64,000 bases of DNA from Solirubrobacterales bacterium. GTDB lineage: Bacteria > Bacillota > Syntrophomonadia > Syntrophomonadales > DTU052. The notes under the pieces are model-generated. The model was given only the letters and a program-made list of their open reading frames with translations. It did not search any database and was not told the origin of the DNA. Shown here in pieces: positions 1 to 64,000 of this stretch (positions within the stretch are counted from its first letter, which is position 1; each line of letters begins with the position of its first letter). The translations under genes and the position numbers were made by a program. Where the stretch lies: contig JBLMZI010000005.1 in assembly GCA_050258755.1 (NCBI GenBank), positions 79,534-143,533 on the forward strand. Reading direction: 5' to 3'.

Positions 1-239
1 AGGAAAACAAACTTGGCGAAGCTCTTACGAGAGAATCAAATGTGGTAGACGTAGCTCAGACTTATGGGATTTAGCCCAAAGCTAAAAGAATGACCTGAGG
101 GTCAGCATGAATGAGTCGATGGAGCTGGACGGATAACAGATTTGATCGGGTGAGAGCGAAAAAATCCATATTCGGAGGTACTAGGTGCAGTACATCCAAC
201 ACGGACAAGGGTAGGACGATCCCGGCAGAAGACCGGCGC

Positions 240-2558
240 CTACCCTTGAACCGTTTCTTGGCCGATTGGATGGTCAAGGGGGAAGTGAATCGAGAAAGTC
301 GTACCGCCTGAAGCGGTTTGCATCTTAATACTGGCACCGTGATGGGCCGCGATGTGATGGCTTGTGGTTAAGCCAAGGCCGGGCGCATTGGGCTTGGTGC
401 TGAAAAAGGGCTTTTCCACTTTATCCTGCAGCTCCAACGGGATTCCGCTTCCGGTGTCTCGTATCGACAAGACCGCTTCCATTCCAATCAGTTCAGTTTC
501 GATGGTTAACCACCCACCGGGTTCCATAGCCTCCAGACCGTTGCGGGACAGGTTCAGGAGCAGCTGGCTGATCTCTTTCGTGTTCATAAGCAGCGGCGGC
601 AAATCTTGAGCGATAAACCGCACCCGTTTTTCACCGGCATGCGCATTCGCCTGAATCAAGGGGAGCACATCCCGGATCACGGCATTCAAGTTCTGTCTGA
701 CCCAGCGGGAGGGCTGGTGTTGGGCCAGGGTTAGAAATTCCGAAAGCACGGCATTGGCCTGGTCCACTTCTTCAATCATCACATCGCAGTAATTCAACAG
801 CCGCTGATCGCTTTGTTCCGCTTTCATCAATTGCAGAAAACCGCGCACCGTGGTCATCGGATTACGCAGCTCATGTCCAAGACTGGCGGCGATTTCCCCG
901 GCCATATTGACCCGGTCCAGACGAGCCATTTCCTGCTCTAACCGGCGCAGGTTGGTGATGTCGAAAAAGCCGCCGAGGTATCCGCTGGACGTATTCGGAT
1001 CGGTCTTTTGAAGCGAACACAGGACAACCCGCTGCAATCCGTCCCGAGCTCGAAACGCGATTTCTTCCTGTAATACGGGAAGTTCCCGGGCAAGCAGGGA
1101 AAGAATCCGGGTCCGATCATCCTGAGTGGCCCAGAAATCGAGGTCAAATACGCCATGATGAAGCAGTTCTTCGCACGAAAATCCGGTCATCGCGCAGAAG
1201 GCGTGGTTAACGTCCAAAAACCGAAATTCAGGCGGTCCTGAGATGATCATCAGCGGGGTCGGGCTGTACCGAAACGCTTTGTTAAACCGTTCTTCCGATT
1301 TGCGCAAGGCCAGCTCTCTGCGACGCTGCTCGGTCACTTCGCGCAGGGTTGAAACCGCGCCTACGATCTGGCCGTGGCCGTCACGAAGCGGGGTGGCGAC
1401 ATTCCACAGGTATACCTCGCGCCCGTTCAATGATGAATAATGCTCCCGCTTCGAAAGGCCGCCATTCGAATCACCTGATTCCGACAAGACTTTATCGATC
1501 AGCATTGGACCGGGTTCCCCAATGAAGGGAACCGAATATGCGTACTGATCCTGGTTCAGCATGTCAGCCGCAGCAATACCGGTGAGGGATTCCATCGCGC
1601 GATTCCACGCAATGATTCTCCCATCGGTATCAATCGCCAGAAGGGCATCAGGAAGAAAGTCCAGGATACCTTTATGCAGGTCCTTGGTTCGCTGCAGGCT
1701 GGCTTCAATTTGGTTGATTGCGGTCGTGTCTTCAACGGTGGTGTGAATCAGCGAATCCATTCCGAATTTGAACAGCTCGGCCGAGATTAAACCGTTTCGG
1801 ATGTCGCCGGTTTTTGTGCGATACTGCATCGGGACGCCGGACACGCGGCCAGTTTTTTGGGTCAGGCTCACGACATGTTCCCGGATTGAAGGATCGACCC
1901 ATATGTGCAGTTCATCCACGGTTTTTCCAATCACATTTTCCCGCCGGTAACCCAACATGGTCTCAAAGGCGTTGTTCACTTCGATCAAGCGGCCTTCCAC
2001 AAGGGTACTGATGGCCATAATCGACGGGTGATGGTAAAAGGATCGGTGATACAGGCTGGAATAGTCGTCGGCCGGGTTGGGTAGGGTATCTGACGTTTCG
2101 GGGATGGCGACATGCAGGGTCCCGGTCTGACCGTTTTGTAATGGGATTGGATAGGAATATAGGTTTACCGCTCCGGAAACCGGCGTATCAGCTTTCCAAA
2201 CGGCTGGAACCGCGGTGTCGGAACCGAAAAGTCCCCGGTTCGGGAAAAGGGGCCGTGTCAGTCCTTCATACAAGCGGTTTTCCGCGACGGTGCTTCCCTT
2301 AGAATCGGTAATCCAGGCTGGTGTTGAAAGGGCGTTGACAAGCGCATAGAGACCCGGGTATGGCGGGTCCAAAGGGAGCGCGGTCTGGCCGGACGCCTGT
2401 TTTGTGTTCCGGGATGAAAACCGGATTTCGGGACCCGGCAGATCGTTGATATGATGAGAAATACGCCGCTGCCGAACCGACGTGTCTTTGCGGGAAGCTT
2501 TCATATCCCGTTCCTCACTCGTCGACTGAATTGATCCTATAGTTCTCTTATTCGACAT
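240..2558 (-). CDS. Multi-PAS sensor histidine kinase, apparently cytoplasmic
   Basis: ORF 240..2570 (776 aa). Repeated PAS-like modules, H-box HELRNPMTTVRGFLQL, and C-terminal ATPase boxes (RDTGSGIP, APGLGLTTSHHIA). ATG at 2558 (MSNKRT) is preferred over TTG at 2570. Confidence 0.85.
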   Translation of the reverse strand: MSNKRTIGSIQSTSEERDMKASRKDTSVRQRRISHHINDLPGPEIRFSSRNTKQASGQTALPLDPPYPGLYALVNALSTPAWITDSKGSTVAENRLYEGLTRPLFPNRGLFGSDTAVPAVWKADTPVSGAVNLYSYPIPLQNGQTGTLHVAIPETSDTLPNPADDYSSLYHRSFYHHPSIMAISTLVEGRLIEVNNAFETMLGYRRENVIGKTVDELHIWVDPSIREHVVSLTQKTGRVSGVPMQYRTKTGDIRNGLISAELFKFGMDSLIHTTVEDTTAINQIEASLQRTKDLHKGILDFLPDALLAIDTDGRIIAWNRAMESLTGIAAADMLNQDQYAYSVPFIGEPGPMLIDKVLSESGDSNGGLSKREHYSSLNGREVYLWNVATPLRDGHGQIVGAVSTLREVTEQRRRELALRKSEERFNKAFRYSPTPLMIISGPPEFRFLDVNHAFCAMTGFSCEELLHHGVFDLDFWATQDDRTRILSLLARELPVLQEEIAFRARDGLQRVVLCSLQKTDPNTSSGYLGGFFDITNLRRLEQEMARLDRVNMAGEIAASLGHELRNPMTTVRGFLQLMKAEQSDQRLLNYCDVMIEEVDQANAVLSEFLTLAQHQPSRWVRQNLNAVIRDVLPLIQANAHAGEKRVRFIAQDLPPLLMNTKEISQLLLNLSRNGLEAMEPGGWLTIETELIGMEAVLSIRDTGSGIPLELQDKVEKPFFSTKPNAPGLGLTTSHHIAAHHGASIKMQTASGGTTFSIHFPLDHPIGQETVQG

Positions 2559-2624
2559 GATCAGACGCAATCCTTCATTACGGAAATAATGGAAAAATGA
2601 GTATTGTAAGGATTGGTATTGCCG

Positions 2625-3221
2625 CTACTGTAGCTTTTTCCCGCAGAACGGGCAGAAGTGAAACGCAGCGGTTTGAAGCGATTGGCCGCAAAAGGGGCAA
2701 AATTGAAACTGCGGATGATCAGTTGCTGGTTCCGGCGGTACGGGCTCTGGATGGACAGGCTCCGGCGCGGGTGCGACCGGTCCGGGTTCGGCAGCAGGTG
2801 GTTCCGGTGAGGACGCCTGCTGAGCTGCCGCTTCGAAGGTCTCTAATGAGGAAACGGCTGCATCTGCGGTCGCTTCCGTCGCTTTTTGATCGCTTGTTTC
2901 AAACAGACTGAGAAGAATGCGCGCGAGTTCTTCCTTTTTTATCGGAGTTTGAAAGGTCGCGTCAACGGCCTTGGAGACCATTTCCCGGCCGATCGGGCTG
3001 CACGAATCGACCACACCTTTCAGGTGCGGCATCACTGCCTTCGCCCGGCGGATAAACTCTTCACCGGAAATGGTGCTCATCAGCCGGTTGGCAATCAGGA
3101 TATCCGGCTGAAACGTTTCGACGACCCGAATCGCGGCATACTCATCTGCCGTACGTGTCTCGTAGCCCAAGAGTGTCAATTGATCCCGCAGAATCATCGC
3201 TTCGAAGCGTGAGTCGTTCAC
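2625..3221 (-). CDS. Pseudo-receiver domain protein with Pro-rich linker and C-terminal double zinc ribbon
   Basis: Receiver-like sequence with ND instead of DD, N at the phospho-acceptor position (PDILIANRLM) and the conserved Lys position reading FQTPI. C-terminus is FCPFCG...FCPFCG. The only canonical start is GTG 3221. In-frame upstream codons read SKILIV, so an ATC start at 3239 behind GAAGGTGA is possible. Confidence 0.75.
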   Translation of the reverse strand: MNDSRFEAMILRDQLTLLGYETRTADEYAAIRVVETFQPDILIANRLMSTISGEEFIRRAKAVMPHLKGVVDSCSPIGREMVSKAVDATFQTPIKKEELARILLSLFETSDQKATEATADAAVSSLETFEAAAQQASSPEPPAAEPGPVAPAPEPVHPEPVPPEPATDHPQFQFCPFCGQSLQTAAFHFCPFCGKKLQ

Positions 3222-3468
3222 GATGAGGATTTTACTGATAGTATCACCTTCAATCCCCTGGACTTGATATCATCATACCGTATGTTTCTCAATCAGAAAA
3301 CCTGTTTTAGCCCGAAATAATTCTGGTTGCGGCCGCTCAGGGCAGATCCTTCTCGATTTGCGTCAATGAAAAGAAGGAATTTGGCTTTGGAACACAAAAC
3401 TTTATCAAAAATGCGAGGAGGAAGGAAACGTCATCAAAGCCAGGATCAAGCTTTCGGACCGATTACAA

Positions 3469-4134
3469 ATGATTGCTGACATGGTGCTTCCGAATGAGCG
3501 AATGGCCGATATCGGATCCGACCATGCCCTTCTTCCGTGCTTTCTGGTGCTTGAAGGACGGTGTCCGTCCGCCATTGTCGGCGAACTCGGGGATGGTCCG
3601 TTCCAGCGCGCCCGGCAGGGTGTTGAGCGTTCAGGGCTTGCACAGCGGATCGACGTTCGGCAGGGCGACGGATTGGCGGTTTTGAGGCCGGGAGAAGCTG
3701 CTTCGGTTGTTTTGGCCGGGATGGGCGGAACGACAGCCGTGGAGATCCTGGAACGGGCGGCTTCCAAAGCGGCCAGTTTCCGGCGGTTGGTGGTTCAGGT
3801 GAACAACGGGCTGGAACTGGTTCGGGCGTACGCGGCCCGGAATGGGTGGAGGATTGCCGACGAGGCGGTTGCTTGGGATGATGATTACTATGTATGTATG
3901 GCACTGGAGCCGGCGTTCGGCCTGCCATACACGTTAAACCGGCTGGAATCTTTGTTTGGGCCGGTGCTGTTGAAACGAAAGAACGAACCTGACGTTCGGG
4001 CTTATTTTCAGTATTGGATCGGGAAGTACCGGGAGATTGCCGGGAACATCCCACCCGATGCCGGTGAGCGGGCGCAAGCCATCCGCTCGGACTACCTGGG
4101 CCTGGCTTGCGATCTTGAGGAGGTGCTGGCATGA
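3469..4134 (+). CDS. trmK: tRNA (adenine22-N1)-methyltransferase TrmK family
   Basis: ADIGSDHALLP, GPFQRARQGVERSGL, VRQGDGL and AGMGG motifs, as in Bacillus YqfN/TrmK. The in-frame upstream codons (KARIKLSDRLQ) match the conserved TrmK N-terminus, so the true start may be the non-canonical ATC at 3433 behind GGAGGAAGGA. Confidence 0.85.
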   Translation: MIADMVLPNERMADIGSDHALLPCFLVLEGRCPSAIVGELGDGPFQRARQGVERSGLAQRIDVRQGDGLAVLRPGEAASVVLAGMGGTTAVEILERAASKAASFRRLVVQVNNGLELVRAYAARNGWRIADEAVAWDDDYYVCMALEPAFGLPYTLNRLESLFGPVLLKRKNEPDVRAYFQYWIGKYREIAGNIPPDAGERAQAIRSDYLGLACDLEEVLA

Positions 4135-5243
4135 CCCGTATGGGAGATCTGTTTGAAGTTCTTGAGGAAATCGCGCCTTCATGGCTCGCGGAACCGTGGG
4201 ATCACAGCGGCTTGCAGACCGGGTGCCGCGATGACCGGGTGAACGGTGTGCTGGTGGCTTTGGATGCCGATGCCGGGAGTGTAACCGCCGCCTTATCGGC
4301 TGGCGCCAATCTGATCATCTGCCACCATCCGCTGCTGTTCAAACCGGTCAACACCATTGATTATGGGGAACCGCTCGGTGCGCTGTTAGCCCTTTTGTGC
4401 CGGGAGCGGATCACGGTATTTGCGGCGCATACCAATCTGGATGCGGCGCCGGCCGGCTTGAACCAGTATCTGGCCGAGCGAATCGGATTCGGTGAAATCG
4501 GCCTGCTGGGGATAACATCCCGGGAACCGCTGGTGAAAATGGCGGTGTTTGTTCCGGAGGATGCCGCTGAATCGGTGCGGATGGCAATCGATGCGGCGGG
4601 CGCCGGGCATATCGGCAAGTACAGCGGATGCACCTTCAACAGCCGAGGAAACGGCACTTTCCGTCCGCTGGAAAATGCCCGGCCGGCAATCGGCAAGATT
4701 GGTGAGTTGACCGTGGTTCCTGAAATCAAGGTCGAGACGGTTGTGCGGGAAAGCGCTCTGCCGCGGGTATTGCAGGCAATGCTTAAGGCGCATCCCTATG
4801 AGGAAGCGGCCTATGACCTGGTTCCGCTGAATCGCCAGGATATCCCATACAGCTATGGGCGCAAAGGGGTCCTGGTTCAGGAACGCCGGTTGGAAGAACT
4901 GGCGGCAGACGTCAAAGCCAGCCTTGGCCTCGCCTCAGTCAGAATCGTTGGGGCCAGAGACCGGAAGATCAAGCGCGTGGCACTGGTTTCCGGCGCGGGA
5001 GCCTCAATGATCGGCACCGCGGTTCGGGAGCAGTGTGATGTCTTGATTACCGGCGACCTTAAATATCACGACGCCCAGGAAGCACTGGCCCATGGATTGA
5101 CGCTAATCGACGCGGGCCATGACGGAATGGAGAAAGCGGCCGTAACGCTGCTGGGTGACTGGCTGGATCAGGCGAAAACCAACCGTGGATGGGATTTTCC
5201 GTTGGTCCGGCATCGTTCCGATACTGTTTTTCAGGCATTGTAA
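4131..5243 (+). CDS. Nif3-like dinuclear metal centre protein (YqfO family)
   Basis: 370 aa. 4-nt ATGA overlap with trmK, the conserved TrmK-YqfO gene pair. HHPLLF and TNLD motifs plus an inserted PII-like domain. Confidence 0.85.
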   Translation: MTRMGDLFEVLEEIAPSWLAEPWDHSGLQTGCRDDRVNGVLVALDADAGSVTAALSAGANLIICHHPLLFKPVNTIDYGEPLGALLALLCRERITVFAAHTNLDAAPAGLNQYLAERIGFGEIGLLGITSREPLVKMAVFVPEDAAESVRMAIDAAGAGHIGKYSGCTFNSRGNGTFRPLENARPAIGKIGELTVVPEIKVETVVRESALPRVLQAMLKAHPYEEAAYDLVPLNRQDIPYSYGRKGVLVQERRLEELAADVKASLGLASVRIVGARDRKIKRVALVSGAGASMIGTAVREQCDVLITGDLKYHDAQEALAHGLTLIDAGHDGMEKAAVTLLGDWLDQAKTNRGWDFPLVRHRSDTVFQAL

Positions 5244-5318
5244 ACGAAAATAATTTGGACGTACCGGCCCTGTAGACGGTAAAATGGATAAGGATGCTAA
5301 GCTTCGATTGGAGTTTGT

Positions 5319-6347
5319 ATGCAGAAGATCAGTATTGGCAATCTGAAATCAGGGACCAGCCTGGGAAGGGACATTTACTCCAGCACCGGACAGCTTTTGC
5401 TGAGAAAAGGTTCAATGCTGGATGAAAATGTGCTGTCTGCGTTCAAACGCCAGGGCATTGAGCACGTCTTTGTGCTCGACATTCCCCAGCGGCGGACGCA
5501 TGTGCAGGTTCCGTTTAATCAGGGTTACACCGACTCCGTTGATCAAATGAAAAACTTCCTGCTGGAAGCCCAGATTGGTCAGCCCCTTGAGCAGCCCGAG
5601 GTCGACCAGACGGTAAGCCGGCTTTTAAATCTGGTGTACGACGAAGTCGACATTTTCCAGCGGATCAGACAGATGAAAAATACTGACGAATACCTCTATA
5701 CGCATTCCTTAAACGTTTCACTGCTCTGCGTCATGATTGCCCGCTGGCTGAAGTGTCCCCCTAAGATGATCAAAGACATGGGTTTGGCGGGATTGCTTCA
5801 TGATATTGGCAAAGCGAACGTACCGACCGGGATCTTGACTAAACCCGAGCCATTGACGGAAGAGGAATTGCATGAGGTTCAATCACACGCCGTCAAAGGC
5901 TTTGAGATTGCCCAGAAGATCCCGTGGATTTCCAAGGATATTCTGGACGCGGTCCGGCTCCATCACGAACGGCTGGACGGCAGCGGTTATCCCGAAGGGC
6001 TCGAAGGGGATGCAATTCCCTTAATAGCCAGGGTGGTTGCGGTTGCCGATGTTTATGACGCGATCACTTCCGAACGGGTATATGCGGGCAAGATGTCCCC
6101 GTATCAGGCTGCCGAGGTCCTTTGGGACGAGTCATTCGGGCGGCTTGATCCCCGGATAGCCAAGGTGTTCTATGACCGCGCCAGCAATTTCTACATTGGA
6201 AATACGGTGATTCTTTCGAATGGGATGATTGGCAAGGTGGTTTACATTAACCCGACGATGCCCACCCGGCCGGTTGTCGAATCAAACGGTGAATACCATG
6301 ATTTATCCAGGAATCGCACTGTCACCATCACCGAGGTTGTAGACTGA
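5319..6347 (+). CDS. HD-GYP domain phosphodiesterase
   Basis: LLHDIGK and HHERLDGSGYPEGL signatures. Confidence 0.85.
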   Translation: MQKISIGNLKSGTSLGRDIYSSTGQLLLRKGSMLDENVLSAFKRQGIEHVFVLDIPQRRTHVQVPFNQGYTDSVDQMKNFLLEAQIGQPLEQPEVDQTVSRLLNLVYDEVDIFQRIRQMKNTDEYLYTHSLNVSLLCVMIARWLKCPPKMIKDMGLAGLLHDIGKANVPTGILTKPEPLTEEELHEVQSHAVKGFEIAQKIPWISKDILDAVRLHHERLDGSGYPEGLEGDAIPLIARVVAVADVYDAITSERVYAGKMSPYQAAEVLWDESFGRLDPRIAKVFYDRASNFYIGNTVILSNGMIGKVVYINPTMPTRPVVESNGEYHDLSRNRTVTITEVVD

Positions 6348-6362
6348 AGGGGGATTCGTTCG

Positions 6363-6515
6363 ATGACCGTTTCGACCAAAGTGATTCTGCTTACCCTGTT
6401 GGCGGCTTTTGTTCTCTTTATTGTGGCAATTCTTGTTGGAATGAGGGGATCCAAGCCCGGGCTTTCAGACGAAGAAGACGATGACGATATTCCATGGGGT
6501 GACGGGGAAGCATGA
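6363..6515 (+). CDS. Small membrane protein (50 aa), hypothetical
   Basis: Not in the ORF track (under 60 aa). MTVSTKVILLTLLAAFVLFIVAILVG then an acidic tail. Its stop overlaps the next ATG (ATGA at 6512..6515), suggesting translational coupling. Confidence 0.45.
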   Translation: MTVSTKVILLTLLAAFVLFIVAILVGMRGSKPGLSDEEDDDDIPWGDGEA

Positions 6516-6919
6516 AACTGAACGAAGGCAAAAACAACTGGGAACACTTTGCGAATGGCGGTGTTTCCAAAGCACGGCTCGAGTATGACGGAACAGAATT
6601 ATTCCGGCTCCGGTTCATCAATACCCAAAAAGCGGACGAATGCGAAGTTGGACTGGACTGGATCGAGGAAATCAAGTCATTTCGGAACGTTGTGGAAACC
6701 GCGCTGCAGAACCGGCAGGGGAGCATCAAGGTCTATCCTGATGATTACCGGGGCTTGATGATTCGCGTGGCCTGGCAATCTGACGAAGTGGAGCTGAACT
6801 TCTTAAAAGGCTTTGCCACGGTGCGGGTCATTTTGCCGGCGAATCATGGTGAGCAGATCTTGCTGGCAGCGGCTCAGCTGCTGCAAAAACCCGGTACAAT
6901 GGAGATTCAATTTAAATAG
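6512..6919 (+). CDS. Hypothetical protein (135 aa)
   Basis: Clean ORF followed by a strong terminator. No family recognised. Confidence 0.6.
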   Translation: MKLNEGKNNWEHFANGGVSKARLEYDGTELFRLRFINTQKADECEVGLDWIEEIKSFRNVVETALQNRQGSIKVYPDDYRGLMIRVAWQSDEVELNFLKGFATVRVILPANHGEQILLAAAQLLQKPGTMEIQFK

Positions 6920-6935
6920 GATCAGATGACCAGTA

Positions 6936-6966
6936 AGCCCGGCGCGGCGTGCGCCGGGCTTTTTTG
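6936..6966 (+). terminator. Rho-independent terminator
   Basis: AGCCCGGCGC / GCGCCGGGCT stem followed by TTTTTT. Confidence 0.8.
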
Positions 6967-7306
6967 CGCGTTTTTGCCGCTTTGTGTAATAACGAAGGCA
7001 TTCCGTGGTTAAAATTAGTAAATACCAGCGAAAAACAGTTGGCGGCTGGTATTTCGATCAAACAGACCCTCTAATTTGGTCTGGAACCCGAAAAAAAGCG
7101 GCTCAGCCCGGTCAGGAACTGAAGAGCGTTCTTTGCACAAAGAATCCCTAAAAATAGGCTTTTCTAAAGGGCCGAACGCGGATGGTTTCGAGTATAGCTG
7201 GTTATCTTAATAAAAAAATCAAAAAAAATGAGAAAAAAAGAAGGATTTCGAGCTTTCTTGATGAAGTCTAATTATGGCAGAAATTATTACAAGGGAGGAT
7301 TTCGTG

Positions 7307-7630
7307 GTGAACAAAACGGGACTTGTTAAAGCTTTGGCGGAAAAAGCGGGTGTAACTCAGAAGGATGCGGCAAAGGTACTGGATGCAGTATTTGATTCCA
7401 TCCAGGATACTCTGGCAAAAGGCGACAAAGTGCAGATTATCGGTTTCGGCACTTTCGAAGTCAGAGATCGCAAAGCGAGAAAGGTAATCAGCCCCGCTAC
7501 CGGTCAGGAAATCAAAGTTCCGGCCACCAAGGTTCCGGCTTTCAAACCGGGAAAATCCCTCAAAGAAGTAGTCGCCGCTTCCGCGAAGCCCGCAAAGAAA
7601 GCGGCCGCGAAACCGGCAAAGAAGAAGTAG
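7307..7630 (+). CDS. hup: HU-family DNA-binding protein with Lys/Ala-rich C-terminal tail
   Basis: NKTGLVKALAEKAG...GFGTFEVRDRKAR...PATKVPAFKPGK is canonical HU. The tail is AKPAKKAAAKPAKKK. AAGGGAGGA lies 7 nt before GTG 7307, giving the classic MNKT N-terminus. The ORF track start at 7274 adds 11 residues. Confidence 0.85.
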   Translation: MNKTGLVKALAEKAGVTQKDAAKVLDAVFDSIQDTLAKGDKVQIIGFGTFEVRDRKARKVISPATGQEIKVPATKVPAFKPGKSLKEVVAASAKPAKKAAAKPAKKK

Positions 7631-7654
7631 TCTGTTGTTTTTGATGTCAGTTTA

Positions 7655-7692
7655 GGGCAAACGCCTTCGTGCGTTTGCCTTCTGCTTTCTTG
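7655..7692 (+). terminator. Rho-independent terminator after hup
   Basis: GGCAAACGC / GCGTTTGCC stem plus a T-rich tail. Confidence 0.65.
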
Positions 7693-7745
7693 GGGATCAA
7701 ACCGGATCGCCAACGGTTTGAACGGATCCCGAGTAATGCAGCGCA

Positions 7746-7784
7746 CAAAAAAAGCCTTCCGATCTGTCGGAAGGCTTTTTTTGT
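7746..7784 (-). terminator. Terminator downstream of rnpB (bidirectional shape)
   Basis: AAAAAAAGCCTTCCGA...TCGGAAGGCTTTTTTT, a perfect stem flanked by A and T runs. Confidence 0.8.
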
Positions 7785-8120
7785 GCGAGTAAATCTATAA
7801 GCGGAGTTCTGTATTCGATAGTCATCTATCTGGGATGACAGTTGCCTGTCACCTCGAGCGACGCACCCGGAAGCGGAGCGGGCCACTCCACTGCTTCCCT
7901 ATTTGGTCTTGCTCCAGGTGGGGTTTACCGAGCCGGCCAGTCGCCTGACCGCTGGTGAGCTCTTACCTCACCTTTCCACCCTTACCGACAAAAGCCGGCG
8001 GTTTCTTTCTGTGGCACTATCCTTGGGGTTGCCCCCACTGGGCGTTACCCAGCACCCTGCCCTGTGGAGCTCCGACTTTCCTCAAGCTTTTTACAGCCTG
8101 CGACTATCCAATTTACTCGC
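7785..8120 (-). ncRNA. rnpB: RNase P RNA, bacterial type A
   Basis: The reverse strand reads GAGGAAAGTCGGAGCTCCACAGGGCAGGGTGCTGGGTAACGCC...GTGCCACAGAAA...GGTAAGAGCTCACC...ACAGAACTCCGCTTATAG. P1 pairs GCGAGTAAAT with ATTTACTCGC. The + strand ORF 7903..8136 is its antisense artefact. Confidence 0.9.
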
Positions 8121-8127
8121 AGTGATC

Positions 8128-8156
8128 ATTATATAGTGAATTCGGATCAGACACAA
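8128..8156 (-). promoter_or_regulatory. rnpB promoter
   Basis: On the reverse strand, TTGTGT-17 nt-TATAAT, with the -10 box ending 7 nt before the RNA 5' end. Confidence 0.6.
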
Positions 8157-8370
8157 CCGGGAACGACAGGAATTCAGAGTTGGGGAGTGTAATTGCGTGA
8201 ATTTTGCGCCGATAATAGCCCGAAAACGGCCATATTTCTTTCTGTAATTTCGCGATTTGATTGCAGGAATTGCCGGTTGAGAAGAGAATACTATTGATGA
8301 TATAAAAACCGGAATGAATCTCCGGCGTCGAACCGGGGTTCGAAGCATTTGAGGCTAAGGAGGTGAAAAG

Positions 8371-8715
8371 GTGCTTGAATCATTAGGTCACTTGATGGAA
8401 TCTCCCGCGAACATCATTGGAATCTCTTTCGGCCTTTTGGTCGCGGTGGTATTCATTATTTGGTTGTTCCTGAAATTCTGCGACTTTGCGAAGAAGTTTA
8501 CCCTTCCCGGCAAAGTGAAGATGTTCGTTTATCTGATCCTGACCGTTGGCGTCGGCCTGTTCAACTACATGTTCAGCAAGCTGTACACGGGTCGTGGCGA
8601 GGGTTTTGAAGTCTACGCCAATGAACAGCAAATGGCTATTTGGGTAGGGATTTCCCTCGCAACGGTTCTGCTGTTTACCTTTGCACTTGTTTCTGAGACC
8701 AAGACGGAAGAATAG
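8371..8715 (+). CDS. Hypothetical membrane protein (114 aa, about 3 TM)
   Basis: AAGGAGGTGA RBS before the GTG start. Hydrophobic segments. Terminator follows. Confidence 0.6.
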   Translation: MLESLGHLMESPANIIGISFGLLVAVVFIIWLFLKFCDFAKKFTLPGKVKMFVYLILTVGVGLFNYMFSKLYTGRGEGFEVYANEQQMAIWVGISLATVLLFTFALVSETKTEE

Positions 8716-8727
8716 GTTTTGCTTATA

Positions 8728-8752
8728 AAGGCGGCTTCGGCCGCCTTTTTTT
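8728..8752 (+). terminator. Rho-independent terminator
   Basis: AAGGCGGC TTCG GCCGCCTT followed by TTTTT. It lies inside the N-terminal extension of ORF 8719, which argues for the later mobB start. Confidence 0.75.
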
Positions 8753-8775
8753 ACTTTGTATCCAGGAGGCATTCT

Positions 8776-9282
8776 ATGGTACCGGTGATTTCGTTTGTCG
8801 GATGGCATAATGCGGGTAAAACAACGGTTTTGGAAAAAGTGGTCCGGGAATTGACGGAACGCGGTTTTCGGATCGGCCTGCTGAAACATACGGAAAAGCG
8901 GTTTCAACTGGATAAACCGGGATCGGACACCGCTCGGCTTGCCCAGGCAGGGGCCTGCCAGGTCGCGATCGCCTCACAGGAGCGGATCGGCTTTTATGGC
9001 CGGGTGGAGCAGGAACCGACCCTGGACGAGATGTGCGCTCTTTTCCGGGATGTCGATCTGATTATCACGGAAGGTTATAAACAAGGGGATAAACCTAAAA
9101 TATTCGTAGCCCGAAGCGAGATCAGCCGGGATATTCCCGCATTGTCTCAGCTGGCTGCGATTGTGGCCGATTTTGAGGTCGGCGACCAAAACATTCCTTG
9201 CTTTGGTCTGGAGGAAACCGATGCGCTGGCCGACTTTCTCGCGGTGCTGCTGCAAAACGGATCCGGGGGGTGCCGCCCATGA
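8776..9282 (+). CDS. mobB: Molybdopterin-guanine dinucleotide biosynthesis adapter MobB-like P-loop protein
   Basis: VISFVGWHNAGKTTVLEKVV...GLLKHT. AGGAGG lies 6 nt before ATG 8776. Confidence 0.8.
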   Translation: MVPVISFVGWHNAGKTTVLEKVVRELTERGFRIGLLKHTEKRFQLDKPGSDTARLAQAGACQVAIASQERIGFYGRVEQEPTLDEMCALFRDVDLIITEGYKQGDKPKIFVARSEISRDIPALSQLAAIVADFEVGDQNIPCFGLEETDALADFLAVLLQNGSGGCRP

Positions 9283-10886
9283 GCCATGGGATGATTCGGA
9301 TTGAGATTCGGACCCGTACGGAAACCCGAACGGTATATGCGGCTCCGGGATTAACCGCATGGGATGCTGTGCAGCGGTCCGGTTTATGGCCGGCCGGGGA
9401 CTGCGGGGGACGGGGTATCTGTGGGAAATGCCGGGTGAAAACCCTGGACGGATCGAGGATTACCGCCCAGGAAGCTGAATTGCTGACGGAAGCGGAGAGA
9501 AACCAGGGCATTCGGTTGGCGTGCAGCTGTCGCCTGGAGAATGACGCGGTCATGGAACTGCCGGAAAACAGAGCCGGTGTTTATAAATTGGAAACCACCC
9601 GCCGGCGCTGGCAGGGACGCATAGCCAGCCCGGAGGCCGAAATATTGGGTTTAGAGAGACCGCTTGGCGTGGCTCTGGATATTGGGACCACAACCATCGC
9701 GGCACTGCTCGTGGATTTGACCAGTGGTGAAATCCTGGCCGACCGGGGAACTGCCAATTCTCAGGGCGCGCTGGGGCGTGATGTCATGGCCCGCATCAGC
9801 TATGCGGCGGAAAACGATCGGGGATTGCAGATGCTTCAGTCCATGGTTCTGCGCGATATCCGCAATCTGCTGACCGGTTTGTGCGATGAAGCGGGTGCAG
9901 CCACGGAACAGCTTGCCGCGGTTACGGTCGTCGGAAATCCCGTGATGCTCCATCTGTTCATGGGCCGAAGCCCGGAAACGCTCGGGCGTTCACCCTATCA
10001 GGGGCTGTTTCGGACGGCCCAGACCATCGAACCGGCCTGGCTGGGCCTGCCGGCCCATGAACGCGGCAGAGTCTGGGTGCTGCCGCAGGTTGGTCATTTT
10101 CTGGGGGCCGATATCGTCGGCTGTCTGCTGGCCCTCGAAGGGTCTATGAGTGACCAGGCTTTGGTGCTGGACATTGGAACCAATGGGGAAATGATCTTGA
10201 AAACGAAGGACAGGCTGCTTGGCACATCAGCCGCTGCCGGACCAGCTTTTGAAGGGGCCGGCATCAGCTGCGGCATGACTGCGCGCGATGGCGCCATCGA
10301 CCGGGTATGGTTAGAATCCGGACGGATTTCTTTTCAGGTCCTTGGTGGCGGCGATGCGGCAGGTATCTGCGGCTCGGGACTGATTGACCTGCTGGCGGTT
10401 CTGCTCGAGTTGAAGGTGCTGGATCCGACGGGGCGGATCAATTCCGAAACGATGCTGGAAAGCATACGATCCACTTCCCGGGGAACCATGTTTGTGTTGA
10501 CCGAAACGGCCGACGGCAGCCAAATTGGGCTGACCCAGCAGGATGTTCGGGAATTGCAGCTCGCGAAAGGGGCCTTGCGGGCCGGGGTCGACACGCTCCT
10601 GGAGGAAGCCGGGATTCTTCCGGAAATGATCGAAAAGGTCTTCGTAGCCGGGGCGTTCGGCAATCACTTGAACCCGGTTTCCTTACTCCAAACCGGGATG
10701 CTGCCCCGATTTGAACTGGAATCAATCATCAACGCAGGAAATGCCGCTGTCGAAGGGGCGTTGGCCGCACTGCTCTCGCTATCCGCGCGGAATCGGGCGA
10801 CGGAGTTGGCGCAATCGATTGAATCGATCCAATTGGCTAACCGGTCCGACTTTTCGGCAGTTTTCATAAACAGTCTCAATTTTTAA
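9279..10886 (+). CDS. ASKHA-fold protein with N-terminal 2Fe-2S ferredoxin domain (RACo-like corrinoid reductive activase, DUF4445 type)
   Basis: CGGRGICGKCRV cluster motif, then LDIGTTT and LDIGTNGE ASKHA phosphate motifs. ATG 9279 overlaps the mobB stop (ATGA). Confidence 0.8.
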   Translation: MSHGMIRIEIRTRTETRTVYAAPGLTAWDAVQRSGLWPAGDCGGRGICGKCRVKTLDGSRITAQEAELLTEAERNQGIRLACSCRLENDAVMELPENRAGVYKLETTRRRWQGRIASPEAEILGLERPLGVALDIGTTTIAALLVDLTSGEILADRGTANSQGALGRDVMARISYAAENDRGLQMLQSMVLRDIRNLLTGLCDEAGAATEQLAAVTVVGNPVMLHLFMGRSPETLGRSPYQGLFRTAQTIEPAWLGLPAHERGRVWVLPQVGHFLGADIVGCLLALEGSMSDQALVLDIGTNGEMILKTKDRLLGTSAAAGPAFEGAGISCGMTARDGAIDRVWLESGRISFQVLGGGDAAGICGSGLIDLLAVLLELKVLDPTGRINSETMLESIRSTSRGTMFVLTETADGSQIGLTQQDVRELQLAKGALRAGVDTLLEEAGILPEMIEKVFVAGAFGNHLNPVSLLQTGMLPRFELESIINAGNAAVEGALAALLSLSARNRATELAQSIESIQLANRSDFSAVFINSLNF

Positions 10887-10904
10887 CACACAAGGAGGCG
10901 GTGT

Positions 10905-11201
10905 TTGATGGCACAGGTGCCGAAATTCCTGGAAGCCTATCGGGAAATCGATCCGGTCTTGTATGAAACAGTCGTCAAGGTAATTGAAATGGCTAATGCG
11001 CCGGGGGTGCTGGATCGAAAAACAAAGCTTCTGATCACCTTGGCCCTGGATGTTTTCAAGGGGGCCGACGAAGGTGTTCGGGTATTGGCCGCACAGGCAC
11101 GTGAAGTGGGCGCAACCGAGCAAGAATTGGCTGAGGCGATCCGCCTGGCGTATTACGTGGCTGGATTCGATCCGTTAAAAACGGCCCTGGCTGCGTTTTA
11201 A
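10905..11201 (+). CDS. Carboxymuconolactone decarboxylase (AhpD-like) family protein, lacking a CxxC
   Basis: 98 aa with LDRKTKLLITLALDV. No Cys pair at the usual position. Confidence 0.65.
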   Translation: MMAQVPKFLEAYREIDPVLYETVVKVIEMANAPGVLDRKTKLLITLALDVFKGADEGVRVLAAQAREVGATEQELAEAIRLAYYVAGFDPLKTALAAF

Positions 11202-11264
11202 GCAGCCTACCAGGTCCATGGAAGGCATTGCGATCCTTCCGGCAAGAGATGGAATCAAACCAAA

Positions 11265-11300
11265 CAAAAAGGGCTGCCGGCATCGCCGGCAGCCCTTTGA
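11265..11300. terminator. Bidirectional terminator between convergent genes
   Basis: AAAAAGGGCTGCCGG CATC GCCGGCAGCCCTTT. Confidence 0.75.
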
Positions 11301-11316
11301 TCGTTGAATGGGGGTA

Positions 11317-12633
11317 CTATTTGCTCACATTTTTGAAAATCGGGTTTAGGACCAGTCCGGTGATCAGTTTAGGGTAGAAGTAGGTGGACTTTTGAGGCAT
11401 CTTGTCTTTGGCCTCGGCAACGGCAACCACTTCTTCAACTTTGGTCGAGTTGATCAGGAACGCAAGCTGGTAGGCCCCGTTGTTGACCGCCTGGACCGCC
11501 CAGTTTTCATCGCGGGTGTACGCCAGGTTATCCTGGTTTTTCCGCTCGATCTCGCCAATACCCAGGAGGTGGTCCAAAATGAGGTTGTCCAATTGTGCCA
11601 CGTCGAGCTTTTTCCAGGCATCGGAGCGCTCTTTGGGGAGGAACTTCTTTGCCTGGGTAAAGTTTTTCAAGGTCAGGAAATACAGGGTTTTGTCTGAACC
11701 GTACATGCCGAAAACCCGCTTTTTCTTGCGGCGGCGGCCAAGTTCGGTCATGAATTCATCCAGCTTTTCCGCGGAACCGGCTTTTTCCACCTCAAACAGG
11801 TCGGACAGCGCGGTAATAAATTTTGGCATCTTGAGGCCTTTTACCGAACCGACCACGCGGTGGGTCGGGAGCACGACCAGCCCGTCGTCATGAAGATTGA
11901 CCAGGGTGGTCATTACATGATCGAAGCCGGGCTTCCCGGCCGCTTCCATGTCGCGCGAGTACTGCAGCGCAGTCTCATAGCGATGGTGGCCGTCGGCAAT
12001 ATAGATTTTCATGGCTTTAAAGGTTTCGACTACGAATTTAACGACTTTTTCATTGGTGACGACCCAAAGCCGGTGAATTTCGCCGGCTTCGTCCACGAAC
12101 TCGACATCGGGCTCCCGGCCGTCAATCGAACCGTGCAGAGCCTGGTCAATCTTCTTTTCAGGATCGTCGTACATGCCGAAGATCGAACTGAAATTGGACT
12201 GGGTGGCATGCATCAGCTTCAGCCGGTCGGCTTTGGGTTTGGACAGGGTCTCTTCATGAGGAAGGATGTTGCCCAGGCTGTAGTCCTCGGTTTTCATCCC
12301 GCAGATAAAACCGTTGCGGATCAAGGTGCCGTGCGGGCCTTCAAATTCCTGTTGGTAAACATACAGGGCCGGCTTAGACTCGGCGATGAGGACTTCATCT
12401 TCCTGCCACTTATCAAGATATTTTTTCGCGCGGGTGTAGCGATTGTTCTTTTCGGTGTCATCGGGGAAAATGAGTCCGAGTTCGAGGCGGATGATATTGA
12501 AAGGGTTTTCTGCATAATACCGTGCCTGGGCTTTCTCGTCGATCACGTCATAGGGCGGGGTTACCACCGATGCCGCGTTCGGGTTTTTCTCCGGATTGTA
12601 GCGCAGGCCGATCATGGGGCTGATTGAAGCCAT
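11317..12633 (-). CDS. DUF1015 family protein
   Basis: N-terminus ISPMIGLRYNP...VVTPPYDVIDE is typical of DUF1015. 438 aa. Confidence 0.8.
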   Translation of the reverse strand: MASISPMIGLRYNPEKNPNAASVVTPPYDVIDEKAQARYYAENPFNIIRLELGLIFPDDTEKNNRYTRAKKYLDKWQEDEVLIAESKPALYVYQQEFEGPHGTLIRNGFICGMKTEDYSLGNILPHEETLSKPKADRLKLMHATQSNFSSIFGMYDDPEKKIDQALHGSIDGREPDVEFVDEAGEIHRLWVVTNEKVVKFVVETFKAMKIYIADGHHRYETALQYSRDMEAAGKPGFDHVMTTLVNLHDDGLVVLPTHRVVGSVKGLKMPKFITALSDLFEVEKAGSAEKLDEFMTELGRRRKKKRVFGMYGSDKTLYFLTLKNFTQAKKFLPKERSDAWKKLDVAQLDNLILDHLLGIGEIERKNQDNLAYTRDENWAVQAVNNGAYQLAFLINSTKVEEVVAVAEAKDKMPQKSTYFYPKLITGLVLNPIFKNVSK

Positions 12634-12884
12634 GTGCCCTGAAACCTCCTATGGAATATGAATTCTTTCCAAATTGTATTATAACGGTTGAACCGGACGC
12701 AATGCTTTTCGACTTCGGCATCGCAAGAAACGCCGCCACTAAACGGGGAGTAAGCGCGATGAATTGGGAAGTTTGATGACCGGGTCAAATAAAAACGCAA
12801 TGTCGAAAGGGGCCTGAAGCCCGCAGGGGTGCGGCTTGCATTTTGAGGGGCAGAGTGCTTCAATAAATGTGGATGTAGAGGTAT

Positions 12885-13673
12885 TTGGAGGCATTTCATT
12901 TGGCACTGATCGACTATCATATCCATGCGCTGGCGCATGGCGAATACCAGCTCACAGCGGAATGGCTCACCGAGTATCTGGCCAGTGCAAAACAGCAGGG
13001 AATTATTGAGCTTGGGATCAGTGACCATGATGAGTTTCAGGGCACGTTCGACCCGGCGATGATTCTGGATGGCAATCGGATATCCGGGGGGAATCCCGTG
13101 GTACGCTTGGGGCTGGAAGTGGACTACAAACCGTCCCGGGAAACTGAACTGGCGCACCTTATCCGGAAAGCGCCTTATGATTACGTCATTGGTTCAGTGC
13201 ATCATATTGGCGAGTGGCTGTTCGACCATCCGGATTACCGGAGTGGCTATGATACCCGGTCCGTTGATGCGGTGTATGCGGAGTACTACACGCTGGTTGA
13301 GCGGATGTGCCGATCCGGGCTTTTTGATGTGGTTGGACATATCGATCTTGTGAAAATCTGGGGACACCGTCCGGCCGGAAACAGCGGGGCGGCTTTCGCC
13401 GGCTCGGCGCTTAAGGCCATTCGGGAATGCGGTATGGTGGTAGAGATTAACAGTGCCGGCCTCCGGAAACCGGTCGGAGAACTGTATCCGGAAGATGCGA
13501 TTATACGGCGCTTATTTGAAAGCAACATTCCGATTACGCTGGGTTCGGATGCGCACCGGCCCGACGATGTGGGTCTTGGCCTGGGAGAAGCGGCAGCTGC
13601 TGCCCGAAGGGCCGGATACCGCAAGGTTACCGGTTTCCAGCAGCACCAGCAGCTTTTATTTTCACTGGACTAA
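12885..13673 (+). CDS. Histidinol-phosphatase HisJ family (PHP domain)
   Basis: DYHIHA, GSVHH, VVGHIDL, EINSAGLRKP and LGSDAH motifs. The start is TTG 12885 or TTG 12900. Confidence 0.8.
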   Translation: MEAFHLALIDYHIHALAHGEYQLTAEWLTEYLASAKQQGIIELGISDHDEFQGTFDPAMILDGNRISGGNPVVRLGLEVDYKPSRETELAHLIRKAPYDYVIGSVHHIGEWLFDHPDYRSGYDTRSVDAVYAEYYTLVERMCRSGLFDVVGHIDLVKIWGHRPAGNSGAAFAGSALKAIRECGMVVEINSAGLRKPVGELYPEDAIIRRLFESNIPITLGSDAHRPDDVGLGLGEAAAAARRAGYRKVTGFQQHQQLLFSLD

Positions 13674-13696
13674 TCAACGAACAGGTGGTGTATCCA

Positions 13697-14707
13697 ATGC
13701 ATGATGCGGCAATTCTCTTGATCAGTCTTGGAATTATCCTGGTTGGTGCCGAGGCGTTCACCAATGCCGTCGAGTGGCTGGGCAAGCGGATGAATCTGCC
13801 GGAGGGCGCTGTTGGCAGCATCCTGGCCGCGGTCGGCACTGCACTGCCCGAAACCATGATTCCATTGATCGCACTGACTCTGGACCGCGGGGGGAACGCG
13901 AAAAGCATTGGCATTGGAGCTATCCTTGGTGCGCCATTGATGCTTTCGACCCTGGCGATGTTCGTGACCGGTACAGCGATTATCGCCTTTCGTCGGCGCC
14001 GGCGGGCCGGGACGGACGTGCTCGCTGATCCCGCGGTCATGTCACGGGACTTGAGCGTTTTCCTCGTCGTGTTCAGCGTTGCCATGCTGGCTGGACTGAT
14101 TCCGCCGCAATTCCGGTTTGGTCAGTTGATTCTCGCCGGATTGATGGTGCTTGCTTACATCTATTATGTATGGCTTACCCTTCAGGATGAGCGGTGCGAT
14201 GACGAAGAAGAGGATTTGCGCGCTTGCTATTTTGCCCCCAAGGCCGATCAGCCAGCCTACTTTTCGATCCTTGCTCAGTTGGGGTTTGCACTTGTCATGA
14301 TTGTCGGTGGTGCGCACCTTTTTGTCCAGGGCGTGGAGAGCCTGGCTATAGCTTTTGGGATTCCAGCGTTCGTGCTCGCGCTGGTGATCGCGCCGATCGC
14401 CACCGAACTCCCGGAAAAGTTCAACAGCGTGATCTGGGTATCCCGTGAGAAGGACACCCTGGCCCTGGGCAACATTACCGGCGCAATGGTGTTTCAAAGT
14501 TCCTTGATTCCGGCAATGGGGATCTTTCTTTCCGACTGGCAGCTCAGTTCCGGCGCCCTGCTGTCCGGACTGCTCACCCTGACCGCGGCGGGGGTTCTGT
14601 TCCTGGAAACCCATCACCATAAAAAATTGCAGGCAAGGACGCTGCTCCTTTCCGGCGCTTTTTATCTGTTGTTTCTGATCCTGGTATTAAAACGGGTGAT
14701 CGTATAG
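13697..14707 (+). CDS. Sodium/calcium exchanger (CaCA) family membrane protein
   Basis: Two alpha-repeat signatures, GTALPET and ATELPEK. AGGTGGTG lies 6 nt before ATG 13697. Confidence 0.8.
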   Translation: MHDAAILLISLGIILVGAEAFTNAVEWLGKRMNLPEGAVGSILAAVGTALPETMIPLIALTLDRGGNAKSIGIGAILGAPLMLSTLAMFVTGTAIIAFRRRRRAGTDVLADPAVMSRDLSVFLVVFSVAMLAGLIPPQFRFGQLILAGLMVLAYIYYVWLTLQDERCDDEEEDLRACYFAPKADQPAYFSILAQLGFALVMIVGGAHLFVQGVESLAIAFGIPAFVLALVIAPIATELPEKFNSVIWVSREKDTLALGNITGAMVFQSSLIPAMGIFLSDWQLSSGALLSGLLTLTAAGVLFLETHHHKKLQARTLLLSGAFYLLFLILVLKRVIV

Positions 14708-14756
14708 TTGAGCTGGTTAGCGAATGCCTGCCAACGGTTGTTGAAGGAGGTTTATC

Positions 14757-15218
14757 GTGAAGACAGAAGAAAAAATAGCTGCCTTGGGAATCACGCTTCC
14801 GGAGGCTCCAAGACCGCTTGCGGCCTACGTTCCTGCGGTTCAGTCCGGATCGCTGGTATTCATATCCGGGCAGCTGCCGGTGCTAAACGGGGCACTGATG
14901 ATGACCGGGAAGCTGGGCGCCGGGCTTTCGCTCGAAGATGGACAGGCTGCCGCTCGGCAGGCCGCAATCAACTGTCTCGGGGTGCTGAAAGCCACAGCCG
15001 GGGATTTGGACCGGGTGAAACGGATTGTAAAAATCACTGGATTTGTACAGTCAGATGGTACCTTTTACGATCAGCCGAAGGTGATCAACGGCGCTTCAGA
15101 GCTGTTTCAGGCGGTATTTGGCGAGGCCGGGGTCCATGCCCGGGCGGCCGTCGGTGTCAACGCGCTGCCGCTGAATGCGCCGGTGGAGGTTGAACTGATC
15201 GCCGAGCTCGCGGATTAA
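14757..15218 (+). CDS. RidA/YjgF family protein
   Basis: 153 aa. LPEAPRPLAAYVPAV...FISGQLP and a C-terminal RAAVGVNALPLNAPVEVE. Confidence 0.8.
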   Translation: MKTEEKIAALGITLPEAPRPLAAYVPAVQSGSLVFISGQLPVLNGALMMTGKLGAGLSLEDGQAAARQAAINCLGVLKATAGDLDRVKRIVKITGFVQSDGTFYDQPKVINGASELFQAVFGEAGVHARAAVGVNALPLNAPVEVELIAELAD

Positions 15219-15220
15219 TC

Positions 15221-16381
15221 ATGAAATATCGGGATTTTTACTGGGCATCTGGCGGTCATTTTGCCACAGATCTCTATTTTAATCTGCTTCCGGCCTTATT
15301 GCCGGTTGTCTCCCACCGCCTTGGCCTGTCACTCACCCAGGTCGGGTTTGTGACCATGGCCAGCATGGTGGCGGCCAACTTCTTCCAGCCGCTGCTCGGC
15401 CATCGGTTTGACCGGCGGCCAAACCGCTTGTGGCCGCGGGTATCACTGGTCGCTAGCGGGTTCTTTATGGTGTTGTGCGGGCTTCCGGTCGGTTACGGGC
15501 TGTTCGGGCTGCTGGCGGTGGTTGGCGGCTTTGCCAATGGCGCGTTCCACCCACTGGGTTCCGTGGTTGCTTATCAATCGAATCCCCGCCAGCGTGGTTT
15601 TTTTATGTCAATGTACTCAACGGCCGGATCGTTTGGCTTTGCAATCGGACCCGCGATCGCGGCGGTAATGATTCAAACCTTTCAAACGCCAGTCTCTTTG
15701 CTGGCCTTGGCTTTACCGCTGCCGCTTTTTTGGCATTATCTCGGAAAGATTGATCTGTCCAAGCTTCAGACCCAGTCGGAATCCGCCGGGGAGCCCAATG
15801 GGCTAAAGGGGATTCTGACAGCGGGTGTGGTTGTGCTCACCCTGATTATGATCCTCAGGGCGTGGGGGCATCTGGCCTTCTGCAGCTATCTGGTGTTTCT
15901 GCTCCAGGAACGGGGTTTTACCTATGTTGCAGCCGCAAACCTGCTGACTGCATTTTTGATCGCGGCATCGGTCGGCGGACTGGGGGGCGGAAAACTCTCG
16001 GACGGGATCGGCCGTCGGGCAGTGGTTCTGATAACCCTGGTTGGGTCCGCACTCTTTTCCGGACTTTTTTTAGTTTCGAGCGGCCCGCTTTCATTGGTTT
16101 TTTTGATCCTGGCCGGGCTCGGGATTGGGGGATCATTCCCGGTGCTGATTGTGCTGGGACAAGAACTGATGCCAAACAATATTGGCCTGGCATCGGGCAT
16201 TTCCATGGGATTCGCCTGGGGAATGGCTGCATTTGGGATCTACCTGAATGGTATTGTTGGGGATTTGTATGGTCTGACCGCGAGTTTTTGGATGACCACC
16301 GGAATCCTGGCTCTGGCTGCCATCATGACCGCTGGCGCGATCGCTGTTTTAGCCTGGCGCCGGCAAGCAAAGCAAGCATAA
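15221..16381 (+). CDS. MFS transporter
   Basis: 386 aa, about 12 hydrophobic segments, with DRRPNR-type loop motifs. Confidence 0.75.
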   Translation: MKYRDFYWASGGHFATDLYFNLLPALLPVVSHRLGLSLTQVGFVTMASMVAANFFQPLLGHRFDRRPNRLWPRVSLVASGFFMVLCGLPVGYGLFGLLAVVGGFANGAFHPLGSVVAYQSNPRQRGFFMSMYSTAGSFGFAIGPAIAAVMIQTFQTPVSLLALALPLPLFWHYLGKIDLSKLQTQSESAGEPNGLKGILTAGVVVLTLIMILRAWGHLAFCSYLVFLLQERGFTYVAAANLLTAFLIAASVGGLGGGKLSDGIGRRAVVLITLVGSALFSGLFLVSSGPLSLVFLILAGLGIGGSFPVLIVLGQELMPNNIGLASGISMGFAWGMAAFGIYLNGIVGDLYGLTASFWMTTGILALAAIMTAGAIAVLAWRRQAKQA

Positions 16382-16396
16382 AAAAGAGGTGTAAGC

Positions 16397-16741
16397 ATGA
16401 ACGTTTATGACAAAGCCCACGAAACCGCCCGGGCGCTGAAAGAGAGCCAGCAGGGCAAAAAGTATGAAACTGCGCGCGAGGCACTGAAAAAGAATGAAGA
16501 AAACTGGCAGGTTCTGCAGGATTTCAGGGTAAGGCAATCGGAGCTGCAGGCGAAGATCTTGGAGGGAGAACCGGTTCCGGGTGAAAAAATGGACGAATTG
16601 AACCGGCTGTTTCTCATCCTGACCCAGAATCCGGTCATTATGGAATACCTCCAGGCCGAATTGGAGCTGATCACGGTTATCGAAGACATTCAGCAGATTC
16701 TGCTGAAGGCGGTTGAACTGGGCAAACCAGCTCAGGAATAA
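16397..16741 (+). CDS. YlbF/YmcA family regulator
   Basis: 114-aa helical protein. MNVYDKAHETARALKES...LQDFRVRQSELQ resembles the YlbF family. Confidence 0.7.
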   Translation: MNVYDKAHETARALKESQQGKKYETAREALKKNEENWQVLQDFRVRQSELQAKILEGEPVPGEKMDELNRLFLILTQNPVIMEYLQAELELITVIEDIQQILLKAVELGKPAQE

Positions 16742-16869
16742 AGTGATTTGGGAACTCCGGACTTTTCGGGCTCGTCCAAAAAACAAATAGACAGAATATT
16801 CTAAACATTATCCGTGGATCTGACGATAATATACTCAGGAGGGAATTGGCCAGGGAAGGAGGGAGTTCA

Positions 16870-16983
16870 ATGAACGTCTATGCGGTTGCGTACCTTGCAG
16901 GGGTTACATTTTTAGGAATAACCGCTCCTGGATTCTTTTACACACTGTATCAAAATCAAATGAACCAGGAGGAGGAAATCTGA
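16870..16983 (+). CDS. Small hydrophobic protein (37 aa), hypothetical
   Basis: GGAAGGAGGGAG RBS before ATG 16870. MNVYAVAYLAGVTFLGITAPGFFY. Followed by a terminator. Below the ORF-track size cut-off. Confidence 0.4.
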   Translation: MNVYAVAYLAGVTFLGITAPGFFYTLYQNQMNQEEEI

Positions 16984-17021
16984 TGCTTTTTCATGGAATG
17001 GAATACCAGCCTCTGTGAATA

Positions 17022-17055
17022 AACTGCGAGGTACGCAAGCCTTCGCAGTTTTTTA
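17022..17055 (+). terminator. Rho-independent terminator
   Basis: AACTGCGAGG / CCTTCGCAGTT stem followed by TTTT. Confidence 0.75.
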
Positions 17056-17242
17056 TTGTCTTGATTTACCGCCGCGACAACAAGCCACCGGGCGACAAGA
17101 ATAGTTGTGAAAAAGGGAATACTCGGATACGGAAGACCTTCATCGTGGGAATACGGTCAGAGGGTCTTTTTTCAATGAAAAGACCGCAGTTTGCAGACCG
17201 GAAAACGATTTCTCCCCTTCGTTGAGTAAGTTTTTCGTTTGC

Positions 17243-17271
17243 TTGCGGGTATCTTGCGAGACGGCTATAAT
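17243..17271 (+). promoter_or_regulatory. Sigma-70-type promoter for the PrsA-like gene
   Basis: TTGCGG-17 nt-TATAAT. Its position makes the ORF-track start at 17239 untenable. Confidence 0.55.
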
Positions 17272-17298
17272 TTGACTAGTTTAATGCAAGGAGACGAC

Positions 17299-18255
17299 AT
17301 GACCATGAATAAAACCCTGCGAAACGTTTTTGTCCTCATTTTGGTATTGTCTTTGATGATCGGTGTTGCCGGGTGTTCCGGGGCTCAGGCGGCCGTTACG
17401 GTAAACGGTGAAAAGATCCCGCAAAAAACGATCGATAGTCGGAAACAAAGCTATATCGCGAATTATGAGCAGCAAAGCGGGAAAAAGCTTGACCCGAAAA
17501 CCGATACAGCGATCATGAAACAAATCGATGACGCTGTAGTCAATGAAGTCATTCAGGAAACAGTTGTGGCTCAGGATGCCAAGAAAAGTGGGATAAAAGT
17601 TACTAAAGCGGAAGTTGTCAAGCGAATCGCTGATTTCAAGAAGATGGTCGGGGGCGAAGAACGGTACAAGCAAGTGCTTGCTCAGATGAAGTTGACCGGC
17701 GCCGATGTGGAAACGATCTTTTCCAATCAGTTGCTGGCGGAAAAGCTGCAGAAGAAAGTTACCGCGAACATCAAGGTCAGTGACGCAGACGTACGGGCGT
17801 ATTACGCGGCCCACCAGGCGGACTACAACGAACTGCGCTCGCTCAAGATTTCTCATATTTTGGTGAAAACCGAACCCGAAGCGCTGGATATGATCAAACG
17901 GGTCAAGGCGGGTGAGGATTTTGCCACGCTTGCAAAAAAATACTCGATTGATCCCTCTGCCCAACAAAATGGCGGCGATCTTGGGATGGTCAATGAGAAG
18001 ACTTCTTTTGTTCCGGAATTTCTGGCAGCCGCAATGGCTTTAAAAGCCGGGCAGATGACCGAAAAGCCGGTAAAAAGCCAGTATGGGTATCATGTGATCA
18101 AAGCCTTTGAAGAGAAACCCGGGAAAACGGTAACTTTTGAGCAGGTAAAAGCCGATGTCCAGAAAGCCGCGCTGAATGACAAACAGCAAAAAGCGTGGAC
18201 GGCCTACCAGCAGAATCTGGTGAAAAAAGCGAAAGTTGACCGGAATAAAAAGTAA
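17299..18255 (+). CDS. prsA: Parvulin-type peptidyl-prolyl isomerase lipoprotein (PrsA-like foldase)
   Basis: Signal peptide with lipobox LMIGVAGC. Parvulin motifs ISHILV and YGYHVIK. AAGGAG lies before ATG 17299. Confidence 0.8.
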   Translation: MTMNKTLRNVFVLILVLSLMIGVAGCSGAQAAVTVNGEKIPQKTIDSRKQSYIANYEQQSGKKLDPKTDTAIMKQIDDAVVNEVIQETVVAQDAKKSGIKVTKAEVVKRIADFKKMVGGEERYKQVLAQMKLTGADVETIFSNQLLAEKLQKKVTANIKVSDADVRAYYAAHQADYNELRSLKISHILVKTEPEALDMIKRVKAGEDFATLAKKYSIDPSAQQNGGDLGMVNEKTSFVPEFLAAAMALKAGQMTEKPVKSQYGYHVIKAFEEKPGKTVTFEQVKADVQKAALNDKQQKAWTAYQQNLVKKAKVDRNKK

Positions 18256-18299
18256 CATCCAATGGGGTAATTTTCTCAGCATTCAGGAAGGTGGTTGCA

Positions 18300-19154
18300 A
18301 TGGCGGATAAAAAAGAGGCGTGCAAGAGCTGCAGTTCCAACACGGAGGGCGGGTGCAGCGCCAGTTCCTGCGAAACGCCCGAAAAATCGTTGTTTGGTTC
18401 ACTGAACGACATTAAAAACGTGGTAGCTATCATGAGCGGGAAAGGCGGCGTTGGCAAATCGACGGTAACCTGCCTGTTGGCCGTAAATTTGGCTCGGATG
18501 GGATACCGGGTCGGCGTGCTTGATGCCGATATCACCGGGCCAAGCATCCCGAAAGCGTTTGGCATTGAAGGCGGCCGTCTTAAGGCAACCGATTTTGGCA
18601 TTCTGCCGCCGCAGACCGACCGCGGCATCAAGATCATGTCGGTCAATCTGTTTCTCCCTGGCGAGGACGAGCCGGTGATCTGGCGCGGGCCAATGCTGGG
18701 CGGGCTGATTCACCAGTTCTGGGGGGAAAGCGATTGGCGTGAAATCGATTACCTGCTGGTCGACCTGCCGCCGGGCACGGGTGATGTGCCGCTGACGGTC
18801 ATGCAGTCCCTGCCGGTCAGCGGGATTGTCATCGTATCCTCTCCGCAGGAACTGGTTCAGATGGTGGTTAAGAAAGCCATTAAAATGGCCCAAAAAATGA
18901 ATGTTGAGATTCTCGGCCTGGTCGAGAATATGAGCTACGCGGTCTGTCCGCACTGCAGCCAGACGCTGAACCTGTTCGGCGAATCAAAGGCGGATAAAAT
19001 CGCCGCGCAGACCGGACTGAAGGTGCTGGCACAAATGCCGCTGGAACCAGCGATCAACCAGCTGATGGACCAGGGTAAAGTGGAGGAAGCCCAGAGCGAT
19101 GCAGCCAAGCAGCTTTCGGAGGCTGTGATTGCAGCCCTGCCGGTCGCCCGATAA
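18300..19154 (+). CDS. Mrp/NBP35 (ApbC) family Fe-S cluster carrier ATPase
   Basis: SGKGGVGKST deviant Walker A, DLPPGTGD, and a CPHC motif. Confidence 0.85.
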   Translation: MADKKEACKSCSSNTEGGCSASSCETPEKSLFGSLNDIKNVVAIMSGKGGVGKSTVTCLLAVNLARMGYRVGVLDADITGPSIPKAFGIEGGRLKATDFGILPPQTDRGIKIMSVNLFLPGEDEPVIWRGPMLGGLIHQFWGESDWREIDYLLVDLPPGTGDVPLTVMQSLPVSGIVIVSSPQELVQMVVKKAIKMAQKMNVEILGLVENMSYAVCPHCSQTLNLFGESKADKIAAQTGLKVLAQMPLEPAINQLMDQGKVEEAQSDAAKQLSEAVIAALPVAR

Positions 19155-19178
19155 CCTCAGTTTCACATTTGAGAGAAC

Positions 19179-19218
19179 GAAGCGGCAGATCATGAGGGAT
19201 CTGCCGCTTCTTTGTTTG
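19179..19218. terminator. Bidirectional terminator
   Basis: GAAGCGGCAGATC / GATCTGCCGCTTC stem followed by TTTGTTTG. Confidence 0.7.
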
Positions 19219-19231
19219 CATTCGAAATGGG

Positions 19232-19924
19232 CTACTTATCCTGTGATTCGGGCTTTTTGTAGATCACTGCCGAATAGATTATAGGAACCAGCGCAATGAC
19301 AGCCATGGCAGACAGAAAGAGGATAAACGCGATCCGGCCGGGCAGAAACGCCGCGCCAAGGCAGACCAGCCCACCGGCGACCCAGAGCCACGCAGCCATA
19401 CGGTGCGTACGGTTCCAGACTTCTTCGCTTGCCAGGGTCCAAGGGGTCTTAATCCCAACAAAGTAATTGTGCCGGAACTGTCCCATCCGGTTGCCGATCA
19501 TGATAATAAAAAGACCCAGTCCGGCGAGGATAATCATCGGGACATTCAACGTATATCCAAGGCCGATGACGATCGTGACCTCGTAAACCACTGTCAGGAA
19601 CAAGACCAAACCGCTGCGAATCATGCCATAAGCCTCATCAAACCGCGGGTAACTCGCGCGCTTGGGATCAATGAGCGGGAGCAAAGCCAGCCCGGCATAA
19701 ACGACCGCCGTTAAGACCGGCGGGAAGAAGGCGCCGACCGATCTTGCGGCATAGCGATCCACCTGCCCGTCGATATTCCAATGAAACGGCACCTGAGCGG
19801 GCAGGTGCGGGTAAACCAGGACGGCTTCAATCAGCAGTCCCACCAACACTAGCAGGATCCACCAGTCGTGCTTCAAAACGTTCTTGAAATCATAGTCTTT
19901 TTGGCTGTTCTCAATGTCGTTCAT
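19232..19924 (-). CDS. SdpI/YhfL-like membrane protein (DUF1648 plus SdpI)
   Basis: 230 aa, multi-TM, PxHWN-type motif (VPFHWNIDGQVDRY). 4-nt overlap with the upstream ArsR-family gene. Confidence 0.7.
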   Translation of the reverse strand: MNDIENSQKDYDFKNVLKHDWWILLVLVGLLIEAVLVYPHLPAQVPFHWNIDGQVDRYAARSVGAFFPPVLTAVVYAGLALLPLIDPKRASYPRFDEAYGMIRSGLVLFLTVVYEVTIVIGLGYTLNVPMIILAGLGLFIIMIGNRMGQFRHNYFVGIKTPWTLASEEVWNRTHRMAAWLWVAGGLVCLGAAFLPGRIAFILFLSAMAVIALVPIIYSAVIYKKPESQDK

Positions 19925-20223
19925 TTTTTAGATGCCTCCTTATTGCCCTTGGGGTCTTCCTGTGGACCCAGCAGATCAAGCATGTAGCTCATGACTTCCT
20001 GAAAAACCGTGGTATTGATCGAGTAAACCATGTTTTGCCCTTTTCGGACATCCTGCACCAGTTTTGCCTGCTTGAGCAGACCGAGATGATGAGAGATGCT
20101 TGGTTTGGTCATATCAAATTGGTCCGCGATCTCACCGGCTGTCAGGTCGCCGGCTTGCAGCATTTTCAAGATTTCCCGCCGGGTCTTGTCGGATAGAGCC
20201 TTAAACGCCAGGTTCAGCGACAT
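19921..20223 (-). CDS. ArsR-family (SdpR-like) transcriptional repressor
   Basis: FKALSDKTRREILKML...LTAGEIADQFDMTKPSISHHLGLLK. GGAAGGGAGG RBS before ATG 20223. The longer ORF to 20265 would swallow the operator. Confidence 0.8.
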   Translation of the reverse strand: MSLNLAFKALSDKTRREILKMLQAGDLTAGEIADQFDMTKPSISHHLGLLKQAKLVQDVRKGQNMVYSINTTVFQEVMSYMLDLLGPQEDPKGNKEASKK

Positions 20224-20248
20224 ATGCCGGGCCTCCCTTCCGCACCAG

Positions 20249-20281
20249 TTTAGACAATTAGACAATAATCTAAATATCTAA
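20249..20281. promoter_or_regulatory. Putative SdpR/ArsR operator (four TTAGA half-sites)
   Basis: TTAGACAATTAGACAATAATCTAAATATCTAA: two direct TTAGAC repeats facing two inverted TTAGAT repeats, immediately upstream of the repressor gene. Confidence 0.5.
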
Positions 20282-20455
20282 TAATAAGATACCGCGTGGG
20301 TGGTCAAATTGCAAGGGGGGACTCCGCTTTTCATCAGGATTCGCGAAGGTTATAATAAGAATGCATCACGGAAATACAATCTTTGGAATAGAACAGATTC
20401 GGAATACTCGCGATTTCACGCGTGATCAACTTAAAAGCCAAGGAGACAGTGCAAT

Positions 20456-21211
20456 ATGCTGCAGCTTCAGAACGTCAGTCTGAATATCGGCGAAAACGGC
20501 GATCAGAAGGAAATCCTGAAAGACATCAACCTTACCTTTGAAAAAGGAAAACTCTACGCGATCACCGGGCCGAACGGCGGCGGAAAAACCTCCATCGCCA
20601 AAACGATCATGGGCATCTATCAGCCTTCGGCGGGTCATATCCTGCTGGAGGGGCAGAACATCACTGATCTTAGCATCACCGAACGGGCGCGCAAAGGCAT
20701 TGCTTATGCGTTCCAGCAGCCGCCCCGCTTCAAGGGAATTCTCATCGATGACATGATGAAGATTGCCAGGACAGACATGGAGGCGCTTGAACTGCGCAGT
20801 ATTCTGCGCGATGTGGGCCTGTGCCCCGAGGATTATACCGGCCGCGACATGGGACCCGGCCTGTCCGGCGGGGAGATTAAACGGATCGAAGTCGCCCAGG
20901 TACTGGCGCGGGCGGCGCTGATTTCGATTTACGACGAACCAGAGGCCGGGGTCGACCTGTGGACGATTCAGAAGCTGGGTTCGCTGATTGTGCGCAAACA
21001 TAAGGAACACCCGGACCGGACCACGATCGTGATTACCCACAACGAGCAGTTTTTGCCCTTGTGTGATGAAATTATTCTGGTTGCCGGCGGGCAGATTGAG
21101 CAGAAAGGCCCGGCCGCCGAGATTTGGCCGATGATAAAAGACGAGATTATTTGTAAGCTGAGAGATCAATGCGGAGGTGTGGTCCCCCATGCAACTCAAT
21201 CCATTCGATAA
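20456..21211 (+). CDS. sufC: SufC-like ABC ATPase (Fe-S assembly)
   Basis: GPNGGGKTS Walker A, LSGGEIKR signature, and the ITH motif typical of SufC. Confidence 0.75.
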   Translation: MLQLQNVSLNIGENGDQKEILKDINLTFEKGKLYAITGPNGGGKTSIAKTIMGIYQPSAGHILLEGQNITDLSITERARKGIAYAFQQPPRFKGILIDDMMKIARTDMEALELRSILRDVGLCPEDYTGRDMGPGLSGGEIKRIEVAQVLARAALISIYDEPEAGVDLWTIQKLGSLIVRKHKEHPDRTTIVITHNEQFLPLCDEIILVAGGQIEQKGPAAEIWPMIKDEIICKLRDQCGGVVPHATQSIR

Positions 21212-22112
21212 ATCCATTCTCGCTGCGGTGGCCGATCTTCATGAGATCCCGCAGGGCGCAGTCAATATCCGGAAGGACGGCGGCGGCTTTTTCAGGCGCT
21301 CCACCGAAAACATTGAGATTGTAACCAAAGCGGACAAGCCAGGGATTGATGTGATTGTGAAACCGGGAACCGTCAATGAGTCGGTGCACATACCTGTGAT
21401 AGTGACCCAAACGGGTTTGAGCGACCTGGTGTACAATACCTTTGATATCGGGGCCGATGCTGACGTAACCATCATTGCCGGATGTGGAATCCATAATGAC
21501 GGCCACCAGGCGGCCAGACACGACGGGATTCATGAAATCATCGTCCGGCGCGGCGCTCGGATGAAGTATGTGGAAAAGCATTATGGTGAGGGAGAGGGAA
21601 CCGGCGACCGGATTCTGAACCCGACGACCCTGATTACGGTGGAAGAAGGCGGCTATCTGGAGATGGAACTCACCCAGATCCGGGGCGTGGACAGCACTAA
21701 ACGGATCACCGAGGCACGGCTGGAAAAAGGTGCCGGGCTGAAAATGGTTGAAAAACTGCTCACGCATGGCGCCCAGACCGCGGATTCGAGCATTGTAATC
21801 AATCTTGAAGGCGTTGACTCCTATGCGCAGGTGCTGGCCCGTTCCGTCGGACAGGATACTTCAAAACAGCTGTTCCGGGCCAGGATGGTCGGGAAGAGCC
21901 AGTGTACCGGTCATGTCGAGTGTGATTCGATTATCATGGACCAGGCCTTGATCAGCGCGGCGCCCGAACTGACCGCAGAAAGCGCCGACGCGGTGCTGAC
22001 CCACGAAGCGGCTATCGGCAGGATCGCGGGCGATCAGCTGGTCAAGCTAATGACCCTTGGCTTGAATGAAAAGGAAGCGGTTGACCGGATTTTATCCGGA
22101 TTCCTGAAATAG
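21189..22112 (+). CDS. SufB/SufD family protein
   Basis: C-terminal HEAAIGRIAGDQLVKLMTLGLNEKEA is the SufBD signature region. Overlaps sufC. Confidence 0.75.
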   Translation: MQLNPFDKSILAAVADLHEIPQGAVNIRKDGGGFFRRSTENIEIVTKADKPGIDVIVKPGTVNESVHIPVIVTQTGLSDLVYNTFDIGADADVTIIAGCGIHNDGHQAARHDGIHEIIVRRGARMKYVEKHYGEGEGTGDRILNPTTLITVEEGGYLEMELTQIRGVDSTKRITEARLEKGAGLKMVEKLLTHGAQTADSSIVINLEGVDSYAQVLARSVGQDTSKQLFRARMVGKSQCTGHVECDSIIMDQALISAAPELTAESADAVLTHEAAIGRIAGDQLVKLMTLGLNEKEAVDRILSGFLK

Positions 22113-22131
22113 GTTTATTGGGGAGAACGGC

Positions 22132-23040
22132 ATGAATCTTGGGCCTTTCCGGACCTTTGTCAAAGTGGTCGAAACCCAGAATCTGTCGCGGGCGGCGGCA
22201 GAGCTTGGGCTTTCCCAGCCTGCGGTCAGTAAACAGATTCAGGCCCTGGAAGATCATTACGGCGTTCTTCTGATGGAACGATCCGGGCGAAAGCTGAAAT
22301 TGACCGAAGCGGGTGAGGCCTTGTACGCCTGCGCGATGGAGCTGCTGCGGGTCATGGAAAAAACCACCCGGATGATGGAGGATATCTCGGAAAGCCGGCG
22401 GGGCAAGCTGTACATTGGAACCAGCACCATCCCCGGGCAGTATCTGATTCCGAGAATCATCAAATCATTCAAAGCCCGGTATCCAAATGTTGCGATTTTT
22501 ATGGATATGGCCGATACCGAAAAGATTTACACCAGGGTTGCCGAACGGGAAATGGATCTCGGTATCGTCGGCGCGTGGCTTGGAAACCGTAAAGTTGATG
22601 GGTTCAAGTGGGCTGAGGATGAACTGCTGGTTCTGGTGCCGGCGAATCACCGATTGGCCCAGGCAAAGGAAGTGGCCATCGGGGATCTGTTAAAAGAGCG
22701 CTGGCTGTTTCGTGAAAAAGGGTCGGGAACCCGGGTCGCGGTTGAGGAGATGCTCGGCCGGGTCTTCATCCGCAAAGAGGATTTGAACATTCAGGCAGAA
22801 GTCGGCAGTACCAGCGCCATGGTGGCAGCGGTCGAGGCGGATTTGGGCATCTCTATCGTATCCAGCCTGGTGATTTCCCATGGTTCGGCCGGCCAGGGCG
22901 TGATGGGCTTAAAACTGGCCAACGATGTTGGGAAACGCGATTTGTTTGTCATCTATCCAAAACAAAAGCATCGCCGGGTTACGGTGGAACGGTTTTTGGA
23001 TTTTCTGCGTAATAATGAGAGTGGGGAAGGGGGCTCGTAG
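22132..23040 (+). CDS. LysR family transcriptional regulator
   Basis: N-terminal HTH FVKVVETQNLSRAAAELGLSQPAVSKQIQALE, then a LysR substrate-binding region. Confidence 0.85.
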   Translation: MNLGPFRTFVKVVETQNLSRAAAELGLSQPAVSKQIQALEDHYGVLLMERSGRKLKLTEAGEALYACAMELLRVMEKTTRMMEDISESRRGKLYIGTSTIPGQYLIPRIIKSFKARYPNVAIFMDMADTEKIYTRVAEREMDLGIVGAWLGNRKVDGFKWAEDELLVLVPANHRLAQAKEVAIGDLLKERWLFREKGSGTRVAVEEMLGRVFIRKEDLNIQAEVGSTSAMVAAVEADLGISIVSSLVISHGSAGQGVMGLKLANDVGKRDLFVIYPKQKHRRVTVERFLDFLRNNESGEGGS

Positions 23041-23145
23041 ACGGGCCCCTGATTTATTTTTGTCTGGGTGCGATTTTCCTTGAACCCGGGTCAGTTTTTT
23101 GCTATCAATTATACTAGTTTGTTTTCGAAGGGGGTCGGATGTGCC

Positions 23146-24252
23146 GTGAATATCACGATGGAAGAAGCGCGCCGGCTGCGGGACCAGTACGGAACCCCGC
23201 TTCTGGTTGTATCGCGATCCCGCATTATGGAAAAGTTCCAGATCTTAAAGGATTATCTGCCGCGGATTGGAATGTATTATGCGGTGAAAGCCAATCCCAA
23301 TAAGGAAATCCTGAAGATCATCGATTCCTGTAACTCGTATTATGATGTCTGTTCGGACTGGGAGATCGAAACCGTCATGGAACTTGGGGTGCCCGGTGAA
23401 CGGATGATTCATACCCATCCGATGAAAAAGCCGGAAAACATCCAATTTGCTATCGAACGGGGGATCAAGTGGTTTGTCTTCGACAACGAGTGGGAACTGA
23501 GCAAGTTCCTGCCGTACAAGGATAAGATCAACCTGCTGATGCGGCTCAGCTTTCCGAACCCGGACTGCATGGTCAATCTGTCCTACAAGTTCGGGGTGGA
23601 CCCGGTTTCAGCCTTACCGTTGGCCCTGCGGGCCCGCGAGATGGGATTGAAGGTCAAAGGACTCTGCTTTCACGTCGGTTCACAGAGTCCGAACCCGTAC
23701 AAACATGTGGAAGCGATCATTGAATGCCGCCGCTTGTTCAACCTGATGACGCTGGAAGGCTTTCAGCTTGAAGTGGTCGATATCGGAGGCGGGTTCCCGG
23801 TCGAATACACGGACGGCATCATGCCCTTCAAAAGCTTTTTCGAGCCGATCCAGGAAGCCTGCAGCCGGTATTTCGGCAGTGTCCGGGTGATCGCCGAACC
23901 CGGGCGGTTCGTGGTCGGGGACGGGGTGGATTTGATCCTTTCGGTGGTGGGAAAATCCCGCCGCAGCGATATCTGGTGGTATTACCTGGATGACGGGGTT
24001 TATGGCTCCTTCTCCGGGAAGGTGTTTGACCACTGCGATTACCGGATGCGTTCCGAAAAGGAAGGCCCGCGCGAGCAGTGCATCGTGGCTGGCCCAACCT
24101 GTGACTCGTTTGATATAATCTATCATAACTCTACCCTCCCAAGTTTGGAAATCGGAGACATGCTGCTGGTCCCATCAATGGGGGCGTATACAAGCTGCAG
24201 CTCGACCTCCTTTAACGGAATCCTGCCTGCCAGGACTGTCGTGGTTGATTAA
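23146..24252 (+). CDS. Type III PLP-dependent (Orn/Lys/Arg/DAP) decarboxylase
   Basis: YAVKANP Lys-PLP motif, GGGFPV, and EPGR. Its position next to speE suggests polyamine synthesis. The start is GTG 23146 or ATG 23158. Confidence 0.8.
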   Translation: MNITMEEARRLRDQYGTPLLVVSRSRIMEKFQILKDYLPRIGMYYAVKANPNKEILKIIDSCNSYYDVCSDWEIETVMELGVPGERMIHTHPMKKPENIQFAIERGIKWFVFDNEWELSKFLPYKDKINLLMRLSFPNPDCMVNLSYKFGVDPVSALPLALRAREMGLKVKGLCFHVGSQSPNPYKHVEAIIECRRLFNLMTLEGFQLEVVDIGGGFPVEYTDGIMPFKSFFEPIQEACSRYFGSVRVIAEPGRFVVGDGVDLILSVVGKSRRSDIWWYYLDDGVYGSFSGKVFDHCDYRMRSEKEGPREQCIVAGPTCDSFDIIYHNSTLPSLEIGDMLLVPSMGAYTSCSSTSFNGILPARTVVVD

Positions 24253-24283
24253 AGCGCCGAAGATAGAAAGGGGTAACTGAAAC

Positions 24284-25162
24284 ATGAGCGAACTGATCCG
24301 GGAAGACTCGATGACCGATCTTTGGAACGTCTGGTTTACCGAACTGCACCAGAATCGTGCCGGGTTGACTTTGAAAGTGAACCGGCTGCTGTACAGCGGC
24401 GAAAGCGCTTTTCAGCGCATTGAAATTATGGATACCTATGAGTTCGGCAAGATGCTGGTTCTTTACGGTTCGATCATGATTACCGAGAAAGACGAGTTCG
24501 TCTATCATGAAATGATCAGCCACATTCCGCTGTTTACCCACCCGAATCCGAAAGAGGTTCTGGTCATCGGCGGCGGGGATGGCGGTACCATCCGTGAAGC
24601 CCTGAAACACCCCGAGGTAGAGCGGGCAACCCTGGTTGAAATTGATGAGATGGTGGTCCGCAAGTGCCAGGAGTACTTCCCGGAAGTAGCCGGCAAACTG
24701 GATGATCCACGGGTTCGGCTGAAATTTGAGGATGGCGAGAAATACCTGGCCACCACCAAGGATAAATACGATGTCATCATGTGTGACGCTTCCGACCCGA
24801 TCGGGCCGGCCGAAGTGCTGTTCCAGAAGCCATTCCATCAGACAGCCTATGACTGCCTGAATGATGACGGCATATTCGTTACCCAGTCGGAATCGCCGTT
24901 CTTCCACCAGCGGACCCTGCGGCGCATTTACGACAACCTGAAGTCCGTTTTCCCGATTGTTCGGGTTTACTGGGCGTATATTCCGACCTATCCGAGCGCG
25001 ATTTGGAGCTTTACGGTCTGCTCGAAGAAATACGATCCGATCAAGGACTTCGATCTGGCGCGTTACCAGGCGCAGAAACCGGTCACAAAGTACTACAATG
25101 ACGGAATCCACCAGGCCGCTTTCCAACTGCCGAACTTTGTTAAGGCGGCCCTGGGCGAATAG
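24284..25162 (+). CDS. speE: Spermidine synthase (polyamine aminopropyltransferase)
   Basis: VLVIGGGDGGTIRE, VEIDEMV and DASDPIGPA motifs. Confidence 0.9.
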   Translation: MSELIREDSMTDLWNVWFTELHQNRAGLTLKVNRLLYSGESAFQRIEIMDTYEFGKMLVLYGSIMITEKDEFVYHEMISHIPLFTHPNPKEVLVIGGGDGGTIREALKHPEVERATLVEIDEMVVRKCQEYFPEVAGKLDDPRVRLKFEDGEKYLATTKDKYDVIMCDASDPIGPAEVLFQKPFHQTAYDCLNDDGIFVTQSESPFFHQRTLRRIYDNLKSVFPIVRVYWAYIPTYPSAIWSFTVCSKKYDPIKDFDLARYQAQKPVTKYYNDGIHQAAFQLPNFVKAALGE

Positions 25163-25238
25163 GAAATCCGATGCGGAGCATTGATAGAGAAATACGGATA
25201 TTTCGCCCAAAACGGGGCGAAAATAATTGAAAATCCGT

Positions 25239-25267
25239 TTGACTCACATGTTCCACGGTGTTACAAT
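25239..25267 (+). promoter_or_regulatory. Promoter of the tRNA Asp-Phe-Gly operon
   Basis: TTGACT-17 nt-TACAAT, 14 nt before the tRNA-Asp 5' end. Confidence 0.65.
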
Positions 25268-25280
25268 AAGTCTTGCGTGT

Positions 25281-25356
25281 GGAGCTGTGGTGTAGTGGTT
25301 AACATGCCGGCCTGTCAAGCCGGAGACCGCGGGTTCAAGTCCCGTCAGCTCCGCCA
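25281..25356 (+). tRNA. tRNA-Asp (GTC)
   Basis: Cloverleaf read by eye: acceptor GGAGCTG/CAGCTCC, anticodon loop CTGTCAA, T-loop GGGTTCAAGTCCC, encoded CCA. Confidence 0.9.
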
Positions 25357-25360
25357 TCAC

Positions 25361-25436
<76 letters not shown>

Positions 25437-25441
25437 TAGTT

Positions 25442-25516
25442 GCGGAAGTGGCTCAGTGGTAGAGCATCGCCTTGCCAAGGCGAGGGTCGCGAGTTCGAAT
25501 CTCGTCTTCCGCTCCA
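25442..25516 (+). tRNA. tRNA-Gly (GCC)
   Basis: GCGGAAGTGGCTCAGTGGTAGAGC..., anticodon loop TTGCCAA, encoded CCA. Confidence 0.9.
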
Positions 25517-25527
25517 GAAGTAAACGG

Positions 25528-25550
25528 GCCGCCCGATTCGGGCGGCTTTT
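25528..25550 (+). terminator. Terminator after tRNA-Gly
   Basis: GCCGCCC GATTC GGGCGGC followed by TTTT. Confidence 0.7.
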
Positions 25551-25673
25551 CCAATCTCCAGGCCGTTCCAGTTGCTTTCGCCGAGCATAGGGCGGGAAAA
25601 GCTGACCGGTTACGGACCAGCGCGTTTTGGAAGGCACCGATTCATAGCCAAGTAAAAATGCCGTCGAATTGGC

Positions 25674-25704
25674 ATTGACGGGATTTTGGGAAATAAGCTA
25701 TAAT
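25674..25704 (+). promoter_or_regulatory. Promoter of the tRNA Cys-Leu operon
   Basis: TTGACG-19 nt-TATAAT. The spacer is slightly long. The -10 box lies about 18 nt before tRNA-Cys. Confidence 0.5.
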
Positions 25705-25722
25705 AGCTATGCTTGTGCTCGA

Positions 25723-25797
25723 GGGCGGATGGCGAAGTGGCAACGCTGCGGTCTGCAAAACCGCCATTCACCGGTTCAAATCCGGTTCCGCCCTCCA
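25723..25797 (+). tRNA. tRNA-Cys (GCA)
   Basis: Acceptor GGGCGGA/TCCGCCC, anticodon loop CTGCAAA, encoded CCA. Confidence 0.85.
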
Positions 25798-25809
25798 TTT
25801 TCCTTTCTT

Positions 25810-25898
25810 GCCGGAGTGGCGGAACAGGCAGACGCAACGGACTTAAAATCCGTCGATGGGTGACCATCGTACCGGTTCGACCCCGGTCTCCGGCACCA
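25810..25898 (+). tRNA. tRNA-Leu (TAA), class II with long variable arm; integration target
   Basis: GCCGGAGTGGCGGAACAGGCAGACGC..., anticodon loop CTTAAAA, variable arm CGATGGGTGACCATCGT, encoded CCA. Its 3' 64 nt are part of the attL repeat. Confidence 0.9.
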
Positions 25899-25901
25899 CT
25901 G
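25835..25901 (+). repeat. attL core (67-bp direct repeat)
   Basis: CAACGGACTTAAAATCCGTCGATGGGTGACCATCGTACCGGTTCGACCCCGGTCTCCGGCACCACTG, identical to 34493..34559. Confidence 0.9.
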
Positions 25902-26051
25902 AATTTATCAGGATTCTTGCCGGTGGAATAAAATGGCAGGAACCTCGAAAATGGCTCATAAAAGTGGGAGTCCGTAGTGTCTGGTGAAAACCGCAACGGA
26001 CCCGAGAAGGCTAATCCTCTTGCTTAACCAACAAGTAAGGGGGTTTTTTTA

Positions 26052-26987
26052 TTGGCAAAAGTGTTCAGTATCAGTAAGGAGATTCCGGAATCATGGGAAG
26101 ATGCACTTAAGGATTTCCTGCTCTGGAAAATGGCTGAAGGCGTGAGTAAAAGGACAATCCGGGATTACGATGAACACATCAGGTTTTTCTTTAATCGGTA
26201 TCCGGAAGCTTACCAAAGCAGATTGAAAGAGTCGATTTATGAATACTTGCAGCAGCCGGTAAAACCAGCGACCTACAATTTGAGGTTGGTCTATTTGAAA
26301 GGCTTCATTAGCTGGGGTGTCAAAGAGGGCATTTTCCCCGACAATCCGCTAATTGGCATGAAGAAGCGGCGTGATGAGGGCCGGACCGTTAATATCGACC
26401 CGGACATTTTGACCCGGTTAATCGGACTTCCAGACCAAAATACTTACGCTGGACTTCGAGACTATGCCCTGATTCTCATGACCTTGGATTGTGGTATCCG
26501 TCCTTCCGAAGCTCAGGGGCTAGTGCCGGAAGACATCAACACTCGGTCAATGGAAGTCACAATTAGAGCGGAAATCGCTAAAACCCGAGTTTCCCGAACG
26601 CTTCCGCTTTCTAAAATCACGATTCAAGCCATTCGTGACCTTATCAAAGCACGCCATTCTTCCTGGAAAGTTAATACCCCTTTGTTTTGCAGTGCGGACG
26701 GAACCCCATTGAACGCCTATACCTGGGGGGACAGACTGGAACATTACAGCCGAATTCTTGGTACGAAGATTCGACCGTATGACCTGAGACACAGCTTTGC
26801 TCTGCAATTCCTCCGTAACGGCGGGCACGCTTTGGCCCTTCAGAGGACACTAGGCCACAGCGACCTTGCCATGACCCGGCGATACATCAGCCTAACGCAG
26901 GAGGACTTGAGAAACCAGCATAACACCGCAAGTCCATTAAACACATTCGTAAACCAACGTAACAGGAAGAGAACCCTAGGTGATTGA
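26052..26987 (+). CDS. int: Tyrosine recombinase / phage-type integrase
   Basis: C-terminal catalytic region YDLRHSFALQFLRNGG...LQRTLGHSDLAMTRRY (R..HxxR..Y). Adjacent to the tRNA. Confidence 0.9.
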   Translation: MAKVFSISKEIPESWEDALKDFLLWKMAEGVSKRTIRDYDEHIRFFFNRYPEAYQSRLKESIYEYLQQPVKPATYNLRLVYLKGFISWGVKEGIFPDNPLIGMKKRRDEGRTVNIDPDILTRLIGLPDQNTYAGLRDYALILMTLDCGIRPSEAQGLVPEDINTRSMEVTIRAEIAKTRVSRTLPLSKITIQAIRDLIKARHSSWKVNTPLFCSADGTPLNAYTWGDRLEHYSRILGTKIRPYDLRHSFALQFLRNGGHALALQRTLGHSDLAMTRRYISLTQEDLRNQHNTASPLNTFVNQRNRKRTLGD

Positions 26988-27053
26988 GCGCGTCTGGGAT
27001 TTGGGGAATCTTTTCATAACCCCGCCGCGCGGATTTAAGGCCTTTTAACAGCA

Positions 27054-27088
27054 GAAGAGAGTATGAGTTCGGCTCATACTCTCTTTCT
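27054..27088. terminator. Bidirectional terminator between int and the Mrr-like gene
   Basis: AGAAGAGAGTATGAG TTCGG CTCATACTCTCTTTCT. Confidence 0.7.
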
Positions 27089-27227
27089 GTCTCACGATGA
27101 TGGCAAGCGCCTTTTCTACTGCGTAATACGTGCCCAATTGAGGCTCAAAGTCAGTTTTGGAAGGGTAACATATAGCCATTTTAAATAGGCGGCTTAGAAG
27201 TCAATTTCTCCTCCCAAGATGTACCAT

Positions 27228-27989
27228 TTACCGCTTCCGCTGATGCTCATAGCAGTAGATGGCTCCCCCAAACCGCTTCTCGTTATCTAAACAGTATTGA
27301 AGGACCTTCTCTGATACAGGTTTACCGCAATGAGCGCACACTGCTTGGGTAGGTTCTTCTGTTGCCGCCGCCTCCGGTTCGCTGGCTTCAGGTTGCATCT
27401 CATGAACCTGGGGCAAGGGGACAACTTCCGCTTCAGCCTTCGCTGGCAATGGGGCTGGCGTATCCTTGACCGACAGAAGTGCTCTTACCAAGTCATCTCG
27501 GTTCCAAAGCTCCACAGCATTGGCCTTGGCAAGTTCGATAGCTTGATTCGTGTAAAAACTATTTGTGACGACCATAGCTTTGGTGCAGCCGTACTTTCCC
27601 TTCGCCGCCACCGCTTCCTGAACCGCCTTAATCCCGACCTTGTTTTTGTATCGTTTGGCCTGGATGACCGTTTTCACGCCGTTTTTGCTTGTTATGAGGT
27701 CAGCCCCGTAATCGCCGATGTACTGTGTCCGCTCAACCTTGTATCCCAGCTTTGTAAATAGTACCTCCAAGTACTTCTCAAAGGTCTTTCCGCTCATTCC
27801 ATCAATCTGGTCGATACCCGATTCCGCCAGCCGCTTCTTCTCCCAAATGCGAAAGATAAACTTACCGATGACCACAAGTGCGATAAGCGCCCATATCGGC
27901 CATGTAACAGATAATCCGCTGAATGTTGCTTTCAATAAATCGAGGGTAGATATCAACGAAATTCCCCCTGTAATACTAGTTTTCACCAT
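27228..27989 (-). CDS. Membrane-anchored Mrr-like restriction endonuclease domain protein with C-terminal zinc finger
   Basis: One N-terminal TM (WPIWALIALVVIGKFIF). Mrr_cat-like core GKTFEKYLEVLF...GDYGADLI...VIQAKRYKNKVG. C-terminal CAHCG...CYEH. Confidence 0.75.
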   Translation of the reverse strand: MVKTSITGGISLISTLDLLKATFSGLSVTWPIWALIALVVIGKFIFRIWEKKRLAESGIDQIDGMSGKTFEKYLEVLFTKLGYKVERTQYIGDYGADLITSKNGVKTVIQAKRYKNKVGIKAVQEAVAAKGKYGCTKAMVVTNSFYTNQAIELAKANAVELWNRDDLVRALLSVKDTPAPLPAKAEAEVVPLPQVHEMQPEASEPEAAATEEPTQAVCAHCGKPVSEKVLQYCLDNEKRFGGAIYCYEHQRKR

Positions 27990-28217
27990 ATTCCACGCAA
28001 AAGGAGTAATCCCTTCTTCCGTCCTTGTTAACCGCCCGGTTTTTGTTCCTGATACCTTGTTTAGTTTTTCTTACTCCTGTTGTGATTAACATTCTGGTCA
28101 TCCGCCTAGCCTAGGTTTGAGGCCCAAGCTAGAGCCGGATGGAGGTGAATGAACTCCGAATATGGCCTCAAATATCAAACTCACCTTGAACGGCGAGTAT
28201 CGAAAGGAAGCGATAAT

Positions 28218-30416
28218 ATGTCTACAAGCCCTACCCATGCCACCTACATTTACAATCATGACCTTATCCCCGAAGAACTCAAGCAATTCCCCCAATGGAT
28301 TCACTGGAGGGGTGAATGGGATGAAAAGTCAGGGAAACTTAATAAGATTCCTCAGCAAGCCATTTTGGGGGGAAATGCCAAGGTTAATGACCCATCGTCG
28401 TGGTGTGACTACGAAACAGCCGTAAAGGAACAACGCGAAAGCCCGTTACCATTTGGACTGGGCTTTGTTCTTACTGAAGAAGACGACATTATCGGGTTTG
28501 ATTTTGACCATTGCATTGATGAGAACGGCAAAATAGCTGATTGGGTTCAGAATGACTTCATTTCAGTATTGCGTAGCTACTCCGAAGTATCTCCCTCAGG
28601 AAAAGGAGTGCGGATATTCGTCAGAGGTTTCTTGCCCGGTCCATCAAAGAAGACTCAACAAATTGAGGTTTACGACAAAGGAAGGTATTTAACCGTTACA
28701 GGTAACCACATCGAGGGCACTCCGACCAGCGTCGAACATCGGCAAAATGAAATCGAAGCCATCTATCAAAGGTATTTCGGGCCTATTGAGAAAGCCAAGA
28801 AAGCTAAGAATCAAGTGATGCATTCTAGCCACCCCGTATTGGCAAACTACGGTAATGGTCTTTCTGACAATCAGGTCCTGTATCTTGCACGTAGCGCCCA
28901 AAATCGCGACAAATTCAATGCATTATGGTCGGGAGAGTGGGACTCGATTGGATATCCTTCGCCGAGTGAAGCGGACCAAGCACTCTGTTCTATGCTTGCG
29001 TATTGGACAGCCAAGAACGCCGAACAAATAGACCGTTTGTTCAGGAAATCGGGGTTAATGCGGGATAAATGGGACGAGAATCGCGGCGAGCATACTTATG
29101 GGGAACTAACGCTAATCAAAGCGATTGGCGTAACACTGGAAACATATGACCCAGCCCATCTTCTCGGCACCGACCATGACAATGCCATCAAAATGAACCA
29201 TATTGATGTTGCCAAACACATTCTCACCAACTATCAGTGTTACTATTATCAAAACCACCTGTATATCTACAGCAACGGAGTTTACAGGGTTGGCGACTAC
29301 CTTATTGAAAAACAGGCCCACAATTTACTTGGTAAACACGCAACTTCCCGCAATGTTAGCGAAGTGATTGCCTGGATACAGCGAGAAACCCGTATTGATG
29401 ACCTCGCCATGAATCCGGATGATGGTCTAATTAATGTTCAGAATGGCCTACTGAACTGGCGGACGGGTGAACTCTTGCCGCATACGCCTGAACGGTTGTC
29501 CACGGTTCAGATTCCAGTTATCTATGACCCCGCCGCCAAGTGCGGAACGGTGGACATTTTTTTGAATAGTGTGCTGCCCCAAGACCTTATTCCGGTTTAC
29601 TACGAGATGCTCGGCTATTGCCTGGTACCTCATGCGAGGTATGAAAAAGCCTTTCTGTTTGTCGGTGAAGGGTTTAACGGTAAGACTACCGCTTTATCCA
29701 TTCCCCAAGCCCTGGTTGGTAGTGAAAACGTGGCAAATATGTCTTTACATCAAGTTGAGGGACGGTTTGGGGCGCAAAATCTTCGGGATAAAATGCTATG
29801 CGTAGATGATGACCTTCCTGGACGAAAGCTCGAAGAAACGTCAATATTCAAAAAAATAGTCTCAGGGCAATCGTTAACGGTGGAAGAAAAGGGTAAGCCG
29901 CACTTCAACATCAAACCCACTGTTAAGCTTCTTTTCGCTGCCAATCACTTGCCGGAATCAGCCGATAATTCGAACGGGTTCTGGCGTAGATGGATTGTGT
30001 TCCCTCTAAGTAATGTATTCGGAACAAATCCAGACCGCGAACTCGGTATGAAATTGACCTCTCCGGCCATGCTTTCAGGAGTATTGAACAAGGCAATCGA
30101 AGGGTTGCGCAGATTGGAGTCACAGAATGGATTCAGTTATGCGGATTCAGATAAATCAGGCCTTGAGGCATGGCGGTATGAGAACGACAATGTGCGGCAG
30201 TTCGTTGACGAATGCTGTGAGATGGCCGGGTATCAGTCAAAAGTTGAGATACACAGGCAGTACATGGTCTGGGTGGCTGAGTCTGGGCAAACCCCGGTAG
30301 GGCGTAATAAGTTTTACTCTCGAATTAAGACGATAAGTGGTGTCGAAGATAGAAAGGACGCCAACGGAATCCATTGCTTTTACGGTATCCAACTCAATCC
30401 ATCCGCAAACTTCTAA
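28218..30416 (+). CDS. Bifunctional prim-pol / P4-D5 family primase-helicase
   Basis: N-terminal AEP prim-pol motifs (GLGFVLTEEDDIIGFDFDHC, SPSGKGVRIF). D5_N-like middle region. Walker A GEGFNGKTT and Walker B LCVDD. AAGGAAG lies 7 nt before ATG 28218 (ORF opens at 28149). Confidence 0.85.
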   Translation: MSTSPTHATYIYNHDLIPEELKQFPQWIHWRGEWDEKSGKLNKIPQQAILGGNAKVNDPSSWCDYETAVKEQRESPLPFGLGFVLTEEDDIIGFDFDHCIDENGKIADWVQNDFISVLRSYSEVSPSGKGVRIFVRGFLPGPSKKTQQIEVYDKGRYLTVTGNHIEGTPTSVEHRQNEIEAIYQRYFGPIEKAKKAKNQVMHSSHPVLANYGNGLSDNQVLYLARSAQNRDKFNALWSGEWDSIGYPSPSEADQALCSMLAYWTAKNAEQIDRLFRKSGLMRDKWDENRGEHTYGELTLIKAIGVTLETYDPAHLLGTDHDNAIKMNHIDVAKHILTNYQCYYYQNHLYIYSNGVYRVGDYLIEKQAHNLLGKHATSRNVSEVIAWIQRETRIDDLAMNPDDGLINVQNGLLNWRTGELLPHTPERLSTVQIPVIYDPAAKCGTVDIFLNSVLPQDLIPVYYEMLGYCLVPHARYEKAFLFVGEGFNGKTTALSIPQALVGSENVANMSLHQVEGRFGAQNLRDKMLCVDDDLPGRKLEETSIFKKIVSGQSLTVEEKGKPHFNIKPTVKLLFAANHLPESADNSNGFWRRWIVFPLSNVFGTNPDRELGMKLTSPAMLSGVLNKAIEGLRRLESQNGFSYADSDKSGLEAWRYENDNVRQFVDECCEMAGYQSKVEIHRQYMVWVAESGQTPVGRNKFYSRIKTISGVEDRKDANGIHCFYGIQLNPSANF

Positions 30417-30421
30417 GCTGC

Positions 30422-30468
30422 GTGAGGAGGTTCATCCAGTATTGGGTGGACCTCCTCCGCTTTCATTC
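30422..30468 (+). terminator. Putative terminator after the primase gene
   Basis: GAGGAGGT...ACCTCCTC stem followed by a TTTCATT tail, which is weak. Confidence 0.45.
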
Positions 30469-30510
30469 CAGATTCTCATACGTAATTACGGCCAGCTTAT
30501 CGCTCCTTTT

Positions 30511-30700
30511 CCAGTTTTCCAACTTTATATAGACTTCTTCTTCAATGACATTCACGGGGGGATACCTCTTTTACCTTGCTTTTCAGCAGAAACCAAGAAA
30601 TAATTGGAAAACTGGCCTCCTTGTGAATATTTCGGGGCTTCTTTGGATTCATAAAGTGGACAACTGTTGGCTGAAAACTGGCGTTGGACCGAAAACTGGT
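30511..30700. repeat. Iteron cluster, putative replication origin of the element
   Basis: GTTGGAAAACTGG-type repeats: inverted copy at 30511..30523, direct copy at 30604..30616, and a tandem pair GTTGGCTGAAAACTGGC / GTTGGACCGAAAACTGGT at 30666..30700. An AT-rich stretch lies beside the first copy. There is no convincing ORF in 30417..31083. Confidence 0.5.
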
Positions 30701-31083
30701 AATCGAGTACCTTTGGGGGTATTTGTGAGAATGAAGCATGGCAATTACTTAACCGTCTTGATTTCCAACTCCGAACCAAACAAGCGGTTTGTAGCTGTAT
30801 TTCCGTCATGGTTTCTCGTATTGTCCGGTATTGCTTGCGACAGACCCTGATGATGAGGGCTCCCCTCTGCTCTCAGATTGGTCTGTGTTGCACTACACGC
30901 TCTCTTTGCCGCTGCCCCTTTTTATGCCTGGAATACCTGAGTTGTTCACGTTTCTGGCATCGGGGGTGGCTCAACAAAGAACAACGGCTACACACTCGTT
31001 GTGGATATCGGCAAGCTGCGTTAAGAAAACATCACCGCTGTCTATTCTAAGGTTAACAAGATAAATACAAAGGAGGTTTTGAA

Positions 31084-31341
31084 ATGATTAACCCGTTCGT
31101 CCAACTCTACCAAAATGAAGGTGTATCGCTTATGGCATTTTGCACAAAGCATGAGTTGCCTATACCCACGTTCAAGTCGCTAGTATCTGGTCAAGCCAGC
31201 GGTGTATCGCGAAATATGCGCAATATACTGACCCAAGCCGGATTTGATGGAAATATGTTGGATATCAACTACCAGGCGTGGTTAAATCGCCGAGCGGAAG
31301 AGGAGTACCGTCGCGTACGGGGGGAAGTTCAAAACGCCTAA
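31084..31341 (+). CDS. Hypothetical small protein, possible HTH
   Basis: AAGGAGG RBS. 85 aa. The segment SLMAFCTKHELPIPTFKSLVSG looks helix-turn-helix-like. Confidence 0.55.
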   Translation: MINPFVQLYQNEGVSLMAFCTKHELPIPTFKSLVSGQASGVSRNMRNILTQAGFDGNMLDINYQAWLNRRAEEEYRRVRGEVQNA

Positions 31342-31394
31342 ATGCGCTTCGGCGGCTAAGACATACGGCTTATACAATCAAGGAGGTTATTACA

Positions 31395-31688
31395 ATGAAA
31401 CGACTACCCGTTGACCAAGTATTCAGCTTGATGTCCTATGAAGACAGCAGACTGCATTTCGATACCGAACCAGTAAGAAAGGCATTCTTCAAATACATGA
31501 AGGACAAACTTGCCGATACCTGTGCTGAAAACTCTATCGCTCACTATCTTGCGGAAGCCACCTGGAGAGATGTCCAGGAACGTAATGCGCTCCTGGCGCG
31601 GCTTACAAGGTATTTCAACCGATACGGATGGGACCTGCCCCCGGACCCAAAGTATTATATGGGTAAGTACACCTCGCTATTTCGGTAA
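31395..31688 (+). CDS. Hypothetical protein (97 aa)
   Basis: AAGGAGG lies 8 nt before ATG 31395, inside ORF 31278..31688. No family recognised. Confidence 0.5.
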   Translation: MKRLPVDQVFSLMSYEDSRLHFDTEPVRKAFFKYMKDKLADTCAENSIAHYLAEATWRDVQERNALLARLTRYFNRYGWDLPPDPKYYMGKYTSLFR

Positions 31689-31708
31689 TTCTCGCTTCCT
31701 TCGCTCAG

Positions 31709-31745
31709 CCCCGCCCACAATCCACAGTGGGTGGGGTTACTCTTT
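31709..31745 (+). terminator. Rho-independent terminator
   Basis: CCCCGCCCAC / GTGGGTGGGG stem followed by a TTACTCTTT tail. Confidence 0.6.
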
Positions 31746-31794
31746 GGGTGTCAATACCAACCGAACTATTATCATTTCGAGGAGGCGCAATACA

Positions 31795-31827
31795 TACGAA
31801 AAGGGTGTAAGTTCAACCTACACCCTT
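31795..31827 (-). terminator. Terminator of the M-R-Vsr operon
   Basis: The reverse strand reads AAGGGTGTA GGTTGAACT TACACCCTT followed by TTTT. Confidence 0.7.
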
Positions 31828-31840
31828 TACAAGCAAATCA

Positions 31841-32326
31841 TTATTTCGTTGAGTCGGTATCATAGTCAGCCCGCGATTCTGCGGCGAGAAACCCTGAAGG
31901 CGGAGGAAAACCACTTTTGGCCTGAGCAATGAAGTTCGCTATCTGACTGATTGTCCCGTAGTAGTCTTCAATAAGTTGATGCTCCCAAACCCGGAGAATA
32001 TGCCAGCCGGATTCACAGTAATATTGGGTCACTTCAGCATCCCTTTGCCGGTTTCGCTCCATCTTCCTTTCCCAGAAGTCCACGTTGGATTTTGGCATTC
32101 TACAATGCTGTGGGCACCCATGCCAAAAACAAGAGTCCAGAAAGATTACAATGCGGTATTTCTTGATTGCTATATCCGGCTTACCGGGCAGGTCTTTTAC
32201 ATTTCTTCTGAATCTATGACCACGTTTCCACAATTCAACTGTTACGGAGTCCTCGAATTTTGTATGTTTGTTTTTTACAGCCCCCATTACCCGACTTCGA
32301 ACTTCCCGTGTTACGCTATCGGTCAT
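31841..32326 (-). CDS. vsr: Very-short-patch repair endonuclease
   Basis: SRVMGAVKNKHTKFE...GKPDIAIKKYRIVIFLDSCFWHGCPQHC is the Vsr signature. 4-nt overlap with the upstream gene. Confidence 0.9.
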   Translation of the reverse strand: MTDSVTREVRSRVMGAVKNKHTKFEDSVTVELWKRGHRFRRNVKDLPGKPDIAIKKYRIVIFLDSCFWHGCPQHCRMPKSNVDFWERKMERNRQRDAEVTQYYCESGWHILRVWEHQLIEDYYGTISQIANFIAQAKSGFPPPSGFLAAESRADYDTDSTK

Positions 32327-32928
32327 GATTCCAAAAGATATTGTTCCGCTTTGATGATTATTTCTTCCGCTGATTCATTCCGGGGGCGGAGCCTTTCGGC
32401 CCACGACCTACCTGGATGCAGGACATCCCAGCGTGAGACGTACTGATTATATCTACCGGAACCCGGGTCGTGGTTGCCGAAACCATCAATCAGATGATTC
32501 CATATCGGTTTGAACGTCTCAATTAACAGTGATTCAGCTAATGGAATCCAGATGTCATCAACCACAAGATACCTACATTTAAAATCGCTCAACTCAAGGT
32601 TTTCAGCTTGTTCAACAGATGAGGCGTGCTCTTGAAGCCTATTGAATAATGCTTTCCCCGGTGCGGCTCCCAGTCCGAACCCACCTTTTCGCGCGCCGGG
32701 AGGTACAGCTTTTCCGACATAAATAGGCTGTAAAAACATGTCATCTCTGTTTTGTTCGGCAATGCGGCGATAAGCAGTGAATGTACCAGTATAATACAGC
32801 GCATATATTCCCGCTCCTTCGAAAGGTTCTGCGGGAGGTAACGAACCAATTTCCCGGCTTAACATAGCATCGACAACGCTATCCGCCAAATTGCGCTTAT
32901 CTAATGGGTTGTACGGTGTTTCGCTCAT
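32323..32928 (-). CDS. GIY-YIG type II restriction endonuclease, Eco29kI-like
   Basis: Motif order GIYALYY ... PIYVGKA ... RLQEH ... LAESLLI ... PIWN, with the long GIY-to-YVG spacing I associate with the Eco29kI family. 4-nt overlaps with the methyltransferase and vsr. Confidence 0.7.
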   Translation of the reverse strand: MSETPYNPLDKRNLADSVVDAMLSREIGSLPPAEPFEGAGIYALYYTGTFTAYRRIAEQNRDDMFLQPIYVGKAVPPGARKGGFGLGAAPGKALFNRLQEHASSVEQAENLELSDFKCRYLVVDDIWIPLAESLLIETFKPIWNHLIDGFGNHDPGSGRYNQYVSRWDVLHPGRSWAERLRPRNESAEEIIIKAEQYLLES

Positions 32929-34106
32929 TGCGCCACCTCCAACCTTCGCTGTCCTTCCAATGTCCTACGGACACTTTCAACGACAATTTCTCCAAGCCTT
33001 ACAGGGACCGCGTTTCCAATCTGCCTCATACTTTCAGACCAGGAACCATCAAATGCGAAATCGTCCGGGAAGGTCTGTAATCGTGCGCTTTCCCTCACAG
33101 TGAAATACCTAACGCTACCGTCAGCTTTAACCACCATGTTTTCACCTCCAGGCACCCCATGGTCCCCGGCTTTCAATGTCTTTGCGGGTTCATCCATAGG
33201 ACTTCCTGTATGACCGTGATATGCCCGCGCACCGTCCCGGAATTCATGGTTCATTATGTTTCCGCGCTTATTAACTCTCTCGGGGTCAGGTAAGCCAACC
33301 AAAGCGTCCCTAACCGTTCTCCACGGCAGCGTAATGGGGGGGGTATCGCTTGCTTTAAGTCTACGAATACGCCCAGTTACAGCTTGCGGGTTTGTGGCAT
33401 TGCTCCTTACTCGATGACGGTCCCAATACTCACCTGAAACATATTGGCTCCATAACAGGGCACCGTAGGAATGGGTTGGTTCTGGGAAAGCCCATTCAAT
33501 ACCTAAATCGTTTCTGAACCCAACAATAAACACTCGTTCCCTTTTTTGGGGCACGCCGTAATCAGCGGCGTTAAGCATCCGGAAAACAACATTGTACGAT
33601 AACCCCTTGTGTCTACCTTGGGTATGATGTCGCTCAAGTCTGTCCAAATGCGCTGTCCATTGTTCGTTCTTTCGTTGTGTAAGCTCAGGATAGGTTACCT
33701 GAAGAAGTATGTATTCAAAATATCGGCTGAACGTTTCACGGAGTAATCCCTTTACGTTCTCGATTACTACAACCCTTGGTCTTAATTCCCTTATCGCCCG
33801 TATCATCTGGGGGAACATATTTCTGTGGTCCTCGTTGCCTCTGTGTTTTCCTCCAACAGAAAACGGCTGGCATGGCGGACCACCGGCTAGAAGGTCAATG
33901 TCGGTATACTTGGTGAAATCAATCAAAGCGACATCGCTTTCAACCAAAGGCCACTCCATTACCACAGGATTACCCCGGCGTTGGTTTAATCGGATTGTAT
34001 TACAGGCGTCGTTGTCCCATTCGACCAGTAATTTATGATTAAAACCCGCGTTTGAAATACCCAGAGCAAGTCCACCCGCACCGGCGAACAACTCAAGCGA
34101 ATTCAT
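32925..34106 (-). CDS. DNA (cytosine-5)-methyltransferase
   Basis: Motifs ELFAGAGGLALG (I), GGPPCQPFS (IV), ENV (VI), QKRERVFIVG (VIII), GNAVP (X). GGGGGAGG RBS before ATG 34106 (ORF opens at 34196). Confidence 0.9.
   Translation of the reverse strand: MNSLELFAGAGGLALGISNAGFNHKLLVEWDNDACNTIRLNQRRGNPVVMEWPLVESDVALIDFTKYTDIDLLAGGPPCQPFSVGGKHRGNEDHRNMFPQMIRAIRELRPRVVVIENVKGLLRETFSRYFEYILLQVTYPELTQRKNEQWTAHLDRLERHHTQGRHKGLSYNVVFRMLNAADYGVPQKRERVFIVGFRNDLGIEWAFPEPTHSYGALLWSQYVSGEYWDRHRVRSNATNPQAVTGRIRRLKASDTPPITLPWRTVRDALVGLPDPERVNKRGNIMNHEFRDGARAYHGHTGSPMDEPAKTLKAGDHGVPGGENMVVKADGSVRYFTVRESARLQTFPDDFAFDGSWSESMRQIGNAVPVRLGEIVVESVRRTLEGQRRLEVAQ
33336..33343 (-). repeat. C8 homopolymer inside the methyltransferase coding sequence
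   Basis: The + strand G8 run encodes Thr-Pro-Pro (ACC CCC CCC) in DTPPITLPW. Confidence 0.9.
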
Positions 34107-34296
34107 TACTTCATTCCTCCCCCGTGTAACTTGACAGTCTGGTTTTCTACCTGTATTTTCGCCTAAAATCACAAAACTCCTGCAATAACAGAACATTTGT
34201 TCCCTGGTTACCGCAACGACCTTTCAGGAAAAATCTCCTGTAAGATTGCCGTCACCACCAACGCCGCGAAACCCCTTTACCGATTTCCTAGGCACC

Positions 34297-34306
34297 GGGG
34301 GGGGGG
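34297..34306. repeat. G10 homopolymer about 190 bp upstream of the methyltransferase start
   Basis: ggcaccGGGGGGGGGGagga, read directly. Confidence 0.9.
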
Positions 34307-34471
34307 AGGAGTGATTGCTTTTTGTGTGGCTTTTTTAGATATTCTTCATTGTTGTGGTTTACTGAATGGCGATTACGTGTATTATGAAAGTACTTCGGAC
34401 CCTCTATCCGTAATCGTTGGTCCGTAGTGTTTCAATTTTATAAGCAAGAGGAAAACGCCGTAATTTCGGGG

Positions 34472-34556
34472 GCCGGAGTGGCTGAACATGACCAACGGAC
34501 TTAAAATCCGTCGATGGGTGACCATCGTACCGGTTCGACCCCGGTCTCCGGCACCA
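34472..34556 (+). pseudogene. Degenerate tRNA-Leu-like copy at attR
   Basis: It shares GCCGGAGTGGC and the 3' 64 nt with tRNA-Leu. The D-arm is GCTGAACATGACCA, so no D-stem can form, and the copy is 4 nt shorter. Confidence 0.75.
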
Positions 34557-34559
34557 CTG
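34493..34559 (+). repeat. attR core (67-bp direct repeat)
   Basis: Identical to 25835..25901. Confidence 0.9.
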
Positions 34560-34644
34560 GATTTTTCGAGGTTCTTGCTCCAGCGGCAAGACGTGAGATA
34601 CGTGAAAAATTGTAGGGCTCGTTGAGTCTCAATCGATGAACCAG

Positions 34645-34686
34645 AACCCCCTTGCCTCGCACGACGAACGGCAAGGGGTTTTCTTA
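34645..34686 (+). terminator. Terminator downstream of attR (likely the original tRNA operon terminator)
   Basis: AACCCCTTGCC ... GGCAAGGGGTT stem followed by TTCTT. Confidence 0.65.
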
Positions 34687-34923
34687 TGGGAAAAATCGTT
34701 GGCGGGTATCGAGATATAAAGACTGACGCGATTGTGCGCCAATGGTGCTAACGCAGGGCTGCGCCGGCATTCCGAACCGGTCTGCGAGTCGAACGCATTT
34801 CTAGTAAAACGGGGATAAAGACGATACAATAGAATCCAGGTAAATTATTCCTGTTCGATGAAATCGCTGCCGGGGACGGCTGATGGAGCGCGAACGGAAT
34901 TCATGGAACGAGGAGGGAACGGT

Positions 34924-36903
34924 ATGCCTGAACATGACAACAGCATTCTGCTAAACAAGGCTTCTTCACAGTATTCCAACACGGCGCGGGCAGATTATTC
35001 CGTTCCTGCGGATCACGAATCCCCGGATGTTGGGCGAGTGAAGCTCGCGGCTCAATTACCGGCGAGCGCAGCGCCGCGGGATGTATTGGCACTGCAGTCA
35101 GTGATCGGGAACCGGGCCGCGTCGCAGGTCGTTCACAATAAAACCAAGGCGCCTTTCGTGAGACCCCCGCTGAAACGTTCGGAGCAGCATGTTACTAAGG
35201 CAGATCTGGATCAGCCGGCCGTCCGTACGAAGCAGCCTGCCTCCAGTTCGAGCTCGAGTGCGTCCGATAACGTGCTTTCGGCCAACGAAAGCCCGAAAGC
35301 ACAGCCTATCGATACGAACCAGCCGGCTGCCAATCCGAGCACATCGTCCAGTTCTAATGCGAATACGGCGTCTGGGTTTCGGAGACCGGCGATTCAGCAC
35401 TTCCGCTTTTCATCGAAGCAAACGGCGCAGGGCCAGCCAACGGTTAACCCGAGCACATCGTCCAGTTCTAATACGACCGCGCCCACCGCGCAGCGCTCCG
35501 CGCCGAATGCGAGCGAAAACGGCTCGGCCACTGAAAAGGAGACGCCGATCGTCTCCCTGTGGAAGCAAATGAGCGGCAGAGAAATGAACCAGGCGCGGGT
35601 GGAACGGGAAAAACAAGAGGCTTCAAATCTGGAGAAGATCACGGATACCCATCAGAAAAAGACGAAGAGCGAACTGGAGTCGCTGGCACCCAGCAAGGAC
35701 AAAGCGCAAAAACCATCGGATTATGTAGCCGCGAAGCAAGGCACGGATGCGGGTGACATTTCCGCCACGGCAGATGATCCTCGGCTTGGGTATCAGTTTA
35801 ACCGATCATCGGACACCGGGAACTGGCTTTCCCGCAAGGTGAAGCGAGGCTGGGAGTTAACCAAAGAGGGCGGCGCCGATTTGTGGAGCAAGATGCCTTT
35901 AACCCACTCTGTGCTGCCTGGGGAAGACTATGCGACGCAGAAGCAGTCGCTGGGGGAGCGGGCCTGGGAGAGTACCAAAGCAACGGCTTCCGGCGCCCTT
36001 AGCAAAGGCGTCAGGTCGATTCCGCTGATTGGCAGCGGCGTGAAGGGCTATGATGCCTACAAAGCAAGCAAAAAAGAGGATGCGGCAAAACAAGTGGCGG
36101 AAAACGCCTCCAAAGCAAACGCGGACCCGAAGCATCCTTCGCTGCTGGAATCCATGGCGAAGGGGATGGAATCCGGGTATCACAAAGAAAAGTACAATAA
36201 GGGCGTTAATGCGGCGACCAGCTTGGTCGGAGACGCTTTGTCCGCATTAACGCTCGGCGGCAGCACCGCGGTAACCGGACCGCTCAGCAGCGCGTTGTCA
36301 AGCGTGGTGGATGTAGGGGCCTCGACCGTCAATTCAGGGTTGACCAACAGTGCCGACCTGACGACCAGTCTGGTTTCAAAGGCGATGGGTCCCAGCGCGC
36401 AGGAATCCAGGAAGCTGGTTGCCAGCAGCCATGACCAAAACGTCAGATCTGAGGCGGTGAAACAAGTGGTGAAGACCGATCCGAATGCCGCCAAAGCCAT
36501 GCTGAAACACTTGAAAAAAGGTCAGATGTCACACGATGAGGAGCTGTACACGAACACCCGTATTCAGCAGCCGAAGGGTGAGCATACAATGAAGCCCAGC
36601 CAGGTCAAGCAATTGGGCGATCAGGAAAAAGCCCGGCTTCGGCTTCGTGAAAACATGGGGGTCGATCCGCTGGATAACGCCGGCACGAAGGCGGAGAACA
36701 CCCCGCAGGTCAATCAGCAGGCAAAGCCGAAGCCAATCCTTGTTCGGCAGAAGAACGCGAAGAACCTGTTGAAGAACGACACCGGGGTCCCCGAAGCCCC
36801 GGATCTGCCGGAAATGGGTCCAAAGGAATTGCTGAAGACAAAAGTGAAACCACCCACGAAGAACAGCGGCCTCAATAAACTGATTTTGAACGATGAGTCG
36901 TAG
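34924..36903 (+). CDS. Large low-complexity hypothetical protein (Ser/Pro/Ala/Lys rich)
   Basis: GAGGAGGG lies 6 nt before ATG 34924 (ORF opens at 34858). N-terminal LALQSVIGNRAASQVV motif, Ser-rich internal repeats, and a Gly/Ala/Ser-rich amphipathic C-terminal half. Confidence 0.65.
   Translation: MPEHDNSILLNKASSQYSNTARADYSVPADHESPDVGRVKLAAQLPASAAPRDVLALQSVIGNRAASQVVHNKTKAPFVRPPLKRSEQHVTKADLDQPAVRTKQPASSSSSSASDNVLSANESPKAQPIDTNQPAANPSTSSSSNANTASGFRRPAIQHFRFSSKQTAQGQPTVNPSTSSSSNTTAPTAQRSAPNASENGSATEKETPIVSLWKQMSGREMNQARVEREKQEASNLEKITDTHQKKTKSELESLAPSKDKAQKPSDYVAAKQGTDAGDISATADDPRLGYQFNRSSDTGNWLSRKVKRGWELTKEGGADLWSKMPLTHSVLPGEDYATQKQSLGERAWESTKATASGALSKGVRSIPLIGSGVKGYDAYKASKKEDAAKQVAENASKANADPKHPSLLESMAKGMESGYHKEKYNKGVNAATSLVGDALSALTLGGSTAVTGPLSSALSSVVDVGASTVNSGLTNSADLTTSLVSKAMGPSAQESRKLVASSHDQNVRSEAVKQVVKTDPNAAKAMLKHLKKGQMSHDEELYTNTRIQQPKGEHTMKPSQVKQLGDQEKARLRLRENMGVDPLDNAGTKAENTPQVNQQAKPKPILVRQKNAKNLLKNDTGVPEAPDLPEMGPKELLKTKVKPPTKNSGLNKLILNDES
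35335..35472 (+). repeat. In-frame direct repeat within the low-complexity gene
   Basis: A 24-nt perfect repeat CCGAGCACATCGTCCAGTTCTAAT at 35335..35358 and 35449..35472 (114 nt apart) encodes PSTSSSSN twice. Confidence 0.85.
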
Positions 36904-36947
36904 GCGCGCCAGTTCTGCCGCAGTCTCCGGACCATTCAACAGATGCT

Positions 36948-36982
36948 GAAAAGGGTTCTGATTTCGATCAGAACCCTTTTTC
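36948..36982 (+). terminator. Rho-independent terminator
   Basis: AAAAGGGTTCTGAT TTC GATCAGAACCCTTTTT. Confidence 0.8.
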
Positions 36983-37163
36983 GGTTCGCTGACGCCCAAA
37001 CAGCGCCGAAGCTGATAAAAGTCACCCACATACTCCCATGATGCAGGAAAAAGACCGTTACTGGCGAAATATTAAAAATAGTTGGGATATTAAACAGAAA
37101 AACAAATGGGGAAGTGCGCTATTTGTCGAATGGCCGCATTTATGCAAAGGGGTGTGGAGAAGG

Positions 37164-38321
37164 ATGAGATGGAAGCACAGGGCAGGCAGGCTGTTGATCG
37201 CATTGGTATTGATGATGATGGTAGGCTTCGTCCCTTCCTGCGGTACGAAGAACCCGCCGCAGGAAAAGCTAAAGATCGGCGTGCTGGCAACCATGAGCGG
37301 GGATTTGGCGGTTTCCGGTCAGAACGCGCAAATGGCCATGGATATGTTGGTTCAGAAAATCAATGGTGGCGGCGGACTGAGTGTGGGTGGTAGTCAATAC
37401 CAGATCGAACTGGTCTATTTCGACGACTGCAACAATCCCGAAACGGCGGTGGCAGGCGCAACCCGGCTGATTAATAATGACAATGTGGTCGCCGTAGTCG
37501 GCCCCTCATTCAGCCGGCTGGCGATTCCGGTTTCCAAAGTGGCAGAACAGTCCGGAATCCCTATGATTACATCATCCAGCAATCCACTGACGACACAGAA
37601 CAAGACTTTTGTTTTTCGGCTGTCGTTTATTGATCCGGTGCAAAGCGATGTCCTGGCGCGCTTGGCGCGGGAGCAGCTGAAAGCGGAGAAAGCGGCGGTG
37701 CTCTTTGATATAACCAGCGAGTATAACCGCGGCCTGGCGGAAGTGTTTAAAGCATCTTTCGAAAAGGCCGGCGGTAAGGTTGTCGCCTATGAATCATATA
37801 CGCCCGACGAGAATAAGGACTTTTCGGCTCAAATCGCACGAATCAAGGCGAGCGGCGCCACGCTGCTGCTGCTGCCCAACTACCAGAACGAGCTTGTGGT
37901 GCAGGCGAAACAACTGCAGGAAGCGGGTCTGAAACTGATCCTTCTGGGCGGCGATTCCTGGGGCGGAAATGAAGCTGAACCCGGATTGGACGGTGGATAC
38001 TACACGGCGTTGTGGGCCCAGGATGATCCCAGCCCGGAAAATCAGGCATTTCTGAAGGAATACCGCAAGCTTTATCAAAAAGAACCGGACATGTCCAGCG
38101 CCTTATACTATGACGGTCTAGGTCTGGCGATCCAGGCGATGGAATCCCAGGGCGGGGTCACACCGGAAGCGATCCGCCAAGGGCTTGCCGCCATCAAGCA
38201 GTACAAAGGCGTGACTGGAAAGCTGACCTATGAGGGATTGCAGGATCCCAAACGCAGCATTCCGATTTTGAAGGTTACCAAAGGGAAAGCGATTTTTTAC
38301 AAACAGGTGGATATGCAATAA
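37164..38321 (+). CDS. ABC transporter substrate-binding lipoprotein, branched-chain amino acid (LivJ/type I PBP) family
   Basis: Lipobox FVPSCG. KIGVLATMSGDLAVSGQ and VVAVVGPSFS are typical of the family. No cognate permease or ATPase genes nearby. Confidence 0.8.
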   Translation: MRWKHRAGRLLIALVLMMMVGFVPSCGTKNPPQEKLKIGVLATMSGDLAVSGQNAQMAMDMLVQKINGGGGLSVGGSQYQIELVYFDDCNNPETAVAGATRLINNDNVVAVVGPSFSRLAIPVSKVAEQSGIPMITSSSNPLTTQNKTFVFRLSFIDPVQSDVLARLAREQLKAEKAAVLFDITSEYNRGLAEVFKASFEKAGGKVVAYESYTPDENKDFSAQIARIKASGATLLLLPNYQNELVVQAKQLQEAGLKLILLGGDSWGGNEAEPGLDGGYYTALWAQDDPSPENQAFLKEYRKLYQKEPDMSSALYYDGLGLAIQAMESQGGVTPEAIRQGLAAIKQYKGVTGKLTYEGLQDPKRSIPILKVTKGKAIFYKQVDMQ

Positions 38322-38351
38322 TGCGGTCGCCTGAAGGGGGAGCATAAACAA

Positions 38352-38387
38352 GAAAACGCCTGATTCATAGTGAAGTCAGGCGTTTTC
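38352..38387. terminator. Bidirectional terminator
   Basis: GAAAACGCCTGA ... TCAGGCGTTTTC. Confidence 0.75.
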
Positions 38388-38418
38388 CGTGCCAGTAATT
38401 ATTGGGGGTAACTTGTCG

Positions 38419-39372
38419 CTAATAAGCAATTTTAATTGCGGCTGCCTGATCCCACGGATAGCATTCGCATTTTCGCTGGTTCAGGGTTTCCGAGGCCAGA
38501 TAGGCGCTGTTTCCATTCTGCCCCTCGGTATAAGCTTTCAAGAGCATCTGAAAGGCCTTCTCGTAGTCGGTTGAACAGAACACTTTCAGAACTTTTCGAA
38601 GTGTATCCTGATCTCCGGGTGAATTAAGCCGGTTCACACAAAGCAGAAATACCTGTTCATCCTGAGAAGAAACGACTTGGAAGAGACCATTTCTGTCGGC
38701 CATGAAGTCGGCGGTAACGGTTGTTCCGTCCAATTCAACCACTTTCGCAAGCTCGGAGAATTCTCTCGGTGCCCCTGATGGGAGGACCAGATTTGGGTTT
38801 GGCCCGGCGAAAACAGGATTCGGCCCCGATGTTCCGGCAGGGCCGGCATTCGATTTTGCGGCATTTCCGGTCTGGGAGGAAAGTGCTGCCGTATCCGGGG
38901 TACTGGCCGTTCCGGAAGGAGCGATCGTCGGGACCGTTTTAGCAAGCGCCACTGTTCTCGTTGTTGGGTCCCACTGTACTTGAAGTCCAAGGATTTCCGA
39001 GATGAACCGCAAGGGAACCATGACCCGGCCATTCATCAACAGTGCGGGAGCGTCCAACGGTTTGGCCACACCGTCCACAAGCGGATTTTTAGATCCAACC
39101 GGCATTATAATCGTGGATTTGCCTTTGCGGATGATTGCCGCTGCGTCTTTGGCATTCCAGACCACATTCGCTTCCAGTGACTGCGCGACTGACCGGACGG
39201 GAATATACGTCCTTCCGTTTTGTATGTACGCCAATTGGTCGGGGAAAACCAGTTCAGTGCCGTCAAGGGTGACGGTGACATACACAGACCCGGCAGCAAA
39301 ACATGCGGAGGAAAACAAGATCGCGAAAAGAACTCCCAGAGAGACCAGAACCCATTTCGTTGTACCGTTCAT
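38419..39372 (-). CDS. Copper amine oxidase N-terminal (stalk) domain protein, secreted
   Basis: Signal peptide. Stalk-domain pattern DGTELVFPDQLAYIQNGRTYIPVRSVAQSL...MNGRVMVPLRFISEILG. Confidence 0.75.
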   Translation of the reverse strand: MNGTTKWVLVSLGVLFAILFSSACFAAGSVYVTVTLDGTELVFPDQLAYIQNGRTYIPVRSVAQSLEANVVWNAKDAAAIIRKGKSTIIMPVGSKNPLVDGVAKPLDAPALLMNGRVMVPLRFISEILGLQVQWDPTTRTVALAKTVPTIAPSGTASTPDTAALSSQTGNAAKSNAGPAGTSGPNPVFAGPNPNLVLPSGAPREFSELAKVVELDGTTVTADFMADRNGLFQVVSSQDEQVFLLCVNRLNSPGDQDTLRKVLKVFCSTDYEKAFQMLLKAYTEGQNGNSAYLASETLNQRKCECYPWDQAAAIKIAY

Positions 39373-39720
39373 AACATCGCCTCCAATGATTTACAAATAG
39401 TATGATACATGAACCTGCCCGTATATGTAAAATATTTCCATCGACAATTCCCGAACCCGTCGCTGCAGGGCGCCTGCCGAAAACATGTGAAAGCGCTGAC
39501 AGACGGGCATTTGTTGAATGCATAACCTCAGGCATTAATTGGAATTCTTTATCCATAAGCAGCGTATGTTGTGTGAGGGAGGCTGGGACTTACAGAATGG
39601 CTTTGAATATTTATGCTGGAGCGTTGATATGTAAAAATGAGGCCCGGCAGCAACATGTTCGACAATGGGGCGTCGAATGGGGTAATAAATGCTCAATTGA
39701 GTAAATAATTCAGAAAATAA

Positions 39721-39750
39721 TTGGATTATTGAGAATATGCGTAGTATAAT
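39721..39750 (+). promoter_or_regulatory. Putative promoter of the 97-aa gene
   Basis: TTGGAT-18 nt-TATAAT. Confidence 0.45.
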
Positions 39751-39804
39751 ATACACCAAGCGGCGATTGAACGCAGACTTGGAGAAGGGGAGGAGTAGAA
39801 AAAG

Positions 39805-40098
39805 ATGGAACAGAAGATTACCGAGAACATGGAAAACGCAACGAAATTCATGGACGAACTGAGTGAGAAGATGTGGGAAGCGTACATGAAGGGCCTTGAA
39901 GAAGGGCTCAAATTCACCAAAACCTGGACCGATATGATGATCTCTTCACTGGACCAGAGCAAGGAAGCCCAGAACAAGGCGGCGGTCATGGCCGAGGAAG
40001 CTATGAAAAACCTGAAAGACATGCAGTCCCAATTTCGGGTCAATTACACTGACGCGATGCGTCAGGTCTGGGAAAAGTATGCCATCAAGAAGTTTTAA
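39805..40098 (+). CDS. Hypothetical helical protein (97 aa, phasin-like composition)
   Basis: GGGGAGGAG RBS and a terminator after the stop. No firm family. Confidence 0.6.
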   Translation: MEQKITENMENATKFMDELSEKMWEAYMKGLEEGLKFTKTWTDMMISSLDQSKEAQNKAAVMAEEAMKNLKDMQSQFRVNYTDAMRQVWEKYAIKKF

Positions 40099-40121
40099 TG
40101 AATTGAAATAACGAGCGGTCT

Positions 40122-40153
40122 GCGGCGGTGAAAACCGCCGCTTTCTGTTTCTT
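40122..40153 (+). terminator. Rho-independent terminator
   Basis: GCGGCGGT GAAA ACCGCCGC followed by TTTCTGTTTCTT. Confidence 0.75.
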
Positions 40154-40161
40154 GGCTTGTA

Positions 40162-40728
40162 TTACGGCGCAAACCTGCGCTGCATTTCCGCCAGGAATAT
40201 ATCGACGGTTGGCTGATCGATGATGACAAAGCGGATGTCCCGCAGGATGCTGCTGGGGTTGTCGCTGCAGAAATCGATGACGGCCTGCAGCAGAATGCTT
40301 GCGCATTCCGTTTTTGGATAGCCAAAAATCCCGCTTGAAATGGCCGGAAAAGCGATAGAGCGCAGTCGGTGATGTTCCGCGAGCTGAAGGCTGTTTGTGG
40401 CTGCGCTGTATAACAATTCCGGCATGGTTTTATCGCCGCTCCGATAAATTGGACCAACCGCGTGAATCACACATTTCGCGTTCAGTTTACCGGGCCCGGT
40501 GAGTGCGGCTTGACCAGTCGGAACCCGCCCGATCTGGTTGCTTTCCGACTGGATTTCCGGACCGCCCCGGGATGCGATGGCGCCCGCCACGCCACCGCCG
40601 TGCTGAAGCCGTTCATCGGCGGCGTTGACGATGGCATCGACGGTTTGAACTGTGATGTCACCATGAATCAATTGGATGGTCTGGCCGGATGCCACCGTGT
40701 GCGCGGCGGTCGGACGCTGATGGGTCAT
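40162..40728 (-). CDS. Macro domain protein (ADP-ribose / O-acetyl-ADP-ribose hydrolase type)
   Basis: IQLIHGDITVQTVDAIVNAADERLQHGGGVAGAI and SSGIFGYP. ATG 40728 avoids overlap with the upstream EamA gene. Confidence 0.8.
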   Translation of the reverse strand: MTHQRPTAAHTVASGQTIQLIHGDITVQTVDAIVNAADERLQHGGGVAGAIASRGGPEIQSESNQIGRVPTGQAALTGPGKLNAKCVIHAVGPIYRSGDKTMPELLYSAATNSLQLAEHHRLRSIAFPAISSGIFGYPKTECASILLQAVIDFCSDNPSSILRDIRFVIIDQPTVDIFLAEMQRRFAP

Positions 40729-40744
40729 ATGAAACGCTCTCCTT

Positions 40745-41656
40745 TCAATCGCCTTCGCGGCAGCCAACTTCCAGTGGGTCAGCCGGCGGTACCTGTCGAG
40801 CGCGGTCCCGAAACACGCCGACCACACCCAGTACGACCATTGCGGCCCCACCGAGCACAGGAAGCGTGATTGTTTCATCCAGCAGCCACCAACCCAGAGC
40901 GAGAGCCAGAACCGGGTTTACATAGGAATAGGTCATCGCAATATTAATCGGGAGCAGCTCCAGGGCATAAATATAAGAAGTAAAAGCCAGGATGGAACCG
41001 AAGACCACCAGATAACCCCAGGCAGCCCAGGCAGTCACTGACGGATGAGGCATTTTTTCGCCCAACAGCAGAGAGATCAGCAAGAAAGCAACGCCGGCGG
41101 CGAGGTGTTGGTACGCCGAAGTTACCGGCGGCGACACCGAAACCGGGCGCCGGCTTTGCACCAGGGATCCGACGCCCCAGAGGAACGAGGCGCATACCAG
41201 CGCAGCGGGCGGAAGCCATCCCGTATTGCCAGGAGTCCCGATCGACGGGTACATCAAAACCACCAGACCGAGAAAGCCGACAATCAGGGAAACCGCCAGG
41301 AGCCATGATGGTTTTTTACGGTCCAGGACGGCATTCATTCCGGCAACCCAGATCGGGGTGGACGATACCATTAATGCGGCAAAGCCCGATGCGGCCGTTT
41401 GCTCGGCCCAAAGGACCAGGCCGTTGCCGCCGACCCAGAGCAGAATCCCGGAGACTGCAAGGGTGGCTAATTCGCGGCGATTTACCCGTACGCGATGTCC
41501 GCGCAGTGCGGCAATGCCCAGCAGAATGAAGCCGGCCACCGCTACGCGGCTGGCGCCCAGGGCAAAGGGGGCGAATCCGCCATTGGGGCCGACGGCCAAC
41601 CGAATCGCAAGATAGGTGCTGCTCCAAACGACATAGACGACAGAAAGGTACATCAT
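40745..41656 (-). CDS. EamA/DMT family transporter
   Basis: Ten hydrophobic segments in two EamA-like halves. The start is placed at MMYLSVVYVVW. The ORF opens at 41830, but that extension is not hydrophobic or family-like. Confidence 0.7.
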   Translation of the reverse strand: MMYLSVVYVVWSSTYLAIRLAVGPNGGFAPFALGASRVAVAGFILLGIAALRGHRVRVNRRELATLAVSGILLWVGGNGLVLWAEQTAASGFAALMVSSTPIWVAGMNAVLDRKKPSWLLAVSLIVGFLGLVVLMYPSIGTPGNTGWLPPAALVCASFLWGVGSLVQSRRPVSVSPPVTSAYQHLAAGVAFLLISLLLGEKMPHPSVTAWAAWGYLVVFGSILAFTSYIYALELLPINIAMTYSYVNPVLALALGWWLLDETITLPVLGGAAMVVLGVVGVFRDRARQVPPADPLEVGCREGD

Positions 41657-41898
41657 TCCGCGGGGTGTTACTTGTTTTGCCGGTGCGGTCAAAGGTTCAA
41701 CGCCTCTTTTCTGGAAGAATGGTGTGACTGATTTGATTGTACCATACCACCATTTTTCGGAGACTGCTGCCAGTTCGAGGTTTTGGATGGATTCAATCAG
41801 GAAAAGATGTAGACCAACAGGAAGAACCATGCTGATGGAAGAATAATATCCGGCAAAGAACCACCGGGAAAAATGGGAAAGGGAAAGGGGATAGGCGA

Positions 41899-42693
41899 TT
41901 GGCGCACGAGGTCGATTTTAAACTGTATGGGGACGACATGATGTTCGTCGAGGTTGAACTGGATCCGGGGGAAGCGGTCATTGCCGAAGCTGGTGCGATG
42001 ATGTTTATGGAAGACGGCATCGTGATGGAAACCATTTTTGGGGATGGCTCAGAGAAGTCAAACAGCGCCGGTCTGGCGGGAAAACTCCTGTCGGCGGGCA
42101 AAAGGCTGATTACTGGAGAAAGCCTTTTTATGACGGTGTTTTCCAATGCCGGGCAGGGGAAAAAACACGTTTCCTTTGCGGCGCCGTATCCGGGCAAGAT
42201 CATTCCGGTCAACTTGCCGGACGTCCAGGGAAAGATTATTTGCCAGAAGGATGCTTTTCTGTGTGCTGCCAAAGGGGTTTCGGTCGGGATTGATTTCAAA
42301 CGTAAACTTTCGGTGGGTCTGTTTGGCGGGGAAGGTTTCATCATGGAAAAGCTTGAGGGCGACGGAATGGCCTTTCTGCATGCGTGCGGCACGATCTATC
42401 AGCGGGATCTGGCCCCGGGCGAGCTGCTGCGGGTTGATACCGGATGCCTGGTTGCCTTGACCCGGGAGGTGAAATACGATATTGAGATGGTCCGCGGCAT
42501 CAAGTCCATGTTCTTCGGCGGCGAAGGGCTGTTTTTCGCGACCCTGCAAGGACCGGGCACGGTCTGGCTGCAGTCGCTCCCGTTCAACCGGCTGGCGGCC
42601 CGGGTGGCTGCCCTGATTCCGGCGCAGGGCCGAGGCGGTGAGGAGGGTTCGCTCCTGGGCGCCATCGGAAACATGATCGATGGGAACTCGTAA
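41899..42693 (+). CDS. AIM24 / TIGR00266 family protein
   Basis: FKLYGDDMMFVEVELDPGEAVIAEAGAMMFM and the C-terminal LQGPGTVWLQS are typical of the family. Confidence 0.8.
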   Translation: MAHEVDFKLYGDDMMFVEVELDPGEAVIAEAGAMMFMEDGIVMETIFGDGSEKSNSAGLAGKLLSAGKRLITGESLFMTVFSNAGQGKKHVSFAAPYPGKIIPVNLPDVQGKIICQKDAFLCAAKGVSVGIDFKRKLSVGLFGGEGFIMEKLEGDGMAFLHACGTIYQRDLAPGELLRVDTGCLVALTREVKYDIEMVRGIKSMFFGGEGLFFATLQGPGTVWLQSLPFNRLAARVAALIPAQGRGGEEGSLLGAIGNMIDGNS

Positions 42694-42712
42694 ATCTCGA
42701 CGGATCGAACGT

Positions 42713-42750
42713 AAAAAAAAGAACGCCGATGAAATCGGCGTTCTTTTTTA
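42713..42750. terminator. Bidirectional terminator
   Basis: AAAAAAAAGAACGCCGAT GAA ATCGGCGTTCTTTTTT. Confidence 0.8.
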
Positions 42751-42769
42751 CGGTGCTTGGAAGCGGTAA

Positions 42770-43258
42770 TTAGGACGCTTCCTGGTCATTGGACTGATCC
42801 CGTCCGCGCAGGTAGAGAAAGGCTCCGGCCCCGATCAGCAGCGCGGGCGGACCGAACTGCCGGACATAGTGGCCGACTTGGTGCCACGGGTCCAAGGCGT
42901 CGATGAGGTTATTTCCGAGCGCAAACACGCCGATCACCATCATCGCAATCCCAACCACTGTGAACCGGCTTTCTCCCAACTGTGAAAAAAAGTCCAGCAT
43001 ACCGCGGTCGGGAAGGTCTTCTCCGGCTTGGAACTTGCGGGCAACCGCAAAGGTATCGAAGAAGAAGTAGAAATACAGCGGAATCCCAAACATCGGGATC
43101 AACAGGTCTTCCAGACCAATCCAATTGCTGACCGCCATAATTGAAAAGAACAGGACCATGGCCTCAAAGCCCTTTTGGGTCAGACCGAGGTACATATACC
43201 CTGCGCCCGGCAGCAGGGAGAAGCAAAACAGCAGGAATTTGTTTACTTGCTTATCCAC
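42770..43258 (-). CDS. Hypothetical membrane protein (about 4 TM)
   Basis: Last gene of the ECF sigma operon. Overlaps the anti-sigma-like gene. Confidence 0.6.
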   Translation of the reverse strand: MDKQVNKFLLFCFSLLPGAGYMYLGLTQKGFEAMVLFFSIMAVSNWIGLEDLLIPMFGIPLYFYFFFDTFAVARKFQAGEDLPDRGMLDFFSQLGESRFTVVGIAMMVIGVFALGNNLIDALDPWHQVGHYVRQFGPPALLIGAGAFLYLRGRDQSNDQEAS

Positions 43259-43611
43259 TTGGCGGCATCCTCCTTAATAAGGTCATATTGAAGAAATATC
43301 CGATCGAGCAGCCGATCTCCCAAACCCTGGCTCTGCCGGGTGGTCTCGGCTGTTGCCGATTTTACTGAAACGGCGAGCGTTTGTACCTGGCTGCCGAAAG
43401 GCGTTACATTTAAAAACAGGATCAGGAACCCGGCCACAATCAGGCTGGCGCCGGCGGTCCGAAACTCGATGATCGGGCCTGGCTTGCGCTTTGCCGCCGG
43501 TTTTACCCCGGCGATTGCAGCCATCACCCGGCGGTCAAAATCCGGGGAGAGTTCGAATTCGCTGCGAGCCGAGCGCAGCAGTTGATCTAGCCGCCGTTCA
43601 TCTTGTTCCAT
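43243..43611 (-). CDS. Putative single-pass anti-sigma factor
   Basis: 122 aa with one TM (GASLIVAGFLILFLNV). Overlaps the stop of the ECF sigma gene. The call is by position only. Confidence 0.5.
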   Translation of the reverse strand: MEQDERRLDQLLRSARSEFELSPDFDRRVMAAIAGVKPAAKRKPGPIIEFRTAGASLIVAGFLILFLNVTPFGSQVQTLAVSVKSATAETTRQSQGLGDRLLDRIFLQYDLIKEDAAKWISK

Positions 43612-44153
43612 GCCGTTTCACCTCCCGGGTCCAGTTTTCTGGCCAGCATAGTCCGGCCGCGGGCCAGCTGGGTTTCAATCGTTTTTCTGGGTATATCCAG
43701 TGTTTCGGCAATCTCCTGACAGGGGAGATCGTGAAAGTAGTAAAGAATAATGACAGTCCGGTATTTTTCTGGGAGTTCCCGGACCGCATCCCGAACCTCG
43801 GCGCGCTCCGCCACCCGTTCTGCCGGAGGTGAGGCGCGGTCCCGCCAAATTTCAATCAGACGGGCCGGGCTTCGGGTCTGTTGGCGCCGCTGCCAGTCCC
43901 GGCATTTATTGACCGTGATCCGGTACAGCCAGGTTGAAAAGCGGCTGCGGTATTCAAACACCTTCAGGTTTTTGTATGCCGCAATAAAGACGTCCTGGGC
44001 AATATCCTCGGTATCCGCGTGAGACCCGGTCATATGGTACACCATACCGGCCACCTTGGTCCGGTAGCGCCGCAGAATCTCCGCGTATAATTCCGTATCG
44101 CCCTGAAGGATCAGGCGTACCACGTCTTCATCGGCAATGTCGTTGCTTTGCAT
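43587..44153 (-). CDS. ECF-type RNA polymerase sigma-70 factor
   Basis: Region 2 (DIAQDVFIAAYKNL, FSTWLYRITVNKCRDW) and region 4 (LPEKYRTVIILYYFHDLPCQEIAETLDIPRKTIETQLARGR). Confidence 0.85.
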   Translation of the reverse strand: MQSNDIADEDVVRLILQGDTELYAEILRRYRTKVAGMVYHMTGSHADTEDIAQDVFIAAYKNLKVFEYRSRFSTWLYRITVNKCRDWQRRQQTRSPARLIEIWRDRASPPAERVAERAEVRDAVRELPEKYRTVIILYYFHDLPCQEIAETLDIPRKTIETQLARGRTMLARKLDPGGETAWNKMNGG

Positions 44154-44161
44154 TACACCAG

Positions 44162-45337
44162 CTACCTTATCGTAATCGATCCGGTTTCACAGGAGAGTTG
44201 AACCGGTATTCGCCCTGTTCCCAGGCGAAGGGTCTGTTTGGCTGGATCTGCACCTTCAGCGGCGACACGGTTTGGATTGGCCGTGCCTGGCTTGATACCG
44301 CCGCGGGCTGCCAGTCCGGGTGCGATCGTGATGCCGCCCGTTTCCGTGACTGCCGATATTGAACAGTTGTTCAGCCTGGCTGCTTCAAACCGGATGTCGC
44401 CGTTTTCGGCGGTTATGGAGCAGCCGTCGGTCAGATTCTGCGAATTGCTCAGACGAACCGAACCGGTTTGACTGGCAACCGAGATTGAACCCGACAGGTT
44501 GGTTAGCGACGTATCCCCGCTTTCCGTTTGGGTGCGGACCCGCCCCTCAATACCGTCTAAGGTCAGTGAGCCGCTGACCAGCTGCACATCCAGATCACCG
44601 CGTATCCCACTTGCCTTAACATCGCCGGAATCGCCGCGAAAGATGACTGGACCGGACAGATCGGTCAACTGTACCGAGCCGGAACCGCAGGTGAGATACA
44701 GCGGGTTTTTCGTACCGCGAATCGATAAATCGCCGCTGTCGAGGCTGAAATGGGTTTTTATCCCCGCGGGCAGGTAAATCGTAATCGCGGTATCCGTTTG
44801 TTCAAAACGGCTTCGGACCAGTTTCGGGTTTTCCGTTAGAAAGATCCGGCTGCCTTCCCGGTGCATTGTGACATAGGATGTCGGGTAACGGTACCGGCGA
44901 TTCGTATGGTACGTGATTTCTGCCTGCGCGCGGACGGTTTGGTCGGCGGCCGGGAGCACCGTCACCTGTCCGGCGGACAGGTCTATATCAAGATTGGTGA
45001 CACCCTGTGCTGATTCCTGCTGTCGGTCGATTTTTCGTTCATGGTATTTCCATCCCATCATGCCGGTTTCGTCAATCAACTGCCGGGATAGGGACCAGCC
45101 GCCGGCGAGCAGGATCCCGATAAAAAACACGATGACCAGGCCGTCCAGCTTGGGCGCTTCGTCGGGTTTAGCCGCGCGCCAGACGATGAGTTCCACCCCG
45201 AGACCGATCAATACCAGCGGCCACCATTGGAGCGGCTGTTTCAGCCACTGAATATCCGGGTAAAACTGGCCGGCGAACAGGGCCAGGCCAAGCGTCACCA
45301 GGCCTATGGCGGTGGTCAGGGTCCCGACTTTCTTCAT
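44162..45337 (-). CDS. DUF4097-type beta-strand repeat protein with N-terminal TM region (LiaG-like)
   Basis: N-terminal TMs, then repeated GDxxxxxxSGSV/L beta-solenoid-like units. Confidence 0.65.
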   Translation of the reverse strand: MKKVGTLTTAIGLVTLGLALFAGQFYPDIQWLKQPLQWWPLVLIGLGVELIVWRAAKPDEAPKLDGLVIVFFIGILLAGGWSLSRQLIDETGMMGWKYHERKIDRQQESAQGVTNLDIDLSAGQVTVLPAADQTVRAQAEITYHTNRRYRYPTSYVTMHREGSRIFLTENPKLVRSRFEQTDTAITIYLPAGIKTHFSLDSGDLSIRGTKNPLYLTCGSGSVQLTDLSGPVIFRGDSGDVKASGIRGDLDVQLVSGSLTLDGIEGRVRTQTESGDTSLTNLSGSISVASQTGSVRLSNSQNLTDGCSITAENGDIRFEAARLNNCSISAVTETGGITIAPGLAARGGIKPGTANPNRVAAEGADPAKQTLRLGTGRIPVQLSCETGSITIR

Positions 45338-45484
45338 GAGCCACCTCGATCCTGTACCGGAATGCCCTTAAAGCCGGTTGGGCCAGCCGGAGCATTCCGG
45401 TGCGTTTGTATTTAATGATATAGACGCCGCCTAACGGCGTCTGCCTTCAAGCGACGGGCATTTTTTTGACGGTAAAATATTACA

Positions 45485-45515
45485 GCGCAGAGTCCGGGAC
45501 TGCCGGACTCTGCGC
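45485..45515 (-). terminator. Putative terminator
   Basis: GCGCAGAGTCCGG ... CCGGACTCTGCGC stem. T-rich but interrupted tail. Confidence 0.45.
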
Positions 45516-45551
45516 CGCAAGGCATGTTTTTTGATTTCGCCGGACCTCTCG

Positions 45552-46190
45552 CTAGATCCAGTTCAGGAATCCTGCAAAAACAATCAGGCACAAGAGGTCG
45601 AATCCTAGGATCGTACCCACAGTAACGGCCTGTTTTTTGCGGCTTTCCATATCGTGTACCCAGAAGCTGACCGCAAAAAAGGGAAGATAGCCAATCAGGA
45701 AAATCAGCCAGGGATTGTGTGCGTTCCACCAGGGCCATTCCCAGGTGAGCGCACCGGCCTGGTTGAGGATGATTTCCACAATCACGGCGGCGATCGAATT
45801 GGCAACCGCCAGGACCCATCGATTCGGCAGCCCTAAGATTCTGGCCGATTTATCGGCTGGCAGCAAATGAGCGGCGGCGATTCCCATGACGGCGAACATG
45901 AATGTGATTTCCACGTTCAGCCCGATCAGGAGATTGAACGCGGTGCCGCCGCCGGGCGTTCCCCAGACCGGTGCATAGTTTGAGAAATGAAAGATAAGTC
46001 CGTTCCAGATTTCGTTGAATAGATCCATTCCCCAGAGTGCGAGGCCGGCGAAAACAATCGACCAGTTTTTGCGGCCGATTTCTACGCTATAGATGTAAAA
46101 GACGATGATGAAAAGCGGAATGACATACCAATGAAACTGGCTGGGATCACGCAGAATGGATAAAGCCTGCGCTGCGGACGGTGTGGGCAT
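45552..46190 (-). CDS. Hypothetical integral membrane protein (212 aa)
   Basis: About 6 hydrophobic segments. Downstream of the TetR gene, so a probable regulated partner. Confidence 0.6.
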   Translation of the reverse strand: MPTPSAAQALSILRDPSQFHWYVIPLFIIVFYIYSVEIGRKNWSIVFAGLALWGMDLFNEIWNGLIFHFSNYAPVWGTPGGGTAFNLLIGLNVEITFMFAVMGIAAAHLLPADKSARILGLPNRWVLAVANSIAAVIVEIILNQAGALTWEWPWWNAHNPWLIFLIGYLPFFAVSFWVHDMESRKKQAVTVGTILGFDLLCLIVFAGFLNWI

Positions 46191-46283
46191 ATAAAGGGTA
46201 CCTCCTTGCAGTCTGCTCTTCTCTTAGTTTCAAACGGCAAAGTGGGTTCGTCAAGAGAAAAATGAAAAAATGAACAAAACGTT

Positions 46284-46880
46284 CTAGAAATCAGTAGTCG
46301 GTTGGGCGAGCAGCCCATGGAGCGCCAGATCCAAAGCGCTTTCAAACAGAGCCTCGGCCGCACTTCCCTCGTTTTTCACATAAGCCCGGTGAACAAACAT
46401 GATGTAGACGGCATACATGAACTGCGTAAACTGCTCGACATCCACCGAGCGAAAACGGCCTTCGTCGATCCCGCGCTGCAGAATGTGGCGCAGTGCGTCC
46501 ATCGATTCACGGTTAATTTCGTAAAACGGGTCATCGCGCGGGTACAGCGGAAAGACCGCCGGGTCGTTGATCACGATCGCACGCATCTCGGGATCAACGG
46601 CCAGATACCGAATCGAGGCCCGGCTGATGTCAACAAACAGCTGAACCGGGTCGGCGGAAAAGTCCATCGCGGATAAAACATGCTTCTGCCACCGGCGCAG
46701 CCCGAAGGCTACCGCTTTTTCATATAGATTCCGTTTGTCACGGGCGTAAACGTAAAGATTGCCTTTGCTCATGTCGAGATCGGCAGCGATATCCTCTATG
46801 GTCGTTTTTTTATAGCCATAGCGGGCAAAGTTTTTGAGTGCGGCTGCCCAGACCCGCTCTTCGCGCGCGTCACGTTTCAT
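46284..46880 (-). CDS. TetR/AcrR family transcriptional regulator
   Basis: N-terminal HTH AALKNFARYGYKKTTIEDIAADLDMSKGNLYVYARDK. Confidence 0.85.
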   Translation of the reverse strand: MKRDAREERVWAAALKNFARYGYKKTTIEDIAADLDMSKGNLYVYARDKRNLYEKAVAFGLRRWQKHVLSAMDFSADPVQLFVDISRASIRYLAVDPEMRAIVINDPAVFPLYPRDDPFYEINRESMDALRHILQRGIDEGRFRSVDVEQFTQFMYAVYIMFVHRAYVKNEGSAAEALFESALDLALHGLLAQPTTDF

Positions 46881-47079
46881 GGTTTTCCCCCATTTTCAGC
46901 GTATGCAGATACCATTATAACCGATCCGCTTGCCAAATAGCAGGGCTCCCTGGTCGGTTTGCCCAAGGTTGGTTCCCAATTCCAGAAACCGCCGGGGTGC
47001 AGGAAAACCGCTAAAAAGGGCGAAATATTATGAATATAGGTGATGGTGATCATCGGTTTTCGAAAAGGGGTAAACAGGC

Positions 47080-49848
47080 ATGCAGTTTTTCAAACGCAGT
47101 CTGACAACCCGTTTGGTCGTGTCATTCTTGCTCCTTTCAGCGTTCACGGTGAGCGCGGCTGGGGGCATTGCCTATGCGCTTGCGCTCAAAGCGCTGAAGA
47201 ACAATATTTACGCCCGCCTGGAAGAAGCCTCCCAGCACAAGGTAGATGGCATCACGCAGTGGATCGGCGAGCAGCGGTCTCAGGTGGTTTTTATTTCCAG
47301 GATGGACGCGGTGAATGATCAAGCGCGGGTTTTAAACCGCGCTGCACCCGGCAGCGCCGAATACCGAAAGGCCGAACAGGGGCTGCGCAACCTCTTTGCG
47401 GCCGCAAACAGCAGCAACCCTTCTTTTTCCGAGGTCTTTTTACTTTCCGACATTGGGGGCAAAGTCCTTCTGTCCTCCAACCCAACCAATGAGGGGACAT
47501 ACCGGATCAACGACACGTATTATGTCATGGGACGGAAACGCACCTATGTCCAGCCGATCTATCCCTCACCGGTCACCCTGCAGCCGACTATGACCATCGC
47601 AACCCCATTAAGTGATGCCATGACCACCCCACAGAGTGAAGCCCGAGGGCAAATCCGGGGTGTTATCGCGGTACACCTGAATCTGCGGATCATGGACAAT
47701 CTGGTCTGGAGTCACTCCGGACTGGGCAATACCGGACGCGCATATCTGGTCGAAAGGAGTAATATCCTGCTGGACTTCGCCCCGACCGTATCGAACGCCT
47801 ACCGCCGGGGCGTGCATTCTCCGGCGATTGATGCCGCTACCCGGGGACAAAGCGGAAAAGGCGTTTACGTGAACCACCTGCAGCGGGAAGTCATCGGAAG
47901 TTACCGGTGGATTGAGGAAGCGGGCGTCGCACTCATCACGGAAATGGATACCGGCGAAGCACTCGGGCCGGCCCGGGATCTGGCGTGGGCCATCCTGTTA
48001 GCCGGGCTGTTTCTGGTTGGCCTGATGGCGGTCGGATTCATGATGATGTCCCGCCGAATTGCCGGACCGATTCTGGCTATCAAAGAAAGCGCGCTCCAGG
48101 TGGCGGCCGGAAACTGGGATGCCCAGGCGCCGGTTGTGTCCGAAGACGAGGTTGGCACCCTGGCCCGGGCTTTTAATCAGATGGTTCTCCAACTGAATCG
48201 ATACCAGGAGATCCTCAGCGCCAGTGAAGCTTATTTTCGGGCACTGATTGAAAACGGTTATGATATTACGCTGGTGATTAACTTGAACGGGAAGACGCAG
48301 TACTGCAGCCCGGCTGTGAAACGGGTGCTTGGTTATGACCCCGAGGAAATGCTGGAACGCTCGCCGCTGGAACTGGTTCACCCGGAGGATCGCGAACGAT
48401 TGGTGCACTCAATGACCCATCCGACGGAAGGAAACCGTTTTATTGAGTTCCGCATGCAGCATGCGGACGGGAGCTGGCGGGCGCTGGAAGGGGCCGGAAA
48501 CGCATTTGAGGCGGGCGGTGTGGTCGGATATGTGATTAACTCACGCGACATCACCATTCGAAAGCAGGCTTTATCGGCGTTGGCTGTTTCGGAAGAGAAG
48601 TTTTCCAAGGCGTTTCATTACGCGGCCGATATTGTCTGCGTGGTGCGCATGGAAGACCAGCATATTATTGAGGTCAGCGACGCTTTCTTTAATCTTCTGG
48701 GCTATCAGCCGGAAGAGGTGCTGAACCACTCGTCGGAAGAATTCCATCTCTGGGTCGACCCGGAACAGCGGCAGGCGATTTACGAGCAGCTTGGCCGCTA
48801 TGAGGCCATTCGGAATGTGGAAGCCCTGTGGCGGACGAAGAGCGGCATGGTACTCACCGGGGTGGTTTCCGCCGAACTCGTCGATATTGGGGACGAGCCG
48901 TGCCAGATCATTGCCTGGCATGATATCACGGAACAGAAGCAGGCTCAAGATGCCCTGCAGCAGGCCAACGATGAACTGGAAATGAAGGTTCAGCTCAGGA
49001 CCGAGGATCTGCTGGCGATGAATCAGGAGCTTCAGGCCATGAATGAAGAACTGATGAATACCCTGGAAACGCTCCGCAACACCCAGATGCAGCTGGTTCA
49101 ATCCGAGAAAATGGCAGCCCTTGGGAACTTAGTGGCCGGGGTTGCGCATGAAATCAACACCCCGGTTGGGATTGCCGTTACCGCGATCACCAACCTGGAA
49201 AAGCTGTCCGGTACGTTTCAGGACCGATACTCCACCAAAAACGCCACCCGGCAGGAATTGGAAAGCTTCCTGCGAGACTGCGAAACAGCGGTGTCCATTA
49301 TCAAGCCGAACCTGGAACGGTCTTCCCGGCTAATCCAGAGTTTCAAGCAGGTGTCAGTCGACCAATCCAATGAAACCAAGCGGGTTTTCAGGATGCGGGA
49401 ATATCTGGACGAAATCCTGACCAGCCTGCATCCGCTGCTTCGGAAAACGAGAATTTCGGTCAAGGTGGAGTCGGATGAGATCACCATTGATTCGTATCCG
49501 GGCGATTACGCGCAGATTATCACCAATCTGATCACCAATTCGCTGACCCATGCTTTTGATCTGGGGGCGGAAGGCATGATCAATATTGAGGTGCGGCAGT
49601 ATGGTCAGCGCATCCGGATCATCTATGCCGACAATGGCAGGGGAATGGTGCCGGAGGTGATGAACCGCATTTTTGAGCCGTTCTTCACCACCCGGCGCGG
49701 AACCGGCGGCACCGGCCTTGGCATGCACATCGTGTACAATCTGGTTACCCTGCGTCTGGGCGGATCCATTGACTGTGAAAGCCTGCCGGGGCAGGGAGCC
49801 AAGTTTATCATTTGGCTGCCGATTGAAGAGGAATTGGTTTCCGTTTAA
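47080..49848 (+). CDS. Membrane sensor histidine kinase (extracytoplasmic Cache-like domain, HAMP, two PAS, kinase core)
   Basis: Two TMs flank a ~270-aa loop. HAMP (EDEVGTLARAFNQM), PAS regions, H-box AGVAHEINTPVG, ATPase GGTGLGMHIV. Confidence 0.85.
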   Translation: MQFFKRSLTTRLVVSFLLLSAFTVSAAGGIAYALALKALKNNIYARLEEASQHKVDGITQWIGEQRSQVVFISRMDAVNDQARVLNRAAPGSAEYRKAEQGLRNLFAAANSSNPSFSEVFLLSDIGGKVLLSSNPTNEGTYRINDTYYVMGRKRTYVQPIYPSPVTLQPTMTIATPLSDAMTTPQSEARGQIRGVIAVHLNLRIMDNLVWSHSGLGNTGRAYLVERSNILLDFAPTVSNAYRRGVHSPAIDAATRGQSGKGVYVNHLQREVIGSYRWIEEAGVALITEMDTGEALGPARDLAWAILLAGLFLVGLMAVGFMMMSRRIAGPILAIKESALQVAAGNWDAQAPVVSEDEVGTLARAFNQMVLQLNRYQEILSASEAYFRALIENGYDITLVINLNGKTQYCSPAVKRVLGYDPEEMLERSPLELVHPEDRERLVHSMTHPTEGNRFIEFRMQHADGSWRALEGAGNAFEAGGVVGYVINSRDITIRKQALSALAVSEEKFSKAFHYAADIVCVVRMEDQHIIEVSDAFFNLLGYQPEEVLNHSSEEFHLWVDPEQRQAIYEQLGRYEAIRNVEALWRTKSGMVLTGVVSAELVDIGDEPCQIIAWHDITEQKQAQDALQQANDELEMKVQLRTEDLLAMNQELQAMNEELMNTLETLRNTQMQLVQSEKMAALGNLVAGVAHEINTPVGIAVTAITNLEKLSGTFQDRYSTKNATRQELESFLRDCETAVSIIKPNLERSSRLIQSFKQVSVDQSNETKRVFRMREYLDEILTSLHPLLRKTRISVKVESDEITIDSYPGDYAQIITNLITNSLTHAFDLGAEGMINIEVRQYGQRIRIIYADNGRGMVPEVMNRIFEPFFTTRRGTGGTGLGMHIVYNLVTLRLGGSIDCESLPGQGAKFIIWLPIEEELVSV

Positions 49849-50152
49849 ACCGGCAGGCTTTGAGCGGCCAGCCGGTCAAACACTTCTGTACAGCGCCTGC
49901 ACAGCCGAGATGGATCGGGACTCCCTTCGACCGGACTTAAACTCCAGAACTTGGCTGCCGGTTTGCACAGCGCATCGGCCGGCTGGCGGTGGAGCCGCCC
50001 GACCGAGAGCTGGTTTTCGGTAACAATGTGGATGTTGCCGCGCGGTTTTTCCTTTTCCCGGGGATGAAGCGCCCAAGCGTAATACATTCGGATCATTCCT
50101 TTTTTCGCTTAGTCTGTACGCGGCGAAACGGAAATAAACACGATTGCCGGCT

Positions 50153-52057
50153 TTATTCGAGCAGCGATCCCAGCAGCGATTCCGTCTGCGCGGGTTCCTC
50201 GATGATTGGTTCAAATATCAGCGTATTTTGGTTGAGCGACACTTTGCCCGCCGTACCAAGGAGCCGTTCGGCATCAGCCAGCGAGATCCAGAAACGGCCT
50301 TCCATCGGCACTGGTTCATTCTCCAACGATAGAACCTGATTGGCAGCATGGCCGGATCGTTCGCCGAGCCGGACCGAAAATAAACCGGTGAGTGTCAGCG
50401 TGCCTTTTGAATCAGTGCTCAGCTTGGAACCGAGCCGGCTGGCCAGATCGTCCAGCGGAATCCAGGGTAAGTCCTGCACGCTCAAACGGTCGATATTTCC
50501 ATACACCGTGTTATTGACCTGGATGGTCAGGGGACTGCTGATCCGTTTCGGGGCCGGGTCCACACACCAGGAGCGAACCGGTTTGCCCGGCCGGGCCGAT
50601 GCGACGAGGCCAGCCGGTGTTTTCACCAGAGTGCCGCCAACCAGTACATACTGAACGCCGATCGAAGGAATCACCGGTTTTTCCACCGTGGCGCGGTCCA
50701 GGATCGTATTCGGATTAAAAAGGGTCAGATCCGCATCGGCACCAAGCGCGATCCGACCTTTCAGCCGCATGGCGGGTGCGATGGTCTGCATGCGCACAGC
50801 CGGAAGATAGGAAACTTTGCGCAGGGCTTCGACCAGGGTCAGCGCTTTTCGTTCCCGGGAATAGTAGCCGAGCAGGCGGGCGTAGGTTCCCGAGCCGCGG
50901 GGGTGATTGTTCGAACGTGGTTCGATGATGGTATCCGAGCCGATCATCACCGTACGATCTGATAAGGCCCGCAGCAGATCGCTTTCCGGCATCGAATTAT
51001 TGGCGACCACCAAAATGTTGGGATTACGCCGATATTTTTTGAAGGTCGCCGGGGTCAGGGTTTCGTGCGTCCCGCCCAGCTGCAGATCCTGGTAATTCAG
51101 GCTGAACCGCTGCTGCCAGCCAGTATCAAAACGGGCCGAAGCCAGGTAGGTTGCCCAGGAAGTATACGGATACAGACAGCTGGTGACATCAAGCCCTTCC
51201 GCCCGGGCTTTCGCGATCCGGTCCAAGGCCTGATCCATCACCCGGGTCCCGCCGGTACTGTTAATATGCATGATATGAGTAGCGACCCCGGTCTGACGGG
51301 CATAACCGATAACCTCGTCCACACCCTCCAGGTTGGTTCCCGGGGCTTGATTGTCCGAGTAACGGGTATGGTAGAAGGCCGGGGCATTGAATTCCTTTGC
51401 GACTCGAAGCAGCGGCAGGATTTCCGGCCCGCGCACCCCGGGGAAGTACTCCGGGCTGAAAGAGACGCCAAGCGCGCCTTCCCGCAGATTCTGGCGCACC
51501 ATGTCAGCTTCGCGCGCGATTTGCTTGGGATCTGTCATGACCCGGTACCGGTTCCCGCCGATGATTTTGGCCCGCATTTTAATGGTAAAACTAGAGGCGC
51601 CGTAATTGATGCGGCATCCGTTGCGGGCCAGCCGGGCATACCAGGCTTTCGCGTTATCGGTTCCGCCATGCATCAGCAGATTACTGGTGACCCCATCCTG
51701 GATTTTCAACTTGATCCCAACTTCATTCGGTTCATAAGAAATAAGATCAATAAAACCGGGAGCGACCACCAAACCGGCAGCATCAATGCTTGCACGGCCG
51801 TGAATTTCCTCCCGCGTGATGCGGACGATCTTGCCCTGCGAAATGCCAAGGTTGCAGTGTTCCAGGGTTTGCTCAGTCGCCGGATCAATTACCGTGCCGT
51901 GCAGGATGACCAGCTCGTAAGTCGGCGACGGTTTGGGCGGTTTCGGGGGTGGAACATTTAATTCCCCGATGGTGGCCCGGGCCGGCAGAATCAGGCCTAT
52001 AGCCAATAGAACCGTTATGAAAACGGAAAACGGTCTGGTTTTTCTGCTGAAAAACAT
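50153..52057 (-). CDS. Secreted amidohydrolase-superfamily (D-aminoacylase-like) protein with C-terminal stalk-like domain
   Basis: Signal peptide. HGTVIDP...APGFID start of the amidohydrolase fold. The usual DxHxH reads DLISY. The C-terminal ~110 aa resemble copper-amine-oxidase-N stalk domains. Confidence 0.7.
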   Translation of the reverse strand: MFFSRKTRPFSVFITVLLAIGLILPARATIGELNVPPPKPPKPSPTYELVILHGTVIDPATEQTLEHCNLGISQGKIVRITREEIHGRASIDAAGLVVAPGFIDLISYEPNEVGIKLKIQDGVTSNLLMHGGTDNAKAWYARLARNGCRINYGASSFTIKMRAKIIGGNRYRVMTDPKQIAREADMVRQNLREGALGVSFSPEYFPGVRGPEILPLLRVAKEFNAPAFYHTRYSDNQAPGTNLEGVDEVIGYARQTGVATHIMHINSTGGTRVMDQALDRIAKARAEGLDVTSCLYPYTSWATYLASARFDTGWQQRFSLNYQDLQLGGTHETLTPATFKKYRRNPNILVVANNSMPESDLLRALSDRTVMIGSDTIIEPRSNNHPRGSGTYARLLGYYSRERKALTLVEALRKVSYLPAVRMQTIAPAMRLKGRIALGADADLTLFNPNTILDRATVEKPVIPSIGVQYVLVGGTLVKTPAGLVASARPGKPVRSWCVDPAPKRISSPLTIQVNNTVYGNIDRLSVQDLPWIPLDDLASRLGSKLSTDSKGTLTLTGLFSVRLGERSGHAANQVLSLENEPVPMEGRFWISLADAERLLGTAGKVSLNQNTLIFEPIIEEPAQTESLLGSLLE

Positions 52058-52274
52058 GGATATTCCCTCCAGGCGGCTTGTTCATCACAGCAACGAAATC
52101 GAAAACCGAATAATCCTACTTTTGTTCGCCAGAAAGGGAAATGAATCCTGCAAAGGTGACAGAATTCGAGGCCGACAAATTGGAGAAAACCTTCAAACTT
52201 TTCGCGACATGGTTCAGCGATCTCCCTGTATATATTGTGACAGGGCATTTTTTATAAAGGTGGGTGGCAGCGCA

Positions 52275-53732
52275 GTGGGTACAGATCTGACAGCACTGGC
52301 AATTGCGGCGATCACCGCAAGATGTTATCAGGTATCCGTCAAAGCTTTCGGGGCCAAAGGTGATGGCGTCACCGATGATACCGCAGCGATCCGCTCAGCA
52401 CTCAATTCGATTACGGGAAAGGCGGTTCTGGTCTTTCCACCGGGAAACTATCTGGTCACCGGCACGATACCCGTCAAAGGGGATGTGATCTATGATTTCT
52501 GTGGGTCAACCGTCCATTTTACCGGCTCGGGAAGCTGTTTTTCGTGCGTTTTCCCGGAAGGGAACCCCCAGAGTGCCTTTTTTCGGGATTTGACCCTGAC
52601 CATGACCGAGGGCAGCCAGAATCAAATTGGTTTCGACTTGTTCGCGTTCGGCGGCGGGCTTTTCGAAAATATTCAAATTCAAGGCGGGGCATATGGGATC
52701 AAGTCGGTCCATTCCTGGATGTGGACCGTCAACAATCTCCGGATCACAAACGCATCCTATGCCGGTATTTATCATCAAGGCGATCATGGCAGCGAATTCA
52801 ACTGGAATGATATTTACATTTCGATTCAGGCGTTTTCCGGGAAATATGGCATCGAAATCGAACGGACCACACCGGCGGACGTGGGCGGCTACTACTGGAA
52901 TAAGGTGCTGGTTGTGGTCAATTCCAATCATGGCGGGTCGCTGGAGCAAGGCATCCATATCCACAGCAGCGCGAGTGAGCGAACGCCGATTATTCTTGCC
53001 ATGCTGGACGGCGGCGCGGATGGACTTGGGCCGGAAGCGGCGGCGGTCGGGCATTTTGGGCTCAATCTGGTGAATGTAAGCGCCATTCGGGTCACGAATA
53101 GCTGGGTATCAACCATTCGACTCTCCAACACGGATACCACCATTTTCAGCGGAAGTTACGTTCCCTATGGCTTCTGGTTCAAAGGAACCGGGATTGTCAG
53201 CCGGGCGTTCATGGCGGCCAATGTGAACTGCGGGGAGGGAAGGGCGTTTTTCTTCGACGACGGAGCCGCCGTTGAAAACTTTTTCTACCAGAGCGTCTAT
53301 TGTCATCCAGCGATGTCTCTGAGTACGCACATGGAAAAGATCACAGCCGGGTATGACCCACAAGTGAATAAAATCTATACCGATCCAACCGTTGGTTCAG
53401 GTGCGCTTTGCATTGAAAACGCTGCCGATGCGGCTAAAAAGAAGTACTTTCGGCTTGATGCCTATGGCAGCCTGGTTACCCTGAACGCCGATTTTACGGC
53501 GGCCATTGCGGAATTGCGGGATTCCGGCATTTTAAACCTGCCGGTGAACACCTCGGCTTTGCTGATCGGGGGTACCCAGGTGGTTAAAAGCCGTATTGGC
53601 GGGTGGACCACCCCAACCGGCGCCTCCCGCCGAACCGGATATAACACGGCAGCGGCCACGGCCGCGCAGGTTGCGGAAACTTTACGGGCGCTGATCGAGG
53701 ACTTAAAAGCGCACGGCTTGATTGGGGATTGA
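52275..53732 (+). CDS. Right-handed beta-helix (pectate-lyase-3 / tailspike-like) protein
   Basis: YQVSVKAFGAKGDGVTDDTAAIRSALNS...LVFPPGNYLV is the Pectate_lyase_3 N-terminal signature. The ORF opens at 51933 but overlaps the convergent amidohydrolase gene. GTG 52275 (behind AAAGGTGGGTGG) or ATG 52209 are plausible starts. Confidence 0.65.
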   Translation: MGTDLTALAIAAITARCYQVSVKAFGAKGDGVTDDTAAIRSALNSITGKAVLVFPPGNYLVTGTIPVKGDVIYDFCGSTVHFTGSGSCFSCVFPEGNPQSAFFRDLTLTMTEGSQNQIGFDLFAFGGGLFENIQIQGGAYGIKSVHSWMWTVNNLRITNASYAGIYHQGDHGSEFNWNDIYISIQAFSGKYGIEIERTTPADVGGYYWNKVLVVVNSNHGGSLEQGIHIHSSASERTPIILAMLDGGADGLGPEAAAVGHFGLNLVNVSAIRVTNSWVSTIRLSNTDTTIFSGSYVPYGFWFKGTGIVSRAFMAANVNCGEGRAFFFDDGAAVENFFYQSVYCHPAMSLSTHMEKITAGYDPQVNKIYTDPTVGSGALCIENAADAAKKKYFRLDAYGSLVTLNADFTAAIAELRDSGILNLPVNTSALLIGGTQVVKSRIGGWTTPTGASRRTGYNTAAATAAQVAETLRALIEDLKAHGLIGD

Positions 53733-53741
53733 CCGAAAAAA

Positions 53742-53770
53742 GGGAAGGAGCCTTTTAAAGCTCCTTCCCG
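53742..53770. terminator. Terminator between convergent genes
   Basis: GGGAAGGAGC ... GCTCCTTCCC stem with an A-run on the + side, which is a T-run for the reverse-strand gene. Confidence 0.65.
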
Positions 53771-53815
53771 GGTCTAATACCTATTGTTTTCGGGCTAACG
53801 CAGGGTTTAGCCGGC

Positions 53816-55054
53816 CTACTTAGCCAGTAAATCCTTGACCTTCGCCTGGGACACGTCGATTTGGGTGATTGGTTTGCCATAATCGTACAGGTCGTAGGAC
53901 ATTTTCATGTCCATCTTCATATTGGTGGTTGCCGAACCGATCGTCATGGGCAGGTTCATGAAAGCCGTTTCTTCGAAGCAATCAATTAATTTGGTCTGCT
54001 GATTGATATAGATCTTCGCGTTGAACCGCATCGACATCCCCTTGTTCGCACCGGGTTGGATGAGCTTTTCGAACGTCGGATTGCTCTTGCTGAGCAGAGC
54101 CGTAACGGACTTTTCATCCATATCCAGGTTGATGACCCAGTACGTTTGACCATTTCGAACCTGATCCGCTTCCTGCACCAATTTGGCGCCCATATCCTTC
54201 ATTTGCTGGATCGAACTGAGCGGATCGCTGCTCTTGGATGCTTCAATGGCCTTTTTTAATTGTGCCTCATCAAGACCGGTAAGCTTGTACCAGCCTTCGT
54301 TTTCCACGTTTGTGTACATGCCGTTTTCGGTCACAATCGTTTCCGAACTGGCATTGCTGAGCTTTTCGGTCGCGCTTGCGGAATTCATCTTCATATTCAT
54401 CTTCATGAAAAGGTACATGGGTTTCTGCTGCATTTCCATCAGATAATCAATGACGGATTTCATGTTTTCCGGCGCAGATCCTTTTCCGTCATCGACCGTC
54501 ATATCCATGTCCATGCTCCCTTTGATCTTCACCGTATTGGCTTCGATCATCAGACGGCTCGCCTCGGCATACAGCGTGTCAGCGGTGGTCGGGACCGTCT
54601 GGACGATTGGCCGGGCGGCGTAGTTGATCGCAGCAATCTGCCGGGCCGCATTCCAATTGAACACGGCGCCCAGCGCGGAACAGAGGTTCTGGGCCGGGAG
54701 CAGCAATTTTCTTTTCTGGATAAACGGAGCCCGGTTCAATTTGATGGAGATCCCATTCAGCTTTGCTTTGGTGCTGCCAACCGTCATGACCAGCACCTGC
54801 TTTTCTTTTTTAACCGTAATTGTCTTTCCGGCAACCGAAATATCGGCGCCGAGCAATGCTTTAACCGAAACCGAGGGCAGATAAACCGTTCCTTTCGAGA
54901 CCACGGGCGGATTGGGAACAGTCACATTCGCACCGTTCACCTGAACGGTAACAGCGGCCGCGGCGGTTGTGGCCAGCATAAGTACAAACAACAGAGCAAC
55001 GACGAAGACAATAGGTTTCCTTGACAAAATTTCCATCACCTTTCTTTTTCCCAC
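53816..55054 (-). CDS. Secreted stalk-domain (copper amine oxidase N-terminal) protein with LolA-like or unknown C-terminal domain
   Basis: Signal peptide VVALLFVLMLATTAAAA. The stalk pattern VQVNGANVTVPNPPVVSKGTVYLPSVSVKALLG occurs twice. The start is uncertain (GTG 55054 or ATG 55036). Confidence 0.7.
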   Translation of the reverse strand: MGKRKVMEILSRKPIVFVVALLFVLMLATTAAAAVTVQVNGANVTVPNPPVVSKGTVYLPSVSVKALLGADISVAGKTITVKKEKQVLVMTVGSTKAKLNGISIKLNRAPFIQKRKLLLPAQNLCSALGAVFNWNAARQIAAINYAARPIVQTVPTTADTLYAEASRLMIEANTVKIKGSMDMDMTVDDGKGSAPENMKSVIDYLMEMQQKPMYLFMKMNMKMNSASATEKLSNASSETIVTENGMYTNVENEGWYKLTGLDEAQLKKAIEASKSSDPLSSIQQMKDMGAKLVQEADQVRNGQTYWVINLDMDEKSVTALLSKSNPTFEKLIQPGANKGMSMRFNAKIYINQQTKLIDCFEETAFMNLPMTIGSATTNMKMDMKMSYDLYDYGKPITQIDVSQAKVKDLLAK

Positions 55055-55181
55055 GATTGATCCATATTATAAATCATCCCAAAACGAATTGGAAAAGATT
55101 TCTCGATCAACCATAAAAACCAAAATCGTCGCAATTTTGTGTGCTTGGCTCAGATTGGTTTGGGAAAAAACTTGATAATGA

Positions 55182-55214
55182 AATCAGGGCTCCCGGTTTT
55201 CGGGAAGCCCTGAT
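55182..55214 (-). terminator. Putative terminator after the CorA-like gene; left edge of the AT-richer block
   Basis: ATCAGGGCTTCCCG AAAAC CGGGAGCCCTGAT on the reverse strand (one bulge). Weak T tail. Confidence 0.45.
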
Positions 55215-55248
55215 CTGTTCAGACATACCGTGTTGGATGGAAGCGAGG

Positions 55249-57936
55249 CTAATGGCGGGAGACTTTTTTTGAATGTCTGCTTTTTGCCGACTTACCGGAT
55301 TCCTTTACGTGATCGACGCCCGCTCGTGACCGGAGTGGATTAAAATCCATCCATTTCCACCAGCCAAGCTGAAGAACCACAAAAACAGCCAACCAGACCC
55401 ATTCCCAGACAATCGCGCGGCCAAAGACGTTTGGAAGATGTTCATTCAAATCGCTTAATACCGCGTAAAAACCGCCAAAAGCCAGAAGCGGAAAGACTAC
55501 GGCTGATACTGTATCCATGGTTTTGGCAAAACTGGCCTGGTTGAACTCGTCAAAGGCGGTGATCTGTTCTGACACCTCTTCGTAGATGATCTGGTTTTCA
55601 AAAATATCCTGCCATCGGCGGAAGAGTTCCATCCCGTTTTCATCGTTCGTAATCTGGCTGAACCAGCTTCTGATAGTGAATTCCAGGAAGGACTCGCGAA
55701 GCACGCTGACCATGGCCCCAGCTGATTTGTTATCCTTGCTGTGCACGGACAGCTCTGACGCCATGCCCAGAAGAATGTGCCGCTGATGCAGGGCCAGCAG
55801 GGCGATGATAAAGCCTAAATCCCAGTAAACGCTTCCAGTTAACGTTTGTTGCGCGAATCGCGCATTGTCCCTTGCTGATACCAGGCCCGCGCCGTTTTTA
55901 CTGATGCAGTATGTGATCAGGGGATTTTCTTTAAAGAGCATCTTGCCCGCGAGATCGTCATTGGCCCCAATCGGCAGCTTTTCATGCCAGTCTTTATGGG
56001 ACGCCAGTTTTAAAGCGACTTCGTGGACCCGCTTCTGGTGCAGGCTGTTTGGAACCATGTTGATGGCGCTGTAAATAAAGTGATCCAGGCTGGTCATCGA
56101 GACGATCTGGCTTTTGCCAGCCGCCTCCTGGATCAGCCGAACAAAGACTTCTTTCATGTCCCGAATTCTGCGGTTGAAAGCACTCAGCTGCTCGATCGTG
56201 ATCCAGTTTGCAGGATCGCTGTTTGAGAACGGTGCGGTCTGAACAAATGGCAAATCGGAGCGGTACCCATTGCCGAGTTCGACTTCGATGACAAAGAATC
56301 CGACACCGTATCGAAACAATCCGATATATGCGTCTTTGATCCGCGCTCTGAGGCTTCCCAAGAGGGCGTGCTGCCCGTCAATTATCTGAGAACGCATTTC
56401 GTTGATAACTTGCAAAAAGGAATCTTCCGGATCGGAACCAAGCCTGAAAAAGGCGCAATGATCGGCCTTCTCATCAAATAAATAGGTTTGTATATACGAG
56501 AGAAAGAAATTGTCATGATCGTTTAACAGATATTTCGTGTAATTGAGAGCATTGACGAAGTGTTTCTCGAGAGAAGGATAATCCAAGGAGTCAAACGAAA
56601 ACGGGATCACATGCCGCGAGCTGTTGAAATCCAGCACGGGAACGTGAAAACGCTTGCTGATTTCCATGATTTCAGCAATAGGCAGCAGGCTGTAATGGTT
56701 TCCTGGCGCGTCAACGATCGTATAATTCTGGTTCCGGCCGTCGTACCAGGGATCCACATTTGTGCACCACGCATCTTTCGGCCAGCGTGCCTGGGCACGC
56801 GAGCGCCATCGCCCAATGTCAAAGTTACCTTGATCAATGAGCCGTTGTTCCGCTGCCAGTTCTGCGGCTTCCAGCGCTTCGCCGAGGCCAAGGAGGGACG
56901 TTTGGGCGCCTTCTTTCAAGGCAATGACGACGCGGTTCGTTTTCACTTCGTTGCCATTCGGGAGGGTTTGGGGTTTGGTGCCGGGCATAGGAATAAAGGT
57001 GAATTCGAAGCCCCTTCCGGAAGGGCTGCTTTTATCCGACCGGGCCCAATGCTTGTGTAACGAACAGGTCGGCGGTTCGGTGAAGAAGAGCGCGTCCGCT
57101 TCCTCCATCATAACCCCGTTTTCTGTGATTCGGGGCAGACTGACCGTGCGGTCCGGCGCGCTGCGCCGGGCCAAATCATCAGTATAGCGGCTGAAGTCGT
57201 CAGCCAGAAAAGTCATTTCAGCTTCGAAACCAGACAGAGCAACCAATTCGTTGTCATGCAGAACGGTGATATCGTTCGGCAGTTTGTCGTTGTTCTGCTG
57301 ATATCGGCGCTGCTTTTCCACAAATCCGGTTTCCATCGCCTTTATCAGGGCAAGTCCGCGATTCAGGATCAGATGATCAGCCGTATGCCGGTCCGGCGGC
57401 GCGCCGTTCGGATTGGCGTAAATCGTTTCGGCGATCACGCTGGCTATCGCATAAGGGGTCTTTAACTGCGCTCCGTCGAGAATGATCGAACCGGAATCGA
57501 TTCGATCGGCATAGTCGGCAAGGTGTCTGAAGAACGCATTGCGTACTGCGGGTTCCGGCCGCTGCTCAGCGGCGATTTCAGCATCGCTGACCGCGCACAG
57601 CAGATCCCGAAGGATATAGATCGATGCAAAACAGTCAAAATCCGGGAAGGTATGGCAGATGATCGTGAAAACGACCGCTTCACCGCTGCCGGCAGCATCC
57701 AGCGAGACATTGGCCTTTACTTTGTCTGGATGGACCAGAATCATGCCGGCTGTACTTTCGAAATGATGCGGGTCCCCCGATCTGGACGACTTGTGGTGCT
57801 GATCCAGGACACCGTACTCGTCACTGTTGCCGACATCGATGTAGTACCGGTTGCGGGCAGGTTCAAACGGCAGACCCGGCCGAACTGTGGTTCCCTGGGG
57901 GACAAACTGAAACTCAAACCGGGCTGTACGCGCCAT
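55249..57936 (-). CDS. Large hypothetical protein: DHH/MYG1-like N-terminal motifs, long middle region, CorA-like C-terminal two-TM hairpin
   Basis: GGAGGCGG RBS 6 nt before ATG 57936 (ORF opens at 58020). N-terminal motifs YYIDVGNSDEYGVLDQHH, STAGMILVH and ICHTFPDFDCFASIYILRDLL. C-terminal VVFPLLAFGGFYAVLSDLNEHLPNV...IVWEWVWLAVFVVLQLGWWKW parallels the CorA IFxPLTFIxGxYGMNFxxMPEL layout but has no GMN. Confidence 0.7.
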   Translation of the reverse strand: MARTARFEFQFVPQGTTVRPGLPFEPARNRYYIDVGNSDEYGVLDQHHKSSRSGDPHHFESTAGMILVHPDKVKANVSLDAAGSGEAVVFTIICHTFPDFDCFASIYILRDLLCAVSDAEIAAEQRPEPAVRNAFFRHLADYADRIDSGSIILDGAQLKTPYAIASVIAETIYANPNGAPPDRHTADHLILNRGLALIKAMETGFVEKQRRYQQNNDKLPNDITVLHDNELVALSGFEAEMTFLADDFSRYTDDLARRSAPDRTVSLPRITENGVMMEEADALFFTEPPTCSLHKHWARSDKSSPSGRGFEFTFIPMPGTKPQTLPNGNEVKTNRVVIALKEGAQTSLLGLGEALEAAELAAEQRLIDQGNFDIGRWRSRAQARWPKDAWCTNVDPWYDGRNQNYTIVDAPGNHYSLLPIAEIMEISKRFHVPVLDFNSSRHVIPFSFDSLDYPSLEKHFVNALNYTKYLLNDHDNFFLSYIQTYLFDEKADHCAFFRLGSDPEDSFLQVINEMRSQIIDGQHALLGSLRARIKDAYIGLFRYGVGFFVIEVELGNGYRSDLPFVQTAPFSNSDPANWITIEQLSAFNRRIRDMKEVFVRLIQEAAGKSQIVSMTSLDHFIYSAINMVPNSLHQKRVHEVALKLASHKDWHEKLPIGANDDLAGKMLFKENPLITYCISKNGAGLVSARDNARFAQQTLTGSVYWDLGFIIALLALHQRHILLGMASELSVHSKDNKSAGAMVSVLRESFLEFTIRSWFSQITNDENGMELFRRWQDIFENQIIYEEVSEQITAFDEFNQASFAKTMDTVSAVVFPLLAFGGFYAVLSDLNEHLPNVFGRAIVWEWVWLAVFVVLQLGWWKWMDFNPLRSRAGVDHVKESGKSAKSRHSKKVSRH

Positions 57937-58238
57937 TGATGTCCGCCTCCAAGCTAACGTGATTACGAATCCATACAAAGACGGTGCTAGCGGGGAAGCC
58001 GATGCTTCGCCGTAACCCATAAAGTATTTCGGCTATTAAGAGCATTTTCCTGCTCCCTGGATGAATTGACCTTGGGGGAGAATTCGACGAATGCTTTGCG
58101 GGATTCCGACACAAAAGCCGCTAATCTATCAAAAAAGGAGATAATTTGACCCATATGGCAGGAACTCGTTGGTGCAAGTGGAATATCACTCTTGGGTAAT
58201 CTCAAGGGATATTTCGATGGACCAACAGGAGGCGTTCT

Positions 58239-61200
58239 ATGTTCACGAACAATAATGGCTTAAAGGAATTTGATCTGATCTCCAAAGAACGCAGAAACAA
58301 CGAGGATCAGGACTACATCAATCTGCCTGAGGTGGTTTACGCAAAATCCCTTGAAGCCTATAACAGATATGAGAAAACCGGTGAACTGCCAGAGTACAAC
58401 TGGAACAGCACCTTCCTGAAACAGATCGGCAGGACCTACGGCGAAAAGCTGGTTGATTTCAAACTGCTGAGTTTTGTTGAGTTTACGCTGTACAAAGATA
58501 CGTATAAATCACAGAACTTTGTTGTGTTGAAAGACAATGAAACCAACCGGGTCTTTGATGCCGAAGGACAATTCATCTTACCGCGCTACCAATATGATTT
58601 TCCCGTCGACAAGGAGCATTCGAAGAAACTTTTAAATATTCTGCTCGATTACTTATATCAGACGCGATTCAAGCTGGAAAGCCATACACATTTTATTGAT
58701 ACCGGGGAACAGGTCGGGCACAGCAGTTATCAAGACGTGGATTCCTATACCAAGGCATTGCTGAAAAACTTCATGCAGGACTACGCGTTAAATAACAACG
58801 CCTATGGATTTGCCGGCTACCCAGCCATTCACTTTGCCGTTACCAGGGACGTTGTCATCATGATCGCCTTTAAGCCGATGAATAGTTTCTTTGTGGATGA
58901 CAGTATCGACGAACTCGAGAATATTTTTGATATCAGCATTGGTTTTTTTGCGAATACCCGCAAGATCTATAACTTTGAATATAAGAACCTGCTGAATCAA
59001 TACCGAGCCTATTCAATGTTTATCTACAAAAACGAGTTGGAGAGAAGTATCCGCGACTCCATTGGCGAGGCATCGTTGATTTCAAGATATTGGTACACTG
59101 AGGGTTTGCAGAAGGTAACGGAAAAGCAGGAGAAAACCAATCACGCCACCGACTCGTTTGATTTCTCGCAGATTTTCGTGAACGAGATTCTGAACGCACA
59201 GATTGACGGGGTGGAGAACATTGAGATATACCCGTTTGACCGGTGTTTCATTTTCAAAGATTCGGCGCTGATCAAGGCCGATCAAAACGATGAGGAAGAT
59301 GTGAAGCTGGTTACCTGCGAAACCTTGTTGATGAAGAAGAGTATTTCGGAGATCGAGAGCATCAAGCAGCGCAATAATTACGTGTATGAGTGGGACCGGC
59401 TGTTGTACGACATCAAGGACTATGACATTGATTACAGCAAAAAAAATGTCGAGTTCAGCGACTGGAGAATCGAATACAAAGATCGGCTTCAGTTCGAACA
59501 CAATTTAACCGAATCGTATTCCGGGCTTAAAGACGATCCGGCGAAAGCCATCGATTTCATGCTTTACAATCTGATCTGTAAAAAGGCCAGCACCAAACAG
59601 CTGCTCGAACTGGAAAAGGAATGTTTCAGCAATGATGACGGCTTGTGTTACATCTACCTCAAAAACGTGGATTTGAACACCATGCAGATGTTGACCGCTC
59701 TGCAGGAAAAATATTTGCGGGAAATTTACAAAGATGTGAAGCAGATGGAGGAGTTTCTCAGCCAGGTCGACACGAAAAACGCCAAAGTCGTTTTTGTTTC
59801 ATATGACCCGAGCAGGGTTAAGTCGGAAAACAATATTAAGATCGAGCAGAAACACGCATTCAGTATTTTGATTGTGGTCGACGCGGACATTCAAAAGAGT
59901 GTAATGGAAATTCAGTCCGAAAAAGAAGATTTAAAAACCGCGGTGAAACTGATTGTCCGGCAAAAAACCGAAGCCGCCGAGCTGGTCAAAATGGAACGTG
60001 AGAAGCAGAAAAGCTTCATTTTAAACCAACTCAAATCGACTTTGCACAGTATCAAGGGCAGAGTGCACGACATGAAGGCAAAACAGGAATTGGATCAGAT
60101 GCTGCGCGATTTCAGCCAAAAGCTGAAGGAAGATACCCTTGAACTGAAAACGACCTTGGTCAATCAAAGCACCCCGCAAGAGCGTTTTAAATGCCTGTTC
60201 CGCGAGATTACCGGCGACATGTTCGAAAGGTCGGGCGGCAGGTTGTGGGATAAAATCGTGCAGGAAATTGCGAACTCGAATGATCCCGCCTTTTTCAATA
60301 CCCGAAGAAGCCTCGAGTGCACAGACCCTTTGGAGTCGGTCGGCATCATTGTCTATGAGAGTTTCCTGCCGGAGTTTAGTATTCTGATGGATAAGATCAC
60401 ACTTCAGGAAGCCTTTCATGTCGTCCTGAAAAACACCGTGGAAGAGGCGAAATCGACCGACGACAAATTCGTGGCCATCCAGTTCAATGTTGGGTATGGC
60501 GACAAGGACCGGGGGGTTCTAAGCATCCAGCTCATCAATTCCTGTCATCCGATTACCGAAGAAAGGCTGCAGGAGATGAATACGGCGGTCGAAGAAGTCT
60601 CAATCAACGAAAACAAAGAGGGTTCAACCGGCTTTGGCGTGGCTTCGTCCCGAGCCCAGCTCACCAGCCGTTTCGGAGCAGAGGCCTCGATCAAGTACCG
60701 CCTGCTGACCAAAAACCAGATTAGCACAACCTTGACGATGCCCATTGTCTTCCTACAGAATGACACGATTTTCGGGGACGGGCGGGTTGCCCACGAGGTA
60801 AAAGAAAGCTGCAAAGTCGTTTACCTTGAAGATGAGAAAACATACTATCAGGAATCCTGCGCGTATTTGGACGGGATGATCAAAGGGCATTACCGCCATA
60901 CCACCACGGCGAACCTGTTTGAGGAATACTGGAAAAAGGCCGATATTCTCTTTACCGATATTAGCGTGCCCAACAAGGAAGGGGGTAAGGCGTCTCCAAC
61001 GTTCGGACTCAGCGCAATCAACAACTTCTTCCGATTGGGTCAGGGCAAAACCATTTTCGTGCTGTCCAACAGCGAGTCCCAGGGGATTAAAGAGGATATC
61101 CTCACGCGGAGCGGCTTAACCAGCGGCAGTATTACGGAGCAGGATATCCTGCTTGATCTAAATGAGATTAAAAAAGGGAAAATCTACGTCGCGGATAATG

Positions 61201-61985
61201 TGAAATCGATTAAGACCCTGATGGAGAACCATCCGGCGGTGATCGATTTTCTCAAGCAGCATTTTGGGATTGACGACGACGGTGAGGCGGAGCCAGTGCC
61301 GGATGACAGCGGCCAAGCGGAGGCGTATACTATCGAGTCAGCCGAAAGCTTTGAACAAATCCTGGAAACCATCTCGATGGACACGCTGGCAAGTCGGTAT
61401 GTTCTGCGAGATGTAACGAATGATCAGCTGCCGGAAGTCTTTCGAAGGTGGACCACTAAAATGATTTACCTTCCGGATATTGAGGACCAGGAGTGCCTTT
61501 CGAATCCGGATTTGGTGGATACGCTGCTGTTTATCCAATTGAGTGACTGCTCGGCGTTTAATGTCATGGACTCCACGCTGTTCGGTTTGAAAAACAACGT
61601 CGTTTTCGTACCGTCTGCCTACTCCAATACCCAGCAAGCCTGCCTTGAGATTGCCCGGCAGTATCAGGAGCGCATCAGTCTGACCAGCAGTGGGATTTTG
61701 TCAGCCCTGAACCATGATTTGGCGAAGTATGAAGATCCGGCCGTCAAAATGATTCGGGAAAAAATCATCAGCAGCAAAGCCTACACTGTCGCAAAGACCT
61801 ATAAAATCGATTCGCTGATATTGGCCGAACCGAAAGCCGATTTAGACGAACTGCGTTATATCCAGGACATTAAGCAGGAATTAGAGATCTATGCCCGGGA
61901 AACGAAAGACCAAATCCTGCTGAAACATGTTGAGAACCTAACCTTCTGCCTGACGCTTTGCCAGGCCATGGCTGGAGGTGAGTAA
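58239..61985 (+). CDS. Giant soluble histidine-kinase-like / receiver hybrid protein with unknown N- and C-terminal domains
   Basis: ACAGGAGG RBS. 1248 aa, no TM. Coiled-coil then LKSTLHSIKGRVH (His603, nt 60045). N-box-like HVVLKNTVEEA. G2-like EGSTGFGVASS. Receiver VVYLEDE...ADILFTDISVP (Asp907, nt 60957)...FVLSNS...VADNVKS. A ~240-aa C-terminal region includes ILSALNHDLAKY. Confidence 0.75.
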   Translation: MFTNNNGLKEFDLISKERRNNEDQDYINLPEVVYAKSLEAYNRYEKTGELPEYNWNSTFLKQIGRTYGEKLVDFKLLSFVEFTLYKDTYKSQNFVVLKDNETNRVFDAEGQFILPRYQYDFPVDKEHSKKLLNILLDYLYQTRFKLESHTHFIDTGEQVGHSSYQDVDSYTKALLKNFMQDYALNNNAYGFAGYPAIHFAVTRDVVIMIAFKPMNSFFVDDSIDELENIFDISIGFFANTRKIYNFEYKNLLNQYRAYSMFIYKNELERSIRDSIGEASLISRYWYTEGLQKVTEKQEKTNHATDSFDFSQIFVNEILNAQIDGVENIEIYPFDRCFIFKDSALIKADQNDEEDVKLVTCETLLMKKSISEIESIKQRNNYVYEWDRLLYDIKDYDIDYSKKNVEFSDWRIEYKDRLQFEHNLTESYSGLKDDPAKAIDFMLYNLICKKASTKQLLELEKECFSNDDGLCYIYLKNVDLNTMQMLTALQEKYLREIYKDVKQMEEFLSQVDTKNAKVVFVSYDPSRVKSENNIKIEQKHAFSILIVVDADIQKSVMEIQSEKEDLKTAVKLIVRQKTEAAELVKMEREKQKSFILNQLKSTLHSIKGRVHDMKAKQELDQMLRDFSQKLKEDTLELKTTLVNQSTPQERFKCLFREITGDMFERSGGRLWDKIVQEIANSNDPAFFNTRRSLECTDPLESVGIIVYESFLPEFSILMDKITLQEAFHVVLKNTVEEAKSTDDKFVAIQFNVGYGDKDRGVLSIQLINSCHPITEERLQEMNTAVEEVSINENKEGSTGFGVASSRAQLTSRFGAEASIKYRLLTKNQISTTLTMPIVFLQNDTIFGDGRVAHEVKESCKVVYLEDEKTYYQESCAYLDGMIKGHYRHTTTANLFEEYWKKADILFTDISVPNKEGGKASPTFGLSAINNFFRLGQGKTIFVLSNSESQGIKEDILTRSGLTSGSITEQDILLDLNEIKKGKIYVADNVKSIKTLMENHPAVIDFLKQHFGIDDDGEAEPVPDDSGQAEAYTIESAESFEQILETISMDTLASRYVLRDVTNDQLPEVFRRWTTKMIYLPDIEDQECLSNPDLVDTLLFIQLSDCSAFNVMDSTLFGLKNNVVFVPSAYSNTQQACLEIARQYQERISLTSSGILSALNHDLAKYEDPAVKMIREKIISSKAYTVAKTYKIDSLILAEPKADLDELRYIQDIKQELEIYARETKDQILLKHVENLTFCLTLCQAMAGGE

Positions 61986-61986
61986 G

Positions 61987-64000
61987 ATGCAGCGATCGTC
62001 ATATAAGAAAGCGGAAATCGTCTGGATCGATGACGTCTTCGGCCTTGAGGAAATGACCCGCCGCCTGGATTCCGGCATCAATTTCTGGGAAGAGATGTTC
62101 GGCGCTCCGGAAAAAATCTACCGCCTGATGAACATAAAAATCAAACTGATCACCAATTACAGCGATGCGATCAGCTACATCAACTCCTTGTCCCAAAATC
62201 GTTCAACGTATTACTATTTCATCGTCGACTTGACCCTCCCTAAAAACCTCGATGATTTACGAAAGAAGGAAGCCTATCCGTCCTACGGCAAAAAGATTGG
62301 CAAAAAACTTGTGGACAAGGGTTTCGCGTTTTCATTTCTGACCAGCGCCAGCGAATTGGGATCACTCCGGGCTGAAGAAAAGGATCTGTTACTGGCCGAT
62401 TTTCACATCAAGGAATACCACAAAAGCCTATCCCTGCCGGATTCTCTGAAAAACAAATTATTGTTCCACCTGCAGTCACATATCAACTGGATCAACATCA
62501 AAGAGAATTTTTTCACCAAAATCAGTGAATCGTCTAACATCAGCAATAACCAGGAAGAGGCTTTTGAGTACTTCCCGTATCTCGACGCATACAAGGATTT
62601 TGTTAATATTGCCGAATTCAACGAGTTGGACTTGAGCCATCCGATCTTTATCAAGAGCCATCTCTTCAACAACAAATACTATGAGCAGCAGTGCGTGCTT
62701 CTGCTGTTGTCCGAAACGTTCCATGTCAACCGGTACCGGAAACTGGACGTGCATTATATCGACTTATCGTTAAGCGATCCCGGTGAAAGCGATATCCGGA
62801 TGAACGAGTTCTATGCCCAATTCAAGGACAAAATTGACAAAGACGTCATCTGGATCATCAAGCTGGCCTTGCTCGACAAGAAACACTTCAAGCAGCTGCA
62901 GGAAACGCTGAGAAACCAGAAATGCATTTTCATCGTGAACGACGAAGAATATGAAAGCTATCTTGAACAGGTGAACTCCAGCTACGGACTGTCCGAGCTG
63001 CCGTACTTCAAAGACGATGACTACATCCAGAAAAAGAACCTGCTGGACCACATTCTTAACCTAAAAATCGAGGAAAAACTGGCCGACCGTGAGATTGAGG
63101 TCGCGTCCATTTACCAGGAGCACCCGGAACTGCTGATGGATGTTCAGGCTTATATCGCCTTAATCAATCCCGCATTCGGGATTCAGGAGCTGTCAGACTC
63201 GTATGAAATGGTCGAGTGGGTGGTCAAGCTGTTTAATCGGCTCGAGAAAGAGATCGTGGTCAACATGGTCCACAACCGGCCGATTTCCTATGACAAACTG
63301 ATCGGGAAAGAAATCCTGGAAAATTTGCAGAAGGCGCATTTGCAGCGGATAAAGGAAGAAAGCGCGGCTTACTGGCTGAAGACGTCCTGGGGTTTTCCGC
63401 ATGGGGTCTCGATTGATAAATACGGGCTTTCAACCGAGGCGAATGATGCGTGGGAAATGAACTCGCTGCGGATTTTATCCCATCTGCTGACTGATCTGGA
63501 CGGTACCCGGAATGAGACCCTGCGCAACCTGAAAGAGATTTTCCGCCATGAATACATTCGGACGATTGTCGATGAAAAGGACCGCCGGAAAGTCTCCAAA
63601 GAGGTCGACACCATGATCAAATGGCCGCACCGTGAATACCCGATGCCGTCGATCCTGCATAAGAAGTTTGAAGAAGACAATAAACACCTGTGGTTTAACC
63701 ATACCAAGCTGAACTATGTGAGCTACTCCCGGAAACTATCGCTGTATTTCCGTCAGCTCGACCTTTACCTGGACTATTACGACATTGTCCTGGAGTTCAT
63801 CCACAATACCTACCAGATGCTCCCCAGGATTTCACATCGGTTTATTGAAATGGCGCTTGGCGACATCACTGAGAAGAAGTTCTCCGCGAAAGACAGTGAG
63901 TTCAAGGAGGAGTTCAAGAAATACCTGTACGGCATGCTGAGTATCTCTCTGATTTTTACCGAAATAATCGAGAAAAACGAAATATCGGATATCGAGTTTT
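61987..64000 (+). CDS. Receiver-domain protein with large unknown output region (partial, continues beyond the window)
   Basis: Not in the ORF track because it has no stop. I translated it by hand: 671 codons with no stop. ATG lies 1 nt after the upstream TAA. N-terminus EIVWIDDV...YYYFIVDLTLP (Asp81, nt 62227)...FSFLTSAS...FHIKEY is a complete receiver signature. The rest has no recognised motifs. Confidence 0.7.
   Translation, partial: MQRSSYKKAEIVWIDDVFGLEEMTRRLDSGINFWEEMFGAPEKIYRLMNIKIKLITNYSDAISYINSLSQNRSTYYYFIVDLTLPKNLDDLRKKEAYPSYGKKIGKKLVDKGFAFSFLTSASELGSLRAEEKDLLLADFHIKEYHKSLSLPDSLKNKLLFHLQSHINWINIKENFFTKISESSNISNNQEEAFEYFPYLDAYKDFVNIAEFNELDLSHPIFIKSHLFNNKYYEQQCVLLLLSETFHVNRYRKLDVHYIDLSLSDPGESDIRMNEFYAQFKDKIDKDVIWIIKLALLDKKHFKQLQETLRNQKCIFIVNDEEYESYLEQVNSSYGLSELPYFKDDDYIQKKNLLDHILNLKIEEKLADREIEVASIYQEHPELLMDVQAYIALINPAFGIQELSDSYEMVEWVVKLFNRLEKEIVVNMVHNRPISYDKLIGKEILENLQKAHLQRIKEESAAYWLKTSWGFPHGVSIDKYGLSTEANDAWEMNSLRILSHLLTDLDGTRNETLRNLKEIFRHEYIRTIVDEKDRRKVSKEVDTMIKWPHREYPMPSILHKKFEEDNKHLWFNHTKLNYVSYSRKLSLYFRQLDLYLDYYDIVLEFIHNTYQMLPRISHRFIEMALGDITEKKFSAKDSEFKEEFKKYLYGMLSISLIFTEIIEKNEISDIEF

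Follow-up and report, generated by a model that had tools for sequence, protein, structure and literature searches.

A divergent receiver on a putative AAA+/STAND-like scaffold is paired with a soluble hybrid histidine kinase in a rare, mobile gene cassette of probable defense function

Two adjacent genes encoding a soluble hybrid histidine kinase (gene A) and a large receiver protein (gene B) form a cassette that takes different effector genes in different genomes, which points to an undescribed signaling system, probably one of defense. No published description of this A-B cassette was found in the literature. Gene B begins near the end of the window (the whole 64,000-nucleotide stretch of DNA that was analyzed) and continues past its edge. 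Judged from homologs and structure models, it is about an even proposition that B acts as a phospho-switched adaptor linking kinase A to swappable effectors in a defense- or conflict-type system. The features concerned, in window coordinates, are:

55249 to 58020, minus strand: P0004, a divergent neighbor in which a DHH-like module is fused to a CRISPR-type CorA-like membrane protein (PADLOC CorA model, E 2e-17)
58239 to 61985, plus strand: gene A, a 1,248-residue soluble hybrid histidine kinase, upstream of B and its predicted cognate partner
61973 to 61977, plus strand: Shine-Dalgarno sequence GGAGG of B, read within the final codons of gene A
61987 to 64000, plus strand: gene B, a 922-codon open reading frame with codons 1 to 671 inside the window and its stop at window-equivalent positions 64753 to 64755
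62008 to 62481, plus strand: divergent receiver (REC) domain of B, residues 8 to 165, with an extended beta1-beta2 segment
62227 to 62229, plus strand: Asp81 codon, the predicted phospho-acceptor, invariant in 57 family members and aligned to the Asp that is phosphorylated in established receivers
62644 to 63084, plus strand: domain 2 of B, residues 220 to 366, a putative AAA+/STAND-like alpha/beta core without a P-loop
63109 to 64000, plus strand: all-helical region in the AF2 secondary structure, residues 375 to 671 in the window and running on to about residue 880 beyond it
63622 to 63648, plus strand: WPHxxYPMP motif, residues 546 to 554, within the most conserved block outside the REC domain

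The original prediction described gene B as an open frame of 671 codons truncated by the window, and both the open-reading-frame list and an extension along the contig confirmed that the frame is uninterrupted from the ATG at 61987 past the window edge. Extension to the stop codon, which ends at window-equivalent position 64755, gave a protein of 922 residues counted from this ATG, or 925 from a GTG at 61978, and record P0005 is a 922-amino-acid protein identical to B. The ATG is the likely start because the GGAGG Shine-Dalgarno sequence lies 8 nucleotides upstream. The location of this sequence inside the end of gene A suggests translational coupling of A and B, and A-B junctions in other loci are overlapping or abutting. 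The G+C content of B is 0.46 to 0.49, versus 0.544 for the genome.

The N-terminus of B had been proposed to be a receiver on the strength of hallmark residues D15, D16, D81, T119, and K142, all of which lie exactly where they were claimed to be. Among 57 relatives of B sharing 17 to 71% identity, D81 and K142 never vary, conservation of D15 and D16 is 90% or higher, and residue 119 is always S or T. The AF2 model shows the (beta-alpha)5 pattern, with strands at residues 8 to 14, 50 to 55, 74 to 81, 114 to 119, and 138 to 141 and helices between them. When the 57-member family profile was aligned by hhalign with a profile of 61 receivers from the same genome, the two matched at a profile-profile probability of 96% (Prob 96.1, E 3.2e-9, 92 columns) with the catalytic D, S/T, and K in register, and domains 2 to 5 of B, used as negative controls against the receiver profile, all scored below 4%. 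The family HMM also matched the PDB receiver 4q7e in register (E 0.005), and giant-virus hybrid kinases were among the top viral fold matches of B. At the level of sequence, the N-terminus of B is therefore a genuine, albeit very divergent, two-component receiver domain whose phospho-acceptor pocket is intact. This divergence explains why Pfam misses it: PF00072 (Response_reg) gave no match to B at E values up to 10, and a whole-genome PF00072 scan detected 83 other receivers and passed over this one.

At all 20 loci, B directly follows gene A, always a soluble hybrid histidine kinase of 1,200 to 1,480 residues, and from this genetic linkage A is predicted to be the cognate kinase of B. In the copy described here, His603 lies in the motif LHSIKG, followed by a HATPase domain at about residues 699 to 816 and an internal REC domain at 859 to 951 with Asp907. 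Both domains were recovered when a profile of 14 A homologs was compared by hhalign with same-genome profiles of kinases (HATPase, Prob 96.7, E 3e-10) and receivers (REC, Prob 95.5, E 2e-8), and two A homologs have sub-threshold Pfam HATPase_c matches. The motifs LH(S/R)xKG and GSTG(F/I)GV are kept between clades.

The original prediction described the part of B that follows the receiver as helical-looking, rich in Lys, Glu, and Asn, and unlike anything nameable. Residues from about 375 onward are indeed all helical, but residues 220 to 366 form an alpha/beta domain; enrichment of the three amino acids is moderate, and Leu is the commonest residue. The stretch VHYIDLSLS/IWIIKLA/CIFIVND, suggested earlier to be a second, degenerate receiver, corresponds to three strands of this domain in the AlphaFold model (residues 253 to 261, 287 to 294, and 312 to 318). 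A second alpha/beta domain is present, but its likeness to a receiver is not borne out by any profile similarity, and a duplicated receiver was rejected at hhalign probabilities below 1% against both domain 1 and the receiver profile.

Fold comparisons instead point, weakly, to AAA+/STAND modules, which domain 2 and the helices after it consistently resemble in the models. About 40 of 50 Foldseek matches to the full-length B model were AAA+/STAND proteins, as were 50 of the 50 top matches to a model of residues 190 to 671. The matches, which are weak (E 5e-4 to 1e-2, TM 0.2 to 0.36), included ORC4/5, Apaf-1/Dark, clamp loaders, Clp/Hsp104, NLRPs, Avs3, and the ATP-less AAA+-like domain of Sir3. 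The alignments behind the two AF2 models were shallow (9 and 7 sequences), and confidence was moderate, with overall pLDDT values of 72 (full length) and 64 (residues 190 to 671); domain 2 itself reached 70 to 89, and the shorter model, in which model residues 152 to 255 fall below 50, was used for the domain 2 fold search only. Hallmarks of the AAA+/STAND class are a Walker A motif, GxxxxGK[ST], after beta1 and a Walker B motif, hhhhD[DE], at the end of beta3. Walker A, Walker B, and GAFTGA all went unmatched in a regular-expression search of B, and across the family the two Walker positions read R[SA]xxxxHSD and hhhh[RK], so that a P-loop at the beta1-alpha1 position is absent from every member. 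Within domain 2 the family conserves R..HSD..F..Q behind beta1, a basic residue closing beta3, and PNDES behind beta4.

The genes around the A-B pair clarify how such a protein might be used. A word-indexed search found only 3 relatives of B, a profile search with a 9-member alignment found 3 genome loci and 6 metagenome loci, and an exhaustive search revealed a family of about 76 clusters at 50% identity. A single genome among 125 of the order carries the B gene, flanking genes differ at every locus, and A alone is constant; the cassette is rare, mobile, and horizontally moving. The gene after B varies among a radical SAM protein, a CorA-like protein, a STAND NTPase, others, or none. A CRISPR-type CorA-like membrane protein gene directly follows B in three loci (L019/L028, L020, and L025; PADLOC CorA models, E 1e-30, 2e-52, and 3e-44), and at L018 a STAND gene (AAA_16/TPR) follows A-B and is itself followed by a homolog of the P0004 DHH-like module. 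The closest named homolog of B, from Herbivorax, is part of an A-B pair with a full-length P0004 orthologue nearby and an unrelated, P-loop-like third gene. This recurrence makes P0004 a candidate effector of the system. CorA-like or DHH-like partners were seen at no more than 6 of the roughly 16 distinct loci; none were found beside L008, L013, and L010, where relatives of CorA or P0004 were sought, and L011 and L012 gave only weak CorA matches. No same-strand third gene follows B at L015 and L017, where either the two-gene core acts alone, with its output in B or A, or its partners are distal.

Other loci have WYL regulators, TIR, RHS/Imm, and UvrD-PDDEXK genes as neighbors, and in several neighborhoods no defense gene was recognizable. 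In PADLOC-DB 2.0, B and C (the gene after B here) had no match and A had a noise match only (E 0.026), and the CorA models there matched only P0004 and the genes after B at L019, L020, and L025. Scans for promoters and terminators where the cassette begins and ends gave nothing informative. Defense or conflict of the abortive-infection type is the most likely role, in view of the CRISPR-type CorA genes among the partners, the exchange of effectors, the patchy occurrence, and neighbors like those of genomic islands.

In this clade the third gene, C, encodes a predicted radical SAM enzyme of the RaSEA/Elp3 type and sits directly downstream of B here and in 6 other loci, the two genes being adjacent or overlapping in all 7. 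This arrangement raises the alternative that B presents substrate to C or activates it, by analogy with ArcS-RaSEA, in a kinase-regulated, stress-responsive modification of RNA or nucleotides that need not be defensive. Several observations fit: C matches TIGR01210 (RaSEA) at E 2.4e-29 (1e-27 to 2e-29 across loci), retains the Cx4Cx2C cluster, and weakly matches Elp3 in the PDB, and RaSEA is known to act in complex with ArcS (PMC11298593). We consider this explanation unlikely, however, as most members of the B family come without C, B has no similarity to ArcS, TGT, or PUA domains, and no 7-deazaguanine genes were seen beside the cassette. A radical SAM enzyme as an obligate third component was rejected by the contexts of Herbivorax, L015, and L017 to L020.

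The long helical region bears on whether B is an adaptor or an effector in its own right. The roughly 550 helical residues from about 375 onward had no library match, including the last 400 or so that follow the putative AAA+/STAND-like alpha/beta-plus-helical module. Searches of the output region against Pfam, NCBIfam, PADLOC, and PDB sequences (phmmer) found nothing, in keeping with the original prediction, and B falls in no catalogued response-regulator output family; membership in one would have spoken against that prediction. The W and P residues of WPHxxYPMP are invariant in 57 family sequences. The further suggestion that the C-terminal part is the effector is doubtful. Effector-type genes are encoded separately and vary between loci, which favors an adaptor or transducer role; an activity intrinsic to B is possible because two loci hold only the two-gene core.

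The most specific form of such an activity would be a receiver-switched, C-terminal HEPN-like RNase built on R835-N-K-A-L-E-H841, with the radical SAM and CorA-like proteins as accessories. All of the 9 closest homologs share the Rx5H motif with N following R, acidic residues are conserved after the motif, the motif Arg is at least 90% conserved across the family, the C-terminal block is moderately conserved, and two-gene loci without an obvious effector exist. But the His is missing from most of the family, where the motif reads DLRNxxKD, and the idea was downgraded for this reason. In addition, no HEPN or other Pfam match was found in any of 49 relatives scanned, no HEPN structure appeared among the fold matches, and AF2 pLDDT is below 50 at residues 839 to 844, leaving the RNase explanation quite improbable. 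That B is an ordinary NtrC or MalT/LAL-type transcription regulator of neighboring metabolic genes is very unlikely indeed: a REC domain followed by an AAA+-like module recalls the NtrC class, and pyruvate formate-lyase and its activase are encoded 230 bp downstream of C, but Sigma54_activat, HTH, and LuxR matches are lacking in B and 49 relatives, Walker A, Walker B, and GAFTGA are all missing, every segment of B is neutral to acidic and hence unfavorable for DNA binding, only A is constant among the differing flanks, and all but one of the order's 125 genomes lack the gene.

Under the favored reading of B as a phospho-switched adaptor, A would sense a cue through its uncharacterized N-terminal 600 residues, autophosphorylate at His603, and pass the phosphoryl group to Asp81 of B, probably via its own receiver and either directly or by way of an HPt step. 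Phosphorylation would stand in for the nucleotide binding of AAA+/STAND switches, altering the assembly state or conformation of an ATPase-dead scaffold, and the helical C-terminal part would then engage and activate the co-encoded effector, whether a CorA-like pore, a radical SAM enzyme, or a STAND protein. A bolder version, which we regard as rather unlikely, takes A-B as the central pair of an immune or abortive-infection system belonging to a new, two-component-driven class. Cytoplasmic A would detect infection and phosphorylate the receiver-gated, ATPase-dead AAA+/STAND-like hub B, which would fire CRISPR-type CorA without Cas10; in this clade the signal might be a SAM-derived small molecule, produced by C and broken down by the DHH-like module of the CorA fusion.

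As a rule, receiver domains control DNA-binding modules or familiar enzymatic outputs. In B, nucleotide binding appears to have given way to a receiver as the switch of a putative AAA+/STAND-type scaffold, and the kinase-receiver pair appears to behave as a mobile module that recruits CorA/DHH-type effectors known from type III CRISPR, radical SAM enzymes, and STAND proteins. If true, His-Asp phosphorelay would join the bacterial triggers of membrane-disrupting immune effectors, orphan CorA-like proteins outside CRISPR loci would gain an upstream activator, and three protein families of about 500 to 1,400 residues each, currently without annotation, would be defined.

Among known systems, the NtrC/DctD class shares with B an N-terminal receiver followed by an AAA+-fold module, putative in B, and in that class receiver phosphorylation governs assembly of the AAA+ ring, which serves as a working analogy for B. 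Unlike these regulators, B lacks Walker A and B motifs, a GAFTGA loop, a sigma-54 activator match, and an HTH, carries a helical extension of about 550 residues, has a giant soluble hybrid kinase as its partner, and belongs to the rare accessory genes, not to the core regulators. STAND/NLR proteins (Apaf-1, CED-4, NLRPs, and Avs3/AVAST) are similar in that the matches of B to them span alpha/beta and helical domains before a long helical C-terminal part, and in that B lies in conflict-island-like neighborhoods among exchangeable effector modules. They differ from B, whose matches to them are weak (E about 1e-3), in that B lacks a nucleotide-binding loop and has a receiver as its input, and in that A-B effectors are separate genes, not fused domains.

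Recurrence of CRISPR-type CorA-like proteins and a DHH-like module beside A-B, together with a predicted SAM-using enzyme in the cassette here, parallels the CorA/NrN ancillary module of type III CRISPR, which is signaled by SAM-AMP (Chi et al. 2023, PMC10600005; PMC12255297). In contrast to that module, a kinase-receiver pair stands where the signal generator would be, any SAM-derived messenger here is hypothetical, no CRISPR or tandem repeat array lies within the window, and the genome has no Cas10 (TIGR02578 matched only HD-like fragments far below its cut-off, and TIGR02577 matched nothing). With ArcS-RaSEA, the cassette shares an enzyme from the RaSEA/Elp3 branch of radical SAM proteins tightly coupled to a large partner protein. 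C is, however, no orthologue (103 bits against a cut-off of 212) and is missing from most B loci, B is unrelated to ArcS, and the B-C system is bacterial. The anti-phage system Ambrosia has two integral parts that it requires, a histidine-kinase-type ATPase and a receiver protein, the latter with a winged-helix DNA-binding output believed to regulate an RM-like effector at the level of transcription (bioRxiv 10.1101/2025.09.30.679545). Ambrosia resembles A-B in combining a kinase-type ATPase with a receiver protein; its proteins are unrelated to A and B in size and sequence.

Gene B was read beyond the end of the window in its source assembly (3.41 Mb in 12 contigs; the window is C5:79534-143533). 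The frame is genuine, as originally proposed, with an ORF running from GTG 61978 or ATG 61987, open to the window end, to a stop at window-equivalent 64753 to 64755, or 922 residues counted from the ATG. ATG 61987 is the likely start, since GGAGG lies 8 nt upstream, within the final codons of the preceding gene A, and the recorded protein P0005 begins there. Features are in window numbering unless a locus is named:

55249-58020, divergent neighbor: P0004, a DHH-like module fused to a CorA-like protein
58239-61985: gene A, 1248 residues, directly 5' of B and translationally coupled to it
61987-64755: gene B
64752-66260 (L002 5286-6794): gene C, radical SAM protein, directly 3' of B
L003 6891-8366, Herbivorax sp. 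ANBcel31: third gene in the radical SAM gene's place, 491 residues, P-loop-like FRGERGTGKTVF
L018 11047-16280: AAA_16/TPR STAND gene (1357 residues, overlapping the B stop), then a DHH-like gene

Pfam Response_reg gave no match in the B protein at E values up to 10, and scanning the genome with PF00072 detected 83 receivers, none of them at B. Two-component genes are very abundant for a 3.4-Mb genome, with 83 Response_reg matches (79 above the Pfam cutoff) and 60 HATPase_c matches. Exhaustive phmmer searching recovered a B family that, clustered at 50% identity, has 76 representatives, most of 900 to 1100 residues; 57 of these (17 to 71% identity to the query) were aligned. D81, K142, W13, and P85 are invariant in this alignment, conservation of D15 and D16 reaches at least 90%, and only S or T occurs at position 119; the original prediction had placed D15, D16, D81, T119, and K142 exactly. 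The best PDB match of the B-family HMM is the receiver 4q7e (E = 0.005), and the alignment lines up the phospho-Asp, S/T, and Lys. When the domain 1 family profile was compared by hhalign to a profile of 61 bona fide receivers from the same genome, the two aligned in register over 92 columns (probability 96.1%, E = 3.2e-9), compared to less than 4% for four other segments of B used as internal controls. An AlphaFold2 model built from a 9-sequence alignment (mean pLDDT 72) has a five-strand beta/alpha pattern at residues 8 to 165, with an expanded beta1-beta2 connection. Together, the conserved residues, profile matches, and model indicate that domain 1, as predicted, truly is a receiver, one whose phospho-acceptor pocket is intact but whose sequence has diverged beyond the reach of the Pfam model.

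Every one of the 20 loci with sequence upstream of B has a homolog of gene A directly before B; the loci come from Herbivorax, Sulfurimonas, a Planctomycetota MAG, and various metagenomes. Pfam found no match in A itself. A 14-member A alignment matched the genome's kinase profile in the HATPase_c region (hhalign 96.7%, E = 3e-10), residues 859 to 951 of A matched the receiver profile (95.5%, E = 2e-8), two homologs had subthreshold Pfam HATPase_c scores, and LH(S/R)xKG (His603) and GSTG(F/I)GV are kept across both clades, all of which identify A by sequence as a soluble hybrid histidine kinase. Its phospho-His motif, LHSIKG, is closer to the HxxKG of HPt/CheA-P1 domains than to the classical HisKA H-box, and about 600 N-terminal and 290 C-terminal residues are without any match. 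Pfam readily found a conventional membrane sensor kinase (dCache, HAMP, PAS, HisKA, HATPase) at 47080 to 49848, 5 kb upstream of the cassette, which underlines how far A and B have diverged.

B invariably accompanies a giant soluble hybrid kinase, in a cassette that is rare and mobile and whose other genes, of effector type, are exchangeable. It is single copy in this genome, just 1 of the 125 genomes in the order carries it, and the cassette has a G+C content of 0.46 to 0.49 versus 0.544 for the genome. The third gene, both here and at six further loci of the same clade, encodes a radical SAM protein of about 490 to 500 residues with a conserved Cx4Cx2C cluster. The probable start of gene C is TTG L002:5304 rather than GTG 5286, because homologs begin at an aligned MDVIIDLDLL and GAGGGA lies just upstream; its first ~200 residues form a conserved domain without a library match. 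A rival explanation of low probability assigns B to an ArcS/RaSEA-like modification complex. These radical SAM proteins match RaSEA TIGR01210 (E = 2e-29 to 1e-27), below the cutoff, with weak Elp3 likeness. Herbivorax, which has the closest named B relative (52% identity), carries in third place a gene unrelated to radical SAM, with a P-loop-like GERGTGKT and no Pfam, NCBIfam, or PADLOC match; a TPR protein gene comes next.

In the majority clade, a CRISPR-type CorA-like membrane protein gene lies directly 3' of B in L019/L028, L020, and L025 (PADLOC CorA, E = 1e-30, 2e-52, and 3e-44, respectively). The DHH-like gene of L018 is free-standing (384 residues) and homologous to the P0004 module (BLASTP, 1.5e-12), evidence that this module accompanies A-B even where the CorA part is absent. 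A full-length P0004 ortholog lies 7.8 kb from the Herbivorax pair, and CorA-like or DHH-like partners occur beside A-B in 6 of about 16 distinct loci, in both clades. Sulfurimonas-like loci (L011 4349-5899; L012 2416-3966) have 516-residue and 78-residue genes upstream of A; the larger, with weak CorA-like matches (E = 4e-4 and 1e-3), may encode a very divergent CorA-type partner. Two loci, L015 and L017, have no same-strand gene after B. Other neighbors include WYL regulators, a pentapeptide-TIR protein, an RHS/Imm1 pair, UvrD-PDDEXK, and ParAB. At L017 11553-20545, for example, the genes flanking the two-gene A-B core encode a pentapeptide-repeat TIR protein (convergent; ThsB-like PADLOC matches), an RHS-repeat toxin accompanied by Imm1, and another TIR_2 protein.

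A further rival, that B is an ordinary transcription regulator, is improbable. In the output region, B had no match in Pfam, NCBIfam, PADLOC, or PDB sequences, none of 49 relatives had a credible Pfam domain, and a motif search found no Walker A, Walker B, or GAFTGA in B. The AlphaFold2 model contains a second alpha/beta domain at residues 220 to 366, followed by an all-helical region from 375 to about 880. VHYIDLSLS, IWIIKLA, and CIFIVND, originally suggested as a possible degenerate second receiver-like fold, are strands of this domain; no likeness to receivers was detected, with hhalign below 1% against both domain 1 and the receiver profile. Foldseek matches of the full model to the PDB were weak throughout (E = 6e-4 to 3e-2), yet about 40 of the best 50 were AAA+/STAND modules, including T4 and cellular clamp loaders, ORC, ClpC, CED-4, Avs3, and NLRP3. 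With residues 190 to 671 modeled separately (pLDDT 64; 70 to 89 in domain 2), all of the best 50 were AAA+/STAND (probabilities 0.8 to 0.99, TM-scores only 0.2 to 0.35), among them ORC4/5, Dark/Apaf-1, Vps4, clamp loaders, Clp/Hsp104, DnaA, NLRPs, and the ATP-less AAA+-like domain of Sir3. Matches in a viral library were RFC-type clamp loaders and hybrid histidine kinases of giant viruses. The beta1-alpha1 position of domain 2 reads R[SA]xxxxHSDxF, and all family members lack a P-loop there; Arg or Lys replaces the Walker B acids at the end of beta3, and beta4 ends in PNDES. B is soluble, lacks any hydrophobic stretch, and is neutral to acidic in all segments; conservation outside the receiver is strongest in a linker helix (FPYxDxYKDF) and a WPHxxYPMP block. 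An intrinsic HEPN-like effector, suggested by an RNKALEH that is invariant in B's own clade and resembles Rx4-6H, has low probability because most of the family reads DLRNxxKD there. Sequence and model favor B as a receiver protein whose second module is AAA+/STAND-like and ATPase-dead.

Kinase A would phosphorylate Asp81 of B, and the helical C-terminal region would couple to the co-encoded effector. In published work, SAM-AMP opens the membrane effector CorA of CRISPR systems, and DHH-type NrN degrades this signal (PMC10600005, PMC12255297). By analogy, a SAM-derived messenger is an attractive but speculative possibility here, since the genes next to A-B encode an enzyme that uses SAM and a DHH-CorA fusion, but it cannot be general, because the radical SAM gene is missing from the A-B-CorA loci. 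This genome has no Cas10 and the window no repeat array. No description of the A-B cassette was found in the searched literature, and the three window proteins have no entries in Pfam, NCBIfam, or PADLOC. Two-component pairs are a known kind, unlike the output architecture of B and the way it is wired to CorA, radical SAM, and STAND partners. In NtrC-type regulators, the receiver controls AAA+ assembly, and the same logic is proposed for B, with phosphorylation taking the place that nucleotide binding would have as the switch of the scaffold.
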